Source: Chloroflexota bacterium
GTDB taxonomy: Bacteria; Chloroflexota; UBA11872; VXOZ01
NCBI GenBank assembly: GCA_963663275.1
Contig: OY760183.1
Span: 3,360,001-3,424,000 of the forward strand
Length of the DNA: 64,000 bases
Direction: 5' to 3'
Within the stretch, counting starts at the first letter, position 1; every line of letters starts with the position of its first letter. Of this stretch, positions 1 to 64,000 are shown in pieces. The notes below the pieces were generated by a model. It worked only from the letters and a program-made list of their open reading frames with translations. It ran no database searches and was not told the origin of the DNA. A program made the translations under genes and the position numbers.

Positions 1-115
1 CTTGCGCGGCGAGAGGCCGTGAACCCCGTCAGGTCCGGAAGGAAGCAGCGGTAAGCGGTAACTTTCGGGTGCCGCAAGGAAGCTTGGCCGGAGCTAGCGC
101 CGCGTGGGCGCTCCA
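1..115 (+). ncRNA. ffs: Signal recognition particle RNA, 5'-truncated by the window edge, probably the large bacterial type
   Basis: Domain IV motif TCAGGTCCGGAAGGAAGCAGC at 29-49; CTTGCG..GGC (1-10) pairs with GCCGCAAG (71-78); lies upstream of dnaX, a common synteny; 3' end approximate. Confidence 0.93.
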
Positions 116-448
116 GGGAACGCAATCGATGGGAAGGCGCGGCCTCTTTGCGCTTTCTTGACGACGGTGTGACAGACTGGCGACGCGACGCGCGTTGCCA
201 GCGCGCCGGGACGCGGTGTCTTTGCCCTCGAACGCGATGCCGTAGACCTGCGTTTGCGGCTCGGGCGCGGGATGCCGGCGCGGCGACGGGTGATTTGCCG
301 GGCGAACCAAGCTTTCCGGTGTGCGCGGGTCTCTGCTGTTTTTCCTCTTTCTTTGTCCCTTTGTTCCTGCCTATACTGTCTGTGCGCGCCGCATTTGGGA
401 TGACGGGCTTCGCGTCCGACGGTGATCGCTTTTCGCGCTTCACGTTCC

Positions 449-662
449 GGCGGGGGACAAGCCCCAATGTTGTCGCATTAAACGCAATGAGAGTGAAAGC
501 GGCGCTCGTTTCTCCGGTAGCGCAGGTTTGTAGCCTGCGTCTTCCGTAGGCTCAATCGATTCCGTTCTCATTTTTCCTGTAAAGGCGGGGGACAAGCCCC
601 CGCGCTACGTTAACGAGCCAATATTTCCCCCTCACCCTAGCCCTCTCCCAGTGGGAGAGGGG
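449..662. repeat. Cluster of REP-like palindromes
   Basis: GGCGGGGGACAAGCCCC twice, GTAGCGCAGGTTTGTAGCCTGCG and CCCTCACCCTAGCCCTCTCCCAGTGGGAGAGGG; related motifs recur at 8.1-8.35, 17.6-17.9, 19.5, 31.2-31.6, 35.27 and 37.0-37.6 kb. Confidence 0.8.
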
Positions 663-737
663 ACAAGAGCGGTGCTTGGCTTTTCACCGGCAACTGGTTG
701 ACGGATAACTGTGTCCTAGCGAGGAGATGCTGCACCC

Positions 738-2435
738 ATGTCGCGGGTGGTGTTGTACAACAAGTGGCGGCCGCAGACGTTTGGCGACGTGGTCGGCCAG
801 GAGCCGACGGTGCGCACGCTGCAGAACTCGCTGGCGTCCGGGCAGGTGGCGCACGCCTACATCTTTGCCGGGCCGCGCGGCTCGGGCAAGACCTCGTTGG
901 CGCGCATCCTGGCCAAGGCGCTCAACTGTCTGCAAGGCGTCCAGCCGGAGCCGTGCGGCAAGTGCAACGCCTGCGCGGACGTGGTGGAAGGCCGCTTTCT
1001 CGACCTGGTGGAACTCGACGCCGCCTCCAATCGCGGCATCGAGGACATTCGCGACCTGCGCGAGCGCGTGAATTTTGCCCCGGTTAACGGCCGCTACAAA
1101 TTCTACCTGATAGACGAGGTGCACCAACTCACGCCGGAGGCGTCGAACGCGCTCCTGAAGACCCTGGAAGAGCCGCCGGAACACGCCGTGTTCGTGCTGG
1201 CCACCACCGAAATCCACCGGGTGCTGCCCACCATCCTCTCGCGCTGCCAGCGGTTCGATTTCCGCCGCATTCCGGTGCGGGACCTGGTGGCGCGCTTGCA
1301 GGAAATCGCCGGCGCCGAGAGGGTGAGCGCCGAAACGGAGGCGCTCAATATCCTGGCGCGCATGGCCGGCGGCAGCGCCCGCGACGCGGTGAGCCTCTTC
1401 GACCAGGCCATCATCTTCGCCGACGCCAACGTGACCGCCGCCCAGGTGCGCGAGATGCTGGGACTGGCCCACACGGCGGTGGTGGCCGAGTTCGTCGATA
1501 CGCTCGCCCGCCGCGACACCGGCGAGGGCCTGCGCGTCCTCGGCCAGGCCGCCGACCAGGGGCTGGACATGCGCCAGTTCGCCCGCGAGACCATCCGCTA
1601 CCTGCGCGGCACGCTGCTCCACAAGAGCGGCATGGAGGCGGCCGAACTCCTGGAGATGAGCGAGGAAGAAGCCGCGCTCATGGACGGCCTGGCCGGACGC
1701 ATCACGCTGGGCGAGATCGTGAAGGCGATCAGGCTCTTTTCGGAAGCCGAACAGGCGCTGCGCCTGGGGGTCTTCCCGCAACTGCCGGTGGAACTGGCGC
1801 TGGTGGAGTTCTGCGCCGCTGATGAAGCCGCAAGCGCTTCCCCGCCAACGGCGTCAACCGCAAGCGCCCCGCACGCAACGACCAGTGCGCCCACGCCCGC
1901 GCCCGGCCCGGCGGCTTCACCCGGCGCGCCGCCCGCGGACGCGGCGCCGGCAGCCGCTCCCGGCACCGCGCCACCGCCGGACACCGCCGCCGACGCCCCG
2001 GCCGCCGAGACTCAGGCTCAACCCGCGAAACCGCCCCCGGACGCGCCTCCGGCGGACACACCCCTGGCGGAAATCCAGCAGCGCTGGGACGCGGTGGTAA
2101 ACTCCTTCCGCCGGCCGAACGTCCATCTGCGCGGCGTGCTGCGCGACTGCACGCCGATCTCCGTGCGCGACCGCGCGCTCACGCTGGAGTTCGCCCACGC
2201 CTGGCACCGCGACAAGGTGCGCCAACCGGACAATCTCATCCTGGTGGAAAAAGCCGTGGCGCAGACCCTGGGCCGCCACTATTCCATCGAGTGCACGTTG
2301 GCGCAGAAGCCATCGTCCACGAAGCTCAACGCCAAAGATCCCGCCCAGGACCCGGTGGTGCGCGAGGCGCAGCGGCTCTTCCACGGCGCCATCACTTTCG
2401 AGGACTCCGCCGAGCACCCGCCTCCCGCCGAGTAA
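738..2435 (+). CDS. dnaX: DNA polymerase III subunit gamma/tau
   Basis: LYNKWRPQTF, Walker A GPRGSGKT, Zn Cys cluster, ELDAAS, IDEVH, LLKTLEEPP, SRC motif, Pro/Ala-rich linker; RBS GAGGAG. Confidence 0.97.
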   Translation: MSRVVLYNKWRPQTFGDVVGQEPTVRTLQNSLASGQVAHAYIFAGPRGSGKTSLARILAKALNCLQGVQPEPCGKCNACADVVEGRFLDLVELDAASNRGIEDIRDLRERVNFAPVNGRYKFYLIDEVHQLTPEASNALLKTLEEPPEHAVFVLATTEIHRVLPTILSRCQRFDFRRIPVRDLVARLQEIAGAERVSAETEALNILARMAGGSARDAVSLFDQAIIFADANVTAAQVREMLGLAHTAVVAEFVDTLARRDTGEGLRVLGQAADQGLDMRQFARETIRYLRGTLLHKSGMEAAELLEMSEEEAALMDGLAGRITLGEIVKAIRLFSEAEQALRLGVFPQLPVELALVEFCAADEAASASPPTASTASAPHATTSAPTPAPGPAASPGAPPADAAPAAAPGTAPPPDTAADAPAAETQAQPAKPPPDAPPADTPLAEIQQRWDAVVNSFRRPNVHLRGVLRDCTPISVRDRALTLEFAHAWHRDKVRQPDNLILVEKAVAQTLGRHYSIECTLAQKPSSTKLNAKDPAQDPVVREAQRLFHGAITFEDSAEHPPPAE

Positions 2436-2662
2436 CCGCCGCCGCGGCGCGCGCCGCTCATAGATCTAGCAAAACGGCGGCAGAGCAACACCGCGCGCCG
2501 GCCACCGGCGGGCCTCGCGCCCCGGCGCGGCGCTCATTTGCAGACAACATCCGCCGGCAGTGGTACATTAACCAGAAGAAGCCGAGCCGGACACGAGCCA
2601 TGCGCGCCGGCGTTTGTCAAGATAGTCGCGCAGCGTCGCAACGCATAAGGAGATCTGCAACC

Positions 2663-3970
2663 ATGTCTCTGGAGATATTCGAGCGGGGCACGCTCCCGCG
2701 TTGGGTCAGAGTGCGGCAGGAGCTTTACACCGACACCATCGACGACGTAGCGGCCGCCGTCGCCCAGGAGTTCGCGCGCCCGGAGATCCGCGAGACCATC
2801 CAACCGGGCCAGCGCGTGGCGCTCACCGGCGGCAGCCGGGGCATCGACCGCATCGCTCAGGTGCTCAAGGCGGCGGCGCGGGAGGTCAATCGCCTCGGCG
2901 CGGAGCCGTTCATCGTGCCCGCCATGGGCAGCCACGGCGGCGCGACCGCCCAGGGACAAGTCGAGGTGCTCGCCCATTACGGCGTTACCGAAGAAGCCAT
3001 GGGCTGCCCCATCCGCTCCAGCATGGAGACCGTCCTGCTCGGCCACGTGGAAGACAACGTGCCGGTCTGGTTCGACAAGATCGCCTATACCGAGGCGGAC
3101 GTCACCATCCCCGTCAACCGCGTCAAGCCCCACACCGACTTTCACGGGCACATCGAGTCCGGCCTGATGAAGTTGCTGGCCATCGGCCTGGGCAAGCAGA
3201 AGGGCGCGGACACGTTCCACGGGCGCAGTTTTGCCGAGTTTCCCACGCTCATTCCCGCGGTGGGGCAATTCGCCCTGAGCAAAGCGCCGATACCCTTCGG
3301 CCTGGCGCTGGTGGAAGACGGCCACTCCCGCCTCTCGCTGGTTAAAGCCGTGCCGGCCGCCCGCATCCTGGAAGAAGAGCAGGAGTTGCTCAAAGTCGCC
3401 CGCGAGCGCATGGCGCGGCTGCCCGGCGAGGAGATCGACGTGTTGATCGTCGATCAGTTCGGCAAGGACATCAGCGGCATCGGCGCGGACACCAACGTGG
3501 TCAACCGCTACTGGAGCGGCCCGCTGCCGCACCCGCCGCGCATCCAGCGTTTGGTCATGCGCGACTTGACCGCAGACACGGAAGGCAACGCCTGCGGCAT
3601 CGGCCTGGGCGACGTGGTGCTGCAACAGGTAGTGGATAAGCTGGACCCGGTGCAGACCTACATGAACACCATCACCGCCAAGGGGCCGGAAGGCGCGCGC
3701 ATTCCGCTCACGGTGGCCAACGACCGGGAGGCGCTCTACGTGGCGCTGGCCTGCTGCTTGCAGACCGAGAACGAGTCCGCCCGCATCATGCGCATCCAGG
3801 ACACCAAGCGCCTGGAAGACCTCTGGGTCTCCGAGCCGCTGCTGCCGCAAATGGAAGCCACCGGCCGGGTGCGCCAGGTAAGCGAGCCGGAAGAGATCGC
3901 GTTCGACGCCCAGGGCATGTTCACGCAGTCCAGCTTCTCCCGGAATGGCGCGGCAGTCGCGGCTTCATAG
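2663..3970 (+). CDS. LarA N-terminal-like / DUF362-related protein (nickel-pincer racemase/epimerase superfamily)
   Basis: GSRGI, PAMGSHGGATAQGQ, NRVKPHT, ESGLMK, GKDISG motifs; start chosen after RBS AAGGAG. Confidence 0.7.
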   Translation: MSLEIFERGTLPRWVRVRQELYTDTIDDVAAAVAQEFARPEIRETIQPGQRVALTGGSRGIDRIAQVLKAAAREVNRLGAEPFIVPAMGSHGGATAQGQVEVLAHYGVTEEAMGCPIRSSMETVLLGHVEDNVPVWFDKIAYTEADVTIPVNRVKPHTDFHGHIESGLMKLLAIGLGKQKGADTFHGRSFAEFPTLIPAVGQFALSKAPIPFGLALVEDGHSRLSLVKAVPAARILEEEQELLKVARERMARLPGEEIDVLIVDQFGKDISGIGADTNVVNRYWSGPLPHPPRIQRLVMRDLTADTEGNACGIGLGDVVLQQVVDKLDPVQTYMNTITAKGPEGARIPLTVANDREALYVALACCLQTENESARIMRIQDTKRLEDLWVSEPLLPQMEATGRVRQVSEPEEIAFDAQGMFTQSSFSRNGAAVAAS

Positions 3971-3983
3971 CAAAGGACTATTC

Positions 3984-4182
3984 ATGCTCGACGCATTCGA
4001 CCTCACCGGCAGCACGGTCATCGTCACCGGGCGCCAGCCGGGGCATTGGCCGCACCACGGCGGAAGTGCTCGCCGCTGCCGGCGCGCCAACGTGGTGGCC
4101 GTCGCCCGCACCGAGAGCGCGCTTGCCGCGCTGGCGCAGGACATCTCCGGCGCCGGCGGCACGGCGGTGGCCGTGCGCGCCG
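3984..4182 (+). pseudogene. Truncated, frameshifted duplicate of the 5' end of the downstream SDR gene (possible assembly artefact)
   Basis: About 200 bp nearly identical to 4262-4457, with indels and substitutions. Confidence 0.8.
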
Positions 4183-4261
4183 TTAATGGTTGCGTTCGTA
4201 ATGCCAGAAACGCCAGCGTAGATGAGCGCAGTCCAAGACATAGCAAGAGAGGTATCCTTAC

Positions 4262-5017
4262 ATGCTCGACGCATTCGACCTCACCGGCAGCACGGTCATC
4301 GTCACCGGGGCGAGCCGGGGCATTGGCCGCACCACGGCGGAAGTGCTCGCCGCGGCCGGGGCCAACGTGGTGGCGGTCGCCCGCACCGAGAGCGCGCTTG
4401 CCGCGCTGGCGCAGGACATCTCCGGCGCCGGCGGCACGGCGGTGGCCGTGCGCGCCGACGTGAACGTGCCGGAGGATACGGAGATGCTGGTGGAGCGGAC
4501 GCTGGCGGCGTTTGGCGCGGTGGACGCGCTGGTGAACAACGCCGGCGAGTCCGGCAGGAACGGCCCCATGGGCGAGACCTCCGCCGCCGATTGGGACGAC
4601 CTGCTGGGCAACAACCTGCGCAGCGCCTTCCTGTGCAGCAAGGCCGTCTTTCCCATTATGGAGCGGCAGCGGCGCGGCAGCATCGTCAACATGGCGAGCA
4701 TCAGCGGCCAGAACGGCGGCCAGAGCGCCCGCGTGCACTACGCCGCCTCGAAAGGCGGCATGATCGCCTTCACCAAGGCCCTCGCCCGCCAGATGGCGCC
4801 CTGGGGACGCGCCAACAACATCGCCCCCGGCCAGATCGACACCGGCTTTGCCCGCATTCCCGAAGAGCGTCTGCGCATCGTGCTCGACCGCACCCCGCTG
4901 GAACGCCTAGGCAAACCGGAGGAAATCGCCTACGGCGTGCTCTACCTCGCCAGCGACGCCTCGGCGTTCATCACCGGCCACACGCTGGCGATCAACGGCG
5001 GGATGATCATGGACTAG
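4262..5017 (+). CDS. Short-chain dehydrogenase/reductase (FabG-like)
   Basis: TGASRGIG, NNAG, YAASK, PG.IDT motifs. Confidence 0.95.
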   Translation: MLDAFDLTGSTVIVTGASRGIGRTTAEVLAAAGANVVAVARTESALAALAQDISGAGGTAVAVRADVNVPEDTEMLVERTLAAFGAVDALVNNAGESGRNGPMGETSAADWDDLLGNNLRSAFLCSKAVFPIMERQRRGSIVNMASISGQNGGQSARVHYAASKGGMIAFTKALARQMAPWGRANNIAPGQIDTGFARIPEERLRIVLDRTPLERLGKPEEIAYGVLYLASDASAFITGHTLAINGGMIMD

Positions 5018-5105
5018 AGCGAGCGCGCGTGCAGGCGGATCGCGCGCAAGGCAGGGCAACCGCCCTGCGCGCGACGCACGCACTCATGCGCTTTACCGCA
5101 CCACC

Positions 5106-5756
5106 ATGGCAGCCCTCGAATCATTCGTTCTCGTCTTCGCCGCGTCGTTCTCCATCGGCCTCTCCGGCGCGATGTCGCCCGGCCCGTTGACGATCTTCGT
5201 CATGAGCCAGAGTACCCGCCACGGCGTGCTGGCCGGCCCGCTGGCGTCGCTGGGGCACGGGCTGCTGGAAGTCGCGCTGGTCGTGCTCCTGTGGCTGGGT
5301 CTTGCCCGCATCCTGCAATGGGGCCCGGTGCTGGCCGCCATTGGCGTGACCGGCGGCCTGGTGATGATTTGGATGGGCTGGAAGATTATCAGCGGTGTGC
5401 GGCGGGAAGGCGCGACGCTGCAAGAATCTATCTCCGGCCGGCACGCGGGCAACCCGCTGCTGGGCGGGGCCGTGCTCAGCCTGGCGAACCCCTACTGGTC
5501 CTTCTGGTGGGCCACGGTCGGCATCTCCACCATCACCACGCTGGCGCTGCCGCGCGGCGCAGTGGGCCTCACGGCATTCACCATCGGCCACGTCGCCAGC
5601 GACTTCGCCTGGCTGACCATCGTTGCCATCGTCTTCGCCACCGGCCGGCGCTTCATCACCGACCGGGTGTACCGCTGGACGCTCTACCTCTTTGGCGTCC
5701 TGCTGGCGCTCTTTGGGGTCTCCTTCATCTGGCACGGCGCATCCATGTTCCTCTGA
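5106..5756 (+). CDS. LysE family translocator
   Basis: SGAMSPGP, GHGLLE, NPYW..WW, GH..SD; multiple hydrophobic helices. Confidence 0.88.
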   Translation: MAALESFVLVFAASFSIGLSGAMSPGPLTIFVMSQSTRHGVLAGPLASLGHGLLEVALVVLLWLGLARILQWGPVLAAIGVTGGLVMIWMGWKIISGVRREGATLQESISGRHAGNPLLGGAVLSLANPYWSFWWATVGISTITTLALPRGAVGLTAFTIGHVASDFAWLTIVAIVFATGRRFITDRVYRWTLYLFGVLLALFGVSFIWHGASMFL

Positions 5757-5981
5757 GCGCGATATGCAATGCCAGCCATAGCGCCGTGAAAGTCATACTA
5801 TCTTGCGCCGGTTGCGGCAATATGGAGCCACAGCCCGCTCTCGTGTTGAGCCAATCCCCATTGAGGCCCGCGCATGGGCGCTACGCGGACTGCGGCAAGT
5901 TCGGCAGAATCCATCTCGCTGCGCAAGAAGCTATGCTATAGTGGAGTTGAGAAGCACGCCGAGCAACTATGGTGGGTACAC

Positions 5982-6167
5982 ATGGAAAACTATGAATTCA
6001 TCAGCACGATAGCGGCAGTGATTGTTGCGGCAGCCGCGGTCGGTGGCTTGGTCTTGCGCATCGAGGTTCGTTTAGGAGAACGCATGACCGCGCTCGAGCA
6101 GCGCGTATCCCGCATTGAAGGTCTGCTCGAAGGCTACTTCCTGCAAGCCAGCAAGCGGGATGAGTAG
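5982..6167 (+). CDS. Small membrane-anchored coiled-coil hypothetical protein
   Basis: 61 aa; N-terminal hydrophobic helix then ERMTALEQRVSRIEGLLEG. Confidence 0.6.
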   Translation: MENYEFISTIAAVIVAAAAVGGLVLRIEVRLGERMTALEQRVSRIEGLLEGYFLQASKRDE

Positions 6168-6278
6168 CAGAGACCACGGACCGGTTTAGCCGCCGTGTTC
6201 GTCACCGTAAACTCCGGTTGCGCGTTGTTCTGCGCAAAGAGCTAAGCGTATCCGCCGCGCGCCAGGGAGGCGCTGAGA

Positions 6279-7694
6279 ATGGCCGCAAATGCGCTCGACA
6301 GCCGGCGGGACAAGCCGCCCGGCCCCCGCGATTTCCTGGGCCTGCGCACCGTGGGCGCCCTTAAAGACAACCCGCTTCGGATGATGCGGGACGTCTGGAA
6401 GACCTACGGGGACATCGCCCATCACACGCTGCTCTTCGACCGGGTCTACTTCCTGTCCCATCCCGATTACGTCGGTCACGTCCTGTTGGAGAATCACAAG
6501 AACTACCGGCGCGGCCCGGACTACAAGAAACTCCGGCGGCTGCTGGGCGACGGCCTCGTGACCAATGACGGCGCATCGTGGCTCGCGCAGCGCCGCCTGA
6601 TGCAGCCGGCCTTCCACCGGCGGCACATTGCCGGCTTTGGCGAGACCATGATCGCGGAGACCGAGAAGATGCTGGCGGGATGGGCGGAACCGGCCGCCCG
6701 CGGCGAGCCGCTGGACGTCAGCAGCGAGATGATGCGCGTTACGCTTAACATCGTGAGCCGCGTGATGTTCGGCGCCGACGTGCAGGACGACGCCGAGCGG
6801 CTGGAGCCCCTGGTTACCACGGCGCAGCGCGAGGCCCGCAAGCGGATGTACGTGCTGGTTGACTTTCCGGAGTGGGCGCCCTTGCCGGGCATTCGCCGCG
6901 CCGTCCTGGCGCGGCAGACCATCGACGACGTGGTGCAGCGGTTCATCGACGCCCGCCGCCGGTCGGACGCTTCCCAGGAAAACGACCTGCTCACCCTGCT
7001 GCTGGACGCCAGAGACGAGGATACCGGCGAAGCGATGGACGACGATCAACTGCGGGACGAGGTGCGCACCATCTTCCTGGCCGGACACGAGACCACCGCC
7101 AACGCGCTTTCGTGGACCTGGTACCTGCTGGGACACAATCTCGACGCCGGCCGCAAACTGCGGGAGGAACTCGCCAGTGTCTTGGGCGGCCGGCCGCCCA
7201 CTGTCGCCGACGCCGCGAAACTGCCCTATACGAAGATGGTCGTCCAGGAATCCATGCGTCTCCTGCCGCCGGTGTGGAGCATGTCCCGCGGGGCCATCGG
7301 CGACGACGAAATCGGCGGCTACACCATTCCCGCGGACAGCACCGTTATCTTGAGCCAGTACATGACCCACCGCCACCCGGAATTCTGGGAAGATCCGGAA
7401 GCCTTCATCCCGGAACGCTTCGCGCCGGAGCGCGTGAAAGAACGCCACCGCTTTGCCTACTTTCCCTTTGGCGGCGGGCCGCGGCTCTGCATCGGCAACA
7501 ACTTCGCCATGCTGGAAGCGCAACTGCTGCTCGCTACGATCGCCCAGAAATACGAACTCGACCTGGTTCCCGACCATCCGGTGGAATTGGACCCCCTCAT
7601 CACCCTGCGTCCCAAGTACGGGGTGAAGGTGATGCTCAGGCCGTGCGCGCAGCCTGCCCGGCGCGAAGTTCCCGCTACCGCCGCCGGCGCCTGA
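6279..7694 (+). CDS. Cytochrome P450
   Basis: AGHETT I-helix, ESMR (ExxR), PERF, FGGGPRLCIG heme motif; RBS GGAGG. Confidence 0.97.
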   Translation: MAANALDSRRDKPPGPRDFLGLRTVGALKDNPLRMMRDVWKTYGDIAHHTLLFDRVYFLSHPDYVGHVLLENHKNYRRGPDYKKLRRLLGDGLVTNDGASWLAQRRLMQPAFHRRHIAGFGETMIAETEKMLAGWAEPAARGEPLDVSSEMMRVTLNIVSRVMFGADVQDDAERLEPLVTTAQREARKRMYVLVDFPEWAPLPGIRRAVLARQTIDDVVQRFIDARRRSDASQENDLLTLLLDARDEDTGEAMDDDQLRDEVRTIFLAGHETTANALSWTWYLLGHNLDAGRKLREELASVLGGRPPTVADAAKLPYTKMVVQESMRLLPPVWSMSRGAIGDDEIGGYTIPADSTVILSQYMTHRHPEFWEDPEAFIPERFAPERVKERHRFAYFPFGGGPRLCIGNNFAMLEAQLLLATIAQKYELDLVPDHPVELDPLITLRPKYGVKVMLRPCAQPARREVPATAAGA

Positions 7695-7719
7695 CGCCCG
7701 CTACCGCCGCCCGGGCTTA

Positions 7720-7919
7720 GAACCTGTTTACTATCTGCTTAGAGATAGAACCTGTTTACTATCTGCTTTGAGGGAGTTTGCAAAGCCGGTGTAAACCGTT
7801 CGTGCTGAGCCCGTCGAAGCATGAACGGTTGCTTGCCAGCGTGCAACGACTCCAATCACCCTTCGACAAGCTCAGGGCGAACGTTCCTCGATGCAGACAA
7901 GACGATCGTAAACAGGTTC
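7720..7919. mobile_element. MITE-like element family 1 (IS5-like ends) carrying a REP doublet
   Basis: GAACCTGTTTAC...GTAAACAGGTTC inverted ends, TTA on both flanks, left end repeated at about 7748; homologous copy at 41000-41171. Confidence 0.75.
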
Positions 7920-7953
7920 TTAGGGTATAATTCAAGAGTCCCGCCCCTGCCGT

Positions 7954-8026
7954 GCCCCCGTAGCTCAGTGGACAGAGCAACTGCCTTCTAAGCAGTTGGT
8001 CGGGTGTTCGAATCACCCCGGGGGCG
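7954..8026 (+). tRNA. tRNA-Arg (anticodon TCT)
   Basis: Acceptor stem GCCCCCG/CGGGGGC, D arm GCTCAGTGGACAGAGC, anticodon arm ACTGC-CTTCTAA-GCAGT, T arm GGGTG-TTCGAAT-CACCC; CCA not encoded; TATAAT at 7926-7931. Confidence 0.96.
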
Positions 8027-8102
8027 CCTCTGTTCCCCAACAGTCCTCAGTCGCCGGCCCTGCCCGGAAAGACGTGCGCTAGCCACGATTCCCCCCACCC
8101 CG

Positions 8103-8349
8103 GTAGGGGCACGACATGTCGTGCCCCTACCGGGGGCGTGGCGCGCGTCCTGCGAGTTAAGGCACCTCAAGACCCTGCCGGGAGACCTTTGTGCAACCAT
8201 AGTCTGCGCACAATGAAACTCCCTCTCCCTGGGGGAGAGGGCCGGGGTGAGGGGTGAATCTCCGTCGGTTCGGCTCCATTGCGCAAAACTTGGGAGTGAG
8301 GCGCCGCACAATTTCCCCCTCACCCTAACCCTCTCCCCCAGGAGAGGGA
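8103..8349. repeat. REP cluster
   Basis: GTAGGGGCACGACATGTCGTGCCCCTAC, two CCCTCTCCC..GGGAGAGGG-type units in opposite orientation, and a GAGACCTTTG end at 8182. Confidence 0.8.
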
Positions 8350-8460
8350 ACAGGAGGCGCCCGCTCCGCCAGTGCGCCTGCTCACCACGCGCCTCCACTT
8401 GCGCCGCCAAATGCGCGTATAATGAGGAAAACCCGTAAACACAGGAGCGGATTACACACC

Positions 8461-9417
8461 ATGGTGACACTTGGCGACGGCAAGTACACGTACGCCACCA
8501 CGGGAGCCAACTGGGGCAACCTGCCGGACGGGGCCAACTACAAAGAAGCCACGTCGGTAGCCGTAGACTCCCAGGACGACGTCTACGTCTTCAATCGCGG
8601 CACGCACCCCATGGTCGTCTACGACTCGGAAGGCGCCGTGCTGCGCACGTGGGGGCACGGCCTCTTCGACACGCCCCACGGTGTGTCGGTGGGGCCGGAC
8701 GACAGCGTGTACTGCATCGACAGCGGCGATTCTACCGTGCGCAAATTCACGCCGGAGGGCGAGTTGCTCATGACCCTTGGCACGCCGGGCGAACCGGCGG
8801 CGCCCATGAGCGGCCAGCCGTTCAACCGTCCGACGACGGTCGCGTTCGAGCCCGGCACGGACGCCTTCTACGTGGCGGACGGCTACAGCAACGCCCACGT
8901 GCACAAGTTTTCCGGTGACGGAGAACTGCTGCACTCGTGGGGCGCGTCCGGCACGGAGCCGGGCCATTTCAACATCGTGCACGACATCGCGGTGGACGCC
9001 GCCGGACGGGTCTACATTGCCGACCGCGAAAACCACCGCGTGCAGATCTTCTCCGCCGACGGCGCGTTCCTGACGCAGTGGGTGAATCTTTCCAAGGCCG
9101 CCTGTGTGCTCGTGGACCCGCGCGGTGAAGACCTCGTGTACGTCGGCGAGTATTTCGGCGGCATCGACTCCAACGCCATGGGCATGGACCTCGGCCCGCG
9201 CGTCTCCATTCTGGACACCGCCGGCAACGTGCTGGCGCGCCTGGGACGGGAAGCCTACGGCGACGCGCCCGGCCGCTTCTACTCGCCGCACAGCCTCGCC
9301 GTCGACTCTAAGGGCGACATCTACGTGGCTGAAGTCTCGTGGAGCGAGTACGGCAGGAATCTCGACCCGCCGCGGGAATTGCGCTCGCTGCAGAAACTCA
9401 TTCACCAGCCGGCGTGA
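8461..9417 (+). CDS. NHL-repeat beta-propeller, peptidyl-alpha-hydroxyglycine lyase (PAL)-like
   Basis: VAVDSQDDVYVFNRG, F..PHG, YVADGYSN, YIADRENHRVQIF repeats; RBS AGGAG. Confidence 0.88.
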   Translation: MVTLGDGKYTYATTGANWGNLPDGANYKEATSVAVDSQDDVYVFNRGTHPMVVYDSEGAVLRTWGHGLFDTPHGVSVGPDDSVYCIDSGDSTVRKFTPEGELLMTLGTPGEPAAPMSGQPFNRPTTVAFEPGTDAFYVADGYSNAHVHKFSGDGELLHSWGASGTEPGHFNIVHDIAVDAAGRVYIADRENHRVQIFSADGAFLTQWVNLSKAACVLVDPRGEDLVYVGEYFGGIDSNAMGMDLGPRVSILDTAGNVLARLGREAYGDAPGRFYSPHSLAVDSKGDIYVAEVSWSEYGRNLDPPRELRSLQKLIHQPA

Positions 9418-9467
9418 TACGAGTTTGGTGCAAGTAGAGTAAACGCGCAATGAGCAGGAAGGTAGAA

Positions 9468-9506
9468 CAGAGAGCGGGCCGACTGGAATGGTCGGCCCGC
9501 TCTCTG
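9468..9506. terminator. Hairpin between convergent genes, probable terminator
   Basis: Perfect 16-bp stem CAGAGAGCGGGCCGAC / GTCGGCCCGCTCTCTG. Confidence 0.7.
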
Positions 9507-9564
9507 ATTTCCGCTCTATCGCCTCTGTCAGCCCATCAAGAGACTGTCAGAGCGCAGCCCGGAT

Positions 9565-10998
9565 CTACCCGCTGCCTGCATCATCGATAATGGAATTCAA
9601 CTGATCCTGCAACTGATTCAAGCCCTCAGGTACAGTGATCTCATTAGCGAAGATCGGGGTCATGTTGGGATTGACTGCCTCACGGATCATCTGTGTCCAC
9701 GTCACGACATCGTGGGTCGGCAGCGAGATGGTAGCGCGTAGCGAATCCTCCAGCATGGCGCGTGACGCAGGCGGCCCCGCTGCCTCTGTGTTGGTGTAGA
9801 ACGCAATTGCGGAGTCTAGCCGTGCCGGCACCTCGTTGAAGAGTTCCACCACGCGGTCCTGCACCGACTTCGTGATCGAATGCGCCATCCACTTCCACGC
9901 CGCATCCGGATTGTTGGACGCCGCGTTCATGACGGTGCCGCGGAAGTTGCTGTTGTTGCCGGTCTGCCCGGTGTTTGGTGACTTCGCCAGAAACGTCACG
10001 TCCCAATTCAATGCGGGATCTTCGAAGTAGCGGTTGAAGTACCAGTCGCCGGCCGCGTGGATCGAAACCAAGCCCTGGTTCAAGAAGTAGGCGGGGTGGA
10101 TCCTGTTTTCGCCGCGAAGCGCCGTGTACTCGTCCGGCGTCGGCGCGACCCTGTGCTTGTGCACCATATCGACGCAGAACTGCACCGCATCAATCGATTC
10201 CTGCGTGGCAATGACGCACTTCGACCGGTCCTCGCTCAGCACGCTGCCGCCGTTCATCTGGATGAAGTTGCCCCAGCCGGTCTCGATGCCGTGCAGGTGC
10301 CCCTGGCCGAAGCGCGTGATGTTTTCGCCTTCGCGCTGCGTCAGCTTTTCACCGTATTCCTGCATCGCGTTCCAGTCCCAGCCGTCGCCGAGTTCGGCGG
10401 GCGGCGCCAGGCCGGCGGCTACCACGTGGTCCACGTTGTACTGCGTGTTGCTCGTGCTGTAATTCCACGGCGTGCCGGACGCCTTGCCGTCGGTTGAGTA
10501 CCAGTCGACGAATGACGGCAGCGCGGCCCCCAAGTCGTCCGTGGCCTGCTTGTCGCCGGAAACGTACTGGGACAGGTCGGTGGCGACACGACCGCCCGTA
10601 ATCCACGACTTGATGTTCACGCCGTTCATCAGGAAGATGTCGGGGCCGGTCTGCGCGGCAAGCGCCGCCAGCACTTTGTCCCAGTAGCCGGACGGATTCT
10701 CGACCGTCAGATCGACTTCATCCTGCATCTCGTTGTACTCGTTCACCAGCACGTCGAAGCCGGGCACGTAGGTGGAACCCCACTGCCAGAAGAGTACCGC
10801 CTCTGCCCCCGCGGCCGCGGGCGCTTTGGCTTCCTCTTTCGCCGGCGCGTCCGCCTCCCCGGCGTCTCCCGCGTCACCGGACGGTCCAGCCTGCATGCCG
10901 CAGGCCGCCAGCACTATGCCAGCGCCCGACAGCGTCGCTCCACCCAGGAACGTCCGCCGCGAAACGCCATAGAGCCTGCTCTCTTTCGTCTTATCCAT
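9565..10998 (-). CDS. ABC transporter sugar-type solute-binding protein, Tat lipoprotein
   Basis: SRRTFL Tat motif, LAAC lipobox, GPDI, YNVD, W.W..M and AAWKW motifs of SBP family 1. Confidence 0.88.
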   Translation of the reverse strand: MDKTKESRLYGVSRRTFLGGATLSGAGIVLAACGMQAGPSGDAGDAGEADAPAKEEAKAPAAAGAEAVLFWQWGSTYVPGFDVLVNEYNEMQDEVDLTVENPSGYWDKVLAALAAQTGPDIFLMNGVNIKSWITGGRVATDLSQYVSGDKQATDDLGAALPSFVDWYSTDGKASGTPWNYSTSNTQYNVDHVVAAGLAPPAELGDGWDWNAMQEYGEKLTQREGENITRFGQGHLHGIETGWGNFIQMNGGSVLSEDRSKCVIATQESIDAVQFCVDMVHKHRVAPTPDEYTALRGENRIHPAYFLNQGLVSIHAAGDWYFNRYFEDPALNWDVTFLAKSPNTGQTGNNSNFRGTVMNAASNNPDAAWKWMAHSITKSVQDRVVELFNEVPARLDSAIAFYTNTEAAGPPASRAMLEDSLRATISLPTHDVVTWTQMIREAVNPNMTPIFANEITVPEGLNQLQDQLNSIIDDAGSG

Positions 10999-11089
10999 CG
11001 CGAAACCTCCTCGCTGTAGAGAGCGTCACCACTCCGGCTGCGCGCACGCGCAACCGCTGTGTGCAGCATAGCGAGCTTTGCCGTGAGCG

Positions 11090-12244
11090 TCAAGAATCGG
11101 ATATCCGCCTCTCCGCGCCGTACGCCAGGCCGTGAACTAGCTGGCGGTACATCAGCACGGTCTTGGCGGCGATGCGTTCCTGGGTAAACTCGCGCAGCAC
11201 GCGCTGCCGCCCTTGCGCGCCCAGTTGGCGGCGCAGCGCCGGTTCGCGGTTGAGCGCGGCCAGCGCCTTCGCCAGCGCCTCCGCGTCTCCCTCCGGAAAG
11301 GTCATGCCGGCCCGCTCCCCATCGTCGCCGCCCACGATTTCAGGAATCTCCCCGGACTCCGACCCCACCACCGGCACGCCGCACGCCATCGCCTCCACGA
11401 GCGCCCGGCCAAACTGCTCTTTCCAACGCGGCGTGGTGAGCGAGGGCAGGACGCAGACGTCCATTTCCCGGTAGTGCGCCGGCATGTCGCCGCTGGGCGC
11501 GTGGCCGCGAAAGTCCACCCGGTCCTGGATGCCCAGTTGCTCGGCCTGGGCGCGCAGCGCCGGCTCCGCAGCGCCGGTACCGAATAGCTGGACGCGATAC
11601 GGAAAATCCAGGCGCGCGGCGGCGGCGAGCAGCACGTGCACCCCTTTCGCCGGCGTCAAGCGCCCCACGTAGCCGATCCGCAAGACCTCGCCGGGATCCG
11701 CCGCCGGAGCCGGCGCGAAAAGCGCGGCGTCCACGCCAAATTGCGGCAAGACCGCGGAAGGACGCGAATAGCGCTTGCGCCGCAGCACTTCCTGCGCCGC
11801 GCGCGTGCCCGCCTGCGCGGCATTCGACCTGAGCAGGCTGTAGAGTTCGAAGAGGTGGAACGGCAGCGGATAGACCCGGTAGATGTTCTGCCAGGCGAAG
11901 AAGACCGTCTTCGCGCCCACCCGCCGCGCCTGCCAGATCGCGTGGGCGGTGGCCAGATTATAGGGTTCCTCATCCACGTGCACCACGTCGGGCCGCCACT
12001 CCCGCAGATGCCGCCGCAGATTGGGGTAGTAGTGCAGATGGTAGTGGCCGTTGAAGCGCATCTCCTCCGCCGCCAACTCATAGCCCGCGGTATAGCGGCG
12101 TTCCAGTTCTTGGCGGTGTTCGCCCTCTTGCCAGTAATGGGGCGCGATGGCGCGCAGTTCCACGTCCGAAAACTTGGCGATCTCTTCCAGCTTGCGCTGG
12201 TACGCGCCCACCACCAGCGCCTTGGAGAGGTAGAGCACGCGCAT
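11090..12244 (-). CDS. Glycosyltransferase family 4
   Basis: GYVGRLTPAKG, EQFGRALVEAMACG; start MRVLYLSK abuts the upstream stop. Confidence 0.93.
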   Translation of the reverse strand: MRVLYLSKALVVGAYQRKLEEIAKFSDVELRAIAPHYWQEGEHRQELERRYTAGYELAAEEMRFNGHYHLHYYPNLRRHLREWRPDVVHVDEEPYNLATAHAIWQARRVGAKTVFFAWQNIYRVYPLPFHLFELYSLLRSNAAQAGTRAAQEVLRRKRYSRPSAVLPQFGVDAALFAPAPAADPGEVLRIGYVGRLTPAKGVHVLLAAAARLDFPYRVQLFGTGAAEPALRAQAEQLGIQDRVDFRGHAPSGDMPAHYREMDVCVLPSLTTPRWKEQFGRALVEAMACGVPVVGSESGEIPEIVGGDDGERAGMTFPEGDAEALAKALAALNREPALRRQLGAQGRQRVLREFTQERIAAKTVLMYRQLVHGLAYGAERRISDS

Positions 12245-13374
12245 CACCGCACCTGCTTGTAGACGGCCGCCGTCTCCGCGGCCGTGCGTTCCCACGAAAA
12301 GGTCCGCGCCTGCGCCAGCGCCCGCGCGGCGTACTCCCGCCGCTCCGCTGCGGACTCCCACAGGCGGCCGATCGCTTCCGCCCAGGCGGGCGCGTCGTCG
12401 GGCGCGGCCAGGATGCCGCCCGCGCCCACCACCTCCGGCAGGGACGTGGCGTCGCTGCACACCACCGGCGTGCCGCAGGCCATGGCTTCCAACGGATCCA
12501 GGCCGAAACCTTCGTAGAGCGAGGGAAAGACGAAGAGCGTCGCGGCGCGGTACAGCAGCGGCTTGTCCGCTTCGGGAATGCCGCCCAGGAAGCGCACCCG
12601 CTCACCCACGCCCAACGCGGTCGCCTGGCCCACCCAATCGGGAAAGAGCGCCGCTTTGCCGTGGCGCGTGCGGCCCGCCACCACCAGCGTCACCTCTTGC
12701 GGCAGCAAGGTCAGCGCCGTGAAGAGCGTCCCCAGATTCTTGCGCGCGTCCAGGCCGCCCAGGTAGAAGAGAAAACGCTCCGGCAGCGCGTAGCGCCGCC
12801 GCGCGGCCTTCACGTCCTCAGCGGGGATGTCCGGCGAAAAGCGCCCGTCCGCCGCCAGCGGCGCCACGCGCACGTTATCCGCGTCCACGTCCAGGTGCGT
12901 GATGACGTCGCGCCTGGCGGCCTCGGAATCGGTGATGATCGCGTCCGCCTTGGTCGCCGCCGCCATCGCCAGGCTGGTGTAGAGCCGCGCCAGCGGATTG
13001 CCCCGGTAGGCCGGCAGCGTCACCGGGATCAGATCGTGAATCGTGGCGACCAGCGGAAAGGGATGCGCGAGCGGCGGCCCGAAATACGGCACGTGCCCCA
13101 CCGCGTCCTCGCCCAACGCGGCGGCCTGGCGCGGCCACGTCACCTGCTCCCACCACACTTTCGCCAGATTGCCGCCGCCCAATGCGCCCCACAGCGGCGG
13201 GCGCGCGTGGATGCCGCCAACCGGACGCATGGTGTTGCGCGTGAAATAGGGCACCCGCGCGGAGAGCGCCAGGTCCGGATTGTGCTTCTCCAGCGCCCGC
13301 AGCAGGTGATAGACGTATTGCCCACTGCCGGTGTGGTGCACGTTGAGGAAGTACCCGTTTACAGCAATGTCCAT
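12244..13374 (-). CDS. Glycosyltransferase family 4 (mannosyltransferase-like)
   Basis: [33 protein letters not shown]. Confidence 0.93.
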   Translation of the reverse strand: MDIAVNGYFLNVHHTGSGQYVYHLLRALEKHNPDLALSARVPYFTRNTMRPVGGIHARPPLWGALGGGNLAKVWWEQVTWPRQAAALGEDAVGHVPYFGPPLAHPFPLVATIHDLIPVTLPAYRGNPLARLYTSLAMAAATKADAIITDSEAARRDVITHLDVDADNVRVAPLAADGRFSPDIPAEDVKAARRRYALPERFLFYLGGLDARKNLGTLFTALTLLPQEVTLVVAGRTRHGKAALFPDWVGQATALGVGERVRFLGGIPEADKPLLYRAATLFVFPSLYEGFGLDPLEAMACGTPVVCSDATSLPEVVGAGGILAAPDDAPAWAEAIGRLWESAAERREYAARALAQARTFSWERTAAETAAVYKQVR

Positions 13375-13385
13375 AAGCGCGCAGG

Positions 13386-15107
13386 CTACTTCTCGAGGGC
13401 TTGCAACGCCAGATACGCCGGGCGCGGCCACAGATTCGCGTCCAACAGCGAGAAGGAGTACGTGCTGTCCGTCGGCTCGATGCGGTTGGCGAAGTTCAGG
13501 TTGAACACCACCATGCCCTGCACGTACGGATACCGCTCCTTCAAGAGTTGATAGGCCTCCACCAGATACCGCGCCTGGTCCTGCTCGGAGATGTCCGCGC
13601 CAAAGGCGAATTCCGGGTGGAGGTTGTGGGTCGTCCAGCCCATCTCGGTGAGCCAGACGCCCTTGCCGGTGTCGCCGTGCTTTCGCAGCACTTCCCAGTG
13701 CTGCTCGAATCGGCGGAAGAAGAACGACCAGTGGTCCTTGAACGAGGTACTCGACGACGTATAGTTGTCCGGCGTGTCGTTCGGCGCGTTGTTGTAGCCG
13801 TAGGGGTGCACGCCCAGCCCGTCGAAGTAGTCCCGGATCATGCCGTCGCGGTAGCGGTACATAGCGTCCAGGTAGCGCACGTCGTCCATGGCCACGCCCT
13901 CGATGTTGACTCCGGTTGACGCCAGGCCGCCGGTGACGACCAACGCGCTGGGATTGCCCCGCTTCACACCGCGATAGCCGGCGGCCAAAAGCTCCACGAA
14001 CTCTCCCGGCGCTACTTTGCCGTCCCAATTGCCGGCCAGGTTTGGCTCATTCCAAAGCTCGTACGCCTGCACCGTGTCGCCGTAACGCGCCGCCAGCAGC
14101 GCCATGAAGTTCTCGAAGTCGCTCAACTGGGCCGGCGGACCGTTGTGGTAGCGGGCGAATTGCTTCCATGAATCCCGGTACGAGCCGGCGATCTGTTGCC
14201 CCGGCGGCACGCCGCTCTGATCGTCCGCGGGCCGCACGCGGCGCATCCACAACGGCGCGGCGTAGATGCCCAGCATCACCTCCAGGCCGTGCCGGTTTGC
14301 CGCCGCCACGATGCGGTCCACCTGTCCCCAGGTATACTCGCCGGGCGCGATCTCCACCGCCTTCCACTCCACCTGCTGCTTGATGCCCGTAAATCCGGCC
14401 GCCTTTGCCAGGTAGAGCACACGCTCCAGCTTGGGATCGTAGAAGAGCGAGACCTGCGTGAAGAGCTTGAGGCCGCCCGCCGGTTGGCCCGGCGCCGGCT
14501 GCTGCCCCGCCTCGCCGCGCAACGCCAGAAACGTCCGTCCCAACGGGGCCAGGACTACCGCCCCGGGCGTGCCGGCCCGGCCTGGATCGTAGCGCAATAC
14601 CGCCCGCTCGAAGTACTGCACCGGATGACGCCACTGGTCGTCGGCCGGCAACTCGCCGGAAATCGGCAGCCCAAACGTCCGCGCGCCGCCGTGCGCCAGG
14701 AAGAATTGCAGAAACGCATGGCGCACCGTGTGTCCGGTTTCGGGAAAGTGTCGCTGCGCCGAGGTCTGCGCTACCGCCTCTTCCGTGCCGAAGAAGCGCC
14801 AGTGCGGATACAGCAGCCGGCCCAGCGGGCTGAGGCGCGCCTGCCCGCGCTCCGGCCACCACTCCAGCCGCGCGTTCTCGAAGTACTGGACGACCAGGCC
14901 GTCTTCCTGCAACTCGCCGGTCAACGGCGCTCCCAGCACCGCCGCGCCGCCCAGCCGCTCGTAATGCCGGCGCATCGCGCCTTGCACGCCCGGATCGGTG
15001 GCGGACTTCGCCTCGTCGCTTGCCATGAGCGGCGTCGGCAAGAGCACGAGACAGCAGAGCGCGAGCAGCGCCCGCGCCTGCCAACGCCGTATGCCAACTC
15101 TGCTCAT
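13386..15107 (-). CDS. Secreted clan GH-A glycoside hydrolase (GH5/GH39-like) with Chloroflexota-type N-terminal FPETGH/VQYFE surface domain
   Basis: Signal peptide; VQYFENAR, FPETGH, FGLPIS, VQYFER; WNEPN acid/base, VHPY, WLTEMGW nucleophile. Confidence 0.82.
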   Translation of the reverse strand: MSRVGIRRWQARALLALCCLVLLPTPLMASDEAKSATDPGVQGAMRRHYERLGGAAVLGAPLTGELQEDGLVVQYFENARLEWWPERGQARLSPLGRLLYPHWRFFGTEEAVAQTSAQRHFPETGHTVRHAFLQFFLAHGGARTFGLPISGELPADDQWRHPVQYFERAVLRYDPGRAGTPGAVVLAPLGRTFLALRGEAGQQPAPGQPAGGLKLFTQVSLFYDPKLERVLYLAKAAGFTGIKQQVEWKAVEIAPGEYTWGQVDRIVAAANRHGLEVMLGIYAAPLWMRRVRPADDQSGVPPGQQIAGSYRDSWKQFARYHNGPPAQLSDFENFMALLAARYGDTVQAYELWNEPNLAGNWDGKVAPGEFVELLAAGYRGVKRGNPSALVVTGGLASTGVNIEGVAMDDVRYLDAMYRYRDGMIRDYFDGLGVHPYGYNNAPNDTPDNYTSSSTSFKDHWSFFFRRFEQHWEVLRKHGDTGKGVWLTEMGWTTHNLHPEFAFGADISEQDQARYLVEAYQLLKERYPYVQGMVVFNLNFANRIEPTDSTYSFSLLDANLWPRPAYLALQALEK

Positions 15108-15310
15108 CGTGCTGCGGCTATCTCCTCATAGACGACCCGGCGGGGGTTAATCGGGGCGCGCCGAAAGACCGTGCGCTTGGGCTCAGTATAGCAGATAGAC
15201 ACGGCGCTCCACGCCGCCATTACACCCGGGCCAACCCCACAAGCGCCGCGCGCCCGGGGCTCGGTTGGCGCCGCTCAGTGGAGGGAGCGCCGGATGGGCC
15301 GCCACCGCCC

Positions 15311-16468
15311 CTAGAACTCGCCCCCGGCCACCCGCGCCAAATGCGCGCGCAACTCGTCCGCCGCCCGCTCCCAGCTAAAGTGAGCGGCGCGTTCCCTGCC
15401 CGCGCCAGCCAGTTGACCCCGCCGGCGCTCGTCGCTTGCGAGCGTCACCAGCGCCTGGCCGATGGCGGTTTCGTCCGTAGGGTCAACCAGGATTGCCGCG
15501 TCCCCGGCCACCTCCGGCAGCGACGAGGTGTTTCCCGTAATCACCGGCGTCCCGCAGGCCATGGCTTCCAGCACGGGCAGCCCAAATCCTTCGTAGAGGC
15601 TGGGAAAGACGAAGGCCGTCGCGCCGCTGTAGAGCACCGCCAGGTCTTCATCGGCCTCGACGTCACTCAGGAAGCGCACCCGCTCGGCAACATCGTATTC
15701 CCGTGGGGCGTCCAGAATCCGCTCGTAGAGCCAGCCCGGCCGTCCCACGTGCACAAGCCGGTGCGGCAGACCGGCGGCAACCACGGCGCGCATGGCCGCG
15801 ATCATGCGGTCGATGTTCTTGCGCGGCTGTATCGTCCCCACCGAGAGGAAATATGGGTACGCGATGCCGCAGCGCCGCAACACCGCCGCCCGCGCCGCGC
15901 CCGCCGCTACCGGTTGAAAGACCGGATCGACGCCGCTGTAGAGCACGCTGATCTTGGCCGCGTCCACGCCGTACGTTGCCGCCAGGTCCCGTTGCGTGGA
16001 GGCGGAGTCCGCCAGGACCAACCGCGCCCGCGCCGCGCTGCGCGGCACCACGCGCTCCAAGTACGCGCGCAAGGACGCCGGGTAGGACTCCGGAAAGAAA
16101 CGGTACGAGAGATCGTGGACGGTGATGACCCCCGGCGCGCGCCGCAGCGGCGGCAGGGCAAAATCCGGCGCGTAGAAGACGTCCGCGCCGCCCGCCAAGA
16201 GATCGGCAAAGAGCGGCAGCCGCAAACGCTGCCAGAGGCGCGTCAGCGTGCGTTCGGAGAATGGCAGAGTCCGCAGCGTTACGTTGGATTGCTCCAGCAG
16301 GCGGAGCGGCGTTGTTGAAGCAGCCAACGCCCGCGCCGCGTCGCGCGGCGCCAGCAGCACGAACCGGTCGGACGGAAACTGCGCGGCCAGCGCGCCCACC
16401 AGCGAGCGCGTATAGCGGCCGATGCCGGCCGGTTGCGCCGCCGCCGTGAAGTCGATGCCTATTTTCAT
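15311..16468 (-). CDS. Glycosyltransferase family 4
   Basis: [38 protein letters not shown]. Confidence 0.93.
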
Positions 16469-16472
16469 GCCG

Positions 16473-17501
16473 CTAGAGGCGCAAGCGCGCGTGGGTGAAG
16501 TAGTAGACACCGCCGCCGAGCAAGACGAGCCAGTAGCTGATGAGCCGGTCGAGCAGCGCCACCGCCGCGGCCACGTCCACCGGCACGTCCAGCAGCAACA
16601 TCAGGCCCACCATGCCCCCTTCCACCGCGCCCAGGCCGCCGGGCGTGGGCACAGCCAGCAGCAGCGCGCTGGCGGCAAAGACGAACAGCAGTTGCGGCAG
16701 CGCCAGCGGCACGCCCACGGCGTTTGCCACCAGGTAGAAGCGCCCGGCTTCGGCGGTCCATACCAGCGCCGTGAGCAGAACCATGACGTGCAACGGCCGC
16801 GCCGAAGTAAAGACGCCTCGCTTGAAATTCTGGAAGCGCGCTTCCAGCTTCTGCCGCCTGCGCCGCAGCAGCGGCAACCGCGCCAGCAGGCTGCCGTCCA
16901 GCCGCCGGAAGAACAGCAAGCCGCCGGCCAGGAGCGCCGCCAGGACGCCGGCGCTGAGCAGCGCGCCTTGCATCTCGTTCAACAACTCGCCCCGGGCGAA
17001 GAAGAGCGCGGCGGCGGCGGCGAGCAAGAGCACCGCGAAAAGATCCACCACGCGCTCCGCCAGCACGCTGCCGGTGGTCAGCGCAAAGGAGATGCCCTCC
17101 CGGCGGCGCAAGATGAACCCGCGATACAGATCCCCCATCTTGGCGGGAATCAGATGGCTGATGAACCAGGAGAGGAAGATCGCTTCACCCAGCGCCCGCA
17201 ACGGCACGTCGTGCCCCAGGTTGCGCAGCATCCTCTGCCAGCGCGCCGCCCGAGGCAGCAGCGTGGTGAAGTACACCGCCAACGCCAGCGCGTAGAGGCG
17301 CGGGTCCACGTGGCGTATCTCCGACCAGATACCGCGCCAGTCCAAGCCCGTCATGCGCCACAACGCGATCAAGAGCGCCGCCGCGATGAGAAACGAGAAC
17401 AGTGTGCGCAGACTCAGGAAGCGCCGCCCAACCGACGGCGGCGCGTCAGCCGCCGCGCCGGGCGGTTCAACCGGGGAAGAAGCTGTGGACTCGATGGCGA
17501 T
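16473..17501 (-). CDS. Lysylphosphatidylglycerol synthase TM / UPF0104 flippase-like membrane protein; start uncertain (ATC at 17501 or 17495, or TTG at 17372)
   Basis: RAARW, PAKMGD.YR, ERVVD, PTPGGLGAVE, DRLISYW; frame stays open upstream of 17372 through an extra hydrophobic helix. Confidence 0.85.
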   Translation of the reverse strand: MAIESTASSPVEPPGAAADAPPSVGRRFLSLRTLFSFLIAAALLIALWRMTGLDWRGIWSEIRHVDPRLYALALAVYFTTLLPRAARWQRMLRNLGHDVPLRALGEAIFLSWFISHLIPAKMGDLYRGFILRRREGISFALTTGSVLAERVVDLFAVLLLAAAAALFFARGELLNEMQGALLSAGVLAALLAGGLLFFRRLDGSLLARLPLLRRRRQKLEARFQNFKRGVFTSARPLHVMVLLTALVWTAEAGRFYLVANAVGVPLALPQLLFVFAASALLLAVPTPGGLGAVEGGMVGLMLLLDVPVDVAAAVALLDRLISYWLVLLGGGVYYFTHARLRL

Positions 17502-17602
17502 AGCCCTCGTCTCGTGCTGGGGTTTACCTGATTATCATACCCAATGCCTCCCGCTTACCGCTAACCGCAACGCCGCGGCGGCAAAGCTCCGCGTACAATC
17601 CG

Positions 17603-17903
17603 ACCCCCTCTCCCCGTTGACAGGGGTATGTAAGTGTCATTCCGAGCGGAGCGTCGAACAGGGTTCGCGGAATCTAGAATCGACCGTTTTGCAGCGAAAG
17701 CCTTAGATTCCGCGCTCTTAGCGACTCTCCGCTGCGCTCCGTTCGGAATGACACGTGAATTCGGACATTAGGAAACATACCCCTATCAGCCGGGGAAAGT
17801 GCCGGGGTGAGGGAAAACCGCCTGAAACCCACCCTCCGCCCACCAACTGGCACGCGCGCGCTCTGACCCCCTCTCCCCGGGGAGAGGGCCGGGGTGAGGG
17901 GAA
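17603..17903. repeat. REP cluster containing a family-2 miniature element (about 17616-17791)
   Basis: TTGACAGGGGTATG...CATACCCCTATCAGC ends around an inverted pair of GTCATTCCGAGCGGAGC REPs, placed between the two halves of a CCCTCTCCCC/GGGG REP. Confidence 0.7.
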
Positions 17904-18065
17904 ATTACCGAGAACCCACGCTCCCACACAATCTCCACCAGTAGTCACGCGCCCCTACCGCCTGGCTCCCCCCTAGAGCGCGCGCATTCGAGAACGGGTA
18001 TCCTAAGGAGACAGTGACCGACGCCAGACTCTCAATGGCAAACTAAACGCAAGGAGCGCAAAACC

Positions 18066-19103
18066 ATGGAACTCTTGAAGCGACTGTGCGAGACCCCGGG
18101 CATTGCCAGCCGGGAGGAGCCGATCCGCGGCGTCATCCGGGCGGAACTGGAGCCGCTGGCGACCGACGTGCGCGTGGACGCCCTGGGCAACCTGATCGCC
18201 TACCGCAAAGGGCAGGGCGGGCCGAAAGTCATGATTGCCGCCCACATGGACCAGATCGGCTTCATGGCGCGGCACGTCGATGACGAGGGCTTCATTCGCC
18301 TCCAGCCCGTGGGCGGTTTCGACCCCCGCACGCTGGTGGCGCAGCGCGTGCGCGTGCACGGCCAGGAGGAACTCTCCGGCGTGCTCATGCCGGCCACCAA
18401 ACCCACGCACCTGCTGGACGATTCCGAGCGCGGCAAGGCCCTGAAGCTGGATGACCTCTTCGTGGACGTGGGGCTGTCCGGCGAGCGCGCCAAGGAGCTT
18501 GTGCCCCTGGGCACGCCAATTACGTTCGACCGCACGTGCAACGACCTGGGCGACGTGATGGTCGGCCCCGCCATGGACGACCGCGTGAGCGTTTACGTCA
18601 TGCTGGAGGCCGTGCGCGGGCTGGGCGAGCACGCGGCCGAGGTCTACGCCGTGGCCTCCTCGCAGGAAGAGGTGGGGCTGCGCGGCGCGACGGTGGCGGC
18701 ATTTGGCGTGGAACCCGACCTGGGCCTGGCGCTAGACTCGACCCTGGCGGTGGACATACCCGGCGGCACGGAAGCGGATCGGGTCTCGAAACTCGGCGAC
18801 GGCACGGCGATCAAGATCATGGATTCGTCCCTGATCTGCGACCCGCGCCTGGTGGCCCACTGCCGCGCCGTCTGCGACCAGGAGGACATCCCCTACCAGA
18901 TGGAAATCCTGCCGCGCGGCGGCACCGACGGCGGCGCGATCCAACGCACCCGCGACGGCGTGCCCGCCATCACGCTCTCCACGCCCACGCGCTACGTGCA
19001 CACGGTCAACGAAATGGTGCACAAGCGCGACGTGGCGGCTACCGTAAACCTGGTGCGCCGCTTCATCGAAACCGCCCACGAGATCGATCTGACCTGGGAT
19101 TAA
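18066..19103 (+). CDS. M42 family metallo-aminopeptidase
   Basis: AAHMD, MDDR, QEEVGLRGA, GGTD, RYVH metal-ligand motifs; RBS AAGGAG. Confidence 0.95.
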   Translation: MELLKRLCETPGIASREEPIRGVIRAELEPLATDVRVDALGNLIAYRKGQGGPKVMIAAHMDQIGFMARHVDDEGFIRLQPVGGFDPRTLVAQRVRVHGQEELSGVLMPATKPTHLLDDSERGKALKLDDLFVDVGLSGERAKELVPLGTPITFDRTCNDLGDVMVGPAMDDRVSVYVMLEAVRGLGEHAAEVYAVASSQEEVGLRGATVAAFGVEPDLGLALDSTLAVDIPGGTEADRVSKLGDGTAIKIMDSSLICDPRLVAHCRAVCDQEDIPYQMEILPRGGTDGGAIQRTRDGVPAITLSTPTRYVHTVNEMVHKRDVAATVNLVRRFIETAHEIDLTWD

Positions 19104-19116
19104 GAGGTGGGTTCAA

Positions 19117-19211
19117 AGCCAGTAGCCAAAAGCCAGTAGCCGGTAGCTAGTAGTCAGTAGCCGCTACCTAGAAATCAGTAGCCGGTAGCCGCTGACCAGT
19201 AGCCGGTAGCC
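19117..19211. repeat. Degenerate heptamer tandem repeat (CAGTAGC/CGGTAGC)
   Basis: About ten or more imperfect 7-bp units immediately after the M42 gene. Confidence 0.7.
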
Positions 19212-19565
19212 GTTCGCCCTGAGCCTGTCGAAGGGTGAACGGCTGCCGGCTTTTCAAGTCCAAGCTGAACGGATTTTGGCGCCGCTAACGAAATGCCAAT
19301 GCTCCCCGTTCATAGCGGCCCGAGTTCGCGGCGACCGTTGCCTGGCCAAAGTCAACGCCCCCCTCTTGCCCGCTGGCAGGGGTAGGCATCTACATCCGGT
19401 TACGCCTGTCATTCCGAGCGGAGCGCAGCGGAGAGTCGCTAAGAGCGCGGAATCTAAGGCTTCCCCTGCAAGAATATCTCTTCTAGATTCCTCGCTGCGC
19501 TCGGAATGACATTCCCATCCTCTTATCCCCTCTCCCTGGGGGGAGAGGGTTAGGGTGAGGGGGGC
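19210..19565. repeat. REP cluster with a one-ended family-2 element
   Basis: GTTCGCCCTGAGCCTGTCGAAGGG; GCTGGCAGGGGTAGGCA at 19372; GTCATTCCGAGC..GCTCGGAATGAC doublet; CCCCTCTCCCT..GGGAGAGGG. Confidence 0.72.
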
Positions 19566-19568
19566 AGG

Positions 19569-21677
<2,109 letters not shown>

Positions 21678-21833
21678 TGTCCTTCACCTACCTGAATTGC
21701 TGCAAGCGCACCTATACTACACTATGCACGCTGGCAAGAGAAAAGAAAACTGCCGCGAAAAGGATGGGAGATGCCGCGCCGCCCGGCGGGCGGGCCGCTC
21801 AGTGCGCTCCGGCGAGCACAACCCAGGACTACC

Positions 21834-23126
21834 TCACGCCGGCGCGTCGCTGGCGCGCGCACGCTCCCACTCATGCAACTCACTCACATTTTCCCGAATC
21901 TTGCGCACGGCGTCAAGAACCACGTCCATGCGCCGCCGCGGTCCCAGGAAGAGCGGGTGGGAAAACGCCAGCGCCTCCGTGCCCGCGATGCGCTCCGTTT
22001 CCGGGCAGTGGAACGCCGCATAGTCCATCTCCCGCCCGTACACCCGCGTGTTGAACGGATAGCCCCCGCGCCCCAAGTCCATCCCGGTGAGCGCCGTATG
22101 CCGGTAGAGCGGCGCGGTCTGGCCCGTGTTCGCCGGCACGCCTTCGGCCTTCAGCGCCGCCAGGAACGTATCGCGGTGAATGCCCTCAAAGTCCGGCGGG
22201 ATGAAGCGCCAGTGCCAGATGTAGAAACTCCAGCGCGTCACGCGCGGGTCCCAAGCCAGGCTGTCTACGCCCGGAATCTCAGCCAATCCCTCAATCAGGT
22301 AGCGCGCGTTCGCCTCGCGGACGGCGACTTGCTCCGGCAGGCGTTCCAATCCAACCAACCCCAACGCGCCAATCCATTCCGTCATGCGCAAGTTGGTGGC
22401 GGGCAGCGACCGCGCCGGCTTGGGGCGTCCCACAATGCCGTTCACGTGCTGGTACCCAAACAGCCGCGCTTGCAGGTCGTCCCGGTCGGTGAGCGCCATG
22501 CCGCCCTCGCCCAACGGCAGGACTTTGCTGCCCTGAAAGCTGAAGACGCCCACGTCCTCCAGCGCGCCCACGCCGCGGTCCCGCCACCGGCTGCCGTGCG
22601 CGTGGGCGCAGTCGCCGACCAGCGCGATTCCATGCCGGTCTACCAGCGCCCGCAGCGCGTCCAGGTCGGCCGGCAGGCCGCCGTTGTGGACGCACATGAC
22701 CGCCCGCGTCTTGGACGTAACGGCGGCGGCAACCCTGGCGGGATCCAGGTTGTAGGTCTGCGGCTCGACGTCGACGAACACGGGCGCGGCGCCGACGGCG
22801 ATTACGGCGGTAGCCACCGTAATCCAGGTGGCCGCCGGCAGAATCACCTCATCGCCGGGCTCGACCCCCACCGCTCGCAGCGCCAGTTCCAGGCCGCTGG
22901 ACCCGGTGGCGACCGCCACCCCGTGCCGCGCATCCTGAAAGGCGGCAAAGGCGTCTTCGAACCGCCACACCCACGAGGCCGCGCCCTGCGACTTGGAGCG
23001 CGTCCAGGCCCGGCTCGTGAGCACGTCCTTCAGCGCCTGTTCGTCCCGTTCGTCGTACACGGGCCAGGGCGTGTCCAGCGGCGCCGCAACCAGCGGCTTG
23101 CCGCCGGCCAAGGCAAGCGTTCCCAT
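21834..23126 (-). CDS. DegT/DnrJ/EryC1/StrS PLP-dependent aminotransferase
   Basis: PGDEVI, DCAHAHG, SFQGSKVLPLGEGG (PLP lysine), NLRMTE. Confidence 0.93.
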   Translation of the reverse strand: MGTLALAGGKPLVAAPLDTPWPVYDERDEQALKDVLTSRAWTRSKSQGAASWVWRFEDAFAAFQDARHGVAVATGSSGLELALRAVGVEPGDEVILPAATWITVATAVIAVGAAPVFVDVEPQTYNLDPARVAAAVTSKTRAVMCVHNGGLPADLDALRALVDRHGIALVGDCAHAHGSRWRDRGVGALEDVGVFSFQGSKVLPLGEGGMALTDRDDLQARLFGYQHVNGIVGRPKPARSLPATNLRMTEWIGALGLVGLERLPEQVAVREANARYLIEGLAEIPGVDSLAWDPRVTRWSFYIWHWRFIPPDFEGIHRDTFLAALKAEGVPANTGQTAPLYRHTALTGMDLGRGGYPFNTRVYGREMDYAAFHCPETERIAGTEALAFSHPLFLGPRRRMDVVLDAVRKIRENVSELHEWERARASDAPA

Positions 23127-23281
23127 GGGCCGATACTCCTCTTGGGGCGCGGCGTACTCTACCGTGTGTGCGCGGCCCCGGCCCTCCATCCACCGCAAAC
23201 TTCCACCAGATCACTGACCGCATGGTTCCGGGCGTACCGCGTTCCACAGCATACAAGAATTACGCCGGCGGCGGCAACGCC

Positions 23282-24682
23282 TTAGAGCGACCGGAGAAAC
23301 CGGAGCAGCGCCTGCCGTTGGGACAGGGAGAGGCTCTTGAAGACCTCGCGGGCGGCCGCCGCCTCGCCGCCGTGCCAGAGGATTGCCTCCTCCAGGTTGC
23401 GGGCGCGGCCATCGTGCAGAAAGCGCGTGTGGCCGTTTACCGCCTGCACCAGCCCGATGCCCCAGAGCGGCGGCGTGCGCCACTCGCGGCCGGTGGCCTG
23501 ACCGTCGGGCCGGTTGTCCGCCAGTTCCTCGCCCATGTCGTGCAGGAGCAGGTCCGTGTACGGGAAGATCACCTGGTCTTGCAGCGGCCGCACCGAGAAG
23601 TCCGGGGCGGTCACGTGCCGGGGGGTGTGGCATGACGCGCAGCCAACGTCCTCAAACAGGCGCGCTCCCTGGCGAACCGTGGGGTCATCCACGTTGCGCA
23701 TGGCGGGCACTGCCAGCGTCTGGATATAGAATACAACCTTCGCCAGCCGGTCGTCGGGGATTTCCGGCGCGCCGCCGTGCGGCGCTTGGTTGCACACCTC
23801 CTGCGCCGCCGGACAATTCTCCACCGGAAAGAGCGAGGACGTTATGCCAATGTCACCCAGAAACGCGCCGGCGGACTGCTGCTCGACACTGGGTTGGTTG
23901 GCCTTCCAGCCAAAGCGGCCCAGCGCATACGCTTGCGCGCGCGCGTCCCACACCATGTTGGGACGGCCGGAAATACCGTCGCCGTCACGGTCGTCGGGGT
24001 CGGCCAACGCCAGGATGCGCTCCGCCGGAATAGCTTCCAGCAAACCCATGCCGAAGACAACCGGCGCGATGCGGGGCGACACCAGCATGTCCGGCCGCGG
24101 CGGGCCAAACGCCGGGTCCAGAATGGCGTACTCCGGCTTGCGCAGCGTGTACGGCGTGCCGTCGGCATAGCTGCCGCTGATCGTCTCGTAGCGAATGGCG
24201 ATGCGGCCCTCGGCAGGCACGCCATTGATGGCGCGGTCTTGGAGTTGGCCGCCGTAGACCGGATCGGCGACCGGCCCGTCCGGCCCCGGGATGCTCAGCC
24301 TGAGCAGGAGACCCCGCACCGGGTCGTCGTCATCGTCCGGCGGCCTGGCCCGTCCGTCGTGGTCGTGGCAGGAAGAGCACGACTGGGCGTTGAAGGTTGG
24401 CCCCAAGCCGTCGCGCGCCACCGTGGAAGCCGGCGCCGTGACCCAATTCTGATTGAAGAAGCTATCGCCCACGTTGAACGTGCGGCGCTCTTCAACGTCG
24501 AGATTGCGGGCCGAAAGCTCGAACGCGTTGCGCCCGGCGCTGAAGGCCGTGGTGTCGCCGCCCAACCGCGCGTCCAGCGGCAGATAGTCTCGGCTTGGCC
24601 CAGAAGTGTGGGCTAGGCCGGATGCAATCACCAAGAGGAGGGCCGCCGCCATGCGGACGAGCGGACGGCGCTTGCGTGCCAT
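23282..24682 (-). CDS. Di-heme oxidoreductase family protein (DHOR/DUF1111)
   Basis: GLGPTFNAQSCSSCH, GRFGWKA, GCASCH, YTDLLLHDMG, WRTPPLWG, LHDGRA, HGGEA. Confidence 0.93.
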   Translation of the reverse strand: MARKRRPLVRMAAALLLVIASGLAHTSGPSRDYLPLDARLGGDTTAFSAGRNAFELSARNLDVEERRTFNVGDSFFNQNWVTAPASTVARDGLGPTFNAQSCSSCHDHDGRARPPDDDDDPVRGLLLRLSIPGPDGPVADPVYGGQLQDRAINGVPAEGRIAIRYETISGSYADGTPYTLRKPEYAILDPAFGPPRPDMLVSPRIAPVVFGMGLLEAIPAERILALADPDDRDGDGISGRPNMVWDARAQAYALGRFGWKANQPSVEQQSAGAFLGDIGITSSLFPVENCPAAQEVCNQAPHGGAPEIPDDRLAKVVFYIQTLAVPAMRNVDDPTVRQGARLFEDVGCASCHTPRHVTAPDFSVRPLQDQVIFPYTDLLLHDMGEELADNRPDGQATGREWRTPPLWGIGLVQAVNGHTRFLHDGRARNLEEAILWHGGEAAAAREVFKSLSLSQRQALLRFLRSL

Positions 24683-24705
24683 TAGCTCACGCTAATCGCC
24701 TGCCG

Positions 24706-25860
24706 CTAGCTCACGCTGATGGTGATGCCAATCAACTGGGCGGCGGAGACGATGGTGTCCGTCTGATTCTCCAGCGCCACGATCGTCTCGAGCACGGCCT
24801 TCCTGCCGGCGGAGTCGTCGGAGACGTCAGAGAGCAGGTGTTGATCGAACGGGCTCGGAATAGCCGTGGCGAGATCCACGCTCGTGTTGATTTCCGCCGC
24901 CAGCCGGTCGGCGAGTTCCGTGTCGATTGCGGCAATCAGGTCTTTGATGCCCAGCCCGGAAACGCCGCCGAAGTTGCCGAGATAGACCATCTGAATGCCG
25001 ATCGCGTTCGCGATGATGTCGGCGGTGGTGTTATCGGAGAAGCAGGAGTGCTCGTCCTCCTGGGAACGCTCCTCGTACGCCACGGTCATGCGCTCGCCGG
25101 CCAACTCACCCCGGCTCAACTCACCGATGCCGGTGATGATCTTCTGCAGGGCTTCGTCCGCGGCGAGAGACTCGAACTCGGCGCGGTAGTTGTCGCCGTC
25201 CGGCGCCCAGGCGTCAACCATCTGCTGCAAGTGACTCACCAGCAGGTCCGACGCCACGGCCAGATAGATTGACCGGCGCTCGGCATTGGCGTTGGTGGTG
25301 TAGTCTTCCACCGGGCGCGCGCCCGGCCCGTCGTTGCTGAGATCCTGGCCCCACAACAAGAACTCGATCGCGTGCCAGCCGGTGGAGACGTTCTCCTCGC
25401 CGCCTTCCTCGTTGAGCGAGACCAGCAGGTCCGCGTCGATGGTGGGGAAGGCGTCGGGATTGTTGATGATGCCCGCTTGCGGGTCGCCTACCACGTAATC
25501 GATGTAGGCTTCGTCCAGCGGCCAGGCGTTGATCAAGCCCTCAGGCCCGTCGTCCGGATTGTCGATCGGGCCGTCGTAGAAGCGGAAGGCCTCGGTGGGC
25601 CCATACAGGTCGCGGGCGCTGAGCCACGCTTGCTTGGCCGCTTCCAGATTGGCCGCGTTCGGCTCCGCGAGAAAGGCGTCGATGGCCTTGTCCAACTCCA
25701 TTGCCGAATCGAGACTCTGGGAATACAGGTGGAACACGCCGTTGGCATAGTTCGCCACCACGTCCCGTTTCATATCGTCGCTCGGCCCGCTCGCGCCGCA
25801 TGACGTCAACAACAACACGACCATGCCGACCAAGGTCGTCAGGGTTAGGATCCTTCTCAC
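24706..25860 (-). CDS. Imelysin-like iron-regulated lipoprotein (IrpA-like)
   Basis: Lipobox LTSC; INAWPLDE, TGWHAIEFLLWGQD, ELAGER, EDEHSCFSDNT; GTG start after GAGGAGG. Confidence 0.92.
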   Translation of the reverse strand: MRRILTLTTLVGMVVLLLTSCGASGPSDDMKRDVVANYANGVFHLYSQSLDSAMELDKAIDAFLAEPNAANLEAAKQAWLSARDLYGPTEAFRFYDGPIDNPDDGPEGLINAWPLDEAYIDYVVGDPQAGIINNPDAFPTIDADLLVSLNEEGGEENVSTGWHAIEFLLWGQDLSNDGPGARPVEDYTTNANAERRSIYLAVASDLLVSHLQQMVDAWAPDGDNYRAEFESLAADEALQKIITGIGELSRGELAGERMTVAYEERSQEDEHSCFSDNTTADIIANAIGIQMVYLGNFGGVSGLGIKDLIAAIDTELADRLAAEINTSVDLATAIPSPFDQHLLSDVSDDSAGRKAVLETIVALENQTDTIVSAAQLIGITISVS

Positions 25861-25985
25861 GGTTCTCCTCCTCGCTTCGAGACCCTGCATGATGAAACTT
25901 CCTGAAGCTCTACCACGTGAAGCACAGCTACCAACGATTGAGGCCATGTGCCTAAATGTTAGTTAATGCGCCTTCATCCAAGCAG

Positions 25986-26016
25986 GTAGGTTACCCTAAC
26001 GGAATCAGGGAGTCAA
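25986..26016 (-). promoter_or_regulatory. Sigma70-type promoter (TTGACT-17-TAACCT) overlapped by a DtxR/IdeR-like box
   Basis: GTAGGTTACCCTAACGGAA (25986-26004) matches TTAGGTTAGCCTAACCTAA at 15/19; -35 at 26016-26011, -10 at 25993-25988. Confidence 0.7.
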
Positions 26017-26173
26017 GTAATTCGTATCTCTTTGCTGGGAATTCTTGCCGGCGCCTCTTGCGGCGCGCGAAACGCTGCGGCCAAGCCAACTTGCCGCCGC
26101 CTGAATCGGTGAGAAGAGCCGCCGTCGAGGGGGAGGAAAGTGCGCCGAGCGGGGCGCGCCTGGGGAAAGGCGG

Positions 26174-27280
26174 CTAATCTTTCGCCTGCGTCAGCACGCG
26201 AAAGCCGCCGAGGCCGTCGGGCCAGATGAGGTCGGTGATGGCGCGCCGGGCGCGCTGCGTCTCCGCCGTGGCCGGTTGCCGCGCCAGCGCGGCCAACTCG
26301 CCGCCAATGCCCAGTCCCGTCAGGTATTCGGCCTGGGATTGGTAGGCTACGGCGCGCAGGCCGGCGCGCGCGCCAGCGTCCATGAGGGCGGTGAAATTAA
26401 CGTGGGCGGTGATGTCCTGCGCGCCGACGCGGGTATAGGGATCCTTGCTCACCCGGTGGCGATAGTAGCAGGCCAGCGTGCCGCCCGCGTAGCGCGGGCC
26501 GCGCAGTTCGTCCCACGCCGCGCCGTAATCGATGGTGATCACCGTGCCGCGCGTCAGCAGCCGCGCGACGCGCTCGATCCACGCCACCGCCGCCAGGCAG
26601 ATTTCACCCCGCCAGCCCTCCGGCGGCCAACCAAAGCGCTCCACGTAGGCGGTGAGTTCCGGGCAAGACGGCGCGCCGATTTCCTCCTGCAGGCGACCGT
26701 CACGCAGCGTCACGTAAGTCTCTTGCAACGCGCCGTCCTTCACGCGCACGCGATGCGCTGGCAGCGCGTCCAGCAATTCGTTGGAGAGCACGACGCCGGT
26801 AACCGGCGTTGCCAGCGCCTGGCTTATAACGACGGGATGCGCCGCCGCGTTGGCGAGCGCCTGCCGTTGGGCGCCGCTCGGGCCGGGCCCGCGCTCTACC
26901 AGGCGATAGCGCGCGCGCTCCCAGCAGTCCGGCGCGCTCCGGCGCAGGCCGCGCAGAATGTCCCACGCGAGGATGCCGCGCCCGGCGCCCATCTCGACGA
27001 CGTCGAAGCGCTCCGGTTCGCCCAGTTCCCGCCAGACCCGCGCCGCGTGGCGGGCCAGATACGCGCCAAAGACCGCGTGAACCTGCGGCGCGGTGTAGTA
27101 ATCGCGCGCCGGGCCGGGCACCGGTGCGGCGCCGTCGTCATGACCAGTGCCGGATTGCGGCGCGGTGTAGTAGCCGAACGCCGGCGCGTAGAGGGCAATC
27201 TCCATGAATTCGGCAAACGTAATGCGGCCGTTGGCCGCAATCGCCGCCTGGAGCCGTTCATCCGCCGTAGGCGCGCCCAT
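26174..27280 (-). CDS. SAM-dependent methyltransferase, MidA/NDUFAF7 family
   Basis: ITFAEFM..ALY...GYY, DYYTAP, EMGAGRG, SNELLDALP, IDYG, QDITAHVNF. Confidence 0.92.
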   Translation of the reverse strand: MGAPTADERLQAAIAANGRITFAEFMEIALYAPAFGYYTAPQSGTGHDDGAAPVPGPARDYYTAPQVHAVFGAYLARHAARVWRELGEPERFDVVEMGAGRGILAWDILRGLRRSAPDCWERARYRLVERGPGPSGAQRQALANAAAHPVVISQALATPVTGVVLSNELLDALPAHRVRVKDGALQETYVTLRDGRLQEEIGAPSCPELTAYVERFGWPPEGWRGEICLAAVAWIERVARLLTRGTVITIDYGAAWDELRGPRYAGGTLACYYRHRVSKDPYTRVGAQDITAHVNFTALMDAGARAGLRAVAYQSQAEYLTGLGIGGELAALARQPATAETQRARRAITDLIWPDGLGGFRVLTQAKD

Positions 27281-27476
27281 GAACGCTATTCGCCCTACGA
27301 CCAACACGCAACGCTACGCGCCATCGGCAGGACGCGCGCCACAACCCGGAACTGCGCGGCAGGACTGGCTCCGCACCACTGCCATAGCCGCTGCCCGGAG
27401 CGGAAGGCCGGTGTAGCGGTTGCTGAAAGTGAGAAGGGAGAGTCGGAGACTGATACCCGCATTGGCGAGAGAGTGG

Positions 27477-27908
27477 TTAGGGAAAGAAAAGCGGCACGAT
27501 GCGATCGAAGACGCCAATCGCGGCAAGCATGACGATCACCGCTACGATGAACCCGATTACCCAACGCGACAGCGCATTGTGCTTGTCTACCATGTCGGCG
27601 CGCAAGATTGCCATGTCGGTTTGCGACTTTTGAGCCAGCAACTCTATGGCGTGTTGCATGCGCGTCAACCCGATTTCCAAGTCGGCTTTCGTGGCCTGCT
27701 GCACACGCTCCAGACCGGCCTCTAAATCTGCTTTCATGGCCCGCTGCACACGCTCTAATCCGGCTTCCAGATCGGAGCGCATGGCACGTTCCACGCTATC
27801 CAAGTCGGCTTTGGTTGTGCGCTCCAAACGCTCTAGGCCGGCTGCTAGGTCGGCTTTTGTCGCGTACTCGTTTGCGTCGGGCGGTTGCTCCGCCGCTTCA
27901 ATTGCCAT
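27477..27908 (-). CDS. Coiled-coil repeat protein with C-terminal membrane anchor (DUF1640/Bdr-like)
   Basis: Five (T/M)KADL-type repeats and a terminal hydrophobic helix; RBS GGAGG. Confidence 0.7.
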   Translation of the reverse strand: MAIEAAEQPPDANEYATKADLAAGLERLERTTKADLDSVERAMRSDLEAGLERVQRAMKADLEAGLERVQQATKADLEIGLTRMQHAIELLAQKSQTDMAILRADMVDKHNALSRWVIGFIVAVIVMLAAIGVFDRIVPLFFP

Positions 27909-28129
27909 CCGCGCCCTCCCTAGTGCGTGTAACGCTTGGCCCTTTCAAGCCTTCACTTTAGATGTTCTCAGGAAGTCGCTGAATTGTCAAAAGCGGTGTA
28001 ATTCTCAAGAATGTGCTCTTCAAACCAAAGGCAACCGTGCAGAGACGTTTCCACCGCGCCGTTCTTCTGTACAATAGAGGGCACGACGACAGTGGAAGAC
28101 CCGATAAGCAACGCAGGGAGGATTGGGGA

Positions 28130-29899
28130 ATGACGTTGCGCAGCCAGGAACTACGCGGCCTCAACCGCCAGGGCGACGCCCTGCGCATGGGCATGGACTG
28201 GACAGTAGAAGACCTGGGCAAGCCGCAGGTGCTGGTGGAGAGCGTGACCGGCTGCTCCCATCCTTCCAGCGTGCATCTCGGCGAGCTGGTGGAGCAGGCC
28301 AAGTTCGGCGTCTACACCCGCGGCGGCAAGCCCGCCGAATTCTACTGCACCGACATCTGCGACGGCGTGGCCCAGGCCCACGCGGGGATGCGCTTTAGTC
28401 TCCCCTCGCGGGACATCATCAGCTATATGACGGAAATCCACGCCCTGGCCCATCCGCACGACGCCATGGTCTGCATCTCTACCGCCGACAAGGCCGTGCC
28501 CGGCCACCTGATGGCCATGGCGCGCGTGAACCTGCCGGCCATCCATATCCCCGGCGGCACGCAGACCAACGGCCCGTGCAACATGTCCTCGGAGCTTATG
28601 TATCCGCTCGGCATCATGCGCGACAAAGGGCAGATCACTGAAGAAGAGCTAATCGCCAAGCAGAAGCACGCCTGTCCCACGCCGGGTTCCTGCCAGTTCA
28701 TGGGCACCGCCAGCAGCAACCAGGTGATCGCCGAGGCGCTGGGCCTGGCGCTGCCGGGGAGCGCGCTCATTCCCGCGCCGCTGCGCCAACTCACCCGCAT
28801 GGCCCGCGACGCCGGCGAACAGGTGATGACCTTGCTTGAACAAAACATCCGGCCCCGCGACATCCTGACGCCGGAGGCCTTCCACAACGCCCTCGTCCTC
28901 CATGCCGCGGTCGGCGGCTCCACAAATCTCCTGATTCACTTGCCCGCCATCGCCGCGGAAGTGGGCATCGAAATCCGCCCGCAGCAGTTCGACGAAATCG
29001 GCAGAAAAGTGCCGGTGCTGACCGACGTGAAGACCTACGGCACGCATCCGGTGGAGTACGTCTGGTACTGCGGCGGCGTGCCCGCCTTGATGAACGAGGT
29101 CAAGGACTTCCTCCACCTCGACTGCCTCACCGTCACCGGCAAGACCGTCGGCGAGAACCTGCAAGATCTCGAAGATTCCGGCTGGTTCGACGAAATCGGC
29201 GGCTATCTGGACAACCACGGCCTGCGCAAAGAAGAAGTGCTCTATCCCATCGAGCGGCCCTACAAGTCGGGCGGCACGATTGCCGTGCTCACCGGCAACC
29301 TGGCGCCGGAAGGGGCGGTGATGAAGCACGTGGCCGCCGACCCGCGCACCCATCAGATGGTCGGCCGCGCGGTGCCCTACGACTGCGAGGACGACGCCAT
29401 CGCGGGCGTCACGAATGACGAGATCAAACCCGGCGACGTGATGGTCATTCGCTACGAGGGACTGCGCTCCTCGGGCATGCCGGAGATGTACTTCTGCACT
29501 ACCGTCATTTCGGCGCGGCCCGACCTGGAGGCCAGCACCGCCATCATCACCGACGGACGCTACTCCGGCGCGGCCAAAGGCCCCGCCATCGGCCACGTGA
29601 TGCCGGAAGCGGCCTTGGGCGGCCCGCTCGCCTTGGTGGAGAAGGACGATCTCATCGAGATCGACGTGCCCGCGCGCTCGCTGGCAATCGTGGGCGTGAA
29701 CGGCGAACGCCGGCCGGCCGCGGAGATTGATGAAATCCTGGCCGAGCGCCGCGAACGCTGGCAGCCGCCAACGCGCAAGCACGAGGCCGGCGTGCTCTCC
29801 CTCTACGCCCGCGAGGCTGCCGGCGCTGACGCTGAGTCCGCAAACGGCCTCCCGGCGAATGCGGCGCTCCGCAACGTTGAACCGCTGCCGCGCCCGTGA
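28130..29899 (+). CDS. Dihydroxy-acid dehydratase family (IlvD/Edd) protein
   Basis: [56 protein letters not shown]; substrate (branched-chain or sugar acid) unresolved. Confidence 0.93.
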
Positions 29900-31164
29900 G
29901 CGCGAATGCCCCCTATCCGCTCGCTGCCGTGCGCGCCGTCATCCTCCACGCCCAGGGGCTAGACGAGCCGCAGCGCAGAGGCGCCCGGCCGGGCATCGAG
30001 GACGTCTACGCGGCGGTGCGGCGCGTAGGCTGGGTGCAGATCGACACGCTCCAGGTCGTCAATAGAGCGCAGTACCTCACGCTCTGGAGCAGGCTGGGCG
30101 CGTACGATACCACGCTGCTCGACAGGCTCCTCTTCGACGACGGCGCCACCTCGCCCGACAACGGCCGCCGGTTGTTCGAGTATTGGGCGCACGCGGCCTG
30201 CATCATCCCGCTCACCGCCTACCCCTGCTTCCTGCCCGACATGCGCCGGCGCCGCGAGGGTCACGGCACGTGGCACACGCGCTGGGCCGCCAAGCCCGAA
30301 AACCAACGCATGATGCGGACGCTTCTAAAGAGAATCCGCGCGGGGGGCGCCGCCCGTCCCGCCGACTTTCGCACCGGCAAGCGCGCCCCGGGGTCGTGGT
30401 GGAACTGGGACGACGCGAAAGTGGCGCTGGAATACCTCTATGACGTCGGCGACCTTGCCATCGCCAACCGCGTCAATTTCCAGCGCATCTACGACGCCAG
30501 CGAGCGCGTGCTGCCGGCCTGGGTTGACAGGGAAGAGCCGCCCGCGGACGCGGCGCTGCGGCAACTTCTGGAGACTTCCCTGCGGGCATTGGGAGTCTGC
30601 GCGCCGGGGCAGGTCGGCAACTACCTCCACCTGAAGTCCACCGCGGCGAAACCCCACGTGGAGGCGCTGATCGCGGACGGCACGTTCGTCACCATCCACG
30701 CCCGGTTGGCGGACCGCAAGACCCGTGAACTGCTGGTTCACCGCGACAACGCCCCCCTCTTAGAGGCGGCCGCGGACGGCGCGCTCCGCGCCCGCCGCAC
30801 GACGTTTCTCAACCCCTTCGACAGCCTCTTCTGGGCCAAGGGGCGCGACCGCGCCGTGTGGCAATTCCACCAAACCCTGGAATGCTACAAGCGCGCGCCG
30901 GACCGCATCTGGGGCTACTTCTGCCTGCCCATCCTGGACCGGGACCGCCTGGTGGGCCGCTTCGATCCGAAGCTGGAACGCAAAACCGGCCTGCTCCGGC
31001 TGAAGGCGCTCTACCTGGAACCGGGAGTAAGGCCCAGCCAACGGCTGGCATCCTCCACGGCCCGCGCCATGCGCGACTTCATACGCTTCCACGACGCGAC
31101 GGACCTGGCAATCGAACACAGCGACCCGCCGGAGTTCGGCCAAAAGCTCTCGGCGGCACTGTAA
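29896..31164 (+). CDS. YcaQ-like crosslink-repair DNA glycosylase (AlkZ/HTH_42 family)
   Basis: VQID (QxD type), LWSRLG, FEYWAH, PFD, ECY...KR.WGYF.LPIL....LVGR.D. Confidence 0.9.
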   Translation: MSANAPYPLAAVRAVILHAQGLDEPQRRGARPGIEDVYAAVRRVGWVQIDTLQVVNRAQYLTLWSRLGAYDTTLLDRLLFDDGATSPDNGRRLFEYWAHAACIIPLTAYPCFLPDMRRRREGHGTWHTRWAAKPENQRMMRTLLKRIRAGGAARPADFRTGKRAPGSWWNWDDAKVALEYLYDVGDLAIANRVNFQRIYDASERVLPAWVDREEPPADAALRQLLETSLRALGVCAPGQVGNYLHLKSTAAKPHVEALIADGTFVTIHARLADRKTRELLVHRDNAPLLEAAADGALRARRTTFLNPFDSLFWAKGRDRAVWQFHQTLECYKRAPDRIWGYFCLPILDRDRLVGRFDPKLERKTGLLRLKALYLEPGVRPSQRLASSTARAMRDFIRFHDATDLAIEHSDPPEFGQKLSAAL

Positions 31165-31184
31165 GCCTGTACGCCGCCCCTCCG

Positions 31185-31580
31185 GTAGCGCAGGTTTGCA
31201 ACCTGCGCACTCCGGCGCAATGACCGCCGGTAGTCCTCGCCGGTGTAGGGGCACGACATGTCGTGCCCCTACACCGCTTACCCCCTCACCCTAAACCTCT
31301 CCCCAGGGAGAGCTGACAGGGGTAGGCATTCTACATCCGACTTTACGTGTCATTCCGAGCGGAGCGAGGAATCTAGAACCGACGTTCTTGCAGCGAAAGC
31401 CTTAGATTCCTCTCTCCGCTGCGCTCCGCTCGGAATGACACTTGCCTACCCCTGTCAGCCCCAGGGAGAGGGACCCAGAAAGAGCCAACGCACCCACGCA
31501 ACAACACGTCCGCCTCACAGGGCGGGGGCCTGTCCTTTATGTTGTCGCACTACCGTAGCGCGGGGGCTTGTCCCCCGCCT
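31185..31580. repeat. REP cluster (several families)
   Basis: GTAGCGCAGGTTTGCAACCTGCGC, GTAGGGGCACGACATGTCGTGCCCCTAC, CCCTCACCCTAAACCTCTCCC, GTAGCGCGGGGGCTTGTCCCCCGC. Confidence 0.8.
31311..31460. mobile_element. MITE-like element family 2 (150 bp, 8-bp target duplication) inserted in a REP hairpin
   Basis: Perfect 17-bp inverted repeat GCTGACAGGGGTAGGCA/TGCCTACCCCTGTCAGC; CCAGGGAG at 31303-31310 and 31461-31468. Confidence 0.8.
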
Positions 31581-31634
31581 CTGCGCGGCGCAATTGCCCT
31601 GGAATAGAGGGACGGGCCACACAACGCGCGGCGC

Positions 31635-33014
31635 TTAGGCCAACTCCCGCAGGAGTTCCAACGCCGTCTCTTGTACGCTCGCGCCCGCCGCCGCCGTGAA
31701 GCGGCTCCACCGGCCCACGTTCACCTCGTAGCCGCCTTCCTCATAGGCATTTGGTGTGGGGAAGTACCCCTGGTAGCAGTTGGCGTAGCCCACGACATAC
31801 GTGTGGGCATACGGCGATTGTTCCTTTATGTCTAGTCCAATCCGGCAGAACAACTCGCCGGGCACGCCCACCCACGCGCTCTCCCCAATCGCCATCACCT
31901 GGATTTCACCCTCCTCCTGGCGCGCGTCGTTGCGGGTCAGTTCGTACTGCTCCAGAACCAAGCGGCGCCGGTTTATCTCAGCGCGTACCTCCGCTGCCGG
32001 CGCGCCACTCTGCTCCAGGCGCTCGACCGCGTCCCTGGCGGCGGCGTAGGCGCGGGCAGCCTCATCTTTCGCCGGCAAATCCGCGCGGTAGGCCCATTGC
32101 ACGCGCTTGGACGCCACGCGCACACGGCGGTCCAGACCGGGCGTCTCATCCGGCAGCAGCGACGCCGCGGCGCGCACCACCTCACCCGCAAGTTGCAAAC
32201 CGACTTCACGCGCGTCGCGCACGTTGCGCCGCACCACCGGCGGATTGACGTCGCCGCACGCGCCTTGGGTAAAGAGCGCCGTCACGCCCGGCCCCAGAGC
32301 CGCCTCCACCGCGGCCATCGCAAAGCCCGGATAGTCCGCGGACACCAGCGGCTGGCTCATGGCGCAGATGGGATGGGCGGTAAAGTTGCAGAGCACCGCC
32401 AGCGGCGCACCGTCGGGCCGCTGCGCCAGCAGCACGCCCACCTCCGGGTCGATCGGGCCGCGCCGCACCTCCGCCCCGGGCGCGCCGTGGTCCCAGTTGC
32501 GGTAGATCCTGCCGTCGCTCCTCACCACCCGCCGGTTTTCTGAAATACCGTGAATTTCGCCCGAACCGGCCTTGATGACGGCCGGCTGGCGCTGTTGCCA
32601 CGCCGCTATCGCCGCGCCCGCCAGGCTCTGTATGAGTTCCCGCACCCACGGCCACTCCAGATCGAGGGTCGAAAGGTCGATGGACGCATGGCTGCTGTGG
32701 GTGTGGCTCGCGCTGAGCATCACGCGCCCGCTCGCAATCGACGTATGCGCCGCCACCTGCGCGCGCACCAAGTCGGCAAAGGGCGCCGGCGGAAAGCCGA
32801 TCATGTCGCAGGCAATGAGCGCCGCCGCCCGCTTGCCGTCGTCGATCACCAGCGCCTTGGCCCACAGATCGTCGTTAACGCCCAGGAACGGGTCCTGCCG
32901 GTCCCAGCCGTAGCCCAGATACGGCGTCCCGACCGCGGGCGTGATGCGGGCGCGCGCCGTGCCCACCTGGAAGTACGGCCCGCCTCCATCGCTCGCAGCG
33001 TCCATCGCGCTCAC
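31635..33014 (-). CDS. Neutral/alkaline ceramidase N-terminal-domain-like hydrolase
   Basis: ITP, DDLWAKAL, SASHTHS, NRR, GPIDPEV, HP, SADYPG, QGACGD, PGELF, GY.P...AY..GGYE. Confidence 0.82.
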   Translation of the reverse strand: MSAMDAASDGGGPYFQVGTARARITPAVGTPYLGYGWDRQDPFLGVNDDLWAKALVIDDGKRAAALIACDMIGFPPAPFADLVRAQVAAHTSIASGRVMLSASHTHSSHASIDLSTLDLEWPWVRELIQSLAGAAIAAWQQRQPAVIKAGSGEIHGISENRRVVRSDGRIYRNWDHGAPGAEVRRGPIDPEVGVLLAQRPDGAPLAVLCNFTAHPICAMSQPLVSADYPGFAMAAVEAALGPGVTALFTQGACGDVNPPVVRRNVRDAREVGLQLAGEVVRAAASLLPDETPGLDRRVRVASKRVQWAYRADLPAKDEAARAYAAARDAVERLEQSGAPAAEVRAEINRRRLVLEQYELTRNDARQEEGEIQVMAIGESAWVGVPGELFCRIGLDIKEQSPYAHTYVVGYANCYQGYFPTPNAYEEGGYEVNVGRWSRFTAAAGASVQETALELLRELA

Positions 33015-33079
33015 CTCGCTTCATGCCGTTTCCGCGCGCTCGTTCACGTGGGAACAGGATACATGCCCGCGCTTGCGGC

Positions 33080-33236
33080 TGTCGAAAGGCCTGTACTGAG
33101 CTTGCCGAAGTGTGAACGGCGGGCCTGTTGCGCCGCGCTGTACTACCCGTTCATACTTCGACGGGCCTGTGCTGAGCCTGCCGAAGTGCTCAGCACGAAC
33201 GGGTAGTCGTAGGGGCGGTTCGCGAACCGCCCCTAC
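33080..33236. repeat. REP cluster
   Basis: CTGAGCTTGCCGAAG, CTTCGAC..GCTCAGCACGAACGG and GTAGGGGCGGTTCGCGAACCGCCCCTAC. Confidence 0.7.
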
Positions 33237-33407
33237 GCTGCCACGGAGAACATGGCACTCTTGGTGTCCCGCAATGCGGGCAAGGCGGAATCGCGCGGGA
33301 CATGCGCCTGATGCTCAGGCGGCGGTCCCGTGACCGGCCACACTTGCGTCCGCGCAACTCCTGTATAATCAGGAAAACTCCCGCCGCGTAGAGAATGGAG
33401 CGCCAGG

Positions 33408-34193
33408 ATGGACACGGAACTACGCGAAATCCCGCATCTCTTCGACGCCAACGTCTTTCTCGGGCCGATATTCCTCCGCCACGACGACACCCCGGACGAC
33501 GTGCCGCGCCTGCTGGCCGCGCTGGACGAGAACGGCATCGGCCGCGCGCTGGTGACCCACGGCCTGGCCAAGTGGCAGCATCCCGCCGCCGGCAACCAAC
33601 TAGCAGTAGATGAGACCCGGGGCATAGACCGGCTCGTGCCGTGCTGGGTGGTCATGCCGTCCATCACCGGCGAGTTGCCGCCGGAGCGCGAACTCGTTGC
33701 CCAACTCCTGGAATCCGGCGCGCGGGCGGCGCGGCTCTGCACCGGCATCAACCGGCTTACGCTGGAGCCGTTCGAAATCGATATCTTGCTGGAAGCCCTG
33801 GCCGAACGCCGCGTGCCGCTCTTCCTGGACACCAACAACCGCCATTGGAGCGAACCGCGTCCCTGGGCGTTCATCGAGTGGGCGTTGCGAACGTATCCCA
33901 CGCTGCCGTTGGTGCTCCTTCGCGAGCCGCCGGCGAACTATCGCACGCTTTTCACGCTCATGGAGCGGCACGACAATCTCTACGTCGAGACCTCGTATTT
34001 CCAGGGCCACGACGCCATTGCCCACGTGGCCGGACGCTGGGGCGCGCACCGTCTGCTCTTCGGCACCGGCCTGCCCGAGTGGGATCCCGGCATGGCCATC
34101 ACCGGGCTTACCTACGCCAGCTTTTCCGTGGAGGAACGCGATATGGTAGCCCACGGCAGCCTGCAACGTCTCATCGACAACTGCATCGTATAG
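33408..34193 (+). CDS. Amidohydrolase_2-fold protein lacking the N-terminal HxH metal motif
   Basis: FDANVFLG in place of DxHxH; GN, NLYVETS, RLLFGT..P family motifs. Confidence 0.8.
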   Translation: MDTELREIPHLFDANVFLGPIFLRHDDTPDDVPRLLAALDENGIGRALVTHGLAKWQHPAAGNQLAVDETRGIDRLVPCWVVMPSITGELPPERELVAQLLESGARAARLCTGINRLTLEPFEIDILLEALAERRVPLFLDTNNRHWSEPRPWAFIEWALRTYPTLPLVLLREPPANYRTLFTLMERHDNLYVETSYFQGHDAIAHVAGRWGAHRLLFGTGLPEWDPGMAITGLTYASFSVEERDMVAHGSLQRLIDNCIV

Positions 34194-34208
34194 AGGACAT
34201 GCAACCAC

Positions 34209-34342
34209 CATCCGTTCGTCCTGAGCATGTCGAAGGATGAACCGCCGTACAACCAGCGCCCGTTCGCCTGAGCCGGTCGAAGGATGAACCGCCGCACAAC
34301 CAGCATCCGTTCGTCCTGAGCATGTCGAAGGATGAACGGATG
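34209..34342. repeat. Three tandem REP units
   Basis: CCGTTCGTCCTGAGCATGTCGAAGGATGAAC-type unit three times with near-identical linkers. Confidence 0.8.
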
Positions 34343-34409
34343 CACGAGACAACGACGCAACCGGCAGCCCTTGGTTTACCGCACTCAATAGCCAGAAAGA
34401 TGAAGCGAC

Positions 34410-35234
34410 ATGACAGAGACTGCGTTACCAGCCGCGAACGCCCCGATGACCATCCGCGAGGCCGCCCTGCGCGGCGAACCGCTCACCGATACGTTCGTCG
34501 TGAACAACCACTCCCACCTGGGCGAGTACTACGGTTTCCACCAGCCCGCGCCGGACGCCGATTCCCTGGTGCGCACCATGGACCGGGTGGGCATCGATCA
34601 GTCGTGCGTCTTTTCCAGCCTGGCGATTACGGCCGACATGCGCACCGGCAACGACCTGAGTCTGAAAGCGGCGCGGCGCCATCCGGGCCGTATTCTGGCG
34701 TATGCCGTGCCGGATCCCAATCTTGCCCGCCAGGTGCGCGACGAGATGCAGCGCTGCATCGACGCCGGTGTGCGCGGCATCAAGTTTCACACCGGCCTGC
34801 ATGAGTATCCCTTCGCCGGCCCGGCGTACGTCCCGGCCTTCGAGTTGGCGGACGAGCACCGCCTGCCGCTGATCAGCCACGGCGTGGACTCGCCCGACGT
34901 GCTGCGCCGCACCGCCCGCGCGTATCCCAACGCCCACTTCATCGTGGCCCACGCCGGCGCGGGCCGGAGACACCCGGAGGCCGATGCGGTTTACGACGTG
35001 GCGCAAGAAGAGCCGAACGTCTATCTGGATACCGCCGGTTCCGTCGCGCTCTACGGCATATTCACGCAGTTGGTGGCGCACGTGGGCGCGGGCCGGATTC
35101 TCTACGGCGACGACTTTCCCTGGATGTGCCCCACGCACCAGATCGGCCGCATCCTCCTGGCGCCCATCACCGACGACGAAAAGAAGCAAATCCTCGGCGG
35201 CACGATGCAACGCCTGCTCAGTACGCGCCGTTAA
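34410..35234 (+). CDS. Amidohydrolase_2 family metallohydrolase
   Basis: HSH, GIKFH, ISH, IVAHAG, NVYLDT, ILYGDDFP. Confidence 0.88.
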   Translation: MTETALPAANAPMTIREAALRGEPLTDTFVVNNHSHLGEYYGFHQPAPDADSLVRTMDRVGIDQSCVFSSLAITADMRTGNDLSLKAARRHPGRILAYAVPDPNLARQVRDEMQRCIDAGVRGIKFHTGLHEYPFAGPAYVPAFELADEHRLPLISHGVDSPDVLRRTARAYPNAHFIVAHAGAGRRHPEADAVYDVAQEEPNVYLDTAGSVALYGIFTQLVAHVGAGRILYGDDFPWMCPTHQIGRILLAPITDDEKKQILGGTMQRLLSTRR

Positions 35235-35332
35235 CCGGCGCGGGGCTTCTCCACGGTGTCACCGTAGCGCGGGGGCTTGTCCCCCGCACCGCGCCCGCGG
35301 CTTTCGGTAATTCATCCCCAACTTAGAAAAGA

Positions 35333-35374
35333 CTGTGCCGTTCACCCGGCAAATCTACCGGATGAACGGCACAG
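35333..35374 (-). terminator. Probable intrinsic terminator of the SBP gene
   Basis: 17-bp stem with one G-U pair on the minus strand, followed by TCTTTTCT. Confidence 0.65.
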
Positions 35375-35484
35375 CAGCCTATTCTTCTCTCAACCAAACG
35401 GTGGCATCCCTCAGGATATAGCCTCAACAATGCAAGGCGATAACCCCTTGCGCGCCGGCGCTCAGGCCGCCGCGCGCCGGATAC

Positions 35485-36879
35485 CTACAGTTGGTCCGCC
35501 CACTTGTTGAGGACCTCTTGCACGCGCTCGGCGTGTTCCTTATTGGCCTCTTCGGGCGTGATTTCCTTGGCGTAGGCCCGGAACCAGATGTCGATGTTGA
35601 TGCCGATGATCTCATCGTTGCCGGGGATGACCGGCACCCACTTGGCGAGTTCCAACTCCGCCAGGTAGGCTTCAGCCTCAGGCACCTGCTCCAGGTAGCC
35701 GCCGAAGGACGCTGATTGCAGCGCGGGGATGTAGTCGCCGGCGCCGACCGACCAGCGCAGGTTCACGTCGCCGCCCAGGAAGAACTCGATGAGGGAGAAG
35801 CCCCCGTCGGCATTGGCCGCGCCCTGGGGCTGCGCCAGCGCCCAGCCGCCCTGGTAGTTGGTCGCCACGCCGTCCGGCGGCAGCGGCATGGGCGCGGACT
35901 TGAAGTTGATCGCCGATTCCCACGCCTTGCGATACGTGGCGGCATACCAGTGGCCGCCGATCATCTGCGAGACGCCGCCGGTGGTGAAGGCATCGTTGCG
36001 GTCAGGCCGCTGCTGGCCCAGGAACTCGTCGATGCGCACGTTGCCGCCGCAAAGGTCGACCATGTTGATCATGAACTTGAGCGCGGTCACGCCCATCTCA
36101 TTGTCGAAGTTGACCGTCTTGTTGTCGGGCGAAAGATATTCGCCGCCCTGCTGCCAGAAGTGGATGTACCACTGCAAGCCGACCGGCGGATTGCCTGGAG
36201 GGCCGGTGGAGTAGCCCAGGCGCTCGATCACGCCGTCCTGCCCCGCCTTGTGGAGCTTGAGCGTCGCCGATTCAAGCTCGTCCCAGGTGCTGGGCGGACT
36301 TTCCGGATCGAGGCCCACTTCGATGAAGTGATCCACGTTGAACATGTACGTGCGGGCGTCGGTGTGCAGGCCTACGCCGTAGATGTTGCCCTTCCACGTG
36401 CAGTCGTCCCGCAGCTTGGGCCAGACGTCGTCCCAGCTAAACGCCGCCGTGGCCTTGATGTGGTCGTTCAGGTTCAAGAGGAAGCCCGGCGCGGAAAGCT
36501 GGCCCGCCAGATAGCGGTCCATGTAGAAGACGTCCGGCGGAGCGCCGGCCGCCGCCGCGGTGATGAGCTTTTCTTTGCTGCCGCTGCCGATGTGGGTCGG
36601 CGTGAGCGACAGTTCGACATTGGGATTCGCTTCCTGGAACTCGTTGAGGAGCACGTTGCCAATGTGGCCTTCCAACAAGAAGTCCTGGTACGTCCAGAAC
36701 TTCACTTCCATGGGGCCCATCATCTCTTGGGAGTCGGCCTCGCCCTCTTCCTCAGCCGGCGCTTCAGCCCCATCCGCCGGGGCCATCGCGCCGCCCGTGG
36801 CGCAGGCGGCAAACAGCGCTCCGCCGCCAAGCGCGCCCGCCGTGCCGATCAGCATTCTGCGGGTAAATCTGGTCTCCAT
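35485..36879 (-). CDS. ABC transporter solute-binding protein, Tat lipoprotein
   Basis: TRRMLI, FAAC lipobox, AAGAPPDV, GLDPESPPSTWDEL, GGW; RBS AGGAGG. Confidence 0.9.
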   Translation of the reverse strand: METRFTRRMLIGTAGALGGGALFAACATGGAMAPADGAEAPAEEEGEADSQEMMGPMEVKFWTYQDFLLEGHIGNVLLNEFQEANPNVELSLTPTHIGSGSKEKLITAAAAGAPPDVFYMDRYLAGQLSAPGFLLNLNDHIKATAAFSWDDVWPKLRDDCTWKGNIYGVGLHTDARTYMFNVDHFIEVGLDPESPPSTWDELESATLKLHKAGQDGVIERLGYSTGPPGNPPVGLQWYIHFWQQGGEYLSPDNKTVNFDNEMGVTALKFMINMVDLCGGNVRIDEFLGQQRPDRNDAFTTGGVSQMIGGHWYAATYRKAWESAINFKSAPMPLPPDGVATNYQGGWALAQPQGAANADGGFSLIEFFLGGDVNLRWSVGAGDYIPALQSASFGGYLEQVPEAEAYLAELELAKWVPVIPGNDEIIGINIDIWFRAYAKEITPEEANKEHAERVQEVLNKWADQL

Positions 36880-37033
36880 CGGTCCCCTCCTGTGTACGAA
36901 ACCGTAGAAAACATCCAAACGATACTGCCAAGCAGTGTACCACACACACCCTTACGTGCCATACACCCCCCAAGCGCGCCCAGTATAGCACGCCCTACAC
37001 CCATTGCCAAGATACGCCGAGACGTGCCTCTTG

Positions 37034-37583
37034 TCCCCTCTCCTTTGGGGAGAGGGCTAGGGTGAGGGGATCTGAGACTGTTCCCCTACCCTCAGGAGAC
37101 CTTTGCGTAACTCTACCGAAAAGTGGGAATTGTGTACGATCGGCGCCGGTTTTCCCCTCACCCCGGCCCTCTCCCCAGGGAGAGGGAGTGGAGCGGAGCG
37201 ACATCTTGTCCCCCCTCTCCTTTGGGAGACCTTTGCGTAACTCATCCCCTCGTGTCGAGAATGGCTGGGATGGGGGTGAGAAGGCTTGACGGCAAGCAAT
37301 CGGAAACGGTAAACGCACCTCTGGATTCCGGTTTTCACCGGAATGACGGAGTTACGCAAAGTTCTCTTTTGGGAGAGGGAGCGGAGCGGAGCAGCATCTT
37401 GTCCCCTCTCCCTGAGGAGACCTTTGCATAACCCCTTCCCCATTGAGGGAGAAGGTTAGGATGGGGGTGAAAAGGCTTGAAATCGGGCTCTTTTTGGTTG
37501 TAAATGCAGTCTGGATTCCGGCTTTCGCCGGAATGACTGAGTTATGCAAAGGTCTCCTGAGGGAGAGGGTTAGGGTGAGGGGG
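37034..37583. mobile_element. REP cluster with two complete family-3 miniature elements (37226-37366, 37417-37556) and a lone left end (37096)
   Basis: GAGACCTTTGC(G/A)TAAC...GTTA(C/T)GCAAAG(G/T)TCTC ends; CTGAG on both sides of the second copy; both sit in the loop of CCCTCTCC..GGAGAGGG. Confidence 0.75.
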
Positions 37584-37615
37584 AAATAGCAGGACGGAAT
37601 TAGAGTGGAAGGGTA

Positions 37616-39130
37616 CTACAGCGGGTCGGCGAACGCCCGCGTGTCCTTTTCCGGGCCGTCGTAGTCGTCCAGCCAGTTCATCTCGGCGGTCAGCGGCCAG
37701 TGGTAGGGTTCCGGCGGGCGTACCTGCCGGGTCCACTTCACCATAAGCTCCAGGTCGGCCGCCTTCTGCTCCAGGCGGCGGGCGATGTAGTCCGGATTCC
37801 AGTCCACGTGCACGTCCGCAAGCAGTTGCTCCTGGACGTGGCGGTACTGCGGATCGGCGGCCAGGTCGGTAGTCTCGTGGGGATCGTTCTCAATGTTGAA
37901 GAGTTGCTCCGGTTCGCCCCGGTAGTAGTTCAGCTTCCAGGGACCGCGCCGCACCATGCGCTGGAAGCGCCCGTGCGGGGCGTACTCCGCCAACGCCATA
38001 TCTTTCCAGGCAGAATCCTCGCCCCGCAGCGCCGGCAGCAGCGAGTCGCCCCGGCCTTGCGGCAGTTGCGGCGCGCCGAGCGCGTCCAGCATGGTGGCGA
38101 CCACGTCCACCGTGCTCGCGGCCTGCCCAAAGCGCGCGCCCGCCGGCAACTTGCCGGGCCACGAGATAATGGCCGGCACGCGAATCGAACCCTCGTAGAA
38201 CGTCTGCTTGAACCAGAGGCCGTGCTCGCCCACCTGGTCGCCGTGGTCGGAGGTATAGACCACCAGCGTGTTCTCCGCCAGGCCGTTCGCCTCCAGCGCG
38301 TCCAGGATTTGGCCGATCATGGCGTCCATGCGGTCCACCAGCGCCCAGTAGGCCGTGCGCGAGCGCATGATCTCATCGTCTGTGGCCTTGTCCAGCCCGC
38401 ACTGCTCCCGCCACCAGCCGATGTAGGGATGCGGGTCGGTGGGCGGTTCCGGGTGGGTTGGCGGCGGTACCTTGCCCCAGTAGCGGTCGTAGTCGGCTTT
38501 GCGCGCCACGTAGGGCTGGTGCGGCAGCAGGTAGCCCACGGTCAGGCAGAACGGCTCCTTCAGCACCCCGGCCCGCCTCTGCCAGCCAAAGCGGTTGAGC
38601 GCGTCCACCGTGGCGGCGGTGGTGTCCTCGTCGATCACCTCGTAGCCGCTCTGGCCGGCGCCGGACCGCTCCAACGCCACGTGATACGGCCCGGCCGTGC
38701 CGCTGCCCAGCATACCCAGGTCAATCCCCGTGCCGCCGGGATAGTTTGGCGTGGCGTCGCCGCCGCGCCGCTCGGCGTAGCCGTGCAGGTGGTCCGCTCC
38801 CACGAAGTGCATGCGCCCGATAAGCGCCGGCCGATAGCCCACGGCTCCCAGCGCGTGGGCGAACGTGGGAATGCCGTGATCCAGAATGTGCCGGTTGTCC
38901 CAGGTCTCGATGTCGGTAGGATACTGCCCGGTCATGTACGACATGCGCGCGGGCACGCAGAGCGGCGCGGTGCAGTAGAGATTGTCCAATACCACGCCGC
39001 CCGCGGCGAGCCGGTCCAGGCGCGGCGTCCGCACCACCGGGTCGCCGTAGCAGCCGGTCACGGCAGGGTTGTGCTGATCCGAGATGATGAACAACAGATT
39101 GGGGCGCTGGGCGGACGAGGCTGCCGACAT
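37616..39130 (-). CDS. Sulfatase (choline-sulfatase-like, Cys-type)
   Basis: PNLLFIISDQH, CVPARMS.MTG, GRMH, PH.PY, SDHGD, KQTFYE. Confidence 0.93.
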   Translation of the reverse strand: MSAASSAQRPNLLFIISDQHNPAVTGCYGDPVVRTPRLDRLAAGGVVLDNLYCTAPLCVPARMSYMTGQYPTDIETWDNRHILDHGIPTFAHALGAVGYRPALIGRMHFVGADHLHGYAERRGGDATPNYPGGTGIDLGMLGSGTAGPYHVALERSGAGQSGYEVIDEDTTAATVDALNRFGWQRRAGVLKEPFCLTVGYLLPHQPYVARKADYDRYWGKVPPPTHPEPPTDPHPYIGWWREQCGLDKATDDEIMRSRTAYWALVDRMDAMIGQILDALEANGLAENTLVVYTSDHGDQVGEHGLWFKQTFYEGSIRVPAIISWPGKLPAGARFGQAASTVDVVATMLDALGAPQLPQGRGDSLLPALRGEDSAWKDMALAEYAPHGRFQRMVRRGPWKLNYYRGEPEQLFNIENDPHETTDLAADPQYRHVQEQLLADVHVDWNPDYIARRLEQKAADLELMVKWTRQVRPPEPYHWPLTAEMNWLDDYDGPEKDTRAFADPL

Positions 39131-39414
39131 ACGCACTCTCCTTCGCGATTCTCTCTTACATGCGGGGCCGGACTGCCGGCGCGTGCCGGGCGGCGCGTCT
39201 AGCGAGACCGCTGTTTGGCTTGATAGTAGCATAGCCGGCGCGGCAGACAGGCGAAGACTCTCTGCTGGGCCATGCGCCCGCCCGCCGCGCGCTCTCGATA
39301 CTGCCTAAGGATCCTCGCAATCAAGACACACCCCACGCCCCAGGCCGGACGCGGGGGTATCGTGGCTCCCGCCAGGCATCATGCGCTGGCTGCACAGCCG
39401 CCGCAGGCGCATCC

Positions 39415-40779
39415 CTAGCCGCCGAGACTGCTCAGGAACGTATCCATGATGGTCTGGAGTTCCACCTCGGTATCCCGCAGCGTCTCCTCGATGGTCTTCT
39501 CGCCGCCCAGCGCGGTTGGCACCACCGCCAGCGTCGCCGCCAGCATTTGCGGCGCGCCAGGCGCGGGAATGACGAAACGCCGGTTCTCCATCATTTCCAC
39601 CGCAATCTGGAGGAAAGGATCATTCTGGTGATACTCTTCTTGGCGGGAGACGTCCGGCCGGATGGGGAGCGTGTTGAAATTGTGCGACCAGCGCACGTTC
39701 ACGTCCCCGCTGCCAAAGTATTCCAGGAACTTCCAGGCGTTTTCCGGCTGCTCGCTCTGGGTGGTCAGGATCCAGGTATGGCAACCGCCGTAGGTCATGT
39801 GGCGGCCGTCCGGCGGCTTGGGCCAATGGGCGAAATGATACTGCACGTCCGGCACATCTCGCTGCATCAGGCCGTGGAGCGTACTCGGCCAGTAGAGATT
39901 GGCCACGTGCCCGTCGTAGAAGAGCAAGTGTGGACGGGTATCCTTGCGGAAGTCCTCAAGCGCCTGCCAGCCGCCCTGCATTTCGTAGATCTTCATGAGC
40001 CAGCGCAGGCCCTCGATGCCCTCCGGCGTATTGATGGTCACCTTGCTCCCATCCTCGCTCAGCGTCTCGCCGCCCAACTGCCACATGGGCACCATCCAGA
40101 TGCTGTTGATCTGCCAAAGCGGCGCGAACGCAACCAGTTCGGTGGTATCGCCGCTGATGCGCGTGAGCTTAGGGATAACGGCTTCGAGTTCTTCCCAGCT
40201 CTCCGGTGGGTTCTCCACGTCCACGCCGTTCTCCAAATAGACATTGTCATTCATGAAGACCGGGCGCACGTCCGGGCCGAACGGCATGCCCTGGATTTGG
40301 CCCTGCCAGGTGAGATCGCGCTGCAGCGACGGCCAGATGTCTTCTCTGCGTACGACCTCGGACATCGCCATGAAGGGACTCAACGGCTGCCCGATCTCCA
40401 GGGCGGCGAGGGTCTGCGCCTGCCACGAGCCGGACTGGCCGATGTCGGGGCCGCTGCCGGCAGCCATAGCGGCCTGCAGTTTAGTGACGCGGTTGCCTTC
40501 GGGAATGGTTGGGTCTACCGTTAGCCCGGGGTTCTGCTCCTCGAATTCCGCCACGACCTCCGCCCCCAGCCCCTCACTAAGCGTCCAGAACGGGACGGTG
40601 AAGATTGTGATCGTGTATGGCTCAGGCGCGGGCGCCTCCGTGGGAGCCGGCTCCGCCGCGGGTTTTTCCTCCATCGTTTCCGCCGGCATCACGGCGGTCC
40701 CGCAGGCCGCCAGCGCAAGCGCTCCGCCCAGACCGCCGGTAGCAGCGAACAGCCGTCTGCGTGTAATTGGCATAGCCAT
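39415..40779 (-). CDS. ABC transporter solute-binding protein, Tat lipoprotein
   Basis: TRRRLF, LAAC, AAGSGPDI, PESWEEL, ENAWKFL; RBS AGGAGG. Confidence 0.9.
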   Translation of the reverse strand: MAMPITRRRLFAATGGLGGALALAACGTAVMPAETMEEKPAAEPAPTEAPAPEPYTITIFTVPFWTLSEGLGAEVVAEFEEQNPGLTVDPTIPEGNRVTKLQAAMAAGSGPDIGQSGSWQAQTLAALEIGQPLSPFMAMSEVVRREDIWPSLQRDLTWQGQIQGMPFGPDVRPVFMNDNVYLENGVDVENPPESWEELEAVIPKLTRISGDTTELVAFAPLWQINSIWMVPMWQLGGETLSEDGSKVTINTPEGIEGLRWLMKIYEMQGGWQALEDFRKDTRPHLLFYDGHVANLYWPSTLHGLMQRDVPDVQYHFAHWPKPPDGRHMTYGGCHTWILTTQSEQPENAWKFLEYFGSGDVNVRWSHNFNTLPIRPDVSRQEEYHQNDPFLQIAVEMMENRRFVIPAPGAPQMLAATLAVVPTALGGEKTIEETLRDTEVELQTIMDTFLSSLGG

Positions 40780-40999
40780 GAGTTTGCCTCCTGACTGTAA
40801 AACGAACACTACCGCGCTACGCTATAGAAGAGCATACGCCAGCAACGCAGAATTGTAAATAACTTCCCTATGAGATTCCAATACTATTGGCGCCTGGACA
40901 AATCGCTAAAGCGCCGCAGAGGAGTGTGCGCGTCGTAAGCATCCATACGCAGCATAAAGAGGCGCTTTGTGACCAGCCAAGGCAATCAGCCGGTCCTAA

Positions 41000-41171
41000 G
41001 AACCTGTTTACTATCTGCTTATGAGGGAGTTAGCAAAGCCGATAAAGACCGTTCGTGCTGAGCCTGTCGAAGCATGAACGGCTATTCGCCACCTTGCAAC
41101 GGCTCCGTTCACCCTTCGACAGGCTCAGGGCGAACGGTCCTCGTGCAGACAAAATGATCGTAAACAGGCTC
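41000..41171. mobile_element. MITE-like element family 1, second copy
   Basis: GAACCTGTTTAC...GTAAACAGGCTC with TAA on both flanks; internal sequence homologous to 7748-7919. Confidence 0.78.
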
Positions 41172-41223
41172 TAAGAGACGCATTTGTGATGACGTCTGGA
41201 GAACTCGCTAATGGATGTCGCCG

Positions 41224-41793
41224 CTAGAAGAAGCTAAAGGCAAAGAGTTCCCGCAGAATCGCCCAGATGCTGCTGTAGACCGCGCCGACCCAGAAGATGC
41301 CGTTCAGGGTGGTGCCGATGACGACCAGCGTGTAGGCGCGCACGCCCTTGATCCGTAGGACCCAGATCAGCGGCACGCCGGCCATGGTGGGACCGGAGAA
41401 GGTGTAGACCGCCAGAATCCCCAGGTCGCGCCGCAGCGCCGACGCGCGAATGAGCCGCCGGATCCGCTCCAGGCGCCGCGTCTTGGCGCGGATCCAGTCC
41501 AGGAGGTCGAGCTCGATGGTGAGCAAATAGAGGAGCGCGCTGTTGAGCACGATCATTACCAGGATGGTAACCGTGGTGGCGACGAAGGCGTTGAAGCGCA
41601 AGATCAGGTAGTTGGAGAATATGGTGACGATGATGTCGATGGACGGCCACAGCACAAGCGTGACCAATCGCCGCAAATACTTCCTGACGGTGAGGCGATC
41701 GACTTTGCGCGGCGAGACGCGGTTGATGGCCATCGTCAAGCGTTCCGCTGGATCTCGGCGACTCTGAGGCGGCTCTGCCAGTGTAGCTGCCAT
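41224..41793 (-). CDS. Hypothetical multi-pass membrane protein
   Basis: About four hydrophobic segments separated by an Arg-rich loop; near-consensus promoter upstream. Confidence 0.65.
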   Translation of the reverse strand: MAATLAEPPQSRRDPAERLTMAINRVSPRKVDRLTVRKYLRRLVTLVLWPSIDIIVTIFSNYLILRFNAFVATTVTILVMIVLNSALLYLLTIELDLLDWIRAKTRRLERIRRLIRASALRRDLGILAVYTFSGPTMAGVPLIWVLRIKGVRAYTLVVIGTTLNGIFWVGAVYSSIWAILRELFAFSFF

Positions 41794-41879
41794 GGGGCAC
41801 CTTTCGTAAACGTTGTGCAGCGACGTCCGCAAGCAAGAGGCTGTTGCGGCGCCCTGAATCCACTATAAAGTGTTTCTTT

Positions 41880-41909
41880 ATTATATTCAAACTACGGATT
41901 ATAAGTCAA
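41880..41909 (-). promoter_or_regulatory. Sigma70-type promoter TTGACT-18-TATAAT
   Basis: AT-rich patch; -35 at 41909-41904, -10 at 41885-41880. Confidence 0.6.
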
Positions 41910-41964
41910 TAACTTCCTTCGCGTTTACACCCACAATATATGAAACTCTTGATGACTGGTTGCG

Positions 41965-43278
41965 TCAGCGTCCCACCACGGTGTCCATGCCCACCAGCGG
42001 CACGTTGGTGATCAGCGAGGCTTCCAGGCTCAGGGCGCGCAGGTCTTCGGCTTCCAGATCGTGCACGTTCGCTTTGCCGCAGGCCCGCGCCAGCAGTTGC
42101 ATCTCCTGCGTCAGCGTGCCGATGAAGTTCGCCAGGTGGTGCGCGGCGTCCTCGAAACCCGGCAGGTCGGCTACCGCCGCGCGCTCCCGGTCAACGGTGG
42201 AATCCTCGCCCGCGCCGGATTTGTGCGCCGCGCCGCCGTCATGCGGCGCGCCGTCCCGTTCGTCGCCGCAGACCGTCTGCCGCGCCCAGGGTTCCAGGGA
42301 AACGAGCGCGGCGGTGCCAATCGAAACGGCGTCCGCGCCCAGGGCCAGGGCTTTCGCCACGTCGGCACCGCTGCGGATGCCGCCGCAGAGGATCAGATTG
42401 ACCTCGTCCTCCAGCCCCAGGTCCTGCAGCGCGCGCCGCGCCTGGCAGACCGCCGCCATGCCGGGCACGCCGGTGTGCTCGTTCAGGATCGCCGGGCCGG
42501 TGGAAGCGCCGGCTTCCATGCCCTCCACGGTCACGATGTCCGCCCCGGCCTTGGCCGCAAGCTGGACGTCGTCGTAGACGTGGGCGGCGCTGATCTTCAC
42601 GATGATCGGCGCTTGCCAATCGGTGGCTTCCCGCAACTCCTCCACCTTCTTGGGCAGGTCGTCAGACCCTACCCAATCGGGGTGCCGCGTCGGCGAATGG
42701 GAAAGCCGCGAGTAGGCCGTCTCCTCCACCGCCCGCGCCGATTGCGCCGCGCCGGAGCTATTGCCGTAGGGCATGCCGATACTGGGGCTCACGCCCCGCA
42801 CGCTGACAAGCTCGATCACGTCGGCCTGGAGCAGGTGCCGCGGCTGGAAGCCGCTGCGGTGCGGCAGCACTTCATAGGAGAGCAGCGACGCGTACGCGCG
42901 TTCTTCCGCCAACATGCCGCCGTGGCCGGTGGTATAGAGAATGCCGGCGCGGGCGGCGCCGTAGGCCAGCGCGGCGCGCACGGCCGGCGGCAGCAACTTC
43001 GCGCCCATGCCCGCGATGGTCACCGGCGTGCTCAACTCCAGCGGCCGCGCGGCAAAGCGCGCCCCCAGGGCGGTGGCGGTGGTGCACTGCTCGTAGAACG
43101 CCTCCAGGGGCACGCGGCTCAGGGAGCACGGGATGAGCGTGAGGTCGTCGAACGTGGGCAGATTGCGGGACCTGCCCGCGCCCCCTACGCGAAAATGCCC
43201 GGTTTCCGCTTTCTCTTGTATTTCGGCGTACACCTGCGGGGTATAGGTCGCGCCTTCCGTCTCTTCGGTTGCTGCCAT
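41965..43278 (-). CDS. FMN-binding glutamate synthase family protein (GlxD/MgsC-like), divergent
   Basis: FDDL....SLSR.PLE, RHPDW, ELREATDW..PI.VK, GGIRSGADVAKALALGADAV, ARACGK...HDLE.EDL. Confidence 0.85.
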   Translation of the reverse strand: MAATEETEGATYTPQVYAEIQEKAETGHFRVGGAGRSRNLPTFDDLTLIPCSLSRVPLEAFYEQCTTATALGARFAARPLELSTPVTIAGMGAKLLPPAVRAALAYGAARAGILYTTGHGGMLAEERAYASLLSYEVLPHRSGFQPRHLLQADVIELVSVRGVSPSIGMPYGNSSGAAQSARAVEETAYSRLSHSPTRHPDWVGSDDLPKKVEELREATDWQAPIIVKISAAHVYDDVQLAAKAGADIVTVEGMEAGASTGPAILNEHTGVPGMAAVCQARRALQDLGLEDEVNLILCGGIRSGADVAKALALGADAVSIGTAALVSLEPWARQTVCGDERDGAPHDGGAAHKSGAGEDSTVDRERAAVADLPGFEDAAHHLANFIGTLTQEMQLLARACGKANVHDLEAEDLRALSLEASLITNVPLVGMDTVVGR

Positions 43279-43286
43279 GGCCGGTA

Positions 43287-43511
43287 TCAACCTCCGGCGC
43301 CTGGGGCGCTCTCTGGGCCGGCGGCGCCAAACGTGCGGAACGGACGCCCGTGCGCCAAGCCGGCGGCGGCGACGATTGCTTCCACGCGCGCGCTCTCTTC
43401 CGGCGTTAGCTCCATTTCCACCACGCCTTCGCCAAGTTGCTCCACCGCGCCGCCGACGAAGATGCGGCCGCCGTTCATGCCGTGGCCCAGCCGCTGGCCG
43501 GCGTTGCCGGT
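43287..43511 (-). pseudogene. 3' fragment of a GXGXG-motif protein (GlxC/GltB3-like); 5' part missing at the junction
   Basis: TGNAGQRLGHGMNGGRIFVGGAVEQLG in the frame of ORF 43287..43622, directly upstream of the GlxD-like gene. Confidence 0.72.
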
Positions 43512-44592
43512 AGCGGCTGAGCTCCAGCCGGGGGAGCCCCTCCAGCGCGCCGGAGACCGTGTCCCAGTCGGCGAGCGGCGCGGGGAAGCCCATCGGCAGG
43601 GCCCCGCGCTCCTCCTTCGCAAGGCGCATCTTCTCCGCGCCGCCTTCCACGTGCCGCGCCGCCTCGACGGTCTCGGAGGGCTCGTTCATCACCACGACGA
43701 CGTCTTCCGGCAGGTGGTCGAGCAGCGTGTGACGCAGCAGGAAGCCGGCGTAGAACGAGGCGTTGTCCAGCGACACCCCGGCGAGCAGGTCGGCCAGTTC
43801 GTCCTGGATGCGGTCGCGCTCCGACGTTCCCGTGTTGGCGAAGTCCAGACCGCGTATCAGTTCGTCGATCCGCTCGTGGTCGGCGATCAGGGGAAGCGTC
43901 TCTCCGGCGGGAAGCACCGTAACCGAGTCCAGGTGCTCGCCGGACCGCTGCGTGTTCGCGTCGAACGCGCGGATCGAGTCGACCTCGTCGCCCCACAGGT
44001 CTATCCGCACGGGGCGGTCGTGCCCCGGCCCGTAGACGTCGACGATGCCGCCGCGCCGCGCCACGGCGCCGGGATGGTCCACCATCGACCCGACGGCGTA
44101 GCCCATGCGCGCCCAGCGGGTCAGCATGGGCTCGACGGCGAGGCGCTGTCCGCGCGTGAGCGTGTGCATCGCGTCCCGCAGCACGGCGGGCGGGAGCGTC
44201 TTCTGCAGGATGCCCGTTACCGACGCGACGATGAGCGCGGGCGCGCCGGCCGTCTGCTGCAGGGCGCCGAGGGCGCGGATGCGCTCGTGCACCGTCCCCG
44301 CTTCCACGGAGAGCCGCTCGTACGGCAGCACCTCCGCCTCCGCGAAGTGCAGCAGCGGAGCGTCCTCGCCGCAGTACGCCTCCAGCTGGTCGAGCAGGCG
44401 CCGCGCGTCGTCAGGATGGGGACAGAGCACCAGCATCGGGCGTCGGAGGTCGCGCCACAGTCCCGCGATCACGAGGGGTTTGGCCGCGTCCGGCGCGACG
44501 GCGGCATGGACGCCGCCGGACGCCACCGCTTCCGTCGTCCGCCTGTAGGCTGACGCCTGCCCAAGCACATCCAGCAGTCCCGTGAGGCTCAA
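43510..44592 (-). pseudogene. mfd: 5' third of transcription-repair coupling factor, truncated
   Basis: E.LPYE, ER.RAL, GY....V..PG..ARRGGIVDV, RIDLWGDEVDSIR.FD..TQRS (UvrB-homology module); no RID, translocase or TRCF domains follow; TTG start after GGAGG. Confidence 0.88.
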
Positions 44593-44754
44593 GCGGTCCC
44601 TCCGTGCTGTCGCGATAGACGCAGACAAGCGCCCCACGCTCAGATATCGAGGGACGCACTCGTCGCCGGTTAGCCCCGGCATGGGGTTGAGTGTAACAGG
44701 CCGCGCTGTCTCGTTGACGGAGCGGGGGCGCGTCGCTAATGTTCCCTGAGGGTT

Positions 44755-46386
44755 ATGTCGCTTTCACGCTCCCTCCCCATCGCCCGTCTCGCGGCGGTCG
44801 CCTCGTGGCGGCTGCTGCCGTGCGCCGGACTCGCGTGCGCGGCGCTTCTCGTCGCGTCGGCGTGCAGCACGGACGAGCCGACCCCTACTCCTGCGCCTGA
44901 GCCGACGCCGACCCCCACGGTCACGCCGACGCCCGTGCCGACGCCGACGTTCACGCCCGCGCCTCCAACGGCGACGCCGACGCCGAGCCCGACCCCCACC
45001 GCCACTCCGGTCCCGCCGACGGCGACGCCCACTCCCGTTCCGCCCACCCATACGCCCACACCCATCCCGCCCACGCGCACTCCCACGCCGCCGCCCACCG
45101 CAACGGCAACCCCGACCGCCACGGCCACTCCCCTCCCGAAGCCGTGGACCGCGTTCAGGCCCGGCTGGTGGCGTGTGGACGTGGACGTCGTCCCCGGCGT
45201 GTACGTGAGCGAGAGCCTCACCCGGAACTGCGAGTGGATCCGCGCGCATAACGTCCGTGCCCGCGAGGGCGAGGTCATCGCCTCCGGTTCGGCGGACAGC
45301 GGCGTGTTGCGCGTGGCGGTCCTGCCCACCGACACGGCCATCATCACCTCGACCGGCTGCGGCACGTGGACGCTCGAAACGCCCGCAAGCAACCCGCCGC
45401 CCCAGGACTCCGCCTTCTCCCGGCGCAATCAGCCCACGATGCTGAGCAGCAGCGGCGACCACACCTGCGCGCTCCGGCCGGACATGACCGTCGTCTGCTG
45501 GGGGAGCGATGTCTACGAACAGTCGTCGCCCGAGAAGCTCAAGGACAAGAACGACGAACCGCTCCCTCCGGAGGAGCTGCTCTTCACGTCCATCAGCGCG
45601 GGCAGTTTCAACACGTGCGGACTGCGCCCGGACCTCACCTTGCTCTGCTGGGGCGACGACAGCGAAGGGCAGTCGACCCCGCGCGTGCGGGCCACGCCCG
45701 GTATCGGCGATTTCTTCATCGGCCTGGATGTCGGCGCGCTCCACGGGTGCGCGGTGCGCCGCGACTTCACTCCCGTCTGCTGGGGCAGCAACGGGCCTCA
45801 ACTCGCAGGCGTCCCGACTCCCACGCCCGCCAGCACCGACCCGGACTACTGGGACGGCCTGAAGCGCGCCGACCCGCCGCCGAACGAGCGGTTCGACGTG
45901 ATCAGCAGCGGTGGCCAGCACACCTGCGCGCTCCGCAGGGACGGCTCCGCCGTCTGCTGGGGCGACGCTCGCTACGGGCAGACCACGCCGCCGGAGGGCG
46001 GTAAGTACACCGCCATCAGCGCCGGCGGGCTGCACACGTGCGCCATCGATACGGACGGGGCAGCCGTCTGCTGGGGTGCCGACGGGATGGGACAGGCGTC
46101 GCCGCCGCAGGGGGTCAACTTCGGCGCTGTCAGCAGCGGCATCCGGCATACCTGCGCGCTGCGGTCTGACGGGGCAGCCGTCTGCTGGGGCAGCGACGCG
46201 CAGGGGCAGTCGTCCCCGCCGGACCCGGACGCCCGGTACGCGGCCATCAGCAGCGGCGGCGTGCACACCTGCGCGTTGGAGGTGCACGGGACGGCGGTCT
46301 GCTGGGGACGGGATGCGTACGGCCAGGCGTCGCCGCCGGAAGGCGAGAAGTTCGCCGTGGGCCGCACGGGAGCGGTGCAGGGCTGA
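44755..46386 (+). CDS. Lipoprotein with Pro/Thr-rich stalk and seven RCC1/BLIP-II-like repeats
   Basis: LVASAC lipobox, PTPT tract, seven repeats of S.G..HTCAL..DG..VCWG. Confidence 0.85.
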
Positions 46387-46480
46387 GCCTTCGGAACCTG
46401 GTGACATCCGCCTGTTGCGCGTTCCGGCGCCCGCCTGACATGATGTCTCCGGCGGCACAGGACGGAGCGACACGTCGGGG

Positions 46481-46520
46481 AGAGCCCCGGTCTGAGAGAG
46501 ACCGGGGCTCTTTCGCGTTT
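46481..46520 (+). terminator. Intrinsic-terminator-like hairpin upstream of the portal gene
   Basis: Perfect 13-bp stem AGAGCCCCGGTCT/AGACCGGGGCTCT followed by TTCGCGTTT. Confidence 0.68.
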
Positions 46521-46566
46521 CGCGAACGTGCGCCGCACACACAGGGACCGGCAAAGGAGGCTGGAG

Positions 46567-47742
46567 ATGCTGGAAACGTTGCGGGAAGTTATGGACGGTA
46601 TCGCGGTGCGGCGGGCGAATGCCCCGCTTGCCGCGTCGCTGCGGACGCTCGCGCCCGACAGGGGCGTGGGGCAGGAGTGGCAGTCGACCGGCTACGGCGA
46701 GTACTACGCGAGGAGCGCCGACGTATACGCGGCGGTGAAGCTCCGTGCGGAGGCGGCGTCCCGTCCGCCGCTGCAGGTGCGGGAGGTCGATGCCTCAGGC
46801 GCGTGGCGCTGGGTGGGGCCGGAGCATCCGGCGCAGCGGCTGCTCGATACGGTCAACGGCTGGTGGAGCAGGAGCGACCTGCTCATCGCCACGGAGACGT
46901 ACCTCTGCTTGTGGGGCGCCGCGTTCTGGTACCTCGGACGCTCGGCGAAAGCGTCAGCGTCCGGCGCGCCGGACGAGATATGGGCGCTGCGCCCCGACCG
47001 TGTGCGGGTCGTGCGCGACCCGGAGCGGTACGTCGCGGGGTTCGTCTACGAGGAGCGGGGACGGGAGACAGCGCTCTTGCCGGAGGAGGTGGTCTGGTTC
47101 CGCTACTTCAACCCGCTGGAGGAGTTCGCCGGGTTCGCGCCGATGGCAGCCGCGCGGCTCACCGCCGACATGGGCATGGACGCGCTGCGGTTCAACCGCG
47201 AGTTCTTCCGCAACGGCGCGCAGCCGCAGGACCTCGTCTTCCGTGCGAGCGGGCCCGTCACCGACGGCCAGCTCACCGAGTTCTTCTCGAAGCTGGAAGC
47301 CCGCCACACCGGGCCGGGCCGGGCGCATCGACCGCTCGTCACCGGCGACGCCTGGGAAGTGCAGCGGCTGGGGCTGAACCAGCGGGACATGGAGTGGCTC
47401 GCCGGACTGCGGTGGAGCCTGGAGGGCGTCGCGCGCGTATACGGCGTCCCGCTGCCGCTGCTGGAGGACTTCAGCCACGCGACGCTCAACAACGTGCGGG
47501 AGGCGCGCCGCATGTTCTGGGAGAAGACGATGGTACCGGAGCTGACGTTCCTCGCGAGCGCGATCAACGAGGGCCTGATGCCGAGGCTCGGCCCGTCGGC
47601 GCGGGGGCTGTCCGTGGCGTTCGACCTCACGCAGGTCGAGGCCCTGTCGGAGACGGAGAGCGAGCGCACCAAGCGGCAGGTGGCGCTCGTGCAGGCAGGC
47701 ATCCTCACGGCGGAGGAGGCACGACGGGAGCGCGGGCTCTAG
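46567..47742 (+). CDS. Phage portal protein, HK97 family, solitary
   Basis: VYAAV...A, HP...LL, L.L.G.AFW, LRPDRV, EEVVWFR..NP.....G.APM, FF.NGA.P, VARVYGVP..LL, T.NN, GILT..EAR...GL; RBS AAGGAGG. Confidence 0.9.
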   Translation: MLETLREVMDGIAVRRANAPLAASLRTLAPDRGVGQEWQSTGYGEYYARSADVYAAVKLRAEAASRPPLQVREVDASGAWRWVGPEHPAQRLLDTVNGWWSRSDLLIATETYLCLWGAAFWYLGRSAKASASGAPDEIWALRPDRVRVVRDPERYVAGFVYEERGRETALLPEEVVWFRYFNPLEEFAGFAPMAAARLTADMGMDALRFNREFFRNGAQPQDLVFRASGPVTDGQLTEFFSKLEARHTGPGRAHRPLVTGDAWEVQRLGLNQRDMEWLAGLRWSLEGVARVYGVPLPLLEDFSHATLNNVREARRMFWEKTMVPELTFLASAINEGLMPRLGPSARGLSVAFDLTQVEALSETESERTKRQVALVQAGILTAEEARRERGL

Positions 47743-47772
47743 CCCCGCTCGCGCCCGTCCGGCGTCGCCCCG

Positions 47773-48510
47773 TCATGCGGGAGGAACACCCGTGGCGGGG
47801 CAGAGGTGGTCATAAGCGCTCTTGAAGTCTGCGAGGGTGTCGATGTCGGTCCAGAAGAGGCCCTCTATGTCGCGCGTCGTGACTCCGCACGGCGTGTTTG
47901 CCAGGTGCTGCATCACGCGGCTCAGCTCCAGTGCAGCGCCATCCTGCGCATAGAGGTGGTCGAGGGTGGCGAAGATGGACGGCTGGAAGACGAAGACGCC
48001 GATGTCCACGGCGTTCCAGCGCCGCAGCCCCTTGCCGATGCGCCGGAGGAAGCCGTCGCCGTCCACCAGCACCTTCGTCGCGTCGCTCAACTGGCTCTCC
48101 ATCGACGCAGCCGAGTCCACGCCCAGCATCGCCGGATGCTCGCACTCTCCCATCAGCCGGACGGCAACACCCGGCTCGATGATGTGGTCGCTCATCGCCA
48201 GCATGAACGGCCCGCCTCCCGCGAAGTCCCGCGCGGCGCGGACCGAGACCGCGTTGCCGCCCTCGAACTCCGGGTTGTGGATGAACTCCAGCCGCACCCC
48301 GTCGGGCGCCCAATCGACGAGTCCTTCCATGATCTGCTCCGCCCGGTAGCCGACGACGATGCCGACCTCCCTGATGCCTGCCTCCGCCATGGCGGTGAGC
48401 GGGTACCAGATGAGCGGACGCTCTCTCAGATGTATCAGCGGCTTCGGCGTCCGGTACGTGAATGGCCGGAGTCTGCCGCCGTCACCGGCAGCGAGGATCA
48501 CTCCCTGCAT
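47773..48510 (-). CDS. Nucleotidyltransferase (phosphocholine/inositol-1-phosphate cytidylyltransferase-like)
   Basis: ILAAGDGGRL, PKPL, GNAVS, MSDH, DATKV, VDIG.F, WTDIDT..D; RBS AAGGAG. Confidence 0.88.
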   Translation of the reverse strand: MQGVILAAGDGGRLRPFTYRTPKPLIHLRERPLIWYPLTAMAEAGIREVGIVVGYRAEQIMEGLVDWAPDGVRLEFIHNPEFEGGNAVSVRAARDFAGGGPFMLAMSDHIIEPGVAVRLMGECEHPAMLGVDSAASMESQLSDATKVLVDGDGFLRRIGKGLRRWNAVDIGVFVFQPSIFATLDHLYAQDGAALELSRVMQHLANTPCGVTTRDIEGLFWTDIDTLADFKSAYDHLCPATGVPPA

Positions 48511-48615
48511 GGCACGCTCCTTCAGCGTTGTGCTATAGAAGCCTCTCCGCCGGGGGATGGCGGAAGGCGGCGCCCTCATGCTCGCGAGGGCGTGTGAGAG
48601 AACAGCCTGAGGCGG

Positions 48616-50646
48616 TTAAGCCCTGGCCAGCTCCTGGGACCCCTCCACTATCTTCGGAGTCAGGTGCGCAGGGACCTCGCCGTAATGGTCGAACTGCATG
48701 GAGAGGGTCCCGCGTCCCTGTGTGAGCGCGCGCAGATGGGTGGAGTACTGCTGCGCCTCCGATTGAGGCACCTCGGCCTCGATGTGTGCGACGCCGCCCA
48801 CCGGGGTCATGCCCGATATGTGCGCGCGCCGTGTATTCAGGTCGCTCACCACCGCGCCGGCGAACTGCTCCGGCGTCTCGATGGCCATGCGCATCACCGG
48901 CTCGAGCAACGTGGGGGAGGCTTCCACGACTCCTTTCTTCATCGCCATGCTGCCGGCTATCTCGAAACTCTGGCCGGACGAGTCCACGGAATGCGAACTC
49001 CCGTCCGTGAGGACGACCTTCACGTCCACGATGGGGAAGCCCGCGAGTGCGCCCTCCTCCATCGTCTTGTGTATGCCCTTCTCCACGGCGGGGATGTACT
49101 CGCGCGGCACGTTCCCGCCTACGACCTCGGAGGCGAACTCGAAACCCTCGCCCCTGGCGCGGGGCTCCAGCCGGAGCAGCACGTGCCCGTACTGGCCGTG
49201 GCCGCCGGTCTGCTTCTTGTGCTTGTATTCGACGTTCGTTGTCCGGGAGATGGTCTCGCGGTACGCCACGCGCGGCGCGGCGAGCTCCAGCTCGACGCCG
49301 AACTTCCGCTTCGCGCGCTCCGCCATCACTTCTACGTGCGTGTTGCCCTGGCCCGCGATGACCAGCTCGGACGTCGCCTGGTCGCGGTTGAGCACCAGCG
49401 ACGGGTCTTCTTCCGTAAGCCGGGCGAGCGACGAGGAGAGCTTCTCCAGGTCGGCCTTGCTCTTGGGGTGCACGGCGATGCGGAAGACGGGCTCCGGGTA
49501 CTCCACGCGGGGCAGCGAAATGGCATCCGCCTTGGAGGTGAGCGTGTCTCCGGTGACGGCGTGCGCCAGTTTCGAGACGCTGCCGATGTCGCCGGCGGCG
49601 AGGCTCGCGACGCTCTCCTGCTTCTTGCCCACGGGAACGAACACCTGCCCGATGCGCTCGGTGTTGCCCGATCCGGTGTCGAACACCTCGCTGTTCGCGG
49701 AGAACGTGCCGCTCATCACGCGGAAGAACGAGAGCTTGCCGACGAACGGGTCGGCGGTCGTCTTGAAGATGAAGGCTGCGAGCGGGCCGTTCGCGTCGGC
49801 GGTCAGTTCCACGTCCGCGCCGCCCTTCGTGGCCTGCACGGCCGGTACGTCGGCAGGGGAGGGGACGTAGCTCACGATGGCGTCCATCAGCTCCCCGATG
49901 CCCAGTTCGGTGGTGGAAGAGCCGGCCAGCACGGGGACGGTCTGCCCTGTGCGGACGCCGATGCTCAGCCCCTGGGCTATCTCCTCGTCGCTGAGCTCGC
50001 CTTCGTCCAGGAACTTCATCGTCAGGTCGTCGTCGGTCTCCGCTACGGCCTCCCCGAGCTGGTCCTTCGCCGTTGCGATGGCGTCCTCCATCCCGGCGGG
50101 CGCGCTGCCCGAGACGCAACTGGCGACGCCGCTGAAAGAGGACTCCGCGCCGATGGGGAGGTTGATGGGCGCGCACCGGCTCCCGAACTGTGAGCGGACC
50201 TGGGCCATCGTGGCCTCATAGTCGGCATGCTCGCGGTCCATCTTGTTGACGAAGACGATGGTGGGGATGCCTAGGTCGCGGACGCGTTGCCACGCGATCT
50301 CCGCGCCGACTTCCACCCCGCTGGGGGCGGAGAGCACGATTACCGCGGCGTCGGCGGCGCGCAGCGCGGAGACGGTCTCGCCCAGGAAGTCCGCATAGCC
50401 GGGGGTGTCGATCACGTTGATCTTCACGCCCTTCCAGACGCACGGGAGCACTGCGAGCTGCAGGCTGGTCTGCCTGCGATGTTCTTCAGGCTCGAAGTCG
50501 GAGGCGGTGTTGCCGTCCTCGACACGCCCCGGCCGGTTGATGGCCTGGGTCGCGTGGAGCATCGCTTCGGCGAGTGACGTCTTGCCTGCGCCTGAGTGCG
50601 CCAGGAGTACTATGTTGCGGATCTGCTGCGTCGTGAATTGGTCCAC
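48616..50646 (-). CDS. fusA: Elongation factor G-like protein (EF-G2 type)
   Basis: IRNI, AHSGAGKTS (non-canonical G1), DTPGYADF, NKMD, EEDPS, YRETI, KKQTGGHGQYG, LLEP; GTG start. Confidence 0.93.
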   Translation of the reverse strand: MDQFTTQQIRNIVLLAHSGAGKTSLAEAMLHATQAINRPGRVEDGNTASDFEPEEHRRQTSLQLAVLPCVWKGVKINVIDTPGYADFLGETVSALRAADAAVIVLSAPSGVEVGAEIAWQRVRDLGIPTIVFVNKMDREHADYEATMAQVRSQFGSRCAPINLPIGAESSFSGVASCVSGSAPAGMEDAIATAKDQLGEAVAETDDDLTMKFLDEGELSDEEIAQGLSIGVRTGQTVPVLAGSSTTELGIGELMDAIVSYVPSPADVPAVQATKGGADVELTADANGPLAAFIFKTTADPFVGKLSFFRVMSGTFSANSEVFDTGSGNTERIGQVFVPVGKKQESVASLAAGDIGSVSKLAHAVTGDTLTSKADAISLPRVEYPEPVFRIAVHPKSKADLEKLSSSLARLTEEDPSLVLNRDQATSELVIAGQGNTHVEVMAERAKRKFGVELELAAPRVAYRETISRTTNVEYKHKKQTGGHGQYGHVLLRLEPRARGEGFEFASEVVGGNVPREYIPAVEKGIHKTMEEGALAGFPIVDVKVVLTDGSSHSVDSSGQSFEIAGSMAMKKGVVEASPTLLEPVMRMAIETPEQFAGAVVSDLNTRRAHISGMTPVGGVAHIEAEVPQSEAQQYSTHLRALTQGRGTLSMQFDHYGEVPAHLTPKIVEGSQELARA

Positions 50647-50772
50647 GATAGGCGCCTCCCCTGTAACGCCGGAGTGGGTTGTGCAGCGCATAATAGTTAT
50701 CAGGCCATGAACGTGCAACGCACAAACGGCAGAGCAGCCGCGGGCGCCCTCAAGTTGAGACAAGGCTGACCG

Positions 50773-52041
50773 ATGCGTGCGCTGACGGGCAACCTTACGC
50801 TCGGCCTGTGGGCGTTGGCGGCCATGCTCCTGATCGCCGCGGGCCTGGGACGCGGCGATTCGGTCGAGCAGCTGCACCGCGCCTCCGCTCCTTACGAGCA
50901 GGACATCCTGCGCTGGGAGATAGTTCACTTCCCGGACAAGTGGTTCAACCTGGCAGTGGGCGTCTTCGGCAGGCCGGACGCGGAGGAACGGCTGGAGCGG
51001 GCGCAGGAGTTCTTCCGTGTGAGCGGGGAGCTGAACGCCAAGCGGCGGGAGATAGAGCGCGTCCTCGCAGAGGGGGCATCGGACGCCGAGGTCGCGCCGT
51101 TGGAGGCGGAGAGAGAACGGCTGGAGCGCCGCCGCGTGGAACTCTCGCCGCTGGTGGAGGAGACGCTGGAAAGCGCCATCTCACAAACCGCCGACGACCT
51201 GGGCGTCATCGCGCGGTTCGGTCCCGGTGCGCTGGCCTCCGGTGGACTTCGCGTTCCAGGAGGGCGGCCACGTGCTGGTGCGCTCGCCCCCGCGACGCCA
51301 TCGTCCGCCTGGACGACCGCCTGCTCACTTCCGACATCAGCCTGCCGGAGCAGGACGAGTTGGAACGGAAGGTGGAATCGCTCGACGACAACATCTCAGC
51401 GATCGTCGCCCGCATCGGCGGGGTGGCGACGTATCCCGCGCAGGTGACGCCGGACACGTCGCTCCGCGGCGCGCTGTTCGTCGCCAGCCACGAGTGGATG
51501 CACCACTGGCTGATCTTCCACCCGCTTGGGACGCGCCTGGTTCGCGGGCGGCGAGCTCACGAGCGTCAACGAGACCGTGGCCAACATCGCGGCGGAGGAG
51601 TTGAGCGACCGGGCGCTGGAACTGCTGACCGGCGAGATGGTAAAGCGCGACCCGTGGCAGCCGCCCAGGGCCGGAGAACCCCGCCCCACGCCCGAGCCGG
51701 GCGTGTTCGACTTCCGGTACGAGATGCGGCAGACCCGCACCCGCCTGGAAGACCTGCTGGATGCAGGGAAGTTGCCGGAGGCGGAGGCGTACCTTGAGGA
51801 ACGCCGCCTGCTCTTCGTGGAGCACGGCTACAACATCCGCAAGCTGAACACGGCGTGGTTCGCGTTCCATGGGACGTACGCGGACAGCTCGGCTGCGCCG
51901 GAAGGGAATCCCGTCGAGGTGCACTTACGCACGATACGCGCCGATTCGGCGGGCCTCGCCGAGTTCCTCGACCGCGTCGCCGTCATCGACGAGGACGGCG
52001 AGTTGGAGCGCATCGCGCGGGAGGCGGGTTGGCGTCCCTAG
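50773..52041 (+). CDS. Hypothetical membrane-anchored protein with HEXXH motif; about three apparent frameshifts
   Basis: A continuous protein can be pieced together from ORFs 50773, 51227 (WPPVDF..LVRSP), 50808 (GGVATYP..HEWMHH) and 51526 (NETVA, IRKLNTAWFAFHGTY). Confidence 0.65.
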
Positions 52042-52079
52042 TCGCTCCCCACGCTGCTAGAATCCTGCCACTCCCGCCA

Positions 52080-54709
52080 GTGAGGCTGCATTGCTCCCGA
52101 TTAAGCCTCTCGCTCTCCAACTTCCCTCTCCTACCGCGACGCCGCCCCCACGCTCCACCTGGAGGGCGTCCGCGTAGCGTGCCTCTGCGGGCCGAACGGC
52201 AACGGCAAGTCCGCGCTGCTGGACGCCGTGACGTGGGCGCTCTGGGGCAAGGCGCGCGGCCAGCGGCACGAGCAGCTCCTTCACCACGGCCAGACCGAGA
52301 TGCAGGTCGAGTTGGTGTTCGACGTCGGCAGCGAGCGTTACCGCGTGTCCCCGCCGCTACTCCCAGGCGAGGCGCACCGCCCAGAGTTCGCTGGAGCTGG
52401 CGGTCCAAACTGCCAGTGGGGAGTTCACTACTGCGGGGACCGAGGGCACCGGAGACACCATCCGGGAGACCCAGGCGAGGATCGAACGCCTCATCAACAT
52501 GGACTACGGCACGTTCGTGAACAGCGCGTTCCTCGTGCAGGGACGCGCCGACGAGTTCACGATGGCCACCCCTGGCGTGCGCAAGGACGTGCTCGCCAAG
52601 GTGCTCGGCCTTGGGCGGTACGACGAACTCGCGGAGCGCGCCCGCCTGACCGGGGACGCGACGCACGCGCGAAGCTCGAGCGCCACCGCCGTCAACATCG
52701 ACCGCCTGCGCGAACGCGCCGGGAAGGCCGCCGAGACGCGCGCGGCGCTGGCCGAAGCCGAACGTGAACTCGCCGAGGCGGTTACATACGTGAACGGCCT
52801 CGCGGAGCGGCTGCAACTCCTCCGCGGCAAGGTCGCGCACCTCGAACGGCGGCAGGCGGAGCGGGAGGAGCAGGATGCTGCAGGCGCAAGCGCGCGCGCC
52901 AGCGGCAGGCCGAGGAGGAAGCAGGAGGCGGCGAGATCTCAACCAGCGTCTCGTCGGGTGGCAGCAGCACCATCGAGCGCGCCCCGCGAGATCGAGCAGG
53001 GGGTTGCCGCGTTGCAGGGAGCACGCGAACACGAACGGTCGCTGGCTGAGGCGGCGCGGCAGGCGTACGCGCTCCAGACGCAACTCGCGCCGTTGGAGAA
53101 CGCGATAGGGCAGGCCCGCGCCCGGTTGGAGAGCGACATCCAGTCGCAGCGGCAGCACGTCGACACCCAGCTCACGCCGAGGGCGGAGTCGCTGCCCTCC
53201 ATCCAGCGGCAGCAGGACGAGTTGACGGCGCGGCGGGCGGCGATGGAGAGGCCGCCGGGGCGACGCGGAGCGGGCCGAGGAATCGCGGCGGCAACTCGCG
53301 CTGGAGGCGGAAACGCTCCGGCGGGAGAACGAGCGGTTGCAGCAGGCCGGTATGCAGACGCGCGACAAGCTCGACCCTGCTCAACCACGAGCACGAGGAC
53401 GGCGCGGGCCTGTCCCCTCTGCAACAGTACGCTGGGGCCGGACGGCGTCGTCCGCATACGCGAGTCCTACGAGCGCGAGATTGCGGAGCAGCGGCGAGCG
53501 CTACGCCGCGCAGAAGCAACGCGCGGGGCGAACTGGAGCGGCAGGCCGCCGAGGCCGCGGCGGGCGCGGAGCGCGCGCAGAGCGAACTCGCCGCCGAGCA
53601 GCAGCGCATCGCGGAGGAGCAGAGCCGCCTGACCGTGCAGCGGGAGGAGGCGGAGCGGGCCGTGGAGCAGTTGAAGCAGGCCGTACCTCTGCTCCGGCAG
53701 AATGAGGCCGCGCTTGCGAACCGCGCGTACGCGCAGGATGAGCAGGCGGCGGCGAAAGGGTTGCGGGAAACAGCTTACCGTGCTCTCGTTCGACCCCGCC
53801 GCGCTCAATGCCGCGGAGGCGCAGGTGCAGGAACCTCATCCACTGGGAAGAGGAGCGGCAGGCGCTCGTCACGGCGCGCGAACGCATGGATGACGATACC
53901 GCGGCCCTCGAGGCGTGCCCGCGCCCGTGCGTCGGAGGCGGCGAACGACGCCGTTCGCGCCGAGCAGGCGAGCGCTGCGATAGCGGAGGAGCTGGCGGAA
54001 CTGCCGTCGTGGAACGCGCAGCGTTCGGGCAGGTTGAGGAGCGAATGGCAGAGCCGCTTCCGACCGGCACGCGATCAAGTTGGAGGCGCACAAGGGCTCG
54101 ACTGAAAGAGCGAGATGCAGCAGATCGAGCAAGACTGCCGCCGACCTTGCGCAGGCCGAAGCCCGGCGGGAAACGCTCACCGGCGAAGCGGGCGCCTACG
54201 CGGAGCTTGCGCTCGCGTTCGGCAAGGGCGGCGTGCAGGCGCTTCTGATGGAGGCCGCCATCCCGCGCCTGGAAGACGAGGCCAACGACCTGCTCCGCCG
54301 CATGACGGACGGCAGGATGACGCTGAAGCTGGAGACGCAGAAGGAGCGCAGGAGCGGCGGCGACGCGGTCGAGACGCTGGAGATCGTCATCGCGGACGAA
54401 CTCGGCTCGCGCGCCTACGAGATGTTCAGCGGAGGCGAACGCTTCCGCATCGACTTCGCCGTGCGTATCGCGCTCAGCAAAGTGCTCGCGTGGCGCTCCG
54501 GGGCGCCGCTGCCCACGCTCTTCATCGACGAGGGGTTCGGTACGCAGGACGCCGAGGGGCGCGACCGCATCCTGGAGGTCATCCAGGCGATCGAGGACCG
54601 GTTCGAACGCATCCTCGTCATCACCCACATGGACGACATCAAGGACGCGTTCCCGGTGCGCATTGAGGTCACGCGCGGGCCGAACGGCTCGACGTTCTCG
54701 CTCTCCTGA
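52080..54709 (+). CDS. sbcC: SbcC/Rad50-like SMC-family ATPase, multiply frameshifted in this sequence
   Basis: Walker A GPNGNGKS..LDA.TWALWG, Q-loop F.NS.FL.QG..DEF, CPLC zinc hook, FSGGE signature, LFIDEGFG, VITH, spread over several frames. Confidence 0.85.
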
Positions 54710-54793
54710 CGCGCCGGGGGCGCGCCGTCTCGTGTAGCATCGCCTCCGCCGGCGAACGTCGGCGCACACGTTTCACTGACAGGAGGACTGCCC

Positions 54794-55204
54794 ATGACGC
54801 TGCACCAGGCGGAGGAGAGCAAGGCGCGGGGACGCACGGTACGGAAGGCCATCAGCGGGTCGGAGGGGTCGCGAAGCACCGGCAACGCCGCCGGGCTGGA
54901 CATGGTCCCGGGGTTGGAGGACTTCGTCATCGGCTTCAACTTCGGCGAGATATGGTCGCGCGAGCGCATTGACCTCAAGACACGCTGCATGATCGTGCTC
55001 GGCATGATGACGGCGCTGGGGCGCACGCCGCAGGTAGCGGCCTACACGCGCTACGCGCTGCACCTCGGCATCACGCCGGAGGAGATAGCGGAAGTGTTCA
55101 TGCAGGCGATCCCGTACGCCGGGCTGCCCGCCGCGTTCAACGCCATGCAGGCCGGCAGCGACGTCTTCAAGGAGCAGGGCGTCACCGTCAACATGGAGGC
55201 GTAG
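54794..55204 (+). CDS. Carboxymuconolactone decarboxylase (CMD) family protein
   Basis: FGEIWSR..IDLKTR, GIT.EEI.E, YAGLP; RBS AGGAGG. Confidence 0.85.
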   Translation: MTLHQAEESKARGRTVRKAISGSEGSRSTGNAAGLDMVPGLEDFVIGFNFGEIWSRERIDLKTRCMIVLGMMTALGRTPQVAAYTRYALHLGITPEEIAEVFMQAIPYAGLPAAFNAMQAGSDVFKEQGVTVNMEA

Positions 55205-55210
55205 CCGCGT

Positions 55211-55858
55211 ATGACCACCCCCGATTCCCGCTGGGACCAGAGCGCGATGGTGGAGCGGATGTCGTCCGATTTCGGACGCCGCTACCCGCTCGCGTTCTGG
55301 GAGTTCTTCGAGTCCCAGGTGCGCCCGCGCACGGGCGACGCTCCCGCCATCGCCGACCTCGGCTGCGGCGCCGGATTGCTGCTGCAGGAGCTGTCGTCGC
55401 GCCTGCCGGACGCGGCGCTGCGCGGCGTCGACGTGTCCAGGGCGATGCTTGCGAACGCCAGGGAACTCGACTACGCCGCCGGCGCGCCGTCGTTCACGCT
55501 GCACGATCTGAACCACGCGCCGTATCCGGTGGAGGACGCGTCGCTCGACCTCTGCATCAGCGCCAACGTGACCTGCTTCCTCGACAACCCGCTCTTGCTG
55601 TTCGCGGAGGTGCGCCGGATGCTCCGGCCCGGCGGGGTCTACCTGCTGTTCGACTGGAAGCGGCAGACGCTCCCGGCCTACATCGAGGACCGGGGCGGGC
55701 TCGGCAACGATCCGGCGGCGCTGATGAGCCTCCAGCCGTATCACAACCGCTTCACGCCGGACGAGTGGCGCTGGCTGCTCGCGGAGGGCGGGTTCGACCT
55801 CATCGGCGAGGCGCACCCGCGCACCAGCCACGTCGCGCTCGCGGGCGTGCCGCGATGA
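55211..55858 (+). CDS. Class I SAM-dependent methyltransferase
   Basis: ADLGCGAG, GVDVS..ML, DASLDL, RMLRPGG. Confidence 0.88.
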   Translation: MTTPDSRWDQSAMVERMSSDFGRRYPLAFWEFFESQVRPRTGDAPAIADLGCGAGLLLQELSSRLPDAALRGVDVSRAMLANARELDYAAGAPSFTLHDLNHAPYPVEDASLDLCISANVTCFLDNPLLLFAEVRRMLRPGGVYLLFDWKRQTLPAYIEDRGGLGNDPAALMSLQPYHNRFTPDEWRWLLAEGGFDLIGEAHPRTSHVALAGVPR

Positions 55859-56508
55859 CGCAGCGGGACGAGCGCGCCCTGCGGCGTCAGCTGGAGCGGT
55901 ACACGCTCCGCTTCAACGATGCGTTCTGGCGGTTCTGGGACGAACAGGTCGTCCCAACCCTGCCGCCTGCGCCGGTCATCGTGGACGTAGGGCCGGGCCC
56001 CGGCCTCTTCCTGCGCGACCTCTCCGAGCGGCTGCCGGACGCGATGCTCCACGGCATCGACGCCAACGAGGCGATGGTCGAGAACGCGCGCGCGCTCGAC
56101 TACGCCGGGCCTGTGCCGGCGCTCGTGCTGGCGAACGTCGAGTCCTCGCCGCTGCCGTACGACGACGGGTCGGTCGACCTGCTCACGATGGCGGCGGTGC
56201 TGCACGGGTTCGACGACCCGTTCTCGTTCCTGCGGGAGCAGGCTGCGCGTGTGCTGAAGCCGGACGGGCGGATGTTGCTGTTCGACTGGTTCCGCCAGCC
56301 GATGCGGGAGTACGTCGAGCGCAGGCTGATCGAGCCGGGCGAGCCGGAGGAGACGCGCTACGAACGTGCGCTGGAGCAGTTCCGCGTCCACAACAAGTAC
56401 ACGCTGGACGACTGGCGCTGGGTGCTCGCGGAGTCCGGGATGCGCGTCGAGGCGGAGACCTCCGAGCCGCATCCGTTCGCCCGCGCCTGGCTGCTGCGCC
56501 CTCAGTAG
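55855..56508 (+). CDS. Class I SAM-dependent methyltransferase, paralog of the upstream gene
   Basis: VDVGPGPG, GID...AMV, LPYDDGSVD, RVLKPDG; ATGA overlap. Confidence 0.88.
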   Translation: MTQRDERALRRQLERYTLRFNDAFWRFWDEQVVPTLPPAPVIVDVGPGPGLFLRDLSERLPDAMLHGIDANEAMVENARALDYAGPVPALVLANVESSPLPYDDGSVDLLTMAAVLHGFDDPFSFLREQAARVLKPDGRMLLFDWFRQPMREYVERRLIEPGEPEETRYERALEQFRVHNKYTLDDWRWVLAESGMRVEAETSEPHPFARAWLLRPQ

Positions 56509-56512
56509 GGCG

Positions 56513-56890
56513 CTACCCGCCCAGCCGGGCGCGGATGACGAGCAGGATGACGAACCCCTCCGCGCCGAGGGCGAGGCTGTACCAGAGCTGGTCTGCCCCC
56601 ACGGTGAGCACGAACCCGACGATGCCGGGCGCGTGGGCCAGCAGCAGGAGCGTCTGCGCCAGGCGCGCGGGAGGCCGCTGGCTCGCGAGTGCGTTCGCCG
56701 TCACGAGGAGGGTGGCGGCGGGCACGGCGATGCCGGTCGCGACAGCCACGATGGTCGCGAGCCGTGCCCCGAAGAACGGCTCGCTGTCGACGAACGCGAA
56801 GTAGATCACGGCCACCGCGACGTAGACGAACGGGGCGGGGAGCATGCCCCGCACCAGCATCTGGAACCTGCGGCGCTCGATGGGGTTCAC
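56513..56890 (-). CDS. Hypothetical membrane protein coupled to leuS
   Basis: GTG start overlaps the leuS stop (GTGA); four hydrophobic segments. Confidence 0.6.
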   Translation of the reverse strand: MNPIERRRFQMLVRGMLPAPFVYVAVAVIYFAFVDSEPFFGARLATIVAVATGIAVPAATLLVTANALASQRPPARLAQTLLLLAHAPGIVGFVLTVGADQLWYSLALGAEGFVILLVIRARLGG

Positions 56891-59361
56891 TTGACGACGA
56901 CGCTGACGAGGTAGCGGCCGGGGACGAAGACGACCTTGTCCACGCTCTTGCCGTCCGTCCAGGCGACCACTTTCTGCGAGGTGAGCGCGGCCTCTTTCGC
57001 GTCGCCCTCGGAGATCGAGGCGGGGACGGCGATGCGGTCGCGCACCTTGCCGTTCACCTGCACGACGAGCGTCGCCTCCTCGATGGCGGCGAGCGTCTCG
57101 TCCCACTCCGGCAGGGGCTGGTTGTGGACGCTGTAGTCGTGTCCCGTGCGCTCCCAGAGCTCCTCCGCGAGGTGTGGCCCCATCGGCGCGAGCAGCAGCA
57201 GCAGCGACTCGACAGCCTCGTTCCACGCGCCGCGCGAGACGGCGCCGGCGTCGTAGGCGGGCCCCATCTCGTTGGTGAGCTCCATCATCGCCGCGATCGC
57301 GGTGTTGTACTTGAAGCGCTCCAGCCCCTCGATGACCGACCGGATCGTCTGGTGCGTCTTGCGCACGATAGCGCGGTCGGAGGCGCCCTCGGATTCGGGC
57401 AGTGCGCCGGTGTCCCGCAGGCAGAGGTCCCAGAAGCGGTTCACCCAGCGGGCGACGCCGTTGATGCCGGAGTCGCTCCAGTCGCCGCCGCCCTCCCACG
57501 GGCCCATGAACATCAGGTAGAGGCGCACGACGTCCGCGCCCAGCTCCTGCACGTACTCGTCGGGCGCGACGACGTTGCCGCGGCTCTTGCTCATCTTCAT
57601 GTGGTCGGAGAGCACGACGCCCTGGTTGAAGAGGCGGAGGAACGGCTCGCCGAAGCCGATGAGGCCGAGGTCGCGTACCACCTTGGTGAAGAATCGGGCG
57701 TAGAGCAGGTGCATCACCGCGTGCTCCGCGCCGCCGGTGTACTGGTCGACCGGGTTCCACGAGCCGACGCGCGCGGGGTCGAAGGGGCCCTCGGCGAAGT
57801 CGGGGCTGACGTAGCGCAGGAAGTACCACGACGAGTCCACGAACGTGTCCATCGTGTCGGTCTCGCGGGTCGCGGGGCTGTCGCAGCAGGGGCAGGTCGT
57901 GTGCAGGAAGCCCTCGTGGTAGCGGAGCGGCGACTCGCCGGTCGGCTTGAACTGGGCGTCGTCCGGCAGCACCACCGGGAGCTGGTCGTACGGTACGGGC
58001 TGCGCGCCGCAGTCGTCGCAGTAGACGATGGGGATGGGCGTGCCCCAGTAGCGCTGGCGGCTGATGAGCCAGTCGCGCATCCGGTAGCCGACGGTGCGCC
58101 TGCCCCAGCCCTGCTGCTCGACGTGGTCGGCGATCCCCTCGTACCCGGCGGCGTTCGGCATGCCGTTGAACTGTCCGGAGTTGACCTGCGAGCCGCTCTT
58201 CTCGACCCACGCCTCCCGGAGCGGTGCGCCGTCCCATCCCGGCGGGGCGACGACGACGCGGATCTCCAGCCCGTACTTCAGCGCGAAGTCGAAGTCGCGG
58301 GAGTCGTGGGCGGGGACGCCCATCACCGCGCCGGTGCCGTAGGTGAGCAGCACGTAGTCCCCCACCCAGATGGGCACGCGGTCGCCGTTGAGCGGGTTGA
58401 CGGCGTACGAGCCGGTGAAGACGCCGGTCTTCTCGCGCTCGACCGAGAGGCGGTCTATCTCTGTGGCCTCGCGGGCGCGGGCGACGTACGCCTCAACCGC
58501 GCCGCGCTGCTCCGGCGTCGTAAGACGCTCGACGAGCGGGTGCTCCGGCGCGAGGACGACGAACGTGACGCCGAAGATGGTGTCGATGCGCGTCGTGAAG
58601 GTCGTGATGTTCTGCTCGTCCAGGCCGTACTCGGAGATGTCGAACGAAATGTCGACGCCCTCGCTGCGGCCGATCCAGTTCGTCTGCATCGTCTTGATGC
58701 GCTCGGGCCAGTCGACGACTCCGGAGAAGTCCAGCAGTTCGTCGGCGTAGTCGGTGATGCGGAAGAACCACTGGTCCATCTCGCGCCGGATGACGATGTC
58801 GCCGGTGCGCTCGCACTTGCCGTCGACCACCTGCTCGTTGGCGAGCACGGTCTGGCAGGTGGCGCACCAGTTGACGGGGGCGGATGTGCGGTAGGCGAGG
58901 TCCTGCTCGTACATCTTCAGGAAGAACCACTGGTTCCACGCGTAGTAGTCCGGCTGGCAGGTCACGATCTCCCTGTTCCAGTCGTAGACCGTGCCCATGG
59001 AGCGGAGCTGGCCGCGCATGCGGTCGATGTTCCCCATCGTCCAGATGGACGGGTGGATGCCCCGGTTGATGGCGGCGTTCTCCGCCGGAAGCCCGAACGC
59101 GTCGAACCCCATGGGGTGCAGTACGTTGTAGCCGCGCATCCGCATGAAGCGGGCGTGGGCGTCGGACGGCGCCATGGCGTACCAGTGGCCGATGTGGAGG
59201 TCGCCGGAGGGGTAGGGGTACATCGTGAGGGCGTACCACCGTGGCCGGGGGTCGTCGTCGTTCACCTGGTGGAGGTTGTCGTCGGCCCACCGCTGCTGCC
59301 ACTTGCGGTCTATCTCGCGCGGGTCGTAGCGGAGGGGGGCCATGCGCTGGCGGGTCGTCAT
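56887..59361 (-). CDS. leuS: Leucine--tRNA ligase
   Basis: PYPSGDLHIGH, GFDAFGLPAENAA, editing domain FTTRIDT and GTGAVMGVPAHD, KMSKS, VQVNGKVR. Confidence 0.98.
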   Translation of the reverse strand: MTTRQRMAPLRYDPREIDRKWQQRWADDNLHQVNDDDPRPRWYALTMYPYPSGDLHIGHWYAMAPSDAHARFMRMRGYNVLHPMGFDAFGLPAENAAINRGIHPSIWTMGNIDRMRGQLRSMGTVYDWNREIVTCQPDYYAWNQWFFLKMYEQDLAYRTSAPVNWCATCQTVLANEQVVDGKCERTGDIVIRREMDQWFFRITDYADELLDFSGVVDWPERIKTMQTNWIGRSEGVDISFDISEYGLDEQNITTFTTRIDTIFGVTFVVLAPEHPLVERLTTPEQRGAVEAYVARAREATEIDRLSVEREKTGVFTGSYAVNPLNGDRVPIWVGDYVLLTYGTGAVMGVPAHDSRDFDFALKYGLEIRVVVAPPGWDGAPLREAWVEKSGSQVNSGQFNGMPNAAGYEGIADHVEQQGWGRRTVGYRMRDWLISRQRYWGTPIPIVYCDDCGAQPVPYDQLPVVLPDDAQFKPTGESPLRYHEGFLHTTCPCCDSPATRETDTMDTFVDSSWYFLRYVSPDFAEGPFDPARVGSWNPVDQYTGGAEHAVMHLLYARFFTKVVRDLGLIGFGEPFLRLFNQGVVLSDHMKMSKSRGNVVAPDEYVQELGADVVRLYLMFMGPWEGGGDWSDSGINGVARWVNRFWDLCLRDTGALPESEGASDRAIVRKTHQTIRSVIEGLERFKYNTAIAAMMELTNEMGPAYDAGAVSRGAWNEAVESLLLLLAPMGPHLAEELWERTGHDYSVHNQPLPEWDETLAAIEEATLVVQVNGKVRDRIAVPASISEGDAKEAALTSQKVVAWTDGKSVDKVVFVPGRYLVSVVVK

Positions 59362-59430
59362 GCGTCGCTCCGAGAGTCGGCAACTCTGAGGTATCAGTTT
59401 AACCGATAGCGGTAAGGCGTGGGGCGGATT

Positions 59431-59546
59431 GTCATGTTGAGCGAAGCCGAAGGCGGAGTCGAAACATCTCTCAGGAGACTCCCTCCCCCCCCCGCTCATG
59501 GTGAGCCTGTCGAACCACGTCATTCCCGCGCAGGCGGGAATCCAGT
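59431..59546. repeat. REP cluster
   Basis: GTCATGTTGAGCGAAGC..GAAACATCT, GTGAGCCTGTCGAACC, GTCATTCCCGCGCAGGCGGGAATCCAG. Confidence 0.72.
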
Positions 59547-59585
59547 ATGGCCGACAGGCCACGGGGAGTGTGGGGCGCAGGGCTA

Positions 59586-59616
59586 TTGACAAATCACCCT
59601 CAAATTCTGATATAAT
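59586..59616 (+). promoter_or_regulatory. Near-consensus sigma70 promoter
   Basis: TTGACA at 59586-59591 and extended -10 TGA-TATAAT ending at 59616 (19-bp spacing). Confidence 0.65.
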
Positions 59617-59656
59617 ATCCCGTTCTTTTTGCGTATCTTCCACAGGAGGCCCAGCC

Positions 59657-60202
59657 ATGACAACGGTATCGACGATTGCAGAAGCAACGGAAGAGCCGCT
59701 GGTTGTTATCGGCAGCGCCACCGGTGAGGGTGGCCTCCGTGAGAGCATCGGTGAGCACATCCACAGCCCCGGACGCGCCGAGCGGGCTGTGCTTGCCTGT
59801 CATTGCGGCTGGAACGACCTCGCGGTCCAGTGGGCGGAGACGCCTGACGTGCAGAGCGCTCTGGACTATGAGGCCGCCTTGCTCCGTGCGTACTTCGAGC
59901 GGCACCTCCGTATGCCGTCCGTCGCCAGCCTTCCGGCCATGGACATGGTGGGGATGGTCCCTGCCGATGCAGGAGCGGCGTTCCTGATCTGGTCGAGCTG
60001 GCACGCGCTGGTGGAACACAACGTTGAGAACTTCCCAACGAGTTACGGCGTCTACATCATTGACGCCGGGAAGCCGGAAGACCCTGCGCACCGGAAACTG
60101 CCCAGGGGGACGATGGCTCCGGGCGCTTGCCGGTTCGCGAAGTACGAGGACCCATGCCGTCTCTCGTTAATGCACGTCGTGCCGCGGGGTTCCTGGACCT
60201 AG
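59657..60202 (+). CDS. Hypothetical protein, apparently a circularly permuted GIY-YIG-like domain
   Basis: VVIGSA.GEGGLRE.I.EH and YEAALL..Y....L.MP precede WSSW...V...P...GVYII; RBS AGGAGG. Confidence 0.6.
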   Translation: MTTVSTIAEATEEPLVVIGSATGEGGLRESIGEHIHSPGRAERAVLACHCGWNDLAVQWAETPDVQSALDYEAALLRAYFERHLRMPSVASLPAMDMVGMVPADAGAAFLIWSSWHALVEHNVENFPTSYGVYIIDAGKPEDPAHRKLPRGTMAPGACRFAKYEDPCRLSLMHVVPRGSWT

Positions 60203-60280
60203 CAGACGAACACAAGCGAAGCCGTTACCTTGTCCAAACCCTCTCCGGCGGGAGGACTACGGGGCGCAACGGAGGTTGCC

Positions 60281-61339
60281 GTGAGCGAGAGGCCCGTGAT
60301 CGACCTGACCAACGACGAGAGCCACTACTGGCTGCACCATCACCGCCCGCACAACCTTGCCGCGGGCCTGATGACCGGCATAGCGGTCGGCAACCTCCTC
60401 GGGCTGCCCTGCGAGGGGTGGCCGCGAGAGGCGATAGCCCGCGCGCACCCGGACGGCCTGAGCGACATCCTCGTCGTTGACGGCTTGCCCGACGATGACG
60501 ACGTTGCCCAGTCCATACTGATCGCCGAGGCCGCAGCGGAAGGGCCGCTCGACGTGGACGATCTCGGACGGCGTCTCGGCGAGTGGGAGGAGACGAACGG
60601 CGCGGGCATCGGGATACTGACTGCCGACGTGCTGCGCCTCTACCGGAGCGGCATGTCCATCACGGAGGCATCCCGCACCGCATGGCAGGGAGAGCGGGCC
60701 GGCAACGGGGCGGTCATGCGGTGCGCTCCGCTGGCCATCCGGTGGCGCGACGATGCCGACGCCCTCGTGCGGAACAGCATCGTCAGCGCCGTGCCGACGC
60801 ACTGGGACCCCCGCTGCGGCTGGTCGTGCGCCATCCTGAACCTCGCCATCGCGTCCACGCTGCGGCAGGACGGGATGCAGCGGGAAAGGATCACGGCGGA
60901 CGGCTTGCTCGACACCGCGCTCGACGGCGTGCGCGCCTCACTGCCGGAACTACAGCGGTACGGCTACGACGCCCGCGTGCCGGACGAAGTGCGCGAAGCC
61001 GTCGAGGACTCGTTCCGCATGGAGCTGAGCGACCTGCGCCTGGACGGCAGTAACATGGGCTACACGCTGCTTGCCCTCCAGGTGGGGCTGGTCTCGCTCC
61101 GGCGCGCGGGCAGTTTCGAGCGGGGCTTGCAGGCGGTCGTAGAGGCCGGTGGCGACACCGACACGAACGGCGCCGTCGCGGGCGCGGCGCTCGGCGCACG
61201 GTTCTCCTACTACCGCATCCCCGAGTGGTGGCGGACGAAGGTCCAGCAGGTCCGGCGGCCCAGCACGCCCACAGAGTCGTACGCGGGCCGCTTGGTGGAC
61301 CTGAGGCTGGGCAGGCGTTTGGAGGACTTCATCGAGTAG
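60281..61339 (+). CDS. ADP-ribosylglycohydrolase (DraG/ARH family)
   Basis: G.AVGN.LG.P.EG, DDDD, AGNGAVMR..P, TH.DP, GGDTDTNGAVAGA..GA, IP..W; GTG start after GGAGG. Confidence 0.92.
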   Translation: MSERPVIDLTNDESHYWLHHHRPHNLAAGLMTGIAVGNLLGLPCEGWPREAIARAHPDGLSDILVVDGLPDDDDVAQSILIAEAAAEGPLDVDDLGRRLGEWEETNGAGIGILTADVLRLYRSGMSITEASRTAWQGERAGNGAVMRCAPLAIRWRDDADALVRNSIVSAVPTHWDPRCGWSCAILNLAIASTLRQDGMQRERITADGLLDTALDGVRASLPELQRYGYDARVPDEVREAVEDSFRMELSDLRLDGSNMGYTLLALQVGLVSLRRAGSFERGLQAVVEAGGDTDTNGAVAGAALGARFSYYRIPEWWRTKVQQVRRPSTPTESYAGRLVDLRLGRRLEDFIE

Positions 61340-61394
61340 CCATCGGCGGCTGCGTAGGTCCAAACGGGAGAGAACATCATCTGGAGGGGCAACG

Positions 61395-61622
61395 ATGACC
61401 ATCTTGAAGCACATCGGACTGTTCTTCGTATTCGTGATAGCGTCGCAGGTGGTGGCGGACCTCGCGGAGATCAGCTACAGCTCGCCGATGCCGAAGTCGT
61501 TCTTGGGATGGGTGTGGATCTTCAACTACGTCGCCGGGTTCTTCCTGTGGATGAAGAGCATCCGGGACGATCTCGCGAAGTTCTTTCAGTCGATCATCGA
61601 CGAGTTCAGAGGTAGGGAATAG
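61395..61622 (+). CDS. Small two-helix membrane hypothetical protein
   Basis: 75 aa, two hydrophobic segments, RBS GGAGG. Confidence 0.6.
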   Translation: MTILKHIGLFFVFVIASQVVADLAEISYSSPMPKSFLGWVWIFNYVAGFFLWMKSIRDDLAKFFQSIIDEFRGRE

Positions 61623-61675
61623 GCGCGGTCGAGCAGTTGGCACGACGGTAGCGATAGCACTGAAGGAGAATCGAC

Positions 61676-62599
61676 ATGGCGACTCGTACACCCATCATAT
61701 ACACCTGCGACGGCTGCGACAGCCAATTCCCATCCGGTCTAACACGACCAGAACCCCGGTACTGCGCTTCCTGCGTTACGACACTGGGGAAGGCTGGTCT
61801 TGGCGTGCGCCAAGCAAGAGCGAGGGATAGGGAAGAGGTGCGGACGCTCATAGCAGCAGAGGAGCGCGCTGGCGCAAACAACCGAGGCCACAACCCAGAG
61901 GGAGGCGACATGACAGAGAACCTGAAGAGGATACCTATCAAGGAGTTCATCCTCGAAATCCCTGCATGGCACGCCAAGTACGTGAACGCTTGCGTATTCA
62001 AAGTGGAAGCCTTCGTCCAGAGAGATTGGAAGAACCCGCACTTGAAGCCATCGGTGTGTACAGGGAATTTCAGAGAGGTTGAGCGTCTCATTGAGAAACT
62101 GAAAGGCAAAGACGACTTGGACCGGTTGGAAGATGACATGGAGATTGTCTATCGCTGGGGAGGCGGTCGCGGCCCTAATCTCTTTGCCCAAATCAAGAAG
62201 AACAACCCCATGGATGAGATTCAAAGGCAGATAAGAGTCGCTTTCGACGAACTTGGGGAGGGACAACCAGCCAAAGCCTTGGAGGAGTTGAAGCGCCTCA
62301 GGTACTGTAGTGATGCGTTCGGCAGCAAGGTGCTGGCGATGCGCTCTCCGTGGAACGCTCCGATCTGGGACAACATCGCCCAGCATTGCTTGAGAGAGTT
62401 CAGGATCGGCGGCAAGAAGGTCAGGAGCTACGAGCAGTTCATCGCGTTCTGCGAGCACGTCGCGGACGAACTGAAGCGGCTGAACATACCCGCGCCACGC
62501 GGCGAGCGCTGGTACCTTCGCGATATCGAAATGGCGCTCTTCCAGTTCGGCTGGGACAACGGCAAGTTCAACGGGCGCATCACAGGACAACTCTCCTGA
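61676..62599 (+). CDS. Hypothetical protein: N-terminal CxxC-CxxC zinc ribbon plus HhH/OGG-fold DNA-glycosylase-like domain (alternative start 61910)
   Basis: CDGC..CASC; WGG, AL..L..L....AFGSKVL, PIWD, Y..F, RDIEMALF pattern; RBS before both ATGs; visibly more A-rich than flanks. Confidence 0.55.
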   Translation: MATRTPIIYTCDGCDSQFPSGLTRPEPRYCASCVTTLGKAGLGVRQARARDREEVRTLIAAEERAGANNRGHNPEGGDMTENLKRIPIKEFILEIPAWHAKYVNACVFKVEAFVQRDWKNPHLKPSVCTGNFREVERLIEKLKGKDDLDRLEDDMEIVYRWGGGRGPNLFAQIKKNNPMDEIQRQIRVAFDELGEGQPAKALEELKRLRYCSDAFGSKVLAMRSPWNAPIWDNIAQHCLREFRIGGKKVRSYEQFIAFCEHVADELKRLNIPAPRGERWYLRDIEMALFQFGWDNGKFNGRITGQLS

Positions 62600-62623
62600 A
62601 CACCCCACGCCATCCCCAGCCCC

Positions 62624-62698
62624 TCTGGATTCCCGCTTTCGCGGGAATGACGGGCTCCACCCCGTCAGGCGCGGTTCCTGCGTGCGCAGGAACGACGG
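62624..62698. repeat. REP pair
   Basis: CTGGATTCCCGCTTTCGCGGGAATGAC and GGTTCCTGCGTGCGCAGGAACGAC. Confidence 0.7.
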
Positions 62699-62840
62699 TG
62701 GCCCGAATCTTGTGACATGCGCCCCTTACGCAATCGCCCTTGCTCGTCCTACCATGGGTTCCGGCTTCGGGGCTGGGAACCGGCGCGGACCGTCCGGGGC
62801 AGTCAGGAGCGCGCTGGCGGAGACGCGTTGTCAAAGGTGA

Positions 62841-62917
62841 AATGAGACTGAATGAGAAGAAATGAGACACTTTTTTCGCAGCGCACGCCTGACGGCTTCA
62901 CGGCGCACGCCTGACGC
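62841..62917. repeat. Phased direct repeats
   Basis: AATGAGA at 62841, 62851 and 62861, then GCGCACGCCTGACG twice. Confidence 0.65.
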
Positions 62918-63089
62918 CCCCTTCTGCAGGAGTGCAGCGGGCATGGTCATTCCGTGCCATTTGCGCTCGCGGGCGCGCAGGACGTGCTCATCGCCGCTCA
63001 TACGCTGCTCATCGTGAGTCATCCGCTGTTGCGGTACACTCGCGCCAGCGATGAACCAGGCCCGCCCTTGATGGAGGAGGAGGCTTGTC

Positions 63090-64000
63090 ATGGGGATCCT
63101 CGAACGGACGTACGCTCCCGAGGTCGGCCCTGCGGTCGATGAGGTGCTCATCTCGTCGGACTCGCACGTGATCGAGCCCGCGGGTCTCTGGAAAGAGCAC
63201 CTACCCAGGGCGTTCCGCGACCGCGCTCCCGACCTCGGCGGGGCCCGCAGGAACGACGCTCCCGGCGGGATGGACAAGTGGGAGCGGGTCAACGAGATGG
63301 GCCGCGACGGCGTCAGCGCCGAGGTGCTGTATCCCACGCACGGCCTGAAGACGCTCGTCCTCGGCGACCGCGACCTCGAAGAGGCGTGCGCCAGGGTCTA
63401 CAACGACTGGCTGGCGGACTACTGCTCGGCGGCGCCGGACAGGCTCATCGGCCTCGCCCTGCTCTCGACGTACCGTATCGAGGCGGCGGTCGAGGAGATG
63501 GAGCGCAGCCGCAGGGCGGGCATGGCCGGCGTCATCGTCTGGCAGGTCCCCGACCCCACGCTTCCCTTCACGTCGCGCCACTACGATCCCCTGTGGGCGC
63601 GGGCCCAGGAGCTCGACATGCCGGTCTCGCTGCACATCCTCAGCGGCCACGGCTACAACCTGCGGCAGTCGTTCGGACAGGGGGAGCGCGGCATCGAACA
63701 GGAGCGGACGAGCGTCAACCTGAAGCTCGTCTACGCCATGGACGCCCTGTACGACTTCATCTTCTCCGGCGTGCTGAAGCGCTTCCCCCGCCTCAGGCTG
63801 GTGCTCGTCGAGAACGAGATCGGCTGGCTCCCGTTCGTCCTGGAGCAGTGGGACTACTACTTCCGGCGACACGGCACGGACCGGGTTGCCCTCGACCTCA
63901 CGATGCTCCCCAGCGAGTACTTCAACCGGCAGGTGTACGCCACCTTCTTCAACGACGCCGTGGGCGGCAGGCTCCTCTCCTGGTGGGGCGCCGGCAACTG
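63090..64000 (+). CDS. Amidohydrolase_2 family protein, 3'-truncated by the window edge
   Basis: MGILERTY..LISSDSHVIEP, DGVSAEVLYPT, YNDWLADYC, YDPLW, PVSLH, RFPRLRLVLVE..IGW.P; RBS GGAGGAGG; absent from the ORF track because it has no stop in the window. Confidence 0.9.
   Translation, partial: MGILERTYAPEVGPAVDEVLISSDSHVIEPAGLWKEHLPRAFRDRAPDLGGARRNDAPGGMDKWERVNEMGRDGVSAEVLYPTHGLKTLVLGDRDLEEACARVYNDWLADYCSAAPDRLIGLALLSTYRIEAAVEEMERSRRAGMAGVIVWQVPDPTLPFTSRHYDPLWARAQELDMPVSLHILSGHGYNLRQSFGQGERGIEQERTSVNLKLVYAMDALYDFIFSGVLKRFPRLRLVLVENEIGWLPFVLEQWDYYFRRHGTDRVALDLTMLPSEYFNRQVYATFFNDAVGGRLLSWWGAGN

Follow-up and report, generated by a model that had tools for sequence, protein, structure and literature searches.

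Phage particles domesticated in the service of their bacterial host are found in few lineages, and their origin is debated. In the gene transfer agent RcGTA, vertically inherited phage head genes under purifying selection lie at multiple loci and answer to a common control, which is not known to operate through a leader hairpin. Phage HK97 carries its portal gene (gp3) within the order terminase-portal-protease-capsid. The cf-PICIs are described (10.1101/2025.02.11.637232, PMC10085698) as satellites that form their capsids themselves and depend on phages for tails. Among the literature matches listed for gene transfer agents, portals or domesticated head genes in Chloroflexi, SAR202 or Dehalococcoidia, none was relevant; passages in a match for SAR202 and gene transfer agent (PMC12507015) concern an unrelated subject. 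Here, we describe an HK97-type portal gene in a window of 64,000 nucleotides (the whole stretch of DNA that was analyzed) from a Chloroflexota assembly. This portal is probably one part of a domesticated, chromosomally inherited and co-regulated set of tail-less phage-head genes in SAR202-like Dehalococcoidia. The set would consist of a large terminase, the portal, an S78 protease with the capsid protein and a trio of neck proteins, to which a Cro/CI-type helix-turn-helix (HTH) protein and an ImmA/IrrE-like protein of 143 amino acids would be added in the portal's own clade. Known here from its genes alone, the set resembles a gene transfer agent.

The portal gene is an intact open reading frame (ORF) of 391 amino acids on the forward strand (window 46567-47742, from the ATG to the last base of the stop codon). 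The initial annotation had placed its start at 46387, the first base past the stop codon of the upstream gene, and had thereby taken in a 180-nt leader; the portal frame itself contains stops before 46528. Otherwise, its description of the gene was borne out. The protein matches Phage_portal (PF04860) with an E-value of 1.2e-60 and 205.9 bits, well above the curated cut-off of 39.1 bits, and residues 52-389 align to positions 2-320 of the 321 in the Pfam profile. A ribosome-binding site (AAGGAGG, forward strand, 46554-46560) can be read directly from the sequence, and the GC content by codon position (0.71/0.51/0.91) is like that of the neighbouring genes; our own codon-usage score amounts to 140.9 over 391 codons. 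A profile search against PDB sequences retrieves the portals of RcGTA (5.7e-35) and HK97 (1.2e-27), making RcGTA Rcc01684 the nearest solved relative by sequence profile, while both are tied by fold. The AlphaFold2 model is of moderate confidence (pLDDT 67.5, with several loops below 50), and its best Foldseek matches (6toa and 8cez, E ~1.5e-18) align it with the RcGTA/HK97 portals across ~356-363 columns at a probability of 1.00. The window protein is thus predicted to keep the full-length portal fold, and its assignment to the HK97/RcGTA type rests on these matches together with the constraint described below.

While the window gene shares PF04860 and the fold with HK97 gp3, its surroundings differ: it is monocistronic, has its own leader and stands between cellular genes, with neither a terminase nor a protease adjoining it. 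Upstream lies an RCC1-repeat protein (45175-46386, forward strand, alternative start 44755; PF13540, E 5.4e-45), and downstream a convergent nucleotidyltransferase (NTP_transferase; 47773-48579, reverse strand; PF00483, E 2.5e-18) is followed by a paralogue of EF-G (48616-50928, reverse strand, likely start 50646; EF-G domain set). Pfam annotation of these cellular neighbours, all in conserved synteny, agrees with the placement given initially, between the RCC1 protein and the nucleotidyltransferase/EF-G pair. The accompanying claim that no other phage head genes are present holds for the window, as Pfam assigns no phage family besides the portal to the 22 ORFs between 33 and 64 kb, but cannot be extended to the assembly. 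PF05065, PF03354, PF04586 and PF03237 gave 0 matches each in the whole source assembly (G000), whereas PHROGs detected an unrelated head cluster at 325-337 kb that the four Pfam models had missed. We therefore set aside the searches for capsid, protease and terminase in the portal's own assembly: they are uninformative, since the models missed a real head cluster and the native genome of the portal is absent from that assembly.

This contig almost certainly represents a chimera created during assembly, with its joint at window 43509|43510. On the left is the chromosome of a genus referred to here as g1; on the right is a 128-kb block of a SAR202-like Dehalococcoidia genome, which extends to the last base of the contig (G000 3531182) and, over ~124 kb, runs collinear to other SAR202-like Dehalococcoidia chromosomes. 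DNA synteny with same-genus genomes ends at 43509 in 16 out of 16 cases; in three relatives, another ~4.7-4.9 kb separate this point from the gene that is conserved next, which corresponds to G000 189-1212. Genes are cut on both sides. A g1 gene of 221 amino acids is truncated by the joint, and the 5' fragment of uvrB from the right-hand organism (43510-44592, reverse strand; N-terminal ~361 amino acids) is fused in frame with a Glu_synthase-like gene of g1 into an artificial ORF of 905 amino acids (41965-44682), in which Pfam finds both UvrB_inter and Glu_synthase domains. The N-terminal part of UvrB (363 amino acids) is 81-96% identical across 16 portal loci. Contigs of three sequencing runs end their match exactly at 43509|43510 and then diverge from the window, one of them at a depth of 91 with 0 differences; on the right side, the depth in this run is 0.2-11 in most bins, with higher values, to a maximum of 64, over 44817-45217 and over the portal. 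None of the run contigs listed bridges the joint. Stretches of the window that lack contigs in these runs carry no weight in the argument.

Read differently, the block with the portal would be a genuine horizontal insertion into the g1 genome beside its replication origin, as could be concluded from the single contig of 3.53 Mb and from runs X1 and X2, which contain both sides at ~99% identity. Five of 12 housekeeping genes in the block (UvrA, RuvC, NuoA, HolB and the uvrB fragment) also have no good second copy found in g1. Nonetheless, the other seven do have one, at merely 45-52% identity, the contamination estimate of the source assembly is 5.26%, and neither the truncated genes on each side, nor the contigs that stop at the joint, nor the collinearity with foreign chromosomes up to the last base fits an insertion, which we consider very unlikely. 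Of the genome native to the portal, the contig accordingly contains no more than 128 kb. Because it is chimeric, the lack of partner genes in the source genome is uninformative, and the initial premise that this genome holds nothing else of the kind has to be abandoned. The portal is missing from the nominal relatives of the assembly (0 of 16 same-genus and 0 of 24 same-class genomes), which at first seemed to amount to absence at this locus in relatives and to suggest a recent acquisition. Both ideas were dropped, as these genomes are relatives of the left part of the contig only, and not of the portal. As a practical warning, even a single-contig assembly may be chimeric and render an 'absence in relatives' misleading.

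The true relatives form a tight portal clade of 33 species-representative loci with 61-97% identity. In 18 species representatives the portal occupies the same locus, alongside the RCC1 (74-95% identity), NTP-transferase (75-97%) and EF-G (81-99%) neighbours, and synteny is thus conserved. None of 34 portal coding sequences contains an internal stop. The median dN/dS of the portal (Nei-Gojobori method, own script; 189 pairs with dS 0.05-0.7, from genomes that are related and not independent samples) is 0.084, compared to 0.084 for EF-G, 0.127 for the NTP-transferase and 0.159 for RCC1. The portal is therefore constrained as strongly as the translation-factor paralogue, and the observed ratio points to purifying selection instead of the value near 1 that had been named as a refutation. 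A pair involving locus L025 with a dN of 1.53 was an artefact of a gapped tblastn segment and was left out of the 189-pair figure. Moreover, portal dS tracks EF-G dS (Pearson 0.89, 153 pairs). The synteny, this correlation and the single copy in 19 of 19 chromosomes establish that the portal has been inherited vertically with the host chromosome.

These data also bear on whether the portal is a functionless leftover of a decaying ancient prophage in which lesions have yet to accumulate. Decay would agree with the fragmentation of the head genes, with the insertion sequences and cellular genes interspersed among them, with broken copies in two genomes (a terminase split by a TGA in G051 and an adaptor-like gene with a TAG in G049), and with the six of 151 genomes that have a portal without a capsid match. 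It is, however, highly improbable given the low dN/dS over 189 pairs, the stop-free coding sequences, the four gene families kept as single copies in all 19 chromosomes and a leader that all detached loci conserve with compensatory changes. An RNA sequencing run (X20) yielded a contig over portal positions 46675-47111 (24 differences, depth 7.3) and also covers the neighbours; these contigs were rejected as evidence of transcription, as such libraries can contain DNA and the contigs come from a relative.

The partners of the portal were found in the relatives, as the initial annotation had proposed to look for them. All 19 chromosomes contain one portal, one capsid match, one S78 protease directly upstream of the capsid gene, one adaptor-like gene and terminase homologues; the neck trio is likewise present in 19 out of 19. 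The capsid protein is an HK97/T5-type major capsid protein with a scaffolding-type N-terminal extension and is 51-61% identical across the order. The neck trio comprises proteins of 153, ~272 and 95 amino acids, the second of which resembles a head-tail adaptor; the 153-aa and ~273-aa proteins have no match to PDB sequences at E up to 0.1. In an order-wide sample of 151 genomes, 56 have the portal and 52 the capsid (both, 50; portal only, 6; capsid only, 2; neither, 93). The joint conservation of portal, terminase and S78 protease with the capsid gene distinguishes the set from an encapsulin-type nanocompartment.

In some lineages the head genes are contiguous, in a block interrupted by cellular genes (annotated for loci L035 and L041), and the gene order in sister clades is terminase-portal-protease-capsid, as in HK97. 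In the window's clade they are dispersed to four or five places on the chromosome, separated by as much as 1.1 Mb. In G041, for instance, the leader-bearing terminase lies at 0.795 Mb, the protease-capsid pair at 1.450 Mb, the portal at 1.677 Mb, the HTH and 143-aa pair at 1.884 Mb and the neck trio at 1.900 Mb. The genomes preserve intermediate stages next to one another, from an uninterrupted block through one with inserted cellular genes to the four or five dispersed loci. The portal lies between terminase and protease in sister-clade loci L035-L038 and L040-L043, and in neither the window nor any of the 18 syntenic loci; this placement is a feature of context and not a property of the protein family. 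The terminase in the window's clade is one of 8-13 paralogues with 52-57% identity to the portal-adjacent terminase of sister clades, and the candidate copy serving the portal, if one does, was picked from its leader only.

These layouts speak to the other initial proposal, a cellular role for a co-opted portal ring, considered here as a ring or channel that works alongside RCC1 and the nucleotidyltransferase, independently of any capsid. The stable RCC1 and nucleotidyltransferase neighbourhood in 18 loci and the six genomes with a portal and no capsid match lend themselves to such a role, against which stand the sister-clade orthologue between terminase and protease-capsid, the joint occurrence of capsid and portal in 50 genomes, out of 58 with at least one of the two among the 151 sampled, the retained full-length portal fold and the leader common to the portal, capsid, neck and terminase loci. 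A separate role for the portal hence appears barely credible and is not supported.

Likewise, the head and neck genes might form a phage satellite island of the cf-PICI type, with its own small capsids and helper tails, of which the portal would be one piece. As cf-PICIs are described, both share a content of terminase, portal, protease, capsid and connector or neck proteins, the lack of tails and a repressor-type regulator at the head; here, an HTH regulator and its ImmA-like neighbour stand at the head of the contiguous block. Yet a contiguous mobile island is hard to reconcile with loci up to 1.1 Mb apart and interspersed with cellular genes, with a single copy in each of 19 chromosomes, and with a fixed portal locus whose synteny holds in 18 species representatives and whose divergence parallels that of EF-G. 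Furthermore, no integrase or replication gene was seen within the annotated contiguous blocks, and a satellite origin of the present gene set is unlikely. No tail genes stand beside any annotated head module, and a narrow search for the tail families PF10145, PF04984 and PF06199 gave 0 matches in five genomes each; genes for tails, a small terminase or lysis may nevertheless have escaped notice, since the same type of search missed the head cluster in G000.

Returning to the domesticated, host-inherited head-gene set, its pieces appear to be held together by a shared leader. In the window, the leader hairpin (46470-46521, forward strand) has a GC-rich stem of 16 bp (46479-46515) followed by a T-rich stretch, and such a GC hairpin leader opens every detached locus. 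The fold of 46440-46569 has a z-score of -4.99. In the leader alignment, 98% of the cells are paired and 35 cells show changes on both sides, compared to 10.5 in shuffles. A covariance model (R1) built on alignment A2, for which 45 bits or more counts as a strong match, recognizes the portal leader with 63.4 bits (E 2.1e-15), the sole strong match in the window and the remaining end of the contig. Genome-wide, its strong matches in G041, G042, G043, G052 and G055 occur only before the portal, protease-capsid, neck trio and terminase genes, including terminase sites that were absent from the training set. The dispersed head-gene loci thus appear to be under common regulation. The leader matches no Rfam family (best E 0.02-0.05, far under the gathering scores), and between 46300 and 47900 scans for a strict terminator consensus and for a strict sigma-70 promoter consensus gave 0 sites each, the T-run of the leader being interrupted. 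As a simple sequence tag, the hairpin makes the whole set traceable in any genome.

A second regulatory candidate is the HTH protein (PF01381), which adjoins the 143-aa protein; 15 out of 15 genomes from the portal's clade contain exactly one copy of each. The nearest Atlas clusters of the 143-aa protein are ImmA/IrrE (score 0.95, 28 of 30 matches). The adjacency recalls ImmR/ImmA switches, which pair an XRE repressor with an M78 metallopeptidase, and differs from them in that the 143-aa protein has 0 Pfam families at E up to 10 and that the copy at L035 lacks the canonical HEXXH motif; the likeness is a lead only.

Taken with the 19 single-copy chromosomes, the 18 syntenic loci, a dN/dS of ~0.08 and the shared leader, the initial suggestion that the host has retained a particle-assembly system whose genes lie scattered is supported. 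All detached pieces carry the GC hairpin leader, either retained or acquired, and apparently a promoter-like box as well. Mechanistically, a signal would overcome the hairpin by antitermination or derepression. The cell would then build procapsids around the portal ring, which the protease would mature; the terminase would pack DNA through the portal and the neck proteins would seal the head. The resulting particles may serve the host much as gene transfer agents do, whether they remain tail-less heads or borrow their tails from phages. Unlike RcGTA, the set shows no match to the tail families searched, has its core head genes scattered and not accessory genes only, resides in Chloroflexota, has a multicopy terminase in several genomes and is apparently controlled via a leader hairpin. 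More tentatively, SAR202-like Dehalococcoidia could possess a tail-less, host-owned capsid that packages DNA and represents a new class. Its genes would be dispersed as a regulon that a portable leader of promoter and hairpin holds together, possibly with an ImmR/ImmA-like switch, and the terminase would have escaped from it in several lineages as a multicopy, leader-bearing mobile unit of ~2 kb. If so, the particles would move host DNA or acquire tails from passing phages, opening a path for gene exchange within a major marine clade that is uncultured and abounds in deep-ocean waters and sponges. The case bears on how a head module can be taken over and dispersed without loss of co-regulation, and on tail-less heads in gene exchange.

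Finally, comparing upstream regions by eye suggests a promoter-like box before the portal leader (46401-46444, forward strand), consisting of GTGACA..GCC..TTGCG, a spacing of ~18 nt and CATGAT; putative variants of it precede the protease-capsid and neck operons elsewhere. A hand-written hairpin pattern picked up 40 copies of a palindromic repeat that is unrelated and lies in the g1 part of the contig, and missed the portal leader. A looser pattern of the box gave three matches in the 128-kb end of the contig versus two in 3.4 Mb, none of them followed by a hairpin, so that the box is not specific to head genes; two of these looser matches stand before a possible small RNA.

The portal gene is a 391-codon open reading frame (ORF) at 46567–47742 on the forward strand, with its ATG six bases after AAGGAGG. 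The initial annotation started it at 46387, the first base past the upstream gene, which adds a 180-nt leader. The encoded protein covers the entire PF04860 (Phage_portal) profile of Pfam (E = 1.2e-60), and the nearest solved portal by sequence profile is that of RcGTA (5.7e-35). A structure model built from 48 homologues, of moderate confidence (pLDDT 67.5), aligns with solved portals along some 360 residues, with the RcGTA and HK97 portals at the top (E around 1.5e-18). The codon-position GC (0.71/0.51/0.91) and the codon-usage score of the gene are similar to those of the adjacent genes, i.e., an RCC1-repeat protein upstream and a convergent nucleotidyltransferase and EF-G paralogue downstream. 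The remaining genes on to 64 kb are cellular according to Pfam (e.g., LeuRS, methyltransferase, ADP-ribosylglycohydrolase), and the unnamed ORFs near the portal have no phage-structural match in PHROGs. Pfam, codon-position GC and codon-usage score thus bear out the earlier description of an intact portal of neighbour-like composition among cellular genes. SbcC-like pieces occur in two separate ORFs, weakly at 52499–53632 (phrog_77, 4.6e-5) and strongly at 54080–54709 (4.7e-33); the stretch 52499–54709 may be a long SbcC gene divided by ORF choice, or a broken gene. The window start truncates an SRP RNA (1–142), and a tRNA lies at 7954–8026.

The contig is almost certainly chimeric, with the portal in its foreign part. 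The protein was not found in 16 other species of the assembly's nominal genus (g1) or in 24 of its class. DNA synteny ends at window position 43509 for every one of the 16 genus members, and the next conserved gene in three relatives, 4.7–4.9 kb on, is found at 189–1212 of the assembly, i.e., at the contig start. The break interrupts a 221-aa gene of the g1 relatives on one side and uvrB on the other, resulting in an artificial 905-aa 'Glu_synthase + UvrB_inter' ORF. The 128 kb that begin at 43510 and run to the very end of the contig are collinear with other Dehalococcoidia chromosomes at 84–94% DNA identity, and this match extends around 104–123 kb downstream of those chromosomes' own portal. 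The block carries housekeeping genes (RuvC, UvrA, RelA/SpoT, a release factor, HolB, His genes and LeuRS); for seven out of 12 tested, a second copy with 45–52% identity is present in the left part of the assembly, in agreement with the contamination estimate of 5.26%. None of the contigs listed from public sequencing runs crosses 43509|43510. In run X3, a contig of 2855 nt (depth 91, 0 differences) matches the window up to 43509 and continues with 1499 nt unlike it, a contig of X2 likewise stops matching at 43509 and then diverges, and a contig of X1 is the mirror image, its match approaching the joint from the right. Depth in X3 is 20–112 in bins from 41609 to the joint and 0.2–11 in most bins to the right of it, with up to 64 over 44817–45217 and the portal. 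The joint is taken to be an assembly error, while a real insertion of the 128-kb block by horizontal transfer is considered very improbable. In the g1 part, three DNA runs have stacked contigs (depth 115–970) with numerous loose ends on both sides in the intergenic gap at 41049–41137, which indicates a short multicopy element.

Portal homologues form a tight clade of 61–97% identity, followed by a gap to about 50%. Counting one genome per species, 33 loci with the portal were found in Dehalococcoidia, SAR202 or 'Chloroflexota' MAGs. The initial annotation had named synteny and dN/dS as checks on its reading, and both come out in its favour. The window-like order (RCC1, portal, nucleotidyltransferase, EF-G, small ORFs, SbcC-like, CMD, methyltransferase) is conserved in 18 of these related loci, uvrB is present in 16, and LeuRS occurs in all nine that extend far enough. 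None of 34 portal coding sequences contains an internal stop. The median dN/dS of the portal is 0.084 (189 pairs with dS of 0.05–0.7, leaving out one artefactual sequence, L025), compared to 0.084 for the EF-G paralogue, 0.127 for the nucleotidyltransferase and 0.159 for RCC1, and dS of the portal and of EF-G are correlated (Pearson 0.89; 153 pairs). The portal gene has been inherited vertically and under strong constraint.

A portal co-opted alone is a highly improbable rival reading, against which the partner genes count. Nineteen chromosomes behind portal loci were searched, 15 of the close clade to which the window belongs and four of the more distant group at about 50% identity. Each of the 19 carries exactly one portal, one PF05065 capsid match, one S78 protease directly upstream of the capsid gene and one 272-aa protein matching the head-tail adaptor phrog_442. 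Five genomes (G055, G048, G049, G050 and G051) show a contiguous form, with the head genes within 2–5 kb of the portal in the order HTH and 143-aa gene (divergent), large terminase (phrog_2, E 1e-32), portal, protease, capsid, and 153-, 272- and 98-aa genes, interspersed with cellular genes, an IS and an LRR gene. The capsid measures 441 aa and has T5 pb8 as its nearest solved relative. The window's clade shows a dispersed form with pieces far apart: in G041, the protease–capsid pair lies at 1.450 Mb, the portal at 1.677 Mb, the HTH and 143-aa pair at 1.884 Mb and the neck trio (153-, 272- and 95-aa genes) at 1.900 Mb. Among 151 genomes sampled evenly from the order of G041, 56 yielded the portal and 52 the capsid; both occur in 50, the portal only in six, the capsid only in two and neither in 93, the latter being small (1.3–2.7 Mb) among those listed. 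A narrow search for three tail families (tape measure, sheath and RcGTA-type tube) gave no match in five genomes, and no tail genes were seen beside the annotated head-gene modules. This gene content would also agree with a cf-PICI-like satellite, with which the dispersal and the fixed loci disagree.

Upstream of the portal lie, in this order, a promoter-like box (46401–46444) and a 16-bp GC hairpin whose tail is T-rich (46470–46521; fold z = −4.99). The same hairpin precedes the portal in 21 loci, those with the element and a portal apart from the terminase, as well as the protease–capsid operon (eight protease loci) and the neck trio (seven neck loci). Among 29 distinct copies, pairing is retained in 98% of cells, and two-sided changes occur in 35 cells versus 10.5 in shuffles, none of 500 shuffles being as high. 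R1, a covariance model built from the hairpin copies with the terminase sites outside its training set, was run across five whole genomes and gave strong matches (45–65 bits) only before portal, protease, neck trio and terminase genes, the last once in G041, twice in G042 and once in G043 (plus a weak second). In G055, the hairpin before terminase paralogues scores 46.7 bits in one case and less in six others, and a few extra weak matches (23.6–25.5 bits), unassigned to any gene, lie at G041 974665 and 1494239, G042 17947 and G055 C2:1702275. On 368 kb comprising the window, the tail beyond it and other loci, the model retrieved the portal leader (63.4 bits), two terminase leaders and nothing else. 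Neutral decay of the head genes is contradicted by this leader and by dN/dS. Since Rfam holds no such family and strict consensus scans call neither a promoter nor a terminator in the window leader, we infer the role of the hairpin: it may be an attenuator, overcome by an antiterminator. The HTH protein is of the Cro/CI type; among Atlas clusters, its 143-aa partner falls closest to ImmA/IrrE peptidases (score 0.95), an identity unconfirmed by Pfam and with HEXXH absent in the copy read. Both genes are single-copy in 15 out of 15 close-clade genomes and were not found in the four genomes of the 50% group, save for one weak HTH match. Judged from sequence, the pair is a possible switch of the head-gene system. 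In three loci (L033, L034 and L045; portal identity 82–86%), a detached portal lacks the hairpin and has the promoter-like box alone, immediately ahead of its ribosome-binding site. A first hairpin pattern gave 40 matches in the g1 chromosome (e.g., 495850, 720376, 978572), which belong to a family of scattered palindromic repeats, each some 45 nt long, with no relation to the portal leader. Two copies of a promoter-like box, at window 62714–62900 (+) and G000:C1:3527000-3527253 (−) of the assembly, are followed around 100 nt on by a conserved element some 45 nt long, which contains AATGAGA three times and a T-run; the element may be a small RNA and has no Rfam match at gathering score.

The analysis establishes the portal's family and fold, its constraint and synteny and, for the system around it, single-copy partners, dispersal and a common leader. 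Most likely the portal is part of a tail-less head-gene system that has been domesticated and is co-regulated. The single-copy partners, dispersed loci, common leader and low dN/dS uphold the host-retained particle-assembly system with scattered genes that had been proposed. Such a system would make capsids, which a terminase would fill through this portal; the neck proteins would then close the heads, and the host would presumably benefit. It may be a gene-transfer-agent-like viriform or a domesticated phage head. No description of such a system was found in the literature on SAR202/Dehalococcoidia at the level of abstracts and in PMC12507015.

Outside the window, several of the relatives' genomes G041–G047 and G053–G055 (loci L073–L076 and L083–L088) contain large-terminase homologues in multiple copies, with 8–29 matches per genome (13 in G047). 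Each is a solitary 450–640-aa gene amid cellular genes (phrog_2, E 1e-34 to 1e-45), and many carry the leader hairpin. The G047 copies share 89–93% DNA identity over units of around 1.6–2.3 kb with short repeats at the flanks, and the terminase gene here resembles a mobile unit of a single gene. The g1 part contains another head cluster, unrelated to the portal system, at G000:C1:325300-337200 (L070 304-12171, minus strand), adjoining a LexA-like repressor. With host-like codon usage, it encodes a terminase-like protein (517 aa), a portal (432 aa; phrog_10963, 5e-38), a protease-capsid fusion (664 aa; phrog_4523, 5e-71; PF25209), an SU10-type adaptor and four unnamed ORFs, and was missed by all four Pfam family searches of the assembly (PF05065, PF03354, PF04586 and PF03237). 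Finally, in the tail beyond the window, an island of low codon score (G000:C1:3473467-3480664) adjoining a C-5 methylase fragment encodes HATPase_c_3, Z1, DUF4420 (PD-(D/E)XK) and AIPR abortive-infection-type proteins and looks like a defence island.
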